A DNA stretch of 32,000 nucleotides from Kiritimatiella glycovorans. GTDB lineage: Bacteria > Verrucomicrobiota > Kiritimatiellia > Kiritimatiellales > Kiritimatiellaceae. The notes beneath the pieces are model-generated. The model had not been told where the DNA came from and made no database searches. It saw nothing but the letters and a program-made list of their open reading frames with translations. The stretch spans positions 1,260,001 to 1,292,000 of the forward strand of contig NZ_CP010904.1 of assembly GCF_001017655.1 (NCBI RefSeq). Reading direction: 5' to 3'. A program made the position numbers and the translations under genes. Below are positions 1-32,000 of the stretch, one piece after another; the stretch's first letter is position 1; every line of letters begins with the position of its first letter.

Positions 1-104
1 CCGGAACCCCTCTACCTGCACTCCGCCGTGGCCGCCAGACCGCGGTTTGAATAAGTGAAACGAAGAGATTCTTTTCGCTGGCGAGAGGTTTTTTTTGCTT
101 TAGA

Positions 105-1202
105 ATGCCCCTGCGAATGGGGGGATTTACAATGAAGTCTTCAGAAGCTTTTTTGCGGGTCGGCTTGGCTTTTCTTCTGAGCGCGTCCTCCGCGATTGCC
201 ATCGTAACGGAGGATAACTCCACGGCGGAAACCGCACCTACGAACGCCGGCGCCGCGTGGGATATCGAGTGGGACTATGTGTATAACGTCAATCAGCCGG
301 GCAGCGGGGTAGCTATTGACGAATACTGGCTGCTGACGGCCGCGCATGTGGCCGATGACGGGAATGCTGCGCTTACGATCGGCGGGACCAACTACACCGC
401 CGTTCAGACCAATTATCATAATCAGGCCGATCTTGCCCTCATCCGCTATGACAAAGCGTTTCCGGGCTATTATCCCCTGTATACGAACGACTTTTCATCT
501 CAGCCCACAGGTGTACTGATCGGCTACGGGCAGACGGGCACCGTAACTTCCTTAATCAATGACTACTACAATTCCTCCGGCTCCGCGGGAACCAAACGCT
601 GGGGGTCCAATATTATTGAAGGACGGGAAACCAATGTGAGTTACACCATTGGCAGCGACGGGTGGACCAACGAAATGGTCCGCATGGGATTTGATCTGAG
701 TGACACGGACTATGAATGCGGTGTAGGCTTCGGCGATTCCGGCGGCGGGTTATTCGTGGAAGTGACCGGAACCTGGAAGCTGGCCGGGATCAACACGATC
801 CGGGAAGACGGCACATTCGGATATACAGGTCAGAAGGCGGTGGATCTTACGCAGTATAACGACTGGATCACCCAGACCGTTCCCGAACCCGGCAGCATGG
901 TGCTCATGAGCGGTTCGCTGGCGGGCGTGTTCGGCTTGCGGAGGCGGCGGAGATACGCGATCGAAAAGAGCCGGCAGCGCTTGCAAACCGTCGATCTGAC
1001 ACGCTCACCGCATCGTTATCGCGGCCAGGCCCGCCATTACCTCGGAATGTGGCGATTGGTGTTTGTCGTGCAGGACCGGATCGTGCGGCCGAATGCGAAC
1101 CGCCGGTCGCACAGGGACCTGATCGGCGATCTGCTGCTGCGATGGGACGACCTCCGGCTGCGTGCGGTCCATCGCCTGCTGCATCTTTTCCGCCGCAGTT
1201 GA
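105..1202 (+). CDS. Secreted trypsin-like (S1 family) serine peptidase with a PEP-CTERM sorting motif followed by an atypical ~82-codon tail
   Basis: 365-aa ORF. Signal-peptide-like N-terminus (alternative start MKSS at nt 132). Catalytic-triad contexts LTAAHV (His), DLALIRY (Asp), GDSGGG (Ser). VPEP, a hydrophobic stretch and RRRRR lie at nt 879-953. The ORF then continues to a stop at 1200-1202. Confidence 0.8.
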   Translation: MPLRMGGFTMKSSEAFLRVGLAFLLSASSAIAIVTEDNSTAETAPTNAGAAWDIEWDYVYNVNQPGSGVAIDEYWLLTAAHVADDGNAALTIGGTNYTAVQTNYHNQADLALIRYDKAFPGYYPLYTNDFSSQPTGVLIGYGQTGTVTSLINDYYNSSGSAGTKRWGSNIIEGRETNVSYTIGSDGWTNEMVRMGFDLSDTDYECGVGFGDSGGGLFVEVTGTWKLAGINTIREDGTFGYTGQKAVDLTQYNDWITQTVPEPGSMVLMSGSLAGVFGLRRRRRYAIEKSRQRLQTVDLTRSPHRYRGQARHYLGMWRLVFVVQDRIVRPNANRRSHRDLIGDLLLRWDDLRLRAVHRLLHLFRRS

Positions 1203-1309
1203 AGGATGCCGATTCTTATGACCCCCAGGAGAAATCCGGGCCGGCCCTTAATAACACTTGCTTTGTGTCATTATAGGGTTAGAGTAGAGCGCAAGAAAGG
1301 AGGTCGCAT

Positions 1310-1501
1310 ATGAAGGCATTGAATTTCATTGCGATGCTGTTGATTGTGATCGGGGCTTTGAACTGGGGGCTGTGGGGCATTTTCCAGTTCGACCTCGTCG
1401 CGGCCCTGCTGGGCGGTCAGAGTGCTGTGCTCAGCCGGATCGTCTACACGCTCGTAGGACTCGCCGGAGTCTACGGCATCCGTTTCCTCAAAACGGGCTG
1501 A
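1310..1501 (+). CDS. Small membrane protein, DUF378 family
   Basis: 63-aa ORF with two hydrophobic helices and the GALNWGL motif typical of DUF378. Strong RBS AAAGGAGG 6 nt upstream of the ATG. An intrinsic terminator follows. Confidence 0.8.
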   Translation: MKALNFIAMLLIVIGALNWGLWGIFQFDLVAALLGGQSAVLSRIVYTLVGLAGVYGIRFLKTG

Positions 1502-1534
1502 ACCCTGCCTGCCGATCCCTTCGGCGTAAAAGAA

Positions 1535-1570
1535 GGCGCGGCCCTGAAACGGCCGCGCCTTTCTGTTTCT
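1535..1570 (+). terminator. Rho-independent terminator downstream of the DUF378 gene
   Basis: Perfect 9-bp GC stem GGCGCGGCC (1535-1543) / GGCCGCGCC (1551-1559), 7-nt loop, then the T-rich tract TTTCTGTTTCT. Confidence 0.7.
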
Positions 1571-1632
1571 GAATAGACTTGAACCCCGCCCCCTTCTCCG
1601 GTACAACGCCGCTTTTTCCGCCATCGCCGAAA

Positions 1633-1709
1633 CGGGGTGTAGCTCAGCCTGGCAGAGCGCTACGTTCGGGACGTAGAAGTCGCTGGTTCGAATCCAGTCA
1701 CCCCGACCA
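1633..1709 (+). tRNA. tRNA-Pro (anticodon CGG)
   Basis: Folded by hand into a 77-nt cloverleaf. Acceptor stem CGGGGTG/CACCCCG, D arm GCTC-AGCCTGGCA-GAGC, anticodon stem CTACG/CGTAG with loop TTCGGGA (anticodon CGG), T arm GCTGG-TTCGAAT-CCAGT, discriminator A, encoded CCA. Confidence 0.95.
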
Positions 1710-2154
1710 TTTGGATCAAGAAAAATCCCTGCCTGAACCGCGAATGAACGCCAATCCACGCGAATAATACACTTCTGATATTCGCGTCCCTGCGCCTGAC
1801 GCAGGCTTGCCGCGTCCCTCCCTAGCCCGTCTTTCCCTGTTCGGCGGCGAAAACGCCTTTTTTTTGGTTCTACGTAAATTTTTATGGTGGAGCCGTTCGG
1901 GGAAGAGGCGGGATGGGGATTCACCACAGCGGTCACAGAGGATGCCGGAGTCGGAATGGGAGACGGCAAACGGTCGTAGTAGCGCCGCAAGCGCCCGAAG
2001 GGCCGGGGCGCGTCATACCGCTCGTAGTGGCGCCGCACGTCTGCCCCCGGCCGGCCAGGCGCGTGAAGATAACGGCCCTGGCCCTGCTTCGCAGGCCTGC
2101 GGGCCTACTACAAACTTTTTCCGCCTGAGTTCCACATGGGGACACCCGGTGAAT

Positions 2155-2267
2155 ATCGTACTCGTACTCAGCGAAGCGGTACGCGTACTCGAGTTCCTTG
2201 AACCGGGGGAGTGGGATCGCGCCTTCGGCGCTCCGAGTACGCGTACGAGTACGAGTAAGAGTACGAA
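2155..2267. repeat. GTAC-hexamer palindromic hairpin repeat, copy A (113 bp)
   Basis: Left arm ATCGTACTCGTACTCAGCGAAGCGGTACGCGTACTCGAG; right arm CTCCGAGTACGCGTACGAGTACGAGTAAGAGTACGAA. Perfect 13-bp inner stem GTACGCGTACTCG (2178-2190) / CGAGTACGCGTAC (2234-2246). Apical hairpin GCGCCTTCGGCGC. Homologous copies at 26637-26737 and, as the right half only, at 3945-3986. Confidence 0.85.
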
Positions 2268-2508
2268 AACGGCGGACGGCCTTCTGCTGTCCAGCAGAAT
2301 CCCTACCCTCACGCGCGGGTTCGGCCTGCACCTCTTGGGTAGGGCGCGATCTCCGCCGGTGGGGTGTCACTATGAAATACGCGAAAGAAGCCGCTTGCAT
2401 TGGCTCCTTTCGATTTCTAGACTTCGCCCCGTAAATAGAAGGCGCCGTTCCGGGAGATTCATCGGAGCCACGGCGCAAGACCCCCGAAAGGAGACCCCCC
2501 CGTTGCAG

Positions 2509-2546
2509 GGGAGCAGAAGTCCCGCGGGCGCATCCCCCGGATCGCG
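2509..2546 (+). repeat. 38-nt intergenic repeat module (GGGAGCAG....CCCGCGGGCGCATCCCCCGGATCGCG)
   Basis: 35/38 identical to 3915-3952. Here it is followed by a second CCCGCGGG octamer (self-complementary), which allows an 8-bp stem. Confidence 0.8.
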
Positions 2547-2644
2547 TTCCCGCGGGGCTTGTTGTTCACAGGGTTAGAACCCCGCGAATAATAATCGTTC
2601 ATTTTTAACAGCAATTATTGCGCCAGACATGAAAAGGAGGCGCT

Positions 2645-3631
2645 ATGGAAGACGACCGCTACCAATCCATGCCCTACCGCCGCTGCGGACACAGCGGACT
2701 CTCCCTGCCGGCGGTTTCGCTGGGGCTGTGGCACAATTTCGGCGCGGACGACGATCGTGACCACACCCGTGAAATAATCCGCACGGCCTTCGACCACGGC
2801 ATCACGCACTTCGACCTCGCCAACAATTACGGACCCCCGCCCGGGGAGGCCGAGGTTCGGTTCGGCGAAATACTTCAGCGCGATCTGGCCGGTCATCGGG
2901 ATGAGCTCATCATTTCGACCAAAGCAGGATTCCCGATGTGGCCCGGCCCGTACGGCGACGGAGGTTCGCGCAAATACCTCATCGCGAGTCTCGATCAGAG
3001 CCTCCGGCGCATGGATCTCGAATACGTGGATATTTTCTATCACCACCGCCCCGACCCCGGGACCCCGGTCGAGGAGACGGTCGGCGCCCTTGCCCACGCG
3101 GTGCACAGCGGCAAGGCGCTCTACGCGGGCATCTCGTCCTATTCCGCGGAAGAGACCAGAACCGCCGCGGCGTATATGCGCGAAGCCGGCATCCCCTGCC
3201 TGATCCACCAGGTCCAGTACCACATGCTGCTCAGGGATGCGGAAGATGCACTGTTCGATACCCTGGAGGATGAAGGTATCGGCGCAATCGCCTTCTGCCC
3301 GCTGGCGCAGGGCCTGCTGACCTCGAAATACCTGGAGGGGATCCCGGAGGGGTCACGGGCGGCGCGCGAAGGCACCTTCCTCGACCCGGAACAAATCGAC
3401 GCGAAAATTCAGAAGGCGTTGCGCGAAATGAATGAAATCGCCGCCGCGCGGGGCCAGACCCTCGCCCGGATGGCCGTATCCTGGGTGTTGCGCGACCCGC
3501 GTATGACTTCCGCCCTGATCGGGGCGAGCCGCGCGGACCAGGTGGTCGAGAACTGTGCCGCGACGCAGGATCCGCCTTTTGACGTCGAAGAACTGCGCCG
3601 CATCGACCGCATCCTGCAATCCGTATCTTAA
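2645..3631 (+). CDS. gpr: Aldo/keto reductase, YghZ/Gpr type (L-glyceraldehyde 3-phosphate reductase-like)
   Basis: 328-aa ORF with RBS AAGGAGG. By recollection it is collinear with E. coli YghZ over the full length: GLSLPAVSLGLWHNFG, GITHFDLANNYGPPPG, DELIISTKAG, PGPYGDGGSRKYL, GKALYAGISSY, ALIGASRADQ. Confidence 0.88.
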   Translation: MEDDRYQSMPYRRCGHSGLSLPAVSLGLWHNFGADDDRDHTREIIRTAFDHGITHFDLANNYGPPPGEAEVRFGEILQRDLAGHRDELIISTKAGFPMWPGPYGDGGSRKYLIASLDQSLRRMDLEYVDIFYHHRPDPGTPVEETVGALAHAVHSGKALYAGISSYSAEETRTAAAYMREAGIPCLIHQVQYHMLLRDAEDALFDTLEDEGIGAIAFCPLAQGLLTSKYLEGIPEGSRAAREGTFLDPEQIDAKIQKALREMNEIAAARGQTLARMAVSWVLRDPRMTSALIGASRADQVVENCAATQDPPFDVEELRRIDRILQSVS

Positions 3632-3671
3632 AGTTATGCCGGAGGACCCGCTGTTGACAGAACTATGTGGT

Positions 3672-3815
3672 CAGCGATTCTCATTATGGCTTCACCCTTT
3701 TCGGTCGGGGTGGCACCCGACCCTCCCAATGCCCGAAAATGCGTCGGATATCGACTCGGGAGGGACGGCTGCCACGCCGTCCGCGGTCGGAATGCGGCCA
3801 TAATGAGAACTGCTG
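3672..3815 (+). mobile_element. 144-bp MITE-like element, copy 1
   Basis: Terminal inverted repeats CAGCGATTCTCATTATGGC / GCCATAATGAGAACTGCTG. Flanking 9-bp direct repeats CTATGTGGT (3663-3671) and CTGTGTGGT (3816-3824). No credible ORF. Inserted into an ATGTGGT-GAAA-ACCACAT hairpin downstream of gpr. Confidence 0.85.
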
Positions 3816-3914
3816 CTGTGTGGTGAAAACCACATGGCAGGTTCGAAGTTCCGGCAGGGGGTTCCAACCAACCATTCCTGACATTTGCGTCCCTTCGCGA
3901 CCATTAGCGGTTCC

Positions 3915-3986
3915 GGGAGCAGTAACCCCGCGGGCGCATCCCCCGGATCGCGCCTCCGGCGCTCCGAGTACGCGTACGAGTACGAA
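3915..3986 (+). repeat. Chimeric repeat copy B: the 38-nt module fused to the right half of the GTAC-hexamer palindrome
   Basis: 3915-3952 matches 2509-2546. 3945-3986 (GGATCGCGCCTCCGGCGCTCCGAGTACGCGTACGAGTACGAA) matches the centre and right arm of copies A and C. The junction lies in the shared octamer GGATCGCG. Confidence 0.75.
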
Positions 3987-4517
3987 TTATGTGAATCCCG
4001 ATTTCTTCGAGACCCCATCCGTGCCATCGGTGTAATCCGGTGCGCCAAGCAAAGCTTGGCTGTTTCTAACTGAATGAAAGGAGTCAGTCGTGTGAATTGA
4101 TCGTTGCACATGTAGCCGACCCAGCGGTGATCGGGGGTAACCCCGGCGTCGAAGCCTGGGAAGGCGAACGCGCGAGCCGTAGCGAAAGCGAACTTGATTC
4201 AGCCTCGTTACACAAGTCGAGGGCGGCCAGCCTATCGGATATGATGAAGCCAGCACTTGTCGGGAAGGAACGGTCATATGCACCGGCAAGGCCCTCCGGG
4301 GTAACAAGAGACGGCGCGCGCAGAAAGAACAGCCAGGAACTTGGGAGGCCCGCCGTGATGTCGGGTAAGCCGACAAGCCCGTGGGGGAATCAATAACCTC
4401 GGGGGTGATCGCGTGCGGGAGTCGGAGAGGCTCGTAGTAGTGATGAAGCGGGGTAATGCCCGTGGAGCGAAGGGGTCTCGGCGGAAGACGAGCTGAGTAA
4501 GAAGCGCGGGGGACTGA

Positions 4518-5861
4518 TTGGTGAAACCTATGACAGAAGAAGCGACGGAGTACTATCGCATTGACGACAGACTCTTGCCGCCGAAACTCGCCGCGCTGAG
4601 ACAGAAGCTGAGTCAGAAGGCCAAACAGGAGAAGCGGTTTCGCTTCTACAGTCTCTATGGCCACATTGGCCGGGCCGACACTCTGCTGGCGGCATGGAAA
4701 CATGTACGCGCCAACGGCGGAAAAGAAGGCCCCGATGGTGTGACCATCGAGGACATCGAACAGAGTCAAGGAGGAGTCGAAGCCTTCTTGGCGGATATTG
4801 AACGCAGCCTGAAGGATCGAACCTACCGTGCTGGAAAAGTGCGGCGGGTCTACATCCAGAAGGTGAACGGGAAACTCCGTCCCTTGGGAATACCCTCGGT
4901 GCGGGATCGGGTCGTGCAGACCGCTACGGTTCTGATATTGGAACCGATCTTTGAAGCTGACTTCAAGGACTGCTCCCATGGGTTCCGGCCTGAGCGCTCG
5001 GCGCATGATGCGTTGAAGGCGATTGGACAGGAGCTCCGGCAAGGGCGGTGTGCGGTTTATGATGCGGATCTGGCCGGCTATTTCGACAGTATTCCACACG
5101 ACAAGCTCATCGCTTGTGTGCAGATGCGTGTCACCGACCGGTCCGTGCTGAAGCTGATCCGAATGTGGCTGAAAGCGCCGGTAGAGGAAACGGAGAAAGG
5201 CAAACCGCCGACCGTGAAGCGCAACGACAAGGGCACGCCGCAAGGCGGGGTCATTTCGCCGCTTCTGGCCAACATCTATCTGCACTGGTTCGATGCGGTG
5301 TTTTACCGCAAAGACGGACCGGCACGGTGGGCGAAGGCCAAACTGGTGAGGTACGCCGATGACTTCGTGGTCCTCGCCCGGTATATCGGTCCGCAACTCG
5401 AAGCGTTCATCGAAGCCAAGATAGAAGGGTGGCTCGGGCTGAAGATCAACCGGGACAAGACCCGGATACTCGATGCTCGGGAACCGGGGCAGACGCTGGA
5501 CTTTCTCGGATATAGCTTCCGCTATGACCGGGACCTCGGCGGACGCCCGTGCCGGTACTGGAACCTGACACCGTCGCGGAAAGCGCTCCAACGGGAACGT
5601 GATCGGCTTCGGGAGATGACCGGACCGGAACAATGCTTCAAACCTCTGCCGACGGTGATCGACGAACTCAACATGCAAATGCGAGGATGGGCAAACTACT
5701 TCTCGCTGGGTTATCCGCGTGTGGCATTCCGCCACGTCAATGGATACGTGCGACAGCGTCTCACGCGACATGCGAAACGACGCAGTCAGCGCGGCTACTG
5801 GCCCCCTGAAGGTATGAGCTACTACGCGCATTTCAAGAACATGGGACTGATCTACCTGTGA
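4518..5861 (+). CDS. Group II intron reverse transcriptase/maturase (no endonuclease domain evident)
   Basis: 447-aa ORF from a TTG at 4518 (ATG alternative at 4530). RT motifs include [45 protein letters not shown] and YADDFVVL. Maturase/X motif RGWANYF. The ORF ends shortly after domain X. Confidence 0.92.
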
Positions 5862-5887
5862 AACCATCCAACAAATGCCTTCCGCGA

Positions 5888-5920
5888 GAGCCGGATGCGG
5901 GAAATCCGCATGTCCGGTTC
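5888..5920 (+). ncRNA. Group II intron domain V (catalytic hairpin)
   Basis: GAGCCGGATGCGGGAAATCCGCATGTCCGGTTC. The AGC triad is in the basal helix GAGCCGG/CCGGTTC. There is a 2-nt bulge (GT) on the 3' strand, an upper helix ATGCGG/CCGCAT and a GAAA-type loop. Confidence 0.9.
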
Positions 5921-6015
5921 GACGAGGGGGAGGGCAGTCCGCGGTCATTGGCTATACGCCTCTCATCCCGTGGCTCCCTCTCTACTCTACTGGTAGAAAA
6001 TATAAGCGAATAACC

Positions 6016-7812
6016 TCATTTTTTCCACAGCCGGATCCGTCGTTCGCGCGCGCGGAGGACTTCGCGGTTGGTGCGGCACAACCACGGATCTCGAAACGGG
6101 ATGGATCCCGTCTCGGCGGGGTCCATAAACCTCGGTTCTCCGACACGCGCGGGGTCGGGCGATGCGAGCACGGCGTGCCGCGACTCCAGGTCGCCGACAG
6201 CGAAACCGGCCTGCCGGAGGCCGGCGCACACCGGACGCGAACGGCTGTAGGTCAGCAGCAGGCCGCCCGGCCGGATCAGGCGCCGCAGGATGCGGAAAAA
6301 ATCGACGGTCCACAGCTCGCTGTTGCGCTGCGTAGAGAACGGATCGTGGAAAATCAGGTCGAACGCGCCTGCATCCAGTTGCGGCGCCTTCTCGCGCGCG
6401 CCGCCCCAGTGCATCGCGATGTCGGCCTCCGGCGCGCCCTGCCCGTCGCGCCAATGGCCCGATGTATAAAGCGCACGCAGGATCGCAGCCGGATCCGGAC
6501 AGAGGGAGGCGTCTTCGGGCGGCCGTATATGTTCCGCGGCCCACCGTACGGCTCCGCGGTCTATTTCGAGCGCGTCGACCCGAAACCGCCGCGCCCTGCC
6601 CCGCCGCCGCGCCTCGATCAGCGCCGCAAGGGTGTTGTATCCGAGTCCGAAACAGACATCGAGCACCCTGACCTCGGAACCGTCGAATCCTTCCGGACTG
6701 GCCGGTTCGACGAAACGGGTGCGCGCCTCCCACCACGCCCCGGCCCGACAGTGATAATGCTCGCTGAACTGCGCGTTCCACCGGGTCACACTGCCGTCAT
6801 CGCCGGTCGTACCCGCTTCGTCACCCTTCCCCGCCTCCGTCCCGGAAGAGGTCGCAACCGGACCGATCCTGTCGCCCTGCCGCGCCTCGCGTCCCCGCAT
6901 GAGACGCACGAGGTGTTCCGTGAAAGCCCCCTTATTCATCCGCCAGACCGGAGCGACCCGTTCCTCGCCGGGCGTGTCCGTGCAGAGACGCATGACGGGC
7001 AGGTCCGGCGGAAGACGCCGCAGCGCCTCGAGCAGCAGTTCCGCGTATTCCAGCGGGCCGGGTACGGGGAACGGCCGGCGACGGTATTCCTCCGCCAGCG
7101 CCGTACCTCGAATCACATGCAGGTTATGCAGCTTGACGGCGTCGACCGGCTCCGCGGCCAGGCGTTCAACGGTCTCCATCATACCCTCGAAAGACTCTCC
7201 GGGCAGACCCAGGATGAGGTGCGGGGCCACCCGGAACCCGCGCCGCTTCAGGGCGCGTATCGCCTCCAGGCCGCATTGCGCATCATGACCGCGGCGGATC
7301 CGCCGCAGGGTCGCGTCGTGAAGGCTCTGGATTCCCGGTTCCACCCACACCTCGCGCGGGTGGGCGGGACCGATGCGTCCCTGCGCCAGGTCTTCCAGAA
7401 CATCGAGCACGGGGGGCGGAAGGCAGTCGGGGCGCGCACCCACCGATACGACGTCCGCATCGCAGACCCCCAGGGCGCGCTCAAACAAGCGGCGCTGAAC
7501 CTCCGGCGGAGCGAGCGTCGGAGTCCAGGTCTGGGCGTACAGCCAGAAGCGGGTCCCGCCGTAACGTCCGCGCGCGAACTGCACACCACGCCGGACCTGC
7601 TCTTCGATCCCTGCCGCATGCAGCGTCTGGCGCGCCCGCCCGCCGTGCTCGGCGCAGAACGTGCATCCCCCTGAACCGTCCTCCGCCCGGTGAGGGCAGC
7701 CGGTGCCGAAATCCACGGGAATCCGCTGGAGTGTTCCGCCGTACCGTTCGATCATGAAGTCGCGGTACGTGCGGAAGGGCGGCGGATCGCTGGTCGGCGG
7801 CTTGCTCATCAC
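6016..7812 (-). CDS. Fusion protein: N-terminal TIGR01212/YhcC-YtqA-type radical SAM domain and C-terminal MnmC-type SAM-dependent methyltransferase domain
   Basis: 598-aa ORF. The N-terminus has the atypical cluster motif GCPHRAEDGSGGCTFC characteristic of the TIGR01212 family. The C-terminal ~250 aa are collinear with the E. coli MnmC methyltransferase domain: FSEHYHCRAGAWWEARTRFV, VLDVCFGLGYN, FDLIFHDPFSTQRNSELW, RPGGLLLTYSRSRPVCAGLRQAGFAV. Confidence 0.85.
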   Translation of the reverse strand: MMSKPPTSDPPPFRTYRDFMIERYGGTLQRIPVDFGTGCPHRAEDGSGGCTFCAEHGGRARQTLHAAGIEEQVRRGVQFARGRYGGTRFWLYAQTWTPTLAPPEVQRRLFERALGVCDADVVSVGARPDCLPPPVLDVLEDLAQGRIGPAHPREVWVEPGIQSLHDATLRRIRRGHDAQCGLEAIRALKRRGFRVAPHLILGLPGESFEGMMETVERLAAEPVDAVKLHNLHVIRGTALAEEYRRRPFPVPGPLEYAELLLEALRRLPPDLPVMRLCTDTPGEERVAPVWRMNKGAFTEHLVRLMRGREARQGDRIGPVATSSGTEAGKGDEAGTTGDDGSVTRWNAQFSEHYHCRAGAWWEARTRFVEPASPEGFDGSEVRVLDVCFGLGYNTLAALIEARRRGRARRFRVDALEIDRGAVRWAAEHIRPPEDASLCPDPAAILRALYTSGHWRDGQGAPEADIAMHWGGAREKAPQLDAGAFDLIFHDPFSTQRNSELWTVDFFRILRRLIRPGGLLLTYSRSRPVCAGLRQAGFAVGDLESRHAVLASPDPARVGEPRFMDPAETGSIPFRDPWLCRTNREVLRARERRIRLWKK

Positions 7813-7888
7813 ATGCTCAGATTACACCCGGCGCCGCGGAGTGAAACCCCGGACGACCCGGAAAAACGTTCTCGCCCGGCCCACGGAC

Positions 7889-8296
7889 TCAGGGATAACG
7901 CGTAGTAGAGCGGCTGTCGGGGGCATACGGCCGGCGGAAGGCCTCGTCGAAATCGTATCCCCCCTCAAAATCGCGAAGGCTGTCTTCCTCGGTCTTTCCG
8001 AGCATGCCCGCCTCGACCATATTGAACACGATATGCCCGAAATCGATGCAGGAATGCACGCCCCAGTGGTTCAGCACCCTTTTGGCCATCGGCCCGTATT
8101 CCTGCAGCGCGTACTCCCGGAGTCCGTCCAGCAGTTCAGCCCCGCTGATATGGCGCCCGGGCCCTTCCGCCGGCCGTTCGAGCTTCCGGGCCGTAAACGA
8201 CAACCCCTCCTGAACGAACCGGTACGCCTCCTCCGAGTAACGCGGGTCGTCCAGGAGCATCTGTCTCAGGGCCTCTTCGGGATTCGTCGGCTTCAT
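7889..8296 (-). CDS. Conserved hypothetical protein (possibly the Minf_1886/TIGR04138-like family; family assignment from memory only)
   Basis: 135-aa ORF with coding-like GC3. The start ATG (8296-8294) lies 1 nt after the hppA stop (8300-8298), implying co-transcription and translational coupling. Confidence 0.65.
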   Translation of the reverse strand: MKPTNPEEALRQMLLDDPRYSEEAYRFVQEGLSFTARKLERPAEGPGRHISGAELLDGLREYALQEYGPMAKRVLNHWGVHSCIDFGHIVFNMVEAGMLGKTEEDSLRDFEGGYDFDEAFRRPYAPDSRSTTRYP

Positions 8297-8297
8297 C

Positions 8298-10583
8298 TCA
8301 CTTCAGTATCTGCGGCGCGATGTTCAGCCATTCCTGGATCGCGGGCGAAAACTTCACCACCACCGGCGTGAAGACCACGCTGACCATCGTCATCAGTTTG
8401 ATCAGGATGTTCAGCGAAGGACCGCTGGTATCCTTGCAGGGGTCGCCGACCGTGTCGCCGACCACCCCCGCCTTATGGGCGTCGGAACCCTTGCCTCCGT
8501 GCGCGCCCTCCTCGATATACTTCTTCGCGTTGTCCCACGCCCCGCCCGCGTTGTTCAGCATGTTCGCCAGCACGTAACCGGTGGTCAGTCCGCCGGCGAG
8601 CAGACCCAGCACGCCGGGTACGCCGAGCACGAGTCCTCCGGCGATCGGCACGACGATCGCGAGCAGCGAGGGCACGATCATCTCCCGCTGGGCGCCGCGG
8701 GTGGAGATCTCCACACAGCGCGCGTAATCGGGTTTTCCGGTACCCTCCAGGATGCCCTCGATCTCGTTGAACTGGCGGCGGACCTCGTCGCCCATCAGGC
8801 CGGCCGCCCGCCCCACGGCCTTCATGGTCATCGCGCAGAACACGAACGCCATCATGGCGCCCAGAAAGATGCCGCAGATCAGCAGCGGATTCATGATATG
8901 CAGCTCGTAGATCTCCACGAAATCCATGATTTCGAGATGCGTCGTCTCGCCCTGCACTCCGAACTTGGCCGCCACGTCCGGCAGACGCCCGATCCACAGT
9001 TTCACCTCGTCGATGTACGCCGCCAGCAGCGCCATCGCGGTCAGCGCGGCCGATCCGATCGCGAACCCTTTACCCGTCGCCGCCGTGGTATTGCCGAGCG
9101 AATCGAGCGCATCGGTTTTCCGGCGCACGTCCGGGGGAAGACCGCACATCTCGGCATTGCCTCCGGCGTTATCGGCGATCGGACCGTAGGCGTCCGTAGC
9201 CAGGGTGATGCCCAGCGTGGCAAGCATGCCGACCGCGGCGAACCCGATCCCGTAAAGCCCCATCCCGATATTTGAAAAACCGTCGGCGAATCCGAACGCG
9301 CAGATAATGCCGAGCACGATCGTGATCACGGGAATGCCCGCCGACATCATACCCACGGCCAGTCCGTCGATGATCGTCGTGGCCGGACCCATGCGCGCCT
9401 GCTCGGCGATACCCCGGGTCGGCTTGTATTCCGCCGAGGTGAAGAATTCAGTCGACTGTCCGATAATCACTCCCGCGACCAGTCCGGCAACCACCGAGAA
9501 CACCACGCCCAGCGGAATCATTCCCGCGGCATAGATTCCGAAGAGCGCCACGACGATGAGCGCCGAGCTGGTGAGCGTACCCGTCGCCAGGGCCCGAAGC
9601 AGCTGCTTCTGGGAGGCACCCTCCTTGCAGCGCACGAGAAACACGCCGAAGATCGAGAGCAGAACGCCGATCCCGGCCACGATCATCGGGGCGGTCACCA
9701 TCCCGACCGCCTCGCCGATGTCGCGGCGCACGCCGACCGACGCCCCGAGCGCCATGGTGGCCAGGATCGAGCCGCAGTACGATTCGTACAGGTCGGCTCC
9801 CATACCCGCCACGTCGCCCACGTTGTCGCCCACGTTGTCGGCGATCGTCGCCGGATTGCGCGGGTCGTCCTCGGGAATACCCGCTTCGACCTTTCCTACC
9901 AGGTCGGCGCCGATGTCGGCCGCCTTGGTGTAAATCCCGCCGCCCACACGGGCGAAGAGCGCCTGCGTCGAGGCCCCCATGCCGAACGTGATCATGGTGG
10001 TGGTCATCTCGACCAGCTTCTGCGACGCGGTGGTGCCCTCCTCGACCAGTGTCATGCCGAAGAGATGCAGTCCGTGGGCCATGTTGGCGGGGGTGTAGAC
10101 CAGGCGGTCGAGGATCAGGTACCACAGGCAGATGTCGAGCAGCCCGAAGCCGACGACCACCAGACCCATGACGGCCCCGGAGCGGAAGGCCACCTTGAGG
10201 CCCTTGTTCAATCCCTCCCGGCAGCCCTGCGCCGTGCGGGAGGAGGCCGACGTGGCCGTGCGCATGCCGATGTACCCGCACAGTCCCGAAAAGAAACCGC
10301 CCGTCAGAAAGGCCACCGGCACAAACGGATTCTGGATGTGAAAGACGGCGAGCACGCCCAGCAGCAGGAAAAGCACGGCGAATACCTTGATCACCACACC
10401 GTACTGGCGCCGGATATAGGCCATCGCCCCTTCGCGCACGTAACCCGCGATGCGCTGCATGTCCTCGTTGCCCGCCGGTGACTTGAACATGTCGTGATGA
10501 AAGTAGCCTGCGAACACGAGCGCCAGCACGGAAGCCGCGGGCGCAAACCACCAGAACCAGGGAGTCACGAATAGTTGATCCAT
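8298..10583 (-). CDS. hppA: Membrane-bound ion-translocating pyrophosphatase
   Basis: 761-aa polytopic ORF with hallmark motifs [66 protein letters not shown]. Confidence 0.95.
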
Positions 10584-10803
10584 TTTATCACCTTTTTCTG
10601 CGGACTGTTATCCTGCTCTTAATCTCCGGGAACCGCCGGAGGATCGATTGTCGGCGGATAATATATTAATGATCTCAAAAGTGGTGACAAACGTAATCGT
10701 TCAGAAGTACGACTCCGATCCTCTTGCCAGAGTGCGTGTGCGCGGATAGGGTTGCTTTTTTGAGGAAGAACCTTACACGCCTACAGGAAGGGGTCTATTG
10801 TTC

Positions 10804-11835
10804 ATGAGCGACCAGAACAACTCCGCATACGCCCGCGCCGGCGTCAGCATCGACACGATGGATGAGGCCCTGAAGAGGGTCGGTCGGCAGGTGAAGTCGA
10901 CCCACACGGAGGGCGTCGTCCCCGCACCCGGCGCGTTCGGCGGCCTGTTCCGTTCGCCGGGCCGCGACTCGCTGCTCGTCAGTTCGGTCGACGGCGTGGG
11001 CACCAAACTCAAGGTCGCCGCCATGGCGGGGCGACATGACACCGTAGGCCGCGACCTGGTCAATCACTGCGTCAACGATATCCTCACCCAGGGCGCACGG
11101 CCGCTTTTCTTCCTCGATTACCTGGGAACCGCCCGACTGGAACCGGGCGTGTTCAATGACGTGATACGGGGATTCTCACGCGCCTGCCGCGAAAACGGCT
11201 GCGCCCTGCTCGGCGGCGAGACGGCGGAGATGCCCGGCCTCTATCCCGAGGGCGAATACGACCTCGTGGGAGCCATCGTGGGTGCGGTCGAGAAGAAGAA
11301 GCGGATTACCGGCAGGGATATACGGCCGGGCGATGTATTGATCGGTCTGCCTTCCACGGGCCTCCACACCAACGGCTACACCCTGGCCCGCCACGTCATC
11401 TTCGAGCAGGCGGGCAGGAAGCCGGACGACCTGCTGCCCGGAACCCGGACCACGTTTGCCGAGGCCCTGCTGCGCGTTCACCGGAGTTATCTGCGCCCGG
11501 TTACGCAACTGATGGAGTCCGTCACGCTGCGCGGGATCGCCCATCTCACCGGCGGCGGGTTCATCGACAACATCCCGCGCATCCTGCCCGGGGAAGTCGA
11601 CGCGGTTGTGGAGCGCGGAACCTGGCGCATACCGCCGATCTTTGAATTCATGGCCGAAGCCGGCGAGGTGAGCGAAGACGAAATGTACCGCGTCTTCAAC
11701 ATGGGAATCGGCATGGTCCTGATCGTCCGCCCCGAGGAGGCCGAGCACGCGCTTACACAACTGAGGGAGATGAAGGCCGGAGCAAAAAGGATCGGGACCG
11801 TCGAATCCGGTCGCGGACACACGCGACTCGTATGA
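10804..11835 (+). CDS. purM: Phosphoribosylformylglycinamidine cyclo-ligase (AIR synthetase)
   Basis: PurM-like over the full length: YARAGVSID, VDGVGTKLK, DLVNHCVNDIL, FLDYL, GGETAEMPG, GLHTNGYTLAR, AHLTGGGF, FNMGIGMVLIV. ATG at 10804 is preferred over the TTG at 10798 used by the ORF track. Confidence 0.93.
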   Translation: MSDQNNSAYARAGVSIDTMDEALKRVGRQVKSTHTEGVVPAPGAFGGLFRSPGRDSLLVSSVDGVGTKLKVAAMAGRHDTVGRDLVNHCVNDILTQGARPLFFLDYLGTARLEPGVFNDVIRGFSRACRENGCALLGGETAEMPGLYPEGEYDLVGAIVGAVEKKKRITGRDIRPGDVLIGLPSTGLHTNGYTLARHVIFEQAGRKPDDLLPGTRTTFAEALLRVHRSYLRPVTQLMESVTLRGIAHLTGGGFIDNIPRILPGEVDAVVERGTWRIPPIFEFMAEAGEVSEDEMYRVFNMGIGMVLIVRPEEAEHALTQLREMKAGAKRIGTVESGRGHTRLV

Positions 11836-11910
11836 AAGTGTGCTTTCCATCGACGCAGTCTCAAAAAAGGGAAGGAACCCCATGAAGACAGCCATTCGGT
11901 TTATTTTAGT

Positions 11911-11942
11911 GTTCCCCGGACGCCGGCAGGCGTCCGGGGAAC
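11911..11942. other. Perfect 14-bp GC-rich hairpin between the convergent purM and the 12016-12426 gene
   Basis: GTTCCCCGGACGCC-GGCA-GGCGTCCGGGGAAC. No U-tract follows on either strand, so a role as an intrinsic terminator is uncertain. Confidence 0.5.
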
Positions 11943-12015
11943 GTGCAGATCACCAGTGGCCGGAGCGCAGCGTAGACCGTCTGGTGCATCTGTCTTGTTC
12001 TGCTCTCATCTGCTT

Positions 12016-12426
12016 TTACCCGAGTGCCTTGAGCGCCTTCTCGTTGATGATTCCCTTCTCTGACGCGAGGAAGGCGAAGAACTTCTTCAGTGCTACCCGT
12101 AGGTCGTCGGGTGTACTTGAGTCCCAGACCTTTCGCTTCCACCACGCCCGGAAATGGCTGTTGACCATTCCACGGGTGATTTCCGAAATGTCCTGTACGT
12201 CAGTGTAGCGGCAAATGAACTCCACGAACATCTCGATAATGGAGGCGTGTTTCCGGGCCGTGCGTTCACTGTAGCGGTCGGCCAGATGGTCATAGAAATC
12301 GGCCTGAAGCGCCATCAGATGCTCTCGGAAGGGAGCGCGCTCCTTCTCGGCTGCCTTCATCAACTCGAAATACTCTTGGAGTTTGTCCCCTGGGATAGAC
12401 ACCCTTCCCGTGTAGACTTTGGCCAT
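12016..12426 (-). CDS. Hypothetical protein resembling a stand-alone tyrosine-recombinase N-terminal (SAM-like/core-binding) domain
   Basis: 136-aa ORF. RBS AGGAGA lies 6 nt upstream of the ATG. The pattern TARKHASIIEMFVEFICRYTDVQDISEITRGMVNSHF...LRVALKKFFAFLASEKGII fits core-binding-domain spacing. No catalytic domain follows. GC looks lower than in the flanks. Confidence 0.55.
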   Translation of the reverse strand: MAKVYTGRVSIPGDKLQEYFELMKAAEKERAPFREHLMALQADFYDHLADRYSERTARKHASIIEMFVEFICRYTDVQDISEITRGMVNSHFRAWWKRKVWDSSTPDDLRVALKKFFAFLASEKGIINEKALKALG

Positions 12427-12608
12427 CGGTTATCTCCTGGCGTGGTTTTGTTTCGTGCAGAACGCCTGAGGCACCTGCCGGTGAGGAGCGTAGCGGATCA
12501 CCGGTCAGGTGAACTCAGATGTTGTGTGCCGGGCGTGCCCGGCTGCTTACTGGTGCTGTCTGGAATACAATGACCCCTGTTCCGGACAAAGTCCAGTCCC
12601 AGGCGTCG

Positions 12609-12752
12609 CAGCGATTCTCATTATGGCTTCACCCTTTTCGGTCGGGGTGGCACCCGACCCTCCCAGTGCCCGAAAATGCGTCGGATATCGACTCGGGAGG
12701 GACGGCTGCCACGCCGTCCGCGGTCGGAATGCGGCCATAATGAGAACTGCTG
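12609..12752 (+). mobile_element. 144-bp MITE-like element, copy 2 (no target-site duplication)
   Basis: 143/144 identical to copy 1 and to copy 3. The flanks CAGGCGTCG and TTTGATTAT do not match each other. Confidence 0.85.
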
Positions 12753-12964
12753 TTTGATTATTGGTTGCTCTGCGACCGTCTGAGCTGTACCCTTATTCAT
12801 GGAGCGTATCCTTTCTCCCGGCTACTACCGGGGTGTTCTGATCTCGTGAATCAGAAGGATACGCTCTTCTCTTACTCATCCACAACTTTCGGTTATACCT
12901 CCCCCTTGGACAAGTTGAACCGTCTGCAGCAGGAGATGTTTTCCGTGACTGGCTGCGTGGTGAA

Positions 12965-14437
12965 ATGCGAACCCTGATCGCCGATATTCTGGCTGAAGAG
13001 GTCACAGAACTGTGTGGTCCGGCCTACAAGCCGGCAGGGGACAGAGGCTGCCGACGTGCCGGCGGAACCCGCGTAGGACTTCGAATTGACGGTATTGATG
13101 AGGAGATCCGCAAGCCGCGTGTACGTCGCCATGAGGCAGACACATCGAAGGAGGTCAGGCTTAAAAGTTACGACGCGGTCAACAGGGCCGACGACCTTCG
13201 TGACCGTATCTTGCGTGCCACAGCTGCCGGAGTCAGTTCACGTGATCAGAAAACCTTGTATCCCGATTCAGCGCCCGGACGCAGCAGGGTTTCCCGCGCC
13301 TGGATTGTCGAGGGCCGACAGCGCATACAGAAGCTCCGTGACCGCGACCTGAAGTCCGAGAGGTTCTTCTGCATGCTGCTGGACGGCATTGTACTGTCCG
13401 AGGATCTCAGCGCCATTGTGGGGCTGGGCATTACGCTGGACGGCCGCAAAGTTATGCTGGATTTTGAAATAGGCGCACAGGAATCGACAGAAGTGTGTGA
13501 CGCATTGCTCGACCGCAGCCGTTCTCATTATGGCCGCATTCCGACCGCGGACGGCGTGGCAGCCGTCCCTCCCGAGTCGATATCCGACGCATTTTCGGGC
13601 ACTGGGAGGGTCGGGTGCCACCCCGACCGAAAAGGGTGAAGCCATAATGAGAATCGCTGGCTCGACCGGCTTGTCCACCGCGGTCTTGAGTTCGAGGGCG
13701 ATCCGTTGGCGGTTCTCGACGGTTCTCGGGCACTTCATAACAGCGTCTTGAAGCATTTTCCGCGAGCGCGCATTCAACGATGCCTGGTGCATAAGGAACG
13801 AAATATTAAGCGTTGTCTCTCCAGGCGTCATCACGGCAGCGTGAGCGACGTTTTCAAGCGTCTCCGCTCCGTGGAAGGCGAAGAAGCCGGACGTGAAGCA
13901 CTCGCCGATCCGGAACGCTTTCTGAGCCGGCACAGCCACAAGGCCCTGGAATCCCTGCACGAGGCCGGTGAGGAGCTCATTACGGTTCACAAGCTGAATG
14001 CGCCGTCCACTCTACACACCACGTTGACGAACACAAACTGCATCGAGAACCCGTTCCGAAACACACGCGCAAAAATCGGGCGGGTGAAGCGTTGGCGCGC
14101 AGAGACGGATCAGGCGGAACGCTGGCTGGCCTATTCGCTTCCGACAGCCGAGAAAGGGTTCCGTCGAATCAAAGGCTATCGTCAGATCCCGGTGCTTTTG
14201 AAATCCCTGGGCTGGCCATCGGAAGCTGTTGAGGCGTCGCTCCGCTCCGCCCTTGGCCCTCCGGGCCATCCCGCCTCCGGCGGGAACGGGCTCCACTCCA
14301 CGACGCCTCACCCCCAGGCAGAGAGCGAAGCGAACTGCCGAACAGGGACTGGACAAGAGAATGACAAGGAACTACATCGAAATGAAGACCGAGACCGCCA
14401 ACGAGTTTCAACAGGATTCGGGACATCCCCGAGGTAG
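12965..14437 (+). pseudogene. IS256/Mutator-family transposase gene interrupted by a MITE insertion
   Basis: The two ORFs (12965-13639 and 13706-14437) are in the same frame. Removing 153 bp (the element plus one 9-bp duplication) restores ...EVCDALLDRLVHRGLEFEGDPLAVLDGSRAL.... Family motifs present: LLDGI, GITLDG, ESTE, RGL, DG, FPRARIQRCLVHKERN, TNCIEN. The insertion brings an in-frame TGA at 13637-13639. Confidence 0.85.
13516..13659 (-). mobile_element. 144-bp MITE-like element, copy 3 (inverted orientation, inside the transposase gene)
   Basis: Perfect 9-bp target-site duplication GCTCGACCG at 13507-13515 and 13660-13668. 143/144 identical to copy 2. Confidence 0.9.
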
Positions 14438-14473
14438 TATGCCCCTTCTATAAGGACTTATCTCATCGATGAT

Positions 14474-17158
14474 TTAATCTGAGAGGCGGCGCATAGCTTC
14501 GTCGGCGTCCCTCGCGGCCGGAAGATAGAATTCACGCATTCCGATGATTCGCTCCGCCCACCAGGCATCAGGGTTCTCGTATTCGAGGGCTCGCCCGAAA
14601 GTTTCCGCGAAAACGGCAGCGCCAGTCACATAGCCGACGCGATCCCGGACGATTTCCCGGAAGGCCGGGAGCGCTTCCGCGGCCAGCCCCCCGAGGCGTT
14701 GATGGTAACTCTGCGCCACCTTGATCCGCTGGTTGTCGCCCCGACACCGTAACTCCTCCGCCATAGCCGGAAAGGCCAAATCCTTCCGCCCGAGAAGGCA
14801 AAGGGCTTCGCCGGCCGCCAAACGAACTTCGGGGGCTTCGTCCTCTTCGAGACGGGCTTGCAAGTCCAGCAGGGCGGGCCTCGCCGATTCGCCCAAGGCC
14901 GTTAAGCCCTGCACCGCCCACCAGCGGACGGCAGCGTCCGACGAGTCCAAGTACGAACGAAATGCTTCGAGATCGGAGGGCTCGGCCGAAGCCACCCGAT
15001 CGGCCAACCCGAGCAATCTTTCGAGCGGGAAGCGTTGCGGGTCGTTTCCGAGTTCCAACACAGGACCGTTCCCGGCGAGGCGGCGCATCTCGAGTTCGGG
15101 CAACAAACCGAGATCGCGGCTCTCGATCATCCAGGTATGCAGCGCACCGCGCAGGCGCTCCAAATCCGCTTGGAATGCCGGGTCATCCGCGAGGTTCTCT
15201 TGTTGCCAAGGATCGGCCTGGAGGTCGTACAACTCTTCGGGCGGCCGCAGCAAAAAGTGATGGCGAAGGCGACCTTCGGGCAGCCGATTCTCGATAATCG
15301 CCCGTTGAAATTCCGTAAGGAGAGCCGGAGCCTGGAGCACGGAGTAAGCCTTTTCGACTCCACGAAGGTGCGGCAGTAACCGCCGGATGTAGAGAAAACG
15401 CTCGTCGCGGACGGACCTCATCGGATCGAACCAAGTCCCAATCCGGTCTCGGATGCCAAAGACATACCGGCGCGGCTCAGCTTCCGGGCCGAAAAATGGC
15501 TGCCCCTGCATCGCCTCCGGGACGGGAAGATCGAGCAGCGACAAGAGCGTGGGTGCAAAATCCTCGAAACTCACCAGCTGCGTCAGGACGCTGCCGTCCG
15601 GGGGGAAACCGGAGGGCCGCCATTTTTCGGGGACGTGGACGAAAAACGGAACCCTTAGACCTTCTTCGTAAAGAAGGCCCTTGCCACCGCGCGCGCCCAT
15701 TCCGTTGTCACCGAAGACGAATAAGATGGTGTCCTCCTCCCACCCGTTTTCCGCAAGAACCTCCAAGACATCGCCTATTTGGGCGTCGACCTCGGTGCCG
15801 GCCTCGAGGTATTGGGCCCAGTATTCCCGCGTCGCCGGAACGTCCGGGTAAAAGGGCGGCAACCGAACCTGCCCCCGCGACTGGTATTGCGCGGGCTGCA
15901 GGCGCGTGCAACGCTGCTGATGGTAAGCCTCCTCGTCATTCGGGTAGCCATACTGAGATTGATGGGTTCTGCCGAGGGAGTACATCGCGAAGAATGGTTG
16001 CCCGCCGGCCCGTTCGCGAATGACTTCAGCCGCGTCGCGAAAAGTTTGCGGAGCGGCTGACATCGGTATGTTCAGGGCCGCATCCCAACCCCTCGGCCAA
16101 GCATAGGGCGTGTCGAGATTGAAATCCCGTTTGTTGACCAGATTAAAAAATCCCTGCCCGGAAAGGATCGCAGGGAGGACCGGAACCCGGTCCCCGATCC
16201 GCACTTTGCTCCGCATTTGATGACCGCCGGTCGTTACCGGGGACATGCCCGTGATCAAAGTAGTGCGTGCAGGTGCGGAAACGGGGGCGTGGCTGAAGGC
16301 GTTTGCGAAACGGATTCCGTCGGCCGCCAAGCCGTCCAAATTTGGTGTGATTGCGTCCGGGTCACCATAGGACCCCACCTGAACCGAAAAATCCTCCATC
16401 ATGAGCCAAAGCACGTTCGGCTGTTCTTTCTCTACCGACGAATTCGGTTCCTCGACCCGCGCTTCGCGCAGGAGGGCGACATCCGCTTGCCCGGTCACGT
16501 TGAAAGCGAGGTGAGACCATGCCGGGGACTCGTCTTCCCAAGAAAAAGAGATGGATGCAATCGTGCCCTCGGTGGTATTCCCGACCTCGGCTGTTCCTTT
16601 TCGGTTGACCGCATCCAACGAAAGACAAAGCTCCAGCTTGTCGCCCTCTGAAAAGCTCACCCGTTTCCTGCCTTCCGAGTGGAATCCTTCGACCGACCCG
16701 CCGACCTCTATGGTGCCATTCGGAAAGACGCGAATGAACAAACTGTCCGTGGAGCGCTGGTTAATCAATAAGCGATCGTCCGGAACGGCCGCCTCCAAAC
16801 CCATGTATATCCCGCGCACTCCCTCGGAGCCGGGGGTCCAAGACCAGCGCGATAGAACCCGCGTCTCTTCGTCGAAGGAATACGGCAAGCGGAGCACATT
16901 TCCGAGGCGGCCGAGGTTCATATTTGCCCAAGCGCCACGCGAACCCGGCGAGCCTCCGAAGGAGGGACGACCTTGAACAGCCTGCCAACGCACGCTCGCT
17001 CCATCCGCCACAACCCCGTCGACAGGGTCGCCGACCAAAATCTCCTCCCGTGCGGAAACACCGGAACCAAAATCGAAGGTTTCCGTCAAAGCGGCTTTCG
17101 CTTCGCCGGCCATGGCTGCGAACCAGAGCGAGACCAAAGACAAGCTGGATAACTTCAT
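14474..17158 (-). CDS. Secreted multi-domain sulfatase (Ser-type S-x-P-x-R motif) with an N-terminal ~240-aa extra domain and C-terminal HEAT-like repeats
   Basis: 894-aa ORF with RBS AAGGAAG and signal peptide MKLSSLSLVSLWFAAMAGEAKA. Sulfatase core: NVLWLMMEDF, SHAPVSAPARTTLITG (S-A-P-A-R encoded at 16279-16265, Ser codon TCC), GRTHQ, FVFGDNG. The C-terminus carries AVRWWAVQGL/EVRLAAGEAL-type HEAT repeats. Confidence 0.88.
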   Translation of the reverse strand: MKLSSLSLVSLWFAAMAGEAKAALTETFDFGSGVSAREEILVGDPVDGVVADGASVRWQAVQGRPSFGGSPGSRGAWANMNLGRLGNVLRLPYSFDEETRVLSRWSWTPGSEGVRGIYMGLEAAVPDDRLLINQRSTDSLFIRVFPNGTIEVGGSVEGFHSEGRKRVSFSEGDKLELCLSLDAVNRKGTAEVGNTTEGTIASISFSWEDESPAWSHLAFNVTGQADVALLREARVEEPNSSVEKEQPNVLWLMMEDFSVQVGSYGDPDAITPNLDGLAADGIRFANAFSHAPVSAPARTTLITGMSPVTTGGHQMRSKVRIGDRVPVLPAILSGQGFFNLVNKRDFNLDTPYAWPRGWDAALNIPMSAAPQTFRDAAEVIRERAGGQPFFAMYSLGRTHQSQYGYPNDEEAYHQQRCTRLQPAQYQSRGQVRLPPFYPDVPATREYWAQYLEAGTEVDAQIGDVLEVLAENGWEEDTILFVFGDNGMGARGGKGLLYEEGLRVPFFVHVPEKWRPSGFPPDGSVLTQLVSFEDFAPTLLSLLDLPVPEAMQGQPFFGPEAEPRRYVFGIRDRIGTWFDPMRSVRDERFLYIRRLLPHLRGVEKAYSVLQAPALLTEFQRAIIENRLPEGRLRHHFLLRPPEELYDLQADPWQQENLADDPAFQADLERLRGALHTWMIESRDLGLLPELEMRRLAGNGPVLELGNDPQRFPLERLLGLADRVASAEPSDLEAFRSYLDSSDAAVRWWAVQGLTALGESARPALLDLQARLEEDEAPEVRLAAGEALCLLGRKDLAFPAMAEELRCRGDNQRIKVAQSYHQRLGGLAAEALPAFREIVRDRVGYVTGAAVFAETFGRALEYENPDAWWAERIIGMREFYLPAARDADEAMRRLSD

Positions 17159-17210
17159 GAAACTTCCTTAAGGCATTACTGGTGCCTCAATAATAGCTTC
17201 ACAGCGACCG

Positions 17211-17927
17211 TTAGCACCGCCGCATGTGTCGGCGAAGCACCAACGCACTTAAGGACATTACAACAAATATACTAATCGATGTAGGCTCCGGAACTACAGA
17301 AATATTATCCATTAATACCGTCTGGGTTGTCGGTGTGCCGTTTCTTGCGACCATGCCGTAATAATAGGTTCCAGTAGCATCTTTGAATCCACCCCACAAC
17401 GTTCCTTCAACCTCGGCTTGCTCAAGCTCTGTCGTCGTATAGGTGAGTGTCCACCTATTGGTATTGGTCTGGTCTTTAAAACGAGTCACCGTAAGTGTGG
17501 AGCTATAGTCTGCGTTGTAATTCGACAGCGATACATCTTTACCGCTCGCCGCGGGGCTCTGAAGTGAGTAACTGCCGTCCCAATAACTCAACTGAATATT
17601 ATTCTCATTTACAGAAGAATTCAGGCTCTGACTGAAAGCTAATCCGGCCCGGTCACCCTCAGTTCCAAGACCGTGAATTTCAATGGATACGGTTTCACCG
17701 ACATCAAACGTATCATCGTTACGCATCAGGTGCGATATAGTATTAAAACTGTTCGTCGGCGCAAAACGTTCGTTATCCCTGGCGTACATTGCAAGGTTGC
17801 TGGATCCAGAACTAATATAACCACTATAGTTTGCAGAGGTATCCGAACTGAAGTCATCAATTATACCACCGAAGACATAATTTGATATGACCAATACAGC
17901 TACACCCACGATATTTTGCTTCTTCAT
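17211..17927 (-). CDS. Secreted PEP-CTERM-anchored protein of unknown function (AT-rich gene)
   Basis: 238-aa ORF with RBS GAGGAG and signal peptide MKKQNIVGVAVLVISNYVFG. Canonical C-terminal VPEPTSISIFVVMSLSALVLRRHMRRC. The body is Ser/Thr/Asn-rich and looks like a beta-sandwich. Confidence 0.8.
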   Translation of the reverse strand: MKKQNIVGVAVLVISNYVFGGIIDDFSSDTSANYSGYISSGSSNLAMYARDNERFAPTNSFNTISHLMRNDDTFDVGETVSIEIHGLGTEGDRAGLAFSQSLNSSVNENNIQLSYWDGSYSLQSPAASGKDVSLSNYNADYSSTLTVTRFKDQTNTNRWTLTYTTTELEQAEVEGTLWGGFKDATGTYYYGMVARNGTPTTQTVLMDNISVVPEPTSISIFVVMSLSALVLRRHMRRC

Positions 17928-18258
17928 GATTACTCCTCTCTATTTTCCTAATTCAAGCAGACGTTTCTCCGCCTGACCTTTCCCTTCGAACGATATCGTT
18001 AAATAATCTGATGATATATTTCCATTTATAATTATTGCAATAATTGTGCATTGTTACACAAATGCGACATTCTCCGTGGCTCACCCCCATTTTTGGACTG
18101 CAGGTCGCTGAAAATATAGTGGACCTGCGCATCCCCGATTCCTCTTTTCGCGATCAGCTCCCACTTAATTCTGATGCCGTCGCGTAGCGGAGCCCGTCCC
18201 CGAAGGGGCGGCCCGGAGGTTCGTGGGTGGAGCGCAGCGACGGCATCGTCGGCACCCT

Positions 18259-18717
18259 TCAAGAGGGTGCTGCCTGTTGAGGCTCTTGCAGAACCCCTCG
18301 TGACGAACGCCGCAGGCGGGCGGTGCGAGGGGTTCTGTAAGTGAACATGGCGCGTCCGTGCTGGTCTGGGTGCGTCCGTGCGTGTGAGGGACCGAAAAGG
18401 GCTTCTTTTGAGCGCAAGGCCATTTTCGGATCGCGGGTCTCGTTCGCGTGCGAGAGGCCGTTGCGGCTCGGCGAATTTGCACCACGGATGCGGGCCATCG
18501 GCGCCCCATGGGCGCACAGCGCGTCCACAACGTCGTTCAGACCGATCGCGTGGGTGAATTTCGCATAGATTATACTCACCAGTCGGCTCCAGGGCGTGAT
18601 ACCCCTCGACTTGATCCCGTGCTTGCGCGCATCTTTCGGCACAATATGCGACGGAATGAGTTCACATGCCTGACGAAAAATGGCACTCTTGCCCGCGGCT
18701 CGACTGACTAGCATCAC
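18259..18717 (-). pseudogene. IS4-family (DUF4372-type N-terminus) transposase remnant
   Basis: The first ~100 aa match the N-terminal pattern of DUF4372/IS4 transposases (...FTHAIGLNDVVDAL......NGLSHANETRD). The sequence then degenerates. A possible C-terminal fragment (RIKWELIAKR, compare RW.IE..FK) lies in another frame near 18100-18170. This GC-rich block sits inside an AT-rich region. Confidence 0.55.
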
Positions 18718-18850
18718 GCAATCTCCCCTGACCTGCTCTCAAAGAAGATTGTAGCCAGTTAGTCAGCCAGCGCAATTTCCGTACCTCTTGAGTGGGACGC
18801 TGGTACAATAGAATAGCAGGATATTAGGATTATAAGGCTAATATAGAAGC

Positions 18851-20008
18851 ATGTCACACCTTAGCTGCACTCAAAATATTGCCGTTGTGATTAATCCAGA
18901 GCAACCTGTTGTCGTGCGACTATTTGAGGGCTTTTTTAACTATATTCAAAACACTCGAAAAGATTGGCGTTTGATTCCTTGCAACTCGCGCCACCACTCC
19001 GCCCCCAAAGATTTGGGCAACACCTTTGATGGCGCGATTGCCCTGCCACCTTACACCTGCTTCCTTGAGCGACAGCAATTTCCAACAGTTCTTATTCGAG
19101 ATCAGACCTGCAACATTACCAGCGAAGTTAGCTGTGTTGAAATTAACCAGTCAAAGGTCATCAGCATCGGCGTTGAGCATTTATCTCATCTGGGACTGAA
19201 ACGCATACACTTCTTAAGCGACATCTACGTCGATGGAATGGAGTGGCTTTTGCTAAGGGAGAAAATGTTCGGCACTGCCTGTAAAAGCATAGGCGCAGAA
19301 TACTCCATATTTCGAGCAAAGAGTGGTCAGACAAACTCGGTTGATCGATTAATCGGCTGGTTAAAAACATTGGCCTATCCCTGCGGAGTTCTTGCAGCAA
19401 ACGATTCCAAAGCAATGGATATTCTTGAAGCTGCCAGTATTCTGGGAATTTCAATTCCAGATAAAATGGCGGTCGTCGGCATTGACAACCACCCCATTAT
19501 CGCACGGTATTCCACGCCGACGCTGACCAGTATTTCACTAAACTATGCCCGGATAGGATATGTTGCCGCCGAACTGCTGGATGGGCTGATAACATCCCGT
19601 GATACAACACCGCACACTCTCCGGTTTTCGGATATGCACCTGTATGAGCGAGAATCCTCCAACGCTATATTAATTCAGGATCCATTGCTTCAACGGGCCG
19701 TCGATTATATTTCCCAACACTTTAATAAGCCCGACTGCCTGGAAGGTATGTATAAAACCCTAGGAGCCAGCTCCGTGACCATAAATCGCCGTTTTAAACA
19801 GGAGCTGTCGTGCACGGCCGTGAAACACTTGGCACTTGTACGTATTCGTAAATCAGCTTATATGCTGAAAAACAGTACTAATACTATAAAAGAGATAGCA
19901 TTCGCTACAGGCTTTAATACTCAACAATACTTTACACATGTATTTCGCCGTTATACAGGAAAATCACCTAAAGAATGGCGATATGATAACAACGGTATTA
20001 GCATGTAG
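18851..20008 (+). CDS. XylR-like transcriptional regulator (periplasmic-binding-protein-like sensor domain plus AraC-type HTH)
   Basis: 385-aa AT-rich ORF. The N-terminal domain is LacI/PBP-like (VGIDNHPIIARYSTPTLTSISLNYARIGYVAAELL). The C-terminus has AraC HTH motifs (IKEIAFATGFNTQQYFTHVFRRYTGKSPKEWR). Confidence 0.88.
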   Translation: MSHLSCTQNIAVVINPEQPVVVRLFEGFFNYIQNTRKDWRLIPCNSRHHSAPKDLGNTFDGAIALPPYTCFLERQQFPTVLIRDQTCNITSEVSCVEINQSKVISIGVEHLSHLGLKRIHFLSDIYVDGMEWLLLREKMFGTACKSIGAEYSIFRAKSGQTNSVDRLIGWLKTLAYPCGVLAANDSKAMDILEAASILGISIPDKMAVVGIDNHPIIARYSTPTLTSISLNYARIGYVAAELLDGLITSRDTTPHTLRFSDMHLYERESSNAILIQDPLLQRAVDYISQHFNKPDCLEGMYKTLGASSVTINRRFKQELSCTAVKHLALVRIRKSAYMLKNSTNTIKEIAFATGFNTQQYFTHVFRRYTGKSPKEWRYDNNGISM

Positions 20009-20207
20009 TATACGATATATATCAGCGGTCACTTGAAGAGTGTACGCAGCTGGTGTTTTACGAGTTCCAGGTAGAAGCACGGATGATATCCTTGGATATA
20101 TTGATTGTGACAAGCTCCTATTAGATACTCCGCAACTATGCCCTTACCGCTTTCATGACATCGAACGCATTACTTCAACGGGCGAAGCGTCGGCGCTGTG
20201 AGCGGGG

Positions 20208-21017
20208 TCACGGGGACGAGACGGGAGATCGCTGGCGCAGGGCCTCGTACATCATCAGCACGGCCGCGGAGGCCACGTTGAGCGAGTCGTTCCGGCCGCA
20301 CATCGGGATTGAGACGAGCTCGTGCGAGGCCTCCCGGATCGTTTCCGTCAGACCGTACTGTTCCGCACCGACCGCGAGGGCGACGGAGCCGGTCATATCG
20401 CATTCGAAATAATTCCGTTGCGCACCCGGAACCGCGGAGATCAGACGGATGTCTTTCGCGGACAGCCAGGCAAGGGTGGTTTCGAGCCCGGCTTCGGCGA
20501 CCGGCATGTAAAAGAGGGTTCCCACGCTCGCCCGGATCACGTTGGGATTATTGAGATCGGTTTTTCCGTCGCAGACGATCACCGCATCGACTCCGGCCGC
20601 ATCGGCGGAGCGCAGAATCGTGCCGAGGTTGCCGGGTTTCTCGATCTGTTCGACCACGAGCAGCACCGGATTCGGGGGCAGCGCGAGGTCGTCCAGGCCG
20701 CGCCGCACGAGCGGGGCGACGGCGAGCAGTCCGTCCGGGCGGTCGCGGTAGGACATTTTCCGGAACACGGGTTCGGCACATTCCACCAGCTCCGCCCCCA
20801 TGGACCGGCAACGCTCGATGAGTCCTGCTTCGTTGTCTCCCAGAAAAAGCGGAGAACAGACGAACAGCGTCTCGACCGGCCATCCGCTTTCCGCCGCCCG
20901 AAGCAGTTCGCGGTATCCCTCGACGAGCGTCCGGCCCGTCCTGCGCCGCTCCGAGGGCTTCCGCAGGCGTACCGCCGCCTTTACTCCCGGATTTCGCATG
21001 CTGTCGATCCGCTGCAC
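20208..21017 (-). CDS. TrmH/SpoU-family RNA 2'-O-methyltransferase
   Basis: 269-aa ORF with SpoU motifs PGNLGTILRSADAAGVDAVIV, GAEQYGL and IPMCGRNDSLNVASAAVLMMYEA. Confidence 0.88.
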   Translation of the reverse strand: MQRIDSMRNPGVKAAVRLRKPSERRRTGRTLVEGYRELLRAAESGWPVETLFVCSPLFLGDNEAGLIERCRSMGAELVECAEPVFRKMSYRDRPDGLLAVAPLVRRGLDDLALPPNPVLLVVEQIEKPGNLGTILRSADAAGVDAVIVCDGKTDLNNPNVIRASVGTLFYMPVAEAGLETTLAWLSAKDIRLISAVPGAQRNYFECDMTGSVALAVGAEQYGLTETIREASHELVSIPMCGRNDSLNVASAAVLMMYEALRQRSPVSSP

Positions 21018-21094
21018 CGGAACACCGCCTCTTGACGTTGATCGATTTCAGGACAAAACTTGTCGTACTGTAAGAGATAGCCCTGACGGATGCC

Positions 21095-21748
21095 ATGCGA
21101 ATATGGATCACAATCTGTGTAACGGTCTTATGGATCCTCCCGGCGGACGCCACGCGCGGATCTTCGGACTGGTCGCGCTATCAACCCATCCTCGAACGCC
21201 GTCCTTTCGCGGTAAAGATCGAGGCGTCTTCGTCGGATGGAAAATCGGCCGCGGCTTCACAGCAGAGCGAGGCGCTGGCCCGCGATTTTCGTCTGTGTAC
21301 GATCTACGAAGGATTTGACGGAGACCTGCGCGCCGGCCTCATCCACCGGCGCTCGAAGAAGAGCATGATTCTCCGCATGGGAGAGACCCGTGAAGGGCTG
21401 CATCTCGACCACGTGGATCTTCAGACCGGGTGCATCACGCTCAGCAGCATCGACGGGCGCACGGCCGTCCTCGAACTGACCGCCGCGTCCGAATCCGCCC
21501 CCGTTCCGGGGCAACCGGGCACCGGCGACAAGATCTCGAGATCCGAACCCAAGGAAAAATCGCCTCGCGAGGCGCGGAAGTCACGCGTTCCGACTCCCAG
21601 GCCACAGTTGACCGGCGAGGAGCTGGAACAACACCTGCGGGAATACCAGATGGAAGTCCTCCGCAAAGGTCAGCCCCCGCTCCCGATCCCCCTCACCGAG
21701 GAAATGGACGATCAGCTCGTGCGCGAAGGCGTGCTGCCGCCCAGATAG
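21095..21748 (+). CDS. Hypothetical exported protein (weak GspC/PilP-like beta-domain pattern)
   Basis: 217-aa ORF. It has an N-terminal hydrophobic segment, an ILERRPF motif, then FRLCTIYEG...AGLIHRRSKKSMILRMGETREGLHLDHVDLQTGCITL. A hairpin with a T5 tract follows the stop. Confidence 0.5.
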   Translation: MRIWITICVTVLWILPADATRGSSDWSRYQPILERRPFAVKIEASSSDGKSAAASQQSEALARDFRLCTIYEGFDGDLRAGLIHRRSKKSMILRMGETREGLHLDHVDLQTGCITLSSIDGRTAVLELTAASESAPVPGQPGTGDKISRSEPKEKSPREARKSRVPTPRPQLTGEELEQHLREYQMEVLRKGQPPLPIPLTEEMDDQLVREGVLPPR

Positions 21749-21756
21749 GCTCCAGG

Positions 21757-21782
21757 GTGCGCTGACCGCGTCAGCACTTTTT
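21757..21782 (+). terminator. Probable intrinsic terminator after the 21095-21748 gene
   Basis: Stem GTGC(GC)TGAC / GTCAGCAC (8 bp with a 2-nt bulge), 3-nt loop, TTTTT at 21778-21782. A second perfect 10-bp hairpin GAGCGGTGAT/ATCACCGCTC follows at 21785-21809. Confidence 0.5.
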
Positions 21783-21842
21783 CAGAGCGGTGATGCCGGA
21801 TCACCGCTCTCCGGGACACGGCACAACGGTCTCACTGCTTTC

Positions 21843-22943
21843 TCACGTCCCCGCCAGAAACTCGATCACGTCGCCGTCGCGGACGACGTAGTCTTTTCCC
21901 TCTTCGCGCATGAGCCCTTTATCGCGGCAGCCCTTCTCGCCGCCGTGACCGATAAAATCGTCGTATGCGATCACACGTGCGCGGATGAATCCCCGCTCGA
22001 AATCGGTATGAATCTTCCCGGCCGCCTCTGGCGCTTTGGCGCCCCGGCGCACCGTCCAGGCGCGGACTTCCTTGGGTCCGGCCGTGAAGAACGTGATCAA
22101 TCCCAGCGTGTGGTACGCGGCATGGACGAGGCGATCGAGTCCCCGTTCCCCCAGTCCGAGCTCCTCGCGCATACCTTCCGCCTCCTCCGCGTCGAATTCG
22201 CGCAGATCCTCCTCTTCGCGCGCACAGATCTCCACGAGGTCCACCCCGCGCTGACCGGTGCGCTCACGGAGCCGGTCGACCGCCGTTTGCGATTCGTGTC
22301 GTCCGGACGTATCGGTGTTGGCGCAGTAGAGGATCGGCTTGGCGGTCAGCAGCGGCACGGCCCGGAGAAGGTCGGCGAGAGGACCTCCGGGCGGCTCCTC
22401 GGCCGTTGTCGCCGGTCGGCCCTCGCCCAGCCGGGCGAGCAGGCGGTCGATCACCTCGATTTGCGCCTGCCAGGTGCGGTCGCCCCGCACCCACTTCTCC
22501 ACTTTTTCGCGTCGCCGCTCGAGGGTCTCGATGTCGGCCAGCATCAGCTCGGTTTCGATCACATCCGCATCGCGGCACGGATCCATGCCGCCCCCGACGT
22601 GCGCGATGTTGTCGTCGTGAAAGCAGCGGATCACGTGCAGCAGGGCATCCGCGAGCCGGACTTCGGCCAGGAACCGGTTCCCGAGCCCTTCGCCACGGCT
22701 CGCGCCTTCCACCAGGCCCGCGATATCGGCAAACTCCACGGCGGTCGGCACGACTTTGGCCGGCCGCGCAATTTCGGCGATGGCCTCCAGTCGCGGATCG
22801 CGCACCGGAACCGCCGCACGGTTCGATTCGATGGTGCAGAACGGGTAGTTCGCCGTCTCCGCGCGCGCTTCCGTGGAGAGGGCGTTGAAAACCGTGGATT
22901 TGCCCACATTGGGCAGCCCTACAATGCCGATATGTACACTCAT
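21843..22943 (-). CDS. ychF: Ribosome-binding ATPase YchF
   Basis: Start placed at MSVHIGIVGLPNVGKSTVFNAL (P-loop); the 22 codons upstream in the track ORF are not conserved-looking. Full-length YchF features include the C-terminal TGS-like region KIHTDFERGFIRA. Confidence 0.93.
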   Translation of the reverse strand: MSVHIGIVGLPNVGKSTVFNALSTEARAETANYPFCTIESNRAAVPVRDPRLEAIAEIARPAKVVPTAVEFADIAGLVEGASRGEGLGNRFLAEVRLADALLHVIRCFHDDNIAHVGGGMDPCRDADVIETELMLADIETLERRREKVEKWVRGDRTWQAQIEVIDRLLARLGEGRPATTAEEPPGGPLADLLRAVPLLTAKPILYCANTDTSGRHESQTAVDRLRERTGQRGVDLVEICAREEEDLREFDAEEAEGMREELGLGERGLDRLVHAAYHTLGLITFFTAGPKEVRAWTVRRGAKAPEAAGKIHTDFERGFIRARVIAYDDFIGHGGEKGCRDKGLMREEGKDYVVRDGDVIEFLAGT

Positions 22944-23053
22944 CCGTATCGCCTTCCGGTCAGGAGTTCCGGGCCGCGAACAAAGCGGCTTTCCGGTAAA
23001 GCGGGACACTCTGATCGATCACCGGCCGGAATTCAACACCGGGAGGCCCTGAA

Positions 23054-23197
23054 CAGCGATTCTCATTATGGCTTCACCCTTTTCGGTCGGGGTGGCACCC
23101 GCCCCTCCCAATGCCCGAAAAGGCGTCGGATAACGACTCGGGAGGGACGGCTGCCACGCCGTCCGCAGTCGGAATGCGGCCATAATGAGAACGGCTG
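23054..23197 (+). mobile_element. 144-bp MITE-like element, copy 4 (most diverged)
   Basis: 139/144 identical to copy 1. Flanking 9-bp repeats GGCCCTGAA (23045-23053) and GGCACTGAA (23198-23206). It lies about 110 bp upstream of the ychF start. Confidence 0.85.
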
Positions 23198-23244
23198 GGC
23201 ACTGAAACCTCGAAATCCCGCCCGCACTCTGTTTCCATAACGGT

Positions 23245-23457
23245 ATGGACGCTCTAATCACCATGGGGATCGCCACGCTCGCCGCCCTGATCATGCTCGG
23301 CCTGCTCGCCTTCGCCGTGCACCGGAACTCCCGAAGCCGTTCCCGGGACGATGAAGGGGCCGGCGAACGCGAACATTGCCCCTTCTGCGGGAAGGCGAAG
23401 TCCCGCGGCGATCGGGAGGACGGCGCCGTGAACGGGTCTGAAGACCCGGGCCGCTAG
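23245..23457 (+). CDS. Small single-pass membrane protein (hypothetical)
   Basis: 70-aa ORF with strong GC3 bias, one TM helix (ITMGIATLAALIMLGLLAFAV), and a charged tail containing CPFCGK. No clear RBS. Confidence 0.45.
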   Translation: MDALITMGIATLAALIMLGLLAFAVHRNSRSRSRDDEGAGEREHCPFCGKAKSRGDREDGAVNGSEDPGR

Positions 23458-23461
23458 GGGT

Positions 23462-23923
23462 TCAGCCGCGGCGGCAGCGCGAGCACCGGCCCAGTACCAG
23501 GACCCGCCACGCCCGCTGCTCGAAATCGTGGCGGCGGCAAAGATCTTCGATCAGCGCGCCGAACGCCTCTCCCCCCACTTCGATATAGGCTCCGCACACC
23601 TCGCACTTCAGGTGTTCGTGTCGCGGCCGCTTGAAGATGTGCTCGTAGTGGGCGTGGGCCTCGGAGTCGACGATCTTGCGCACGAATCCGGATTCCAGCA
23701 GAAGATCCAGCGAGCGGTAGACGGTACCGCGGCTCACCCTGCCCTCCCCCCGTGCCAGCGCCGCCGCCAGTTCATCGGCCGAAAAATGATCGTCGCGCGC
23801 CAGCACCCCGGCAAAGACTTTCTTGCGGGCCTCCGTCACGCGAAACCCGCGCGAATGCAGGTGGCGGACAAATTCCTCCAGCGCCTCTTCACGCCAGTGC
23901 CCGTTGACCGTCGTCCGGCTCAT
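23462..23923 (-). CDS. Fur-family metalloregulator (Fur/Zur/PerR subtype unresolved)
   Basis: 153-aa ORF with a winged-helix region (RVTEARKKVFAGV...GTVYRSLDLLLESGFV), HYEH, and CxxC...CxxC (CEVCG, CSRC). The start overlaps the upstream gene's stop (ATGA at 23923-23920). Confidence 0.88.
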   Translation of the reverse strand: MSRTTVNGHWREEALEEFVRHLHSRGFRVTEARKKVFAGVLARDDHFSADELAAALARGEGRVSRGTVYRSLDLLLESGFVRKIVDSEAHAHYEHIFKRPRHEHLKCEVCGAYIEVGGEAFGALIEDLCRRHDFEQRAWRVLVLGRCSRCRRG

Positions 23924-24372
23924 CCCGCCACCGCATGGACCGCAAGGGCTGCAATGATGCCGGTGACCATGCCGATAAACACTTCAACCGGAGTGTGTCC
24001 GAGGAGTTCGGCGAGCTTGTGTTCCGAGAGATGATGTTCGGTGAACAGCTCCTCGACGAGCTGGTTCAGCAGCCGGGCCTGCGTGCCCGCCGCGCGCCGT
24101 ACGCTCTGGGCGTCGAACATCACCACGCCGGCGAACGCCAGGGCCACCGCAAAAAGCGGAGTATCGAATCCCGCACTCAGTCCGACGGAAGCCGCGAGCG
24201 CGCAGACGAAAGCGGAGTGGGCGCTCGGCATGCCGCCGGTGCTCAGGTAGTAGCTCCAGTCCACGCGTCCCGACTTGCCGGTTTCGCGGATCAGTTTGAC
24301 CGTCTGGGCCGCCAGCCAGCCGACGACGGCCGACCAGAGATCGAGATTCTGGAAAATTCCGGCATGATCCAT
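23920..24372 (-). CDS. Divergent PAP2-family membrane protein (DUF212)
   Basis: 150-aa ORF with motifs GGMPSAHSAFVCALA, VVMFDAQSVRRAAG and GHTPVEVFIGMVTG. Confidence 0.82.
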   Translation of the reverse strand: MDHAGIFQNLDLWSAVVGWLAAQTVKLIRETGKSGRVDWSYYLSTGGMPSAHSAFVCALAASVGLSAGFDTPLFAVALAFAGVVMFDAQSVRRAAGTQARLLNQLVEELFTEHHLSEHKLAELLGHTPVEVFIGMVTGIIAALAVHAVAG

Positions 24373-24383
24373 CGCGCTCGCCC

Positions 24384-24650
24384 TCAGGGATGATCGAAGA
24401 CCATCCGCTGAACTTCGACGCCCTCGAGCCCGTTCAACTCATTCATGAACTGAACGACCGACTCCTCGTCGTCGACCATATCGAGGATCAGCACCCCGTT
24501 CGGCACCGTCACCGCCCCGCCGAACTCGTGCAGCCCGAGCCGGGTCTTAATTTTGTGGCCGTAGCGGGTCAGGACCTCCTGTACGGACACGGCGTGCGAG
24601 ACGCGGTCGCTGATGTGAATGCCCATGATCACGTGACGTTCTTCCTTCAT
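24384..24650 (-). CDS. TM1266-like small ACT/NikR-C-like protein (putative iron-only hydrogenase system regulator family)
   Basis: 88-aa ORF. The pattern VIMGIHISDR..AVSVQEVLTRYGHKIKTRLGL......GVLILDMV.DEESVVQFMNELNGLEGVEVQRMVF matches my recollection of TIGR03959-type proteins. Confidence 0.6.
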   Translation of the reverse strand: MKEERHVIMGIHISDRVSHAVSVQEVLTRYGHKIKTRLGLHEFGGAVTVPNGVLILDMVDDEESVVQFMNELNGLEGVEVQRMVFDHP

Positions 24651-24752
24651 TGCTGTCTCCTTTTCCGTGTGAACCGCTCCGGGCTCCCCGTGGTAAACTC
24701 TCCGTGATCCTAACGTCTGCGGGCGCGGGTGACAATCATACCGTGTTCCTCC

Positions 24753-25688
24753 TCAGGGTGCAGGTGCCCGGGGGCGCGTACCGGACTTGCCCTCTTCCGC
24801 GTTATTGTAGAACCGGCGTGTCGGATAGGCGAAATCGACATCGTCGCACTCGGCGAATTTCGAAAGGATCTCCTCCCAGATTTCCGTTTCGGAGCTTCGG
24901 CGGCGGCGCGGGTCCGTCAGGTAACGGATCGTGAGCGTCACCCCGGATTCGTCCACCCTCGTCCAGACGATCGGGGTCAGGTGTTCGAAGAAGATCAGGA
25001 ACTTGCGCGCGGCCGCCCGGATCTGTTCCGCGGCGTATTCGCTGCGGATCGCCGTGTGCGCCTCGGCAATCTTCGCGAGGATTTTCTTGGCGCGGCGCCA
25101 GTCGCTTTCGAACGTGACCATGACCGGGATCTCGTTCCAGATGAAATGGAAGCCCTGCGTGTAGTTGCAGATCGTGTCCGTGAACAGCTTGCCGTTGGGG
25201 ATATGAATGATCCGGCCCGTGCTCTGGTCGGCCTGAACCCAGTTGCCGATCTCCATCAGGCTGAACTGAAACAGACGCTGATCGATCACATCGCCGGCAT
25301 GACCACCGATGGCGACCCGATCGCCCACCGTGAACGGCTGCCGGATCGTGATGAACAGCCACGCCGCGAGATTCGAGAGCGGATCGCGAAGCGCGACGGC
25401 AAGACCCGCCGAGAGGATGCCGAAGTAGGCCGCCAGACCCTGTCCGCCGAGCCAGATCCGCCACAGGATCAGCAGCACGAAGAAACCGATCGCATAGGTG
25501 AGCGTTTTGCGCCCCACGTACCGCTTACCCACGTCCTCCACGCGCCAGCGCATCAGACGGCAGAGGAGGACGTAGGCGAGATAGGCCGCGATCAGGAGGG
25601 CCAGGGTCTCGACCAGCTTGAGCTGCACGGCAGGCGTGAGGCCCGCGTAATTCTCGATGAATTCCGCTATCCGGTAGAGGTGTTCCAT
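24753..25688 (-). CDS. Mechanosensitive ion channel (MscS family)
   Basis: 311-aa ORF with three N-terminal TM helices and the MscS beta-domain motif RQPFTVGDRVAIGGHAGDVIDQRLFQFSLMEI...GRIIHIPNGKL. Confidence 0.88.
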   Translation of the reverse strand: MEHLYRIAEFIENYAGLTPAVQLKLVETLALLIAAYLAYVLLCRLMRWRVEDVGKRYVGRKTLTYAIGFFVLLILWRIWLGGQGLAAYFGILSAGLAVALRDPLSNLAAWLFITIRQPFTVGDRVAIGGHAGDVIDQRLFQFSLMEIGNWVQADQSTGRIIHIPNGKLFTDTICNYTQGFHFIWNEIPVMVTFESDWRRAKKILAKIAEAHTAIRSEYAAEQIRAAARKFLIFFEHLTPIVWTRVDESGVTLTIRYLTDPRRRRSSETEIWEEILSKFAECDDVDFAYPTRRFYNNAEEGKSGTRPRAPAP

Positions 25689-25833
25689 TGGTCTGGATTA
25701 CCCATACCACACCCCCGCTGCGGGATCGATTATTTTCATCTTTTTGACTTGCCATATGCCACTGTACTGGTATCATTACATTCAAAGTCAGGGAGCGGGG
25801 GGCAGATGCCCCTCAAACAAAAAGGAGGTCTCC

Positions 25834-26469
25834 ATGAGAAAAAGTACCCTGAATACAATCACAGCGTCCGCAGTAGCATTGCTGCTGATCGGGCCGGCGG
25901 CTGGCGTGTATGCCGGTTGCGGATCCTGCGGGGGTGGCGAAGGCCACACCCACGAGGAACCCGAAATGAAGTCCTGTTCCTCCGGCAAGGCCGCGTGTCC
26001 GTCCAGTAAGGGCGAGTGCGGAACCGGCGGGAAGGCGTGCGCCGACAAGAGCGAGGCGAAGTGCGCCCAATCCGGTCCGGCCTGCGAAGGGGGCGCATGC
26101 AAGGCGGACTACGGACGCAAAGGTCACCAGGGACAGGCCGAAGCGGACGTGGCTAAGCTCAACACCGCCGCCATGAAGGCGGTAGTGGCCTCGGGCGGGG
26201 CCGTCATACTCGACGCGCGCAGCGGGAAGTACGACGACGGACTGCGGCTGCCAGGCGCGAAGCAGCTCGCTCCGGGCTCGTCCCGGAAGGTCGTCGCCCG
26301 GCACATCCCGAACAAGCAGTCGCTCGTGGTGACGTACTGCAGCAACCTGCAGTGCCCTGCCAGCCACAAGCTGGCCAGGCATCTGCAGAAACTCGGCTAC
26401 GAGAATGTCGTCAAATATCCCCAGGGGATCGAAGGCTGGATCGAAGCCGGAGGCAGGGTCGTCGAATAA
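25834..26469 (+). CDS. Rhodanese-domain lipoprotein with a Cys-rich N-terminal linker
   Basis: Start at MRKST with RBS AAAGGAGG (the ORF track begins 30 codons earlier). Signal peptide plus lipobox-like VYAGC. 10 Cys in ~75 aa. Rhodanese fold region ILDARSG...VVTYCSNLQCPASHKLARHLQKLGYENVVKYPQGIEGW. Confidence 0.78.
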   Translation: MRKSTLNTITASAVALLLIGPAAGVYAGCGSCGGGEGHTHEEPEMKSCSSGKAACPSSKGECGTGGKACADKSEAKCAQSGPACEGGACKADYGRKGHQGQAEADVAKLNTAAMKAVVASGGAVILDARSGKYDDGLRLPGAKQLAPGSSRKVVARHIPNKQSLVVTYCSNLQCPASHKLARHLQKLGYENVVKYPQGIEGWIEAGGRVVE

Positions 26470-26530
26470 AGCCACGGGAGCTGGCGTCTGAACTCTGAGT
26501 GAAGAATCGGAGGCAGGCGAAACGGCCGAG

Positions 26531-26568
26531 GGGGCTGCGGGAGTCCATGTTCCGCGGCCCCTTTTTTT
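26531..26568 (+). terminator. Rho-independent terminator after the rhodanese gene
   Basis: Stem GGGGCTGCGG (26531-26540) / CCGCGGCCCC (26552-26561), 11-nt loop, T7 at 26562-26568. Confidence 0.75.
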
Positions 26569-26576
26569 GGTTCTTT

Positions 26577-26794
26577 GTGGATTTTGGTGGAACAACTGAA
26601 ATCGTAGCGGCTGGATTAGAAATCCGCTCGCGTCACATCGTACTCGTACTCAGCGAAGCGGTACTCGTACTCGATTTTTTTGAACAGAGGGAGTGGGATC
26701 GCGCCTTCGGCGCTCCGAGTACGAGTAAGAGTACGAATTATGTTCACCCCTTCAAGCCCTTCATGTCCTTCAACGACACCCCACCAAAATCCAC
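26577..26794. repeat. 218-bp composite repeat unit bounded by a perfect 14-bp inverted repeat, enclosing GTAC-hexamer palindrome copy C
   Basis: GTGGATTTTGGTGG (26577-26590) and CCACCAAAATCCAC (26781-26794). The left end (TTTTTTTGGTTCTTTGTGGATTTTGGTGGA) is homologous to 1858-1895. The right end (AATCCACGAATAAC) resembles 1754-1769, 2583-2595 and 6001-6010. Confidence 0.7.
26637..26737. repeat. GTAC-hexamer palindromic hairpin repeat, copy C (101 bp)
   Basis: ATCGTACTCGTACTCAGCGAAGCGGTACTCGTACTCGA...GGGAGTGGGATCGCGCCTTCGGCGCTCCGAGTACGAGTAAGAGTACGAA. The central 38 nt (GGGAGTGGGATCGCGCCTTCGGCGCTCCGAGTAC plus flanking bases) are identical to copy A. Confidence 0.85.
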
Positions 26795-26805
26795 GAATAA
26801 CTTTT

Positions 26806-26985
26806 TTAGCTCTCCGCGCTCCCCTTCCCCATCCAGAAAGGGGCTGTCGCGAACCACAGGACCGTCGCGACGGTCATACAGAGTTTCTGCATCGGCAGCG
26901 TGATCCACCCCGCCCAGAAGAGCGTGGACGGGACCGTCAGGAGAACGAGCGCCAGGATGGAGATAACTTTCAGAACCGTTCTCAT
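26806..26985 (-). CDS. Small two-helix membrane protein translationally coupled to the upstream permease gene
   Basis: 59-aa ORF (MRTVLKVISILALVLLTVPSTLFWAGWITLPMQKLCMTVATVLWFATAPFWMGKGSAES) with high GC3. Its ATG overlaps the permease stop as ATGA (26985-26982). Confidence 0.6.
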   Translation of the reverse strand: MRTVLKVISILALVLLTVPSTLFWAGWITLPMQKLCMTVATVLWFATAPFWMGKGSAES

Positions 26986-28391
26986 GCCGCAGCCTCCCCT
27001 TCCCTTTTCTGCATCATGCGGCTGAGCGCCATATAGAGCACGGCCGCGATGAACCAGCCCGGCAATCCGAGAAAGAAGATTTCGATTCCTGCGCTCAAAT
27101 TCAGGATCAGGCACACGCCCAGGGTAACAAACCAGGTCAGCGCCGGCGCCCAGTAAAAGTTGAGCCCCTTCTTTTCCGCGTAGAATTCGCGCAGGCCCAT
27201 GCGTTTCATCAGGTGATGATCCACAAAGATCACCGCCCCCATCGGCATCAGAACGAGGCCGTAGAGCGCCACGAAGTTGAGCAGCTTCATCACCAGTCCC
27301 GGGAAACATCCGCCGATCGTCGCCATCAGTCCGGCGATCATGGTTACCCTGAAACGCGACCATTTCGGACGCAGCGCCTGGAACGCCAGTCCTGCGCGGT
27401 ATATGGTGGGATTCGCCGTAGTCCATCCGGCGACGACCACGCACAGCAGACCCGCGAAACCCGCAATGTTCCAGGCCATCGGGCCGGGGGCGACCCCCGT
27501 CTGTCCGGGCGTACGCTGAAGCTGCAGCGCGTAGAGCAGCCCGGCGGCGATCCACGCCATGTAGTGTCCCACGTACATGCCGGCCGCGGAGGCGCTCCCG
27601 TACCACCACTTTTTCGCGAAACGCAGGACGGAGAGGTCGGCCATGCCGATATGCATCGCCATATTGCAGAACCAGGCGAAAAACACGACATGCCAGAACG
27701 TGAACGGAGTCTGGCCTTCGACCGGCGCGCCCTTCCAGACCGAGGTCGTCGCCACCCGCCAGAAATCGCGCGGGCTTTCCACGCCCAGTTCCGGCAGCGC
27801 GGCGATGCCGCAGGCGAGAAAGACGAGTACCATCCAGGGCGAGGCGATGTTCGCGAAGCGGGAAACGGAATCATAGCCCTTGGCGGCAACGACCGAGATC
27901 ACCAGCCCTACGGCGAAGACCGCCGCCACCCAGCCCGCGCTGGTGGGGAGCAGGTCGGAGAGTTCCGGCATCGGCATATTGAACGGCATGCCCACCGCCG
28001 TGGCGGAAACGGCGATCATGGCGCCGGCGAGGAAACAGAACATCACGCCGTTGGCCACATTATAGAGATCGACCAGCCGCGGCCCGCAGATCTTTTCGAG
28101 CTGATAATAGAGGGTCATCCGCTTTTTGACCGCGATGGGGGCGGTGAGAAACATCCAGCTCAGGACGGCCAGCAGGTTCCCGAGCAGAAGACCCGTGAGC
28201 ACGTCGAAGGCGCTGACCCCGTGGGCCACGAAGAGCGGGCCGATCATGAACTCGGTTCCGGCCGCGTGCTCCCCGGCGTACATGCCCACGAAACCCGAAA
28301 GACCCTTCAGCCTGTGCGCGGGTACGGGCTCGCGCTCGTACTCCTCGTTCGTCCTGCGCCTGCCGCGCTGCTCCGCCGCTTCCCCGGCCAT
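26982..28391 (-). CDS. Purine-cytosine permease-like transporter (NCS1 family)
   Basis: Polytopic ORF. The N-terminal PVPAHRLKG...GMYAGEHAAGTEF pattern and overall topology resemble CodB-type permeases. Start chosen at MAGEAAEQ (28391), because the longer track ORF would run into the divergent msrB promoter region. Confidence 0.8.
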   Translation of the reverse strand: MAGEAAEQRGRRRTNEEYEREPVPAHRLKGLSGFVGMYAGEHAAGTEFMIGPLFVAHGVSAFDVLTGLLLGNLLAVLSWMFLTAPIAVKKRMTLYYQLEKICGPRLVDLYNVANGVMFCFLAGAMIAVSATAVGMPFNMPMPELSDLLPTSAGWVAAVFAVGLVISVVAAKGYDSVSRFANIASPWMVLVFLACGIAALPELGVESPRDFWRVATTSVWKGAPVEGQTPFTFWHVVFFAWFCNMAMHIGMADLSVLRFAKKWWYGSASAAGMYVGHYMAWIAAGLLYALQLQRTPGQTGVAPGPMAWNIAGFAGLLCVVVAGWTTANPTIYRAGLAFQALRPKWSRFRVTMIAGLMATIGGCFPGLVMKLLNFVALYGLVLMPMGAVIFVDHHLMKRMGLREFYAEKKGLNFYWAPALTWFVTLGVCLILNLSAGIEIFFLGLPGWFIAAVLYMALSRMMQKREGEAAA

Positions 28392-28546
28392 CTTCACGCT
28401 CCATTTCACGTTACGAGATGCTAAAGCCCCGCCCAACCCCGCTTCGGAGAATGTAAGGATTTCATGAATGGGCGACAAGTACGAAGCCGCACACATTGAA
28501 CATCCGGCGGCCAAAACGGTCTACTCATGCAGATAAGGAGACCCAT

Positions 28547-29095
28547 ATGGTGACATTCAAATCTTCGGGTTTGACGGTTTTTGTACTCGCCGCCGCCCTC
28601 CTGCCGGTCGGCTGTGCAGAGGAAGGAGAAAACGCGATGAACCAGGATAAGCGGGGCCCATTCACCTGCACCGACCGCGAGCTGCGCGAACGCCTGACCC
28701 CCGAGCAGTACCGGGTCACGCAGCACGACGGTACGGAGAAGCCGTTCGATAACGCCTACTGGGACCACCACGGGACCGGCCTTTACGTGGACGTCGTCTC
28801 GGGCGAGCCGCTGTTCTGTTCGAAGGACAAGTTCGAATCGGGCACGGGCTGGCCCTCGTTCACCCGGCCCGTGGAACCCGGCGCGGTCGAGACGCGCCGG
28901 GACCGGAAGCTGGGCATGGTACGCACCGAGGTGCGCTCGGCGGACGCGGATTCTCATCTCGGCCACGTCTTCCCGGACGGACCCGGGCCGACGGGCAAGC
29001 GGTACTGCATCAATTCCGCCGCCCTGCGGTTTATCCCTCTGGAGAAGCTCGAGGAAGAGGGATACGGCGAATACCTGAAGTTGTTCCATAGGTAA
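28547..29095 (+). CDS. msrB: Peptide-methionine (R)-S-oxide reductase MsrB with a lipoprotein-type signal peptide
   Basis: RBS AAGGAGA. N-terminus [23 protein letters not shown] (lipobox-like). MsrB motifs: [57 protein letters not shown]. Confidence 0.9.
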
Positions 29096-29822
29096 CTCGC
29101 CACAGCACCAGTCCGTGGCCGGGGGCGGTGGGTACCTCGGCGGTGCGTTCGGCGGACTCGAGCACGGGCTTCACGTCGTCCGGCCTGCGCTCGCCGGTGC
29201 CGATGCGGATGAGGTAGCCCGCCAGGCTGCGGACCATCTTGTATAGAAAACCGTCGCCGCGCACGGCGATCGTGGTCTCGTGCCCGTGGCGGCGGATGCG
29301 CAGCGAGTCGATAGTCCGCACGGGATTCTCGACGGTTTTTTTGGGCCAGGCGGCGAAGGCGGTGAAATCGTGGCGGCCTATCAGCGCAGCGGCGCCCTGC
29401 TCCATCGCCTCGACATCCAGTCGCCGGGGTACATGGTGGTGGGTATGGCGGCGGTGCGGAGGCAGAACCGGTCCGTCCCAGATGAAATAGCGATACTCCT
29501 TGCCCGTGGCGTCATAGCGTGCATGGAAACCGGACGGCACGCGTCTGGTCTTCATTACACGCACGTCGGGCGGCAGAAAGGCGTTGAGCGCGTTGCGGAT
29601 ATCCGCCGCTTCCATCGTACGCGGCGCATCGAAGTGGACCGACTGCCCCCGCGCATGCACTCCCGTGTCCGTCCGACCGCTGGCGTGTACCCGCGGCCGT
29701 GCACCGAAAAGGCGCTCGAGCGCGTCCTCGAGCGTCTGCTGCACCGTCCGGTGGTGCGGCTGAACCTGCCAGCCGTAATACGCCGTGCCGTCGTAGGCGA
29801 TGATCATGTGATAACGGGTCAT
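29031..29822 (-). CDS. truA: tRNA pseudouridine(38-40) synthase TruA
   Basis: 263-aa ORF with motifs [33 protein letters not shown] and [11 protein letters not shown]. The last ~21 codons plus the stop overlap the 3' end of msrB on the opposite strand. Confidence 0.9.
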
Positions 29823-30012
29823 GACTGACGGATGGCGGCGCGCCCGGAGAGCACGCCCTGCCCTTTCGTTTCTATGTGCCGCGCGCTCGGGGATCGCGCC
29901 CTGCCTCAGGATTCAGGTCTCCGCCTTCTCACTCATCATCCCTTTCATTCGCGACCTTGACCCCGGGATATGCGTCCACTACTCTTTCGCGCTCATCTTT
30001 ACGGAGCTAAGC

Positions 30013-30882
30013 ATGAATAAGGTTATCGCGAAAGAACAGCTTGCGGAAGAAGTCTATCGGATGCGGGTGCACGCGCCGCTGATCGCGGAGGAGCGCCGTC
30101 CGGGCCAGTTCGTGATCGTGCAGCAGGACACCGACTACGGTGAACGGATACCGCTGACGATTGCCGACGCGGACACGGACGAGGGGAGCATTACGCTGAT
30201 CTTCCAGTCGGTCGGAAAGTCGACGCACAAACTCGCGGAGCTGGAGCCCGGCGACGCGATCAACAACGTGGTCGGCCCGCTCGGCAAACCCACGCATATC
30301 GAAAACTTCGGCACGGCGGTCTGCGTGGGCGGCGGGATCGGCGCCGCGCCGCTCTACCCCATCGCGCAGGCGCTGAAAGAGGCGGGCAACCATCTGACCG
30401 TCATTATCGGTGCGCGCAACGCGGAACTGATGATCCTCGAGGACGAGATGCGCGCGATCGCCGATGAACTGATCGTCTGCACGGACGACGGATCGCACGG
30501 GCGCAAGGCGCTGGTGACGGAGCCGTTGAAAGAAGTCTGCGAACGCGACCCGCGCCCGGACCTGGCTGTCGCCATCGGCCCGCCGGTCATGATGAAGTTC
30601 TGCGCCGGGACGACCCGGCCCTACGAGGTGCCCACCGTGGTCTCGCTCAATACGATCATGATCGACGGCACCGGGATGTGCGGAGGATGCCGGGTGACCG
30701 TCGGCGGCGAGACGCGGTTCGTCTGCGTGGACGGCCCGGAGTTCGACGGCCACCAGGTCGATTTCGATAATATGATCCAGCGGCTGGGCACCTATAAGCC
30801 GCTGGAGGACGATGAACACGAGCAATGCCATCTCGAGATGGCGGCGCGCGACAAAGAGCAAAGCCGGAACGAATCCTCATGA
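30013..30882 (+). CDS. nfnA: NfnA-like ferredoxin-NADP(+) reductase small subunit (PyrK/sulfide dehydrogenase beta-like, FAD/NAD-binding with C-terminal 2Fe-2S motif)
   Basis: Start at MNKVIAKE (ATG 30013). Motifs: PGQFVIV, RIPLTIAD, CVGGGIGAAPLYPIAQALK, IDGTGMCGGCRV. The stop overlaps the next gene's start (ATGA at 30879-30882). Confidence 0.8.
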   Translation: MNKVIAKEQLAEEVYRMRVHAPLIAEERRPGQFVIVQQDTDYGERIPLTIADADTDEGSITLIFQSVGKSTHKLAELEPGDAINNVVGPLGKPTHIENFGTAVCVGGGIGAAPLYPIAQALKEAGNHLTVIIGARNAELMILEDEMRAIADELIVCTDDGSHGRKALVTEPLKEVCERDPRPDLAVAIGPPVMMKFCAGTTRPYEVPTVVSLNTIMIDGTGMCGGCRVTVGGETRFVCVDGPEFDGHQVDFDNMIQRLGTYKPLEDDEHEQCHLEMAARDKEQSRNESS

Positions 30883-32000
30883 GTTATCAGCCCCCCGAAA
30901 AACTGCAGCAGGAAGCGGAACGACTGCTCAAGGAAGTCAATCCGCGCGCGAGCGAACTGAAGCCCAAAGAGCGGATGGCGATCCCTCCGCAGACGATACC
31001 GGAACAGGACCCGGCCGTCCGGCGGCACAATATGAACGAAGTCGCGCTCGGCTACACCGAGGAACAGGCCCGCCTGGAAGCCATGCGCTGCCTCAAGTGT
31101 AAAAACGCCCCCTGTATCGAAGGCTGCCCCGTGCGGATCGACATCCCCGGCTTCGTGAGTGCGATCGCGGAAGGCGACGACGACCGCGCGGCGCAGATCC
31201 TGAAACGCAACAGTCTGCTGCCCGCCGTCTGCGGGCGGGTCTGCCCGCAGGAGACGCAGTGCCAGGAGCACTGCACCGTCGGCAAGGCGCTCAAGGACCG
31301 CGACCAGGCCGTGGCGATCGGCAAGCTGGAACGGTTTGCCGCCGATCGCGAGCGCGAACACAACGGCGGGGCCATCCCGGGCATCCAGCCCGACACCGGG
31401 AAGAAAGTGGCCATCATCGGCACGGGCCCCGCTTCGATTACCGTCGCCGCCGACGTCCGCCGCGAGGGGCACGCGGTGACCATGCTCGAGGCGTTCCACA
31501 AACCCGGCGGCGTGATGATCTACGGCATCCCCGAATTCCGCCTGCCCAACGATATCGTCGAGGCGGAAATCGAAGGGCTGCGCAGGATGGGCGTCGAAAT
31601 CAAGACGAACTTCGTCGTCGGCCGCACCCGCAAACTGAAGGACCTCATCGAAAAGGACGGCTACGACGCGGTCTTCGTCGGCACGGGAGCCGGACTCCCC
31701 CGCTTCATGAACATCGAGGGCGAAAACCTCGTCGGCGTCTACTCGGCCAACGAATACCTCACCCGCTCGAACCTCATGCGCGCCTACGAGCGCGACCGGG
31801 CCGACACCCCGATCCTCGAATCGAAACAAGTCGCCGTGCTCGGCGGCGGCAACGTGGCGATGGACGCCGCGCGCAGTGCGTTCCGGCTGGGCGCGGAGGA
31901 AGTGCACCTCATCTACCGGCGCACGGAGAAGGAAATGCCCGCCCGGGTAGAGGAAGTCGCCCACGCGAAGGAAGAAGGCGTGGAGTTTCACGTGCTCCAG
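30879..32000 (+). CDS. nfnB: NfnB/GltD-like NADPH-dependent oxidoreductase subunit (5' partial; runs off the window end)
   Basis: Not in the ORF track because there is no stop in the window; translated by hand from ATG 30879. Motifs: MSYQPPEKL..., CLKCKNAPCIEGCPVRIDIPGFV, LPAVCGRVCPQETQCQEHC, KKVAIIGTGPASITVAADV, YGIPEFRLP, VFVGTGAGLPR, VAVLGGGNVAMDAAR. Confidence 0.88.
   Translation, partial: MSYQPPEKLQQEAERLLKEVNPRASELKPKERMAIPPQTIPEQDPAVRRHNMNEVALGYTEEQARLEAMRCLKCKNAPCIEGCPVRIDIPGFVSAIAEGDDDRAAQILKRNSLLPAVCGRVCPQETQCQEHCTVGKALKDRDQAVAIGKLERFAADREREHNGGAIPGIQPDTGKKVAIIGTGPASITVAADVRREGHAVTMLEAFHKPGGVMIYGIPEFRLPNDIVEAEIEGLRRMGVEIKTNFVVGRTRKLKDLIEKDGYDAVFVGTGAGLPRFMNIEGENLVGVYSANEYLTRSNLMRAYERDRADTPILESKQVAVLGGGNVAMDAARSAFRLGAEEVHLIYRRTEKEMPARVEEVAHAKEEGVEFHVLQ

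What the first reader, a model, noticed from the sequence alone, without database searches (positions are those of the whole stretch)
3663..3824. 144-bp MITE-like element family, four near-identical copies with 9-bp target-site duplications
Four copies of exactly 144 bp occur in 32 kb: 3672-3815 (+), 12609-12752 (+), 13516-13659 (-) and 23054-23197 (+). By hand alignment they differ at 1 to 5 positions. All have ~19-bp imperfect terminal inverted repeats, CAGCGATTCTCATTATGGC ... GCCATAATGAGAAC[T/G]GCTG, and no credible ORF. Three copies are flanked by 9-bp direct repeats: CTATGTGGT/CTGTGTGGT, GCTCGACCG/GCTCGACCG (perfect) and GGCCCTGAA/GGCACTGAA. This is the signature of a non-autonomous DDE-transposon derivative that moved recently. 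No element in the window has matching ends, so the mobilising transposase is unidentified. A 9-bp duplication fits several IS families (IS4, IS256, ISAs1, IS1), and I cannot discriminate among them from the sequence. I do not recognise the element as a named repeat or RNA family.
Basis: seen in the sequence. Interest (0 to 1): 0.7.

Follow-up and report, generated by a model that had tools for sequence, protein, structure and literature searches.

The report
Small non-coding transposon (MITE) family
The four 144-bp repeats are real copies of a miniature, non-coding transposon in Kiritimatiella glycovorans whose ends match a widespread Tn5-like insertion sequence family; this is a sound but fairly ordinary find, with the twist that one copy sits inside another transposon that has itself multiplied.

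Summary
The window holds four 144-bp copies that differ at 1-6 positions. Each has 19-bp terminal inverted repeats, CAGC[G/A/C][A/G]TTCTCATTATGGC. Three copies have 9-bp target-site duplications (9/9, 8/9, 8/9) and copy 2 has none. The MITE reading is supported.

Deleting copy 3 plus one duplicated 9-mer restores an IS256-family transposase. The restored protein aligns without gaps, 433/439 identical, to an intact paralogue of the same genome.

The same 19-bp end occurs in more than 120 genome stretches from many phyla. Most are 70-530-bp elements with unrelated interiors and 9-bp duplications. It also bounds ~1.44-kb insertion sequences that encode a ~430-aa DDE transposase. NCBI names that protein 'ISNCY family'. 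It matches PF01609 weakly, and its predicted fold matches Tn5 transposase best. So the likely mobiliser is this Tn5-like ISNCY-type transposase, not IS256, IS1, ISAs1 or canonical IS4.

No such transposase lies in the window. The host genome could not be searched.

Extra finding: at least 7 loci in this genome carry the IS256 transposase gene split at the same codon by this MITE. Only 2 copies are intact.

Verdict: new member of a known kind, modest interest.

The parts
3663..3671 (.). Left target-site duplication of copy 1 (CTATGTGGT)
   Evidence: Matches 8/9 with 3816-3824.
3672..3815 (+). MITE copy 1, 144 bp. It lies in the intergenic region 41 nt after the aldo/keto reductase gene (2645-3631) and upstream of a group II intron.
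   Evidence: It folds as a near full-length hairpin (-78.7 kcal/mol, z -6.4).
3816..3824 (.). Right target-site duplication of copy 1 (CTGTGTGGT)
12609..12752 (+). MITE copy 2, 144 bp, with no flanking duplication (CAGGCGTCG / TTTGATTAT). It lies about 67 nt before the candidate left end of the IS256-family element.
12820..14443 (+). IS256-family element (approximate ends) that hosts copy 3. Its transposase gene is split into ORFs 12965-13639 and 13706-14437.
   Evidence: Pfam Transposase_mut matches both halves. After the MITE plus one 9-mer is removed, the match is continuous at 95 bits. The restored protein is 433/439 identical, without gaps, to the intact paralogue AKJ65688. Candidate imperfect end repeats were found.
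13507..13515 (.). Target-site duplication of copy 3 (GCTCGACCG)
   Evidence: Perfect 9/9 match with 13660-13668.
13516..13659 (-). MITE copy 3, 144 bp, inserted inside the IS256-family transposase gene
13660..13668 (.). Second copy of the target-site duplication of copy 3 (GCTCGACCG)
23045..23053 (.). Left target-site duplication of copy 4 (GGCCCTGAA)
   Evidence: Matches 8/9 with 23198-23206.
23054..23197 (+). MITE copy 4, 144 bp, the most diverged copy (5-6 differences). It lies between fur (23462-23923, -) and ychF (21843-23009, -).
23198..23206 (.). Right target-site duplication of copy 4 (GGCACTGAA)

Best explanation
[quoted passage not shown] Its 19-bp ends are the terminal inverted repeats of a widespread group of ~1.44-kb insertion sequences. 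Those ISs encode one ~430-aa DDE transposase, labelled 'ISNCY family' by NCBI and predicted to have a Tn5-like fold.

Inferred mechanism: the transposase, supplied in trans, binds the two 19-bp ends. It excises the element and integrates it by strand transfers staggered by 9 bp. Repair of the gaps gives the 9-bp duplications.

Shown here: the element's anatomy; its insertion into a gene; identity of its ends with those of autonomous ISs that make 9-bp duplications; and the fold of their transposase.

Inferred: that such a transposase exists, or recently existed, in this genome, and that the chemistry is cut-and-paste as in Tn5.

Copy 3 lies inside an IS256-family element. That MITE-bearing IS256 is present at at least 7 loci. 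So part of the MITE's copy number comes from riding on IS256, or from gene conversion among IS256 copies.
For: Anatomy in the window:
- Four copies differ at only 1-6 of 144 positions, with 17/19 TIRs and 9-bp duplications in 3 of 4.

Proof of insertion:
- Removing copy 3 plus one 9-mer fuses two Transposase_mut fragments (30.8 and 45.1 bits) into one continuous 95.3-bit match.
- The fused protein aligns without gaps, 433/439 identical, to the intact K. glycovorans IS256 transposase AKJ65688.

Relatives elsewhere:
- The pattern CAGCNNTTCTCATTATGGC hit more than 120 genome stretches in many phyla.
- 54 short elements (70-533 bp) with both ends were found there. Of these, 37 have 9-mers matching with at most 2 mismatches, against about 1.6% in shuffled pairs.
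- Their interiors are unrelated to ours.

Autonomous partners:
- The 1453-bp element in L018 carries a 434-aa ORF.
- Eight 1437-bp copies encoding P0044 have ends CAGCAATTCTCATTTTGGC...GCCATAATGAGAACTGCTG. The right end is identical to the right end of copies 1 and 2. Six of the eight have perfect 9-bp duplications. L130 likewise has these ends with a perfect 9-bp duplication. The N. punctiforme (L121) element has the ends with a 10-bp repeat, and the Gloeothece (L136) element has the ends but no matching flanks.

The transposase:
- At least 7923 homologues were found, some named 'ISNCY family transposase'.
- 15 of 20 sampled members match PF01609 DDE_Tnp_1.
- The AF2 model has pLDDT 88.9, and its best PDB matches are Tn5 transposase, 1MUH and 4DM0 (E 3e-10, probability 1.00).
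- From my own knowledge, Tn5 makes 9-bp duplications.
Against: - No homologue of the partner transposase lies in the 32-kb window. The cognate transposase in K. glycovorans is therefore unproven.
- Copy 2 has no duplication.
- Two duplications are 8/9, not perfect.
- The interior of the MITE resembles none of the sampled full-length ISs beyond the TIR, so derivation by internal deletion of a known parent is not shown.
- No transposition experiment exists for this IS group that I could find.
Confidence: 0.9

Rival explanations
1. The MITE is mobilised by the IS256-family transposase that is present in this genome. IS256-type elements also make 8-9-bp duplications, and one sits next to copy 2 and around copy 3.
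For: An IS256-family element is in the window. Two intact transposase genes of this family exist in the genome. From my own knowledge, the duplication length is compatible.
Against: Nothing in the window other than the 8 MITE ends lies within 3 mismatches of the MITE terminus. The candidate IS256 ends, GGCTACTACCGGGGTGT / GGCATACTACCTCGGGGATGT, are unrelated. The MITE terminus is identical or nearly identical (17-19 of 19) to the ends of a different IS group. IS256 explains only the passive spread of copy 3 and its sister copies.
Confidence: 0.03
2. The copies are relics. The cognate transposase has been lost from K. glycovorans, so the element no longer moves on its own. It persists or spreads only by hitch-hiking in IS256, by recombination or by duplication.
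For: There is no cognate transposase in the window. Copy 2 lacks a duplication, as expected after recombination between copies. At least 7 of the known copies are nested in IS256 at one and the same site. In the 120 stretches from other genomes, MITEs far outnumber full-length ISs; only 3 stretches encode the transposase.
Against: Copies 1, 2 and 3 differ at only 1-2 of 144 positions, and solo copies 1 and 4 keep 8/9 duplications. That points to recent transposition. The genome carries 75 transposase genes that were not inspected here (PMC5148204).
Confidence: 0.2
3. The repeat is a structured RNA gene or regulatory hairpin (sRNA, terminator or attenuator) kept by selection, not mobile DNA.
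For: Both strands fold into a long hairpin far more stable than shuffles (z -6.4 and -8.2). Three copies are intergenic.
Against: There is no Rfam match at gathering score, and only noise (E > 1, at most 18 bits) in a permissive scan. No T-run or terminator-like site was found around copy 4, the only copy scanned. One copy disrupts a coding sequence with a 9-bp duplication. The interior is not conserved in other genomes, whereas the ends are. A secondary effect of the hairpin on neighbouring transcripts is not excluded.
Confidence: 0.03

Closest known systems
Bacterial MITEs in general (e.g. Correia, RUP, Chunjie, MaeMITEs)
   Same: Small size (144 bp), no transposase, terminal inverted repeats, target-site duplications, multiple near-identical copies, a long hairpin fold, and ends shared with an autonomous IS.
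   Different: This particular sequence was not found in the searchable literature, in PLSDB plasmids or in JGI metagenomes.
Nezha MITE / ISNpu3 of Nostocales (Zhou et al. 2008; described in PMC3184786 and PMC6042816)
   Same: Nezha is 130-170 bp, folds stably, and shares its TIR and direct repeat with an IS of Nostoc punctiforme. A reported Nezha copy has a 10-bp repeat. A N. punctiforme 'ISNCY family' IS, homologous to our partner transposase (43% identity), has ends CAGCAATTCTCAT[C/T]ATGAG and a 10-bp flanking repeat.
   Different: I could not obtain the Nezha or ISNpu3 sequences, so the link is a lead and not a test. The interior of our element has no similarity to the cyanobacterial elements. 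Our duplications are 9 bp. The host belongs to a different phylum.
Tn5/IS50 and the IS4 family
   Same: DDE_Tnp_1 domain, 9-bp duplications, short TIRs starting with C, and a single transposase ORF. The predicted partner transposase superposes over its full length on Tn5 transposase.
   Different: Sequence similarity is marginal. The IS4 NCBIfam model scores 20-35 bits against a cutoff of 152. PF01609 is mostly below or near its cutoff. A profile search found no PDB homologue by sequence. NCBI files the proteins under ISNCY, not IS4.
ISAs1 family
   Same: Ends begin with CAG and duplications are 8-10 bp (from my own knowledge). 2 of 20 partner transposases weakly match PF13808 DDE_Tnp_1_assoc, a domain that from my own knowledge is typical of ISAs1 transposases.
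   Different: Only 2 of 20 match, and weakly (best E 0.0016). The terminal sequence differs from the CAGGG-type end I recall for ISAs1.

Membership tests
MITE (non-autonomous DDE-transposon derivative) | Short (under ~600 bp), multicopy, no transposase gene | tested here: met
   Four copies of 144 bp, 96-99% identical. No ORF longer than 47 codons is possible.
MITE (non-autonomous DDE-transposon derivative) | Terminal inverted repeats | tested here: met
   19-nt arms pair at 17/19 in all four copies, with 0 matches expected by chance.
MITE (non-autonomous DDE-transposon derivative) | Target-site duplication of fixed length | tested here: met
   9 bp in 3 of 4 copies (9/9, 8/9, 8/9). The same length is seen in 37 of 54 related short elements.
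MITE (non-autonomous DDE-transposon derivative) | Empty site showing that the element was inserted | tested here: met
   Removing copy 3 plus one 9-mer restores an IS256 transposase that is colinear with an intact paralogue of the same genome. No orthologous empty site in another strain could be looked for.
MITE (non-autonomous DDE-transposon derivative) | Ends shared with an autonomous IS that encodes a transposase | tested here: met
   L018 and L121 each carry the ends around one transposase ORF. L130 and most of L122-L129 also have 9-bp duplications.
MITE (non-autonomous DDE-transposon derivative) | Cognate autonomous element in the same genome | not testable with these tools
   None in the window. 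The K. glycovorans genome could not be fetched.
ISNCY-type IS group with CAGCAATTCTCATTATGGC ends (as the source of the MITE) | Terminal sequence | tested here: met
   The MITE right end CAGCAGTTCTCATTATGGC is identical to the right end of the P0044 IS. The left end is 18/19 to the L018 IS.
ISNCY-type IS group with CAGCAATTCTCATTATGGC ends (as the source of the MITE) | 9-bp duplication | tested here: met
   Six of eight P0044 copies and L130 have perfect 9-mers. The window copies also have 9-bp duplications.
ISNCY-type IS group with CAGCAATTCTCATTATGGC ends (as the source of the MITE) | Subterminal or internal similarity to a parent IS (origin by internal deletion) | tested here: not met
   There is no similarity beyond the 19-nt TIR to four full-length ISs or to 120 related stretches. 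The true parent may simply not have been sampled.
Nezha MITE family | Sequence identity of the TIR to Nezha/ISNpu3 | not testable with these tools
   The paper is not held. There is no supplement. Only indirect support is available.
IS4 family proper | Transposase passes the curated IS4 family model | tested here: not met
   NF033591 scores 19.8-34.8 bits against a cutoff of 152. The fold is nevertheless Tn5-like.
IS256 family (as mobiliser) | MITE ends match IS256 ends | tested here: not met
   the IS256 copy in the window has unrelated candidate ends.
Known structured RNA family (Rfam) | Match to a covariance model at gathering score | tested here: not met
REP/BIME elements moved by RAYT transposases | 20-40-bp palindromes without target-site duplication | tested here: not met
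   The element is 144 bp, with 19-bp TIRs and 9-bp duplications.

The most novel reading that the evidence does not exclude
The MITE has two routes of multiplication. One is its own Tn5-like ISNCY-type transposase. The other is passive: after inserting into an IS256-family element, the disabled composite (IS256::MITE) was copied by the non-cognate IS256 transposase until it outnumbered its autonomous parent by at least 7 loci to 2. The seven truncated 253-aa N-terminal transposase fragments may in addition act as trans-inhibitors of IS256. That would make this a parasite-of-a-parasite arrangement that damps IS256 activity.
Probability: 0.25. Interest if true: 0.5.

Novelty: new member of a known kind. 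Interest (0 to 1): 0.35.

Why it matters
- It explains a dense repeat in the only cultured type strain of the phylum Kiritimatiellota. It also flags several 'hypothetical protein' and split-transposase annotations as products of MITE insertion.
- It links a 19-bp end that is conserved from Cyanobacteria to the PVC bacteria and Proteobacteria with a very abundant but poorly classified IS group ('ISNCY'). This IS group has spawned many independent MITE families.
- The IS256::MITE composite that outnumbers intact IS256 is a tidy natural example of nested mobile elements and of non-autonomous derivatives overtaking their parents.
- None of this changes how MITEs are understood.

Tried and rejected
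- Rfam at gathering score and in a permissive scan gave nothing credible.
- BLAST of the 144-mer against PLSDB plasmids gave no match.
- Two exact-pattern scans of JGI metagenomes were run with MITE-specific 24-mers. One gave 0 hits. The other gave one 27-nt match to an inner hairpin with no TIRs, which is not the element.
- A viral-contig scan for the terminus gave only one hit.
- Attempts to reach the host genome through exact protein look-ups failed three times, so no genome-wide census was possible.
- Copy 1 was tested for lying in an IS256 remnant, because 15 nt of its flank resemble IS256. There is no protein-level similarity, so this was rejected.
- Left-half versus right-half identity was tested as a measure of 'foldback' origin. 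It did not discriminate MITEs from IS ends and was dropped.
- I looked for the displaced duplication of copy 2 on the far side of IS256 and did not find it.
- A literature search for the terminal sequence returned only unrelated primers.
- The Nezha paper and the relevant supplements are not held.
- BLAST of a synthetic mini-element made from the N. punctiforme IS ends found only Nostoc and Aulosira plasmids. It did not settle the Nezha link.
- A target-site logo from 41 duplications shows only a weak Y-Y-S...R bias.

Full report
**1. Observation**

The repeat finder and a MAFFT alignment confirm four copies of exactly 144 bp at 3672-3815 (+), 12609-12752 (+), 13516-13659 (-) and 23054-23197 (+). 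Pairwise differences are 1, 1, 2, 5, 5 and 6 positions. Every copy starts with CAGCGATTCTCATTATGGC. Read inward from the other end, every copy starts with CAGC[A/C]GTTCTCATTATGGC, so 17 of 19 positions pair. These eight ends are the only sites in the window within 3 mismatches of the motif, and shuffles give none.

The flanking 9-mers are:

| Copy | Left / right 9-mer | Match |
|---|---|---|
| 1 | CTATGTGGT / CTGTGTGGT | 8/9 |
| 3 | GCTCGACCG / GCTCGACCG | 9/9 |
| 4 | GGCCCTGAA / GGCACTGAA | 8/9 |
| 2 | CAGGCGTCG / TTTGATTAT | none |

Both strands fold into a nearly full-length hairpin (-78.7 and -83.4 kcal/mol; z -6.4 and -8.2 against shuffles).

**2. Direct proof of insertion**

Copy 3 lies between two ORFs, 12965-13639 and 13706-14437. 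Both match the Mutator/IS256 transposase domain, at profile positions 31-217 and 229-344. Deleting the 144 bp plus one copy of GCTCGACCG gives one ORF with a single continuous match (positions 31-343, 95.3 bits).

A database search with the restored protein found an intact 491-aa 'IS256 family transposase [Kiritimatiella glycovorans]'. It aligns to the restored protein without a gap across the junction (...CDALLDRLVHRG...), 433/439 identical. This serves as an empty site in a paralogous copy. It shows that the element was inserted and that the insertion created the 9-bp repeat.

**3. Host**

The H+-pyrophosphatase encoded at 8298-10583 is 100% identical to the Kiritimatiella glycovorans protein, which lies on a 2,949,723-bp contig. 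The genome paper reports 75 transposase genes, and a term search of its main text found no mention of MITEs (PMC5148204). The genome is absent from the gene-position index.

**4. The same ends elsewhere**

These come from Kiritimatiellia, Lentisphaerae/Victivallales, Verrucomicrobiota, Planctomycetota, Alpha-, Gamma- and Deltaproteobacteria, Chloroflexi (Anaerolineae), Cyanobacteria and others. The sequence diverges completely immediately inside the 19-mer.

Allowing 4 mismatches for the second end gives 54 short elements of 70-533 bp with both flanks available. Of these, 17 have perfect 9-bp flanking repeats, 14 have one mismatch and 6 have two. About 1.6% would be expected from shuffled pairs.

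None of these elements shares the interior of the K. glycovorans element. Two MITE-specific 24-mers found no copy of it in JGI metagenomes. The 144-mer is therefore a lineage-specific member of a large set of MITEs defined by a common terminus.

**5. The autonomous partner**

Only three of the 120 stretches encode a shared protein next to the terminus. In L018 a 1453-bp element bounded by the motif carries one 434-aa ORF. This protein has at least 7923 homologues at E <= 1e-10. Most are about 430 aa and sit on ~1.4-1.9-kb contigs, as expected for a repeated IS. Some are named 'ISNCY family transposase' by NCBI.

Retrieving homologues by protein, which is independent of the terminus, gave:

- Eight copies of a 1437-bp IS in one assembly, with ends CAGCAATTCTCATTTTGGC ... 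GCCATAATGAGAACTGCTG. Six have perfect 9-bp duplications and one more has a repeat shifted by one base.
- One further IS, L130, with a perfect 9-mer.
- A Nostoc punctiforme plasmid IS (43% identity) with ends CAGCAATTCTCAT[C/T]ATGAG and a 10-bp flanking repeat.
- A Gloeothece IS (43% identity) with CAGCAATTCTCATTTTG[G/A]A.
- An Aureispira homologue (32% identity) in which only the outer ~10 nt are kept. Three other distant homologues showed no recognisable end.

The right end of window copies 1 and 2 is identical over 19/19 positions to the right end of the 1437-bp IS.

**6. What kind of transposase**

- Pfam DDE_Tnp_1 (PF01609) matches 15 of 20 sampled members (best E 4e-8). Two members weakly match PF13808.
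- The curated IS4 model scores only 20-35 bits against a cutoff of 152.
- A sequence profile finds no solved structure.
- An AlphaFold2 model (pLDDT 88.9, pTM 0.90) matches Tn5 transposase best and over its full length: 1MUH and 4DM0, E 3e-10 to 4e-10, probability 1.00, TM 0.49-0.58.
- Invariant acidic residues lie in the motifs ALDGT, GDDL and RWKIENE. This fits a DDE triad, but the assignment is my inference.

**7. Mechanism**

Shown: the ends, the 9-bp duplications, the insertion, the shared ends with autonomous ISs, and the Tn5-like fold of their transposase.

Inferred from established knowledge of Tn5/IS4-type DDE enzymes: the transposase binds the 19-bp ends, pairs them, excises the element, and joins it to target phosphates 9 bp apart. 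Repair then yields the duplication.

Not shown: that K. glycovorans has, or recently had, such a transposase. The window has none. Copies 1-3 differ at only 1-2 positions, which argues for recent activity.

Copy 2 has no duplication. Recombination between copies or an adjacent deletion could explain this. I found no displaced 9-mer.

**8. Nested amplification**

Cluster look-ups of the annotated fragments show at least 7 K. glycovorans loci where the IS256 transposase is cut at the same codon. In each, the N-terminal fragment runs into the same MITE-encoded tail...CDALLDR|SRSHYGRIPTADGVAAVPPESISDAFSGTGRVGCHPDRKG. The loci are AKJ63397/8, AKJ63938, AKJ64332/3 (this window), AKJ64546/7, AKJ64755/6, AKJ65242/3 and AKJ65562/3.

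The C-terminal fragments read out of the IS into six different flanking sequences, so these are different genomic sites. Only two copies are intact (AKJ65631, AKJ65688). Target preference is weak, so seven independent hits at one codon in one orientation are unlikely.

The likelier account is one insertion followed by spread of the disabled composite. The spread could have been by IS256 transposase acting in trans, or by gene conversion among IS256 copies. The substitution patterns among the fragments look mosaic, so conversion is plausible. This means copy 3 is probably a passenger. It also gives a lower bound of about 10 MITE copies in the genome.

**9. Comparison with what is known**

The element meets every testable criterion of a bacterial MITE.

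The closest named relative may be Nezha. Nezha is 130-170 bp, occurs in Anabaena and Nostoc, and has the TIR and direct repeat of ISNpu3 of N. punctiforme (PMC3184786). One reported copy has a 10-bp repeat (PMC6042816). The N. punctiforme IS found here has our terminus and a 10-bp repeat. I could not obtain the Nezha or ISNpu3 sequences, so this remains a lead.

From memory only, ISfinder has an ISNCY subgroup (ISMae2) with 9-bp duplications and CAG-type ends. I did not verify this.

The element works like a Tn5/IS4-type transposon. Its partner does not pass the curated IS4 model, so I do not file it as IS4. IS256 is rejected as the mobiliser of the solo copies because its ends are unrelated.

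**10. Rivals**

A structured-RNA reading is rejected for four reasons. There is no Rfam match. The interior is not conserved elsewhere. One copy is a disruptive insertion with a duplication. No terminator-like site was found around copy 4, the only copy scanned. The reading that the element is a relic without a cognate transposase remains open (about 0.2), because the genome could not be searched.

**11. Verdict**

This is a correct and well-described MITE. It is a new, host-specific member of a known kind. It belongs to a terminus-defined swarm of MITEs spawned by an abundant Tn5-like 'ISNCY' IS group. Interest is modest (0.35). The cross-phylum conservation of a 15-19-nt end and the 7:2 excess of IS256::MITE over intact IS256 are the only mildly unusual points.

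Noticed in passing
window 12820-14443 and other K. glycovorans loci (AKJ63397/8, 63938, 64546/7, 64755/6, 65242/3, 65562/3): The IS256-family transposase is split at the same codon by this MITE in at least 7 loci, each with a different right flank. Only 2 copies are intact (AKJ65631, AKJ65688). The disabled composite outnumbers its parent.
   Followed up: partly
window 4080-5990 (+): Group II intron: Rfam group-II-D1D4-6 at 4080-4312 (76 bits) and Intron_gpII at 5886-5990 (50.5 bits). It carries an RT/maturase ORF at 4518-5861 (RVT_1 and GIIM). It lies about 265 nt downstream of MITE copy 1.
   Followed up: partly
window 2155-2268, 3945-3999, 26637-26750: A second repeat family of about 100 nt. 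Its arms are made of GTACGAGTACGA-type units around a core GGGATCGCGCCTTCGGCGCTCC (78-92% identity). The 3945-3999 copy is partial and sits just before the group II intron. Translations of the same motif (…SYSYS…RVRVRVR…) appear in the read-through tails of IS256 fragments at other loci, so it is probably abundant in the genome.
   Followed up: partly
window 3657-3671 vs 13004-13018; 3648-3659 vs 13672-13683 (rc): The left flank of copy 1, ACAGAACTATGTGGT, matches 14/15 an internal IS256 sequence, ACAGAACTGTGTGGT. The right duplication of copy 1, CTGTGTGGT, is identical to IS256 13010-13018. Also, 13-24 nt outside the left ends of copies 1 and 3, both flanks read CCGC.GT.GACA (10/12). There is no protein-level similarity of the copy 1 flank to IS256. 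This is chance, extended target preference or a remnant; it is unexplained.
   Followed up: partly
L131 900-926 (JGI contig Ga0194054_10016105): A 27-nt stretch identical to the inner hairpin arm of the MITE (CTCGGGAGGGACGGCTGCCACGCCGTC) sits in a similar small hairpin, but without the terminal repeats. The MITE core may derive from, or converge on, a separate hairpin repeat.
   Followed up: partly
L121 467-2127 (Nostoc punctiforme pNPUN02) and L123: The cyanobacterial IS of this group is flanked by a 10-bp direct repeat, CCCAACTCAG. One copy of the 1437-bp IS (L123) also fits 10 bp better than 9. The duplication length is therefore not strictly fixed in the group.
   Followed up: no
L001-L120: Many unrelated MITE interiors carried between the conserved ends contain other recognisable short palindromic repeats, for example ACTACAAACGG...CCGTTCGTAGT and GTCATTCCGGCATGGA...CCGGAATCC. 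This suggests that these ends repeatedly capture local hairpin repeats.
   Followed up: no
window 1633-1706 (+): A tRNA gene (Rfam, 64.5 bits).
   Followed up: no
L137 1746-1764 (IMG/VR contig IMGVR_UViG_3300020161_002487): This is the only exact match to the terminus among 2.9 million viral contigs, so the family is rare in viruses.
   Followed up: no
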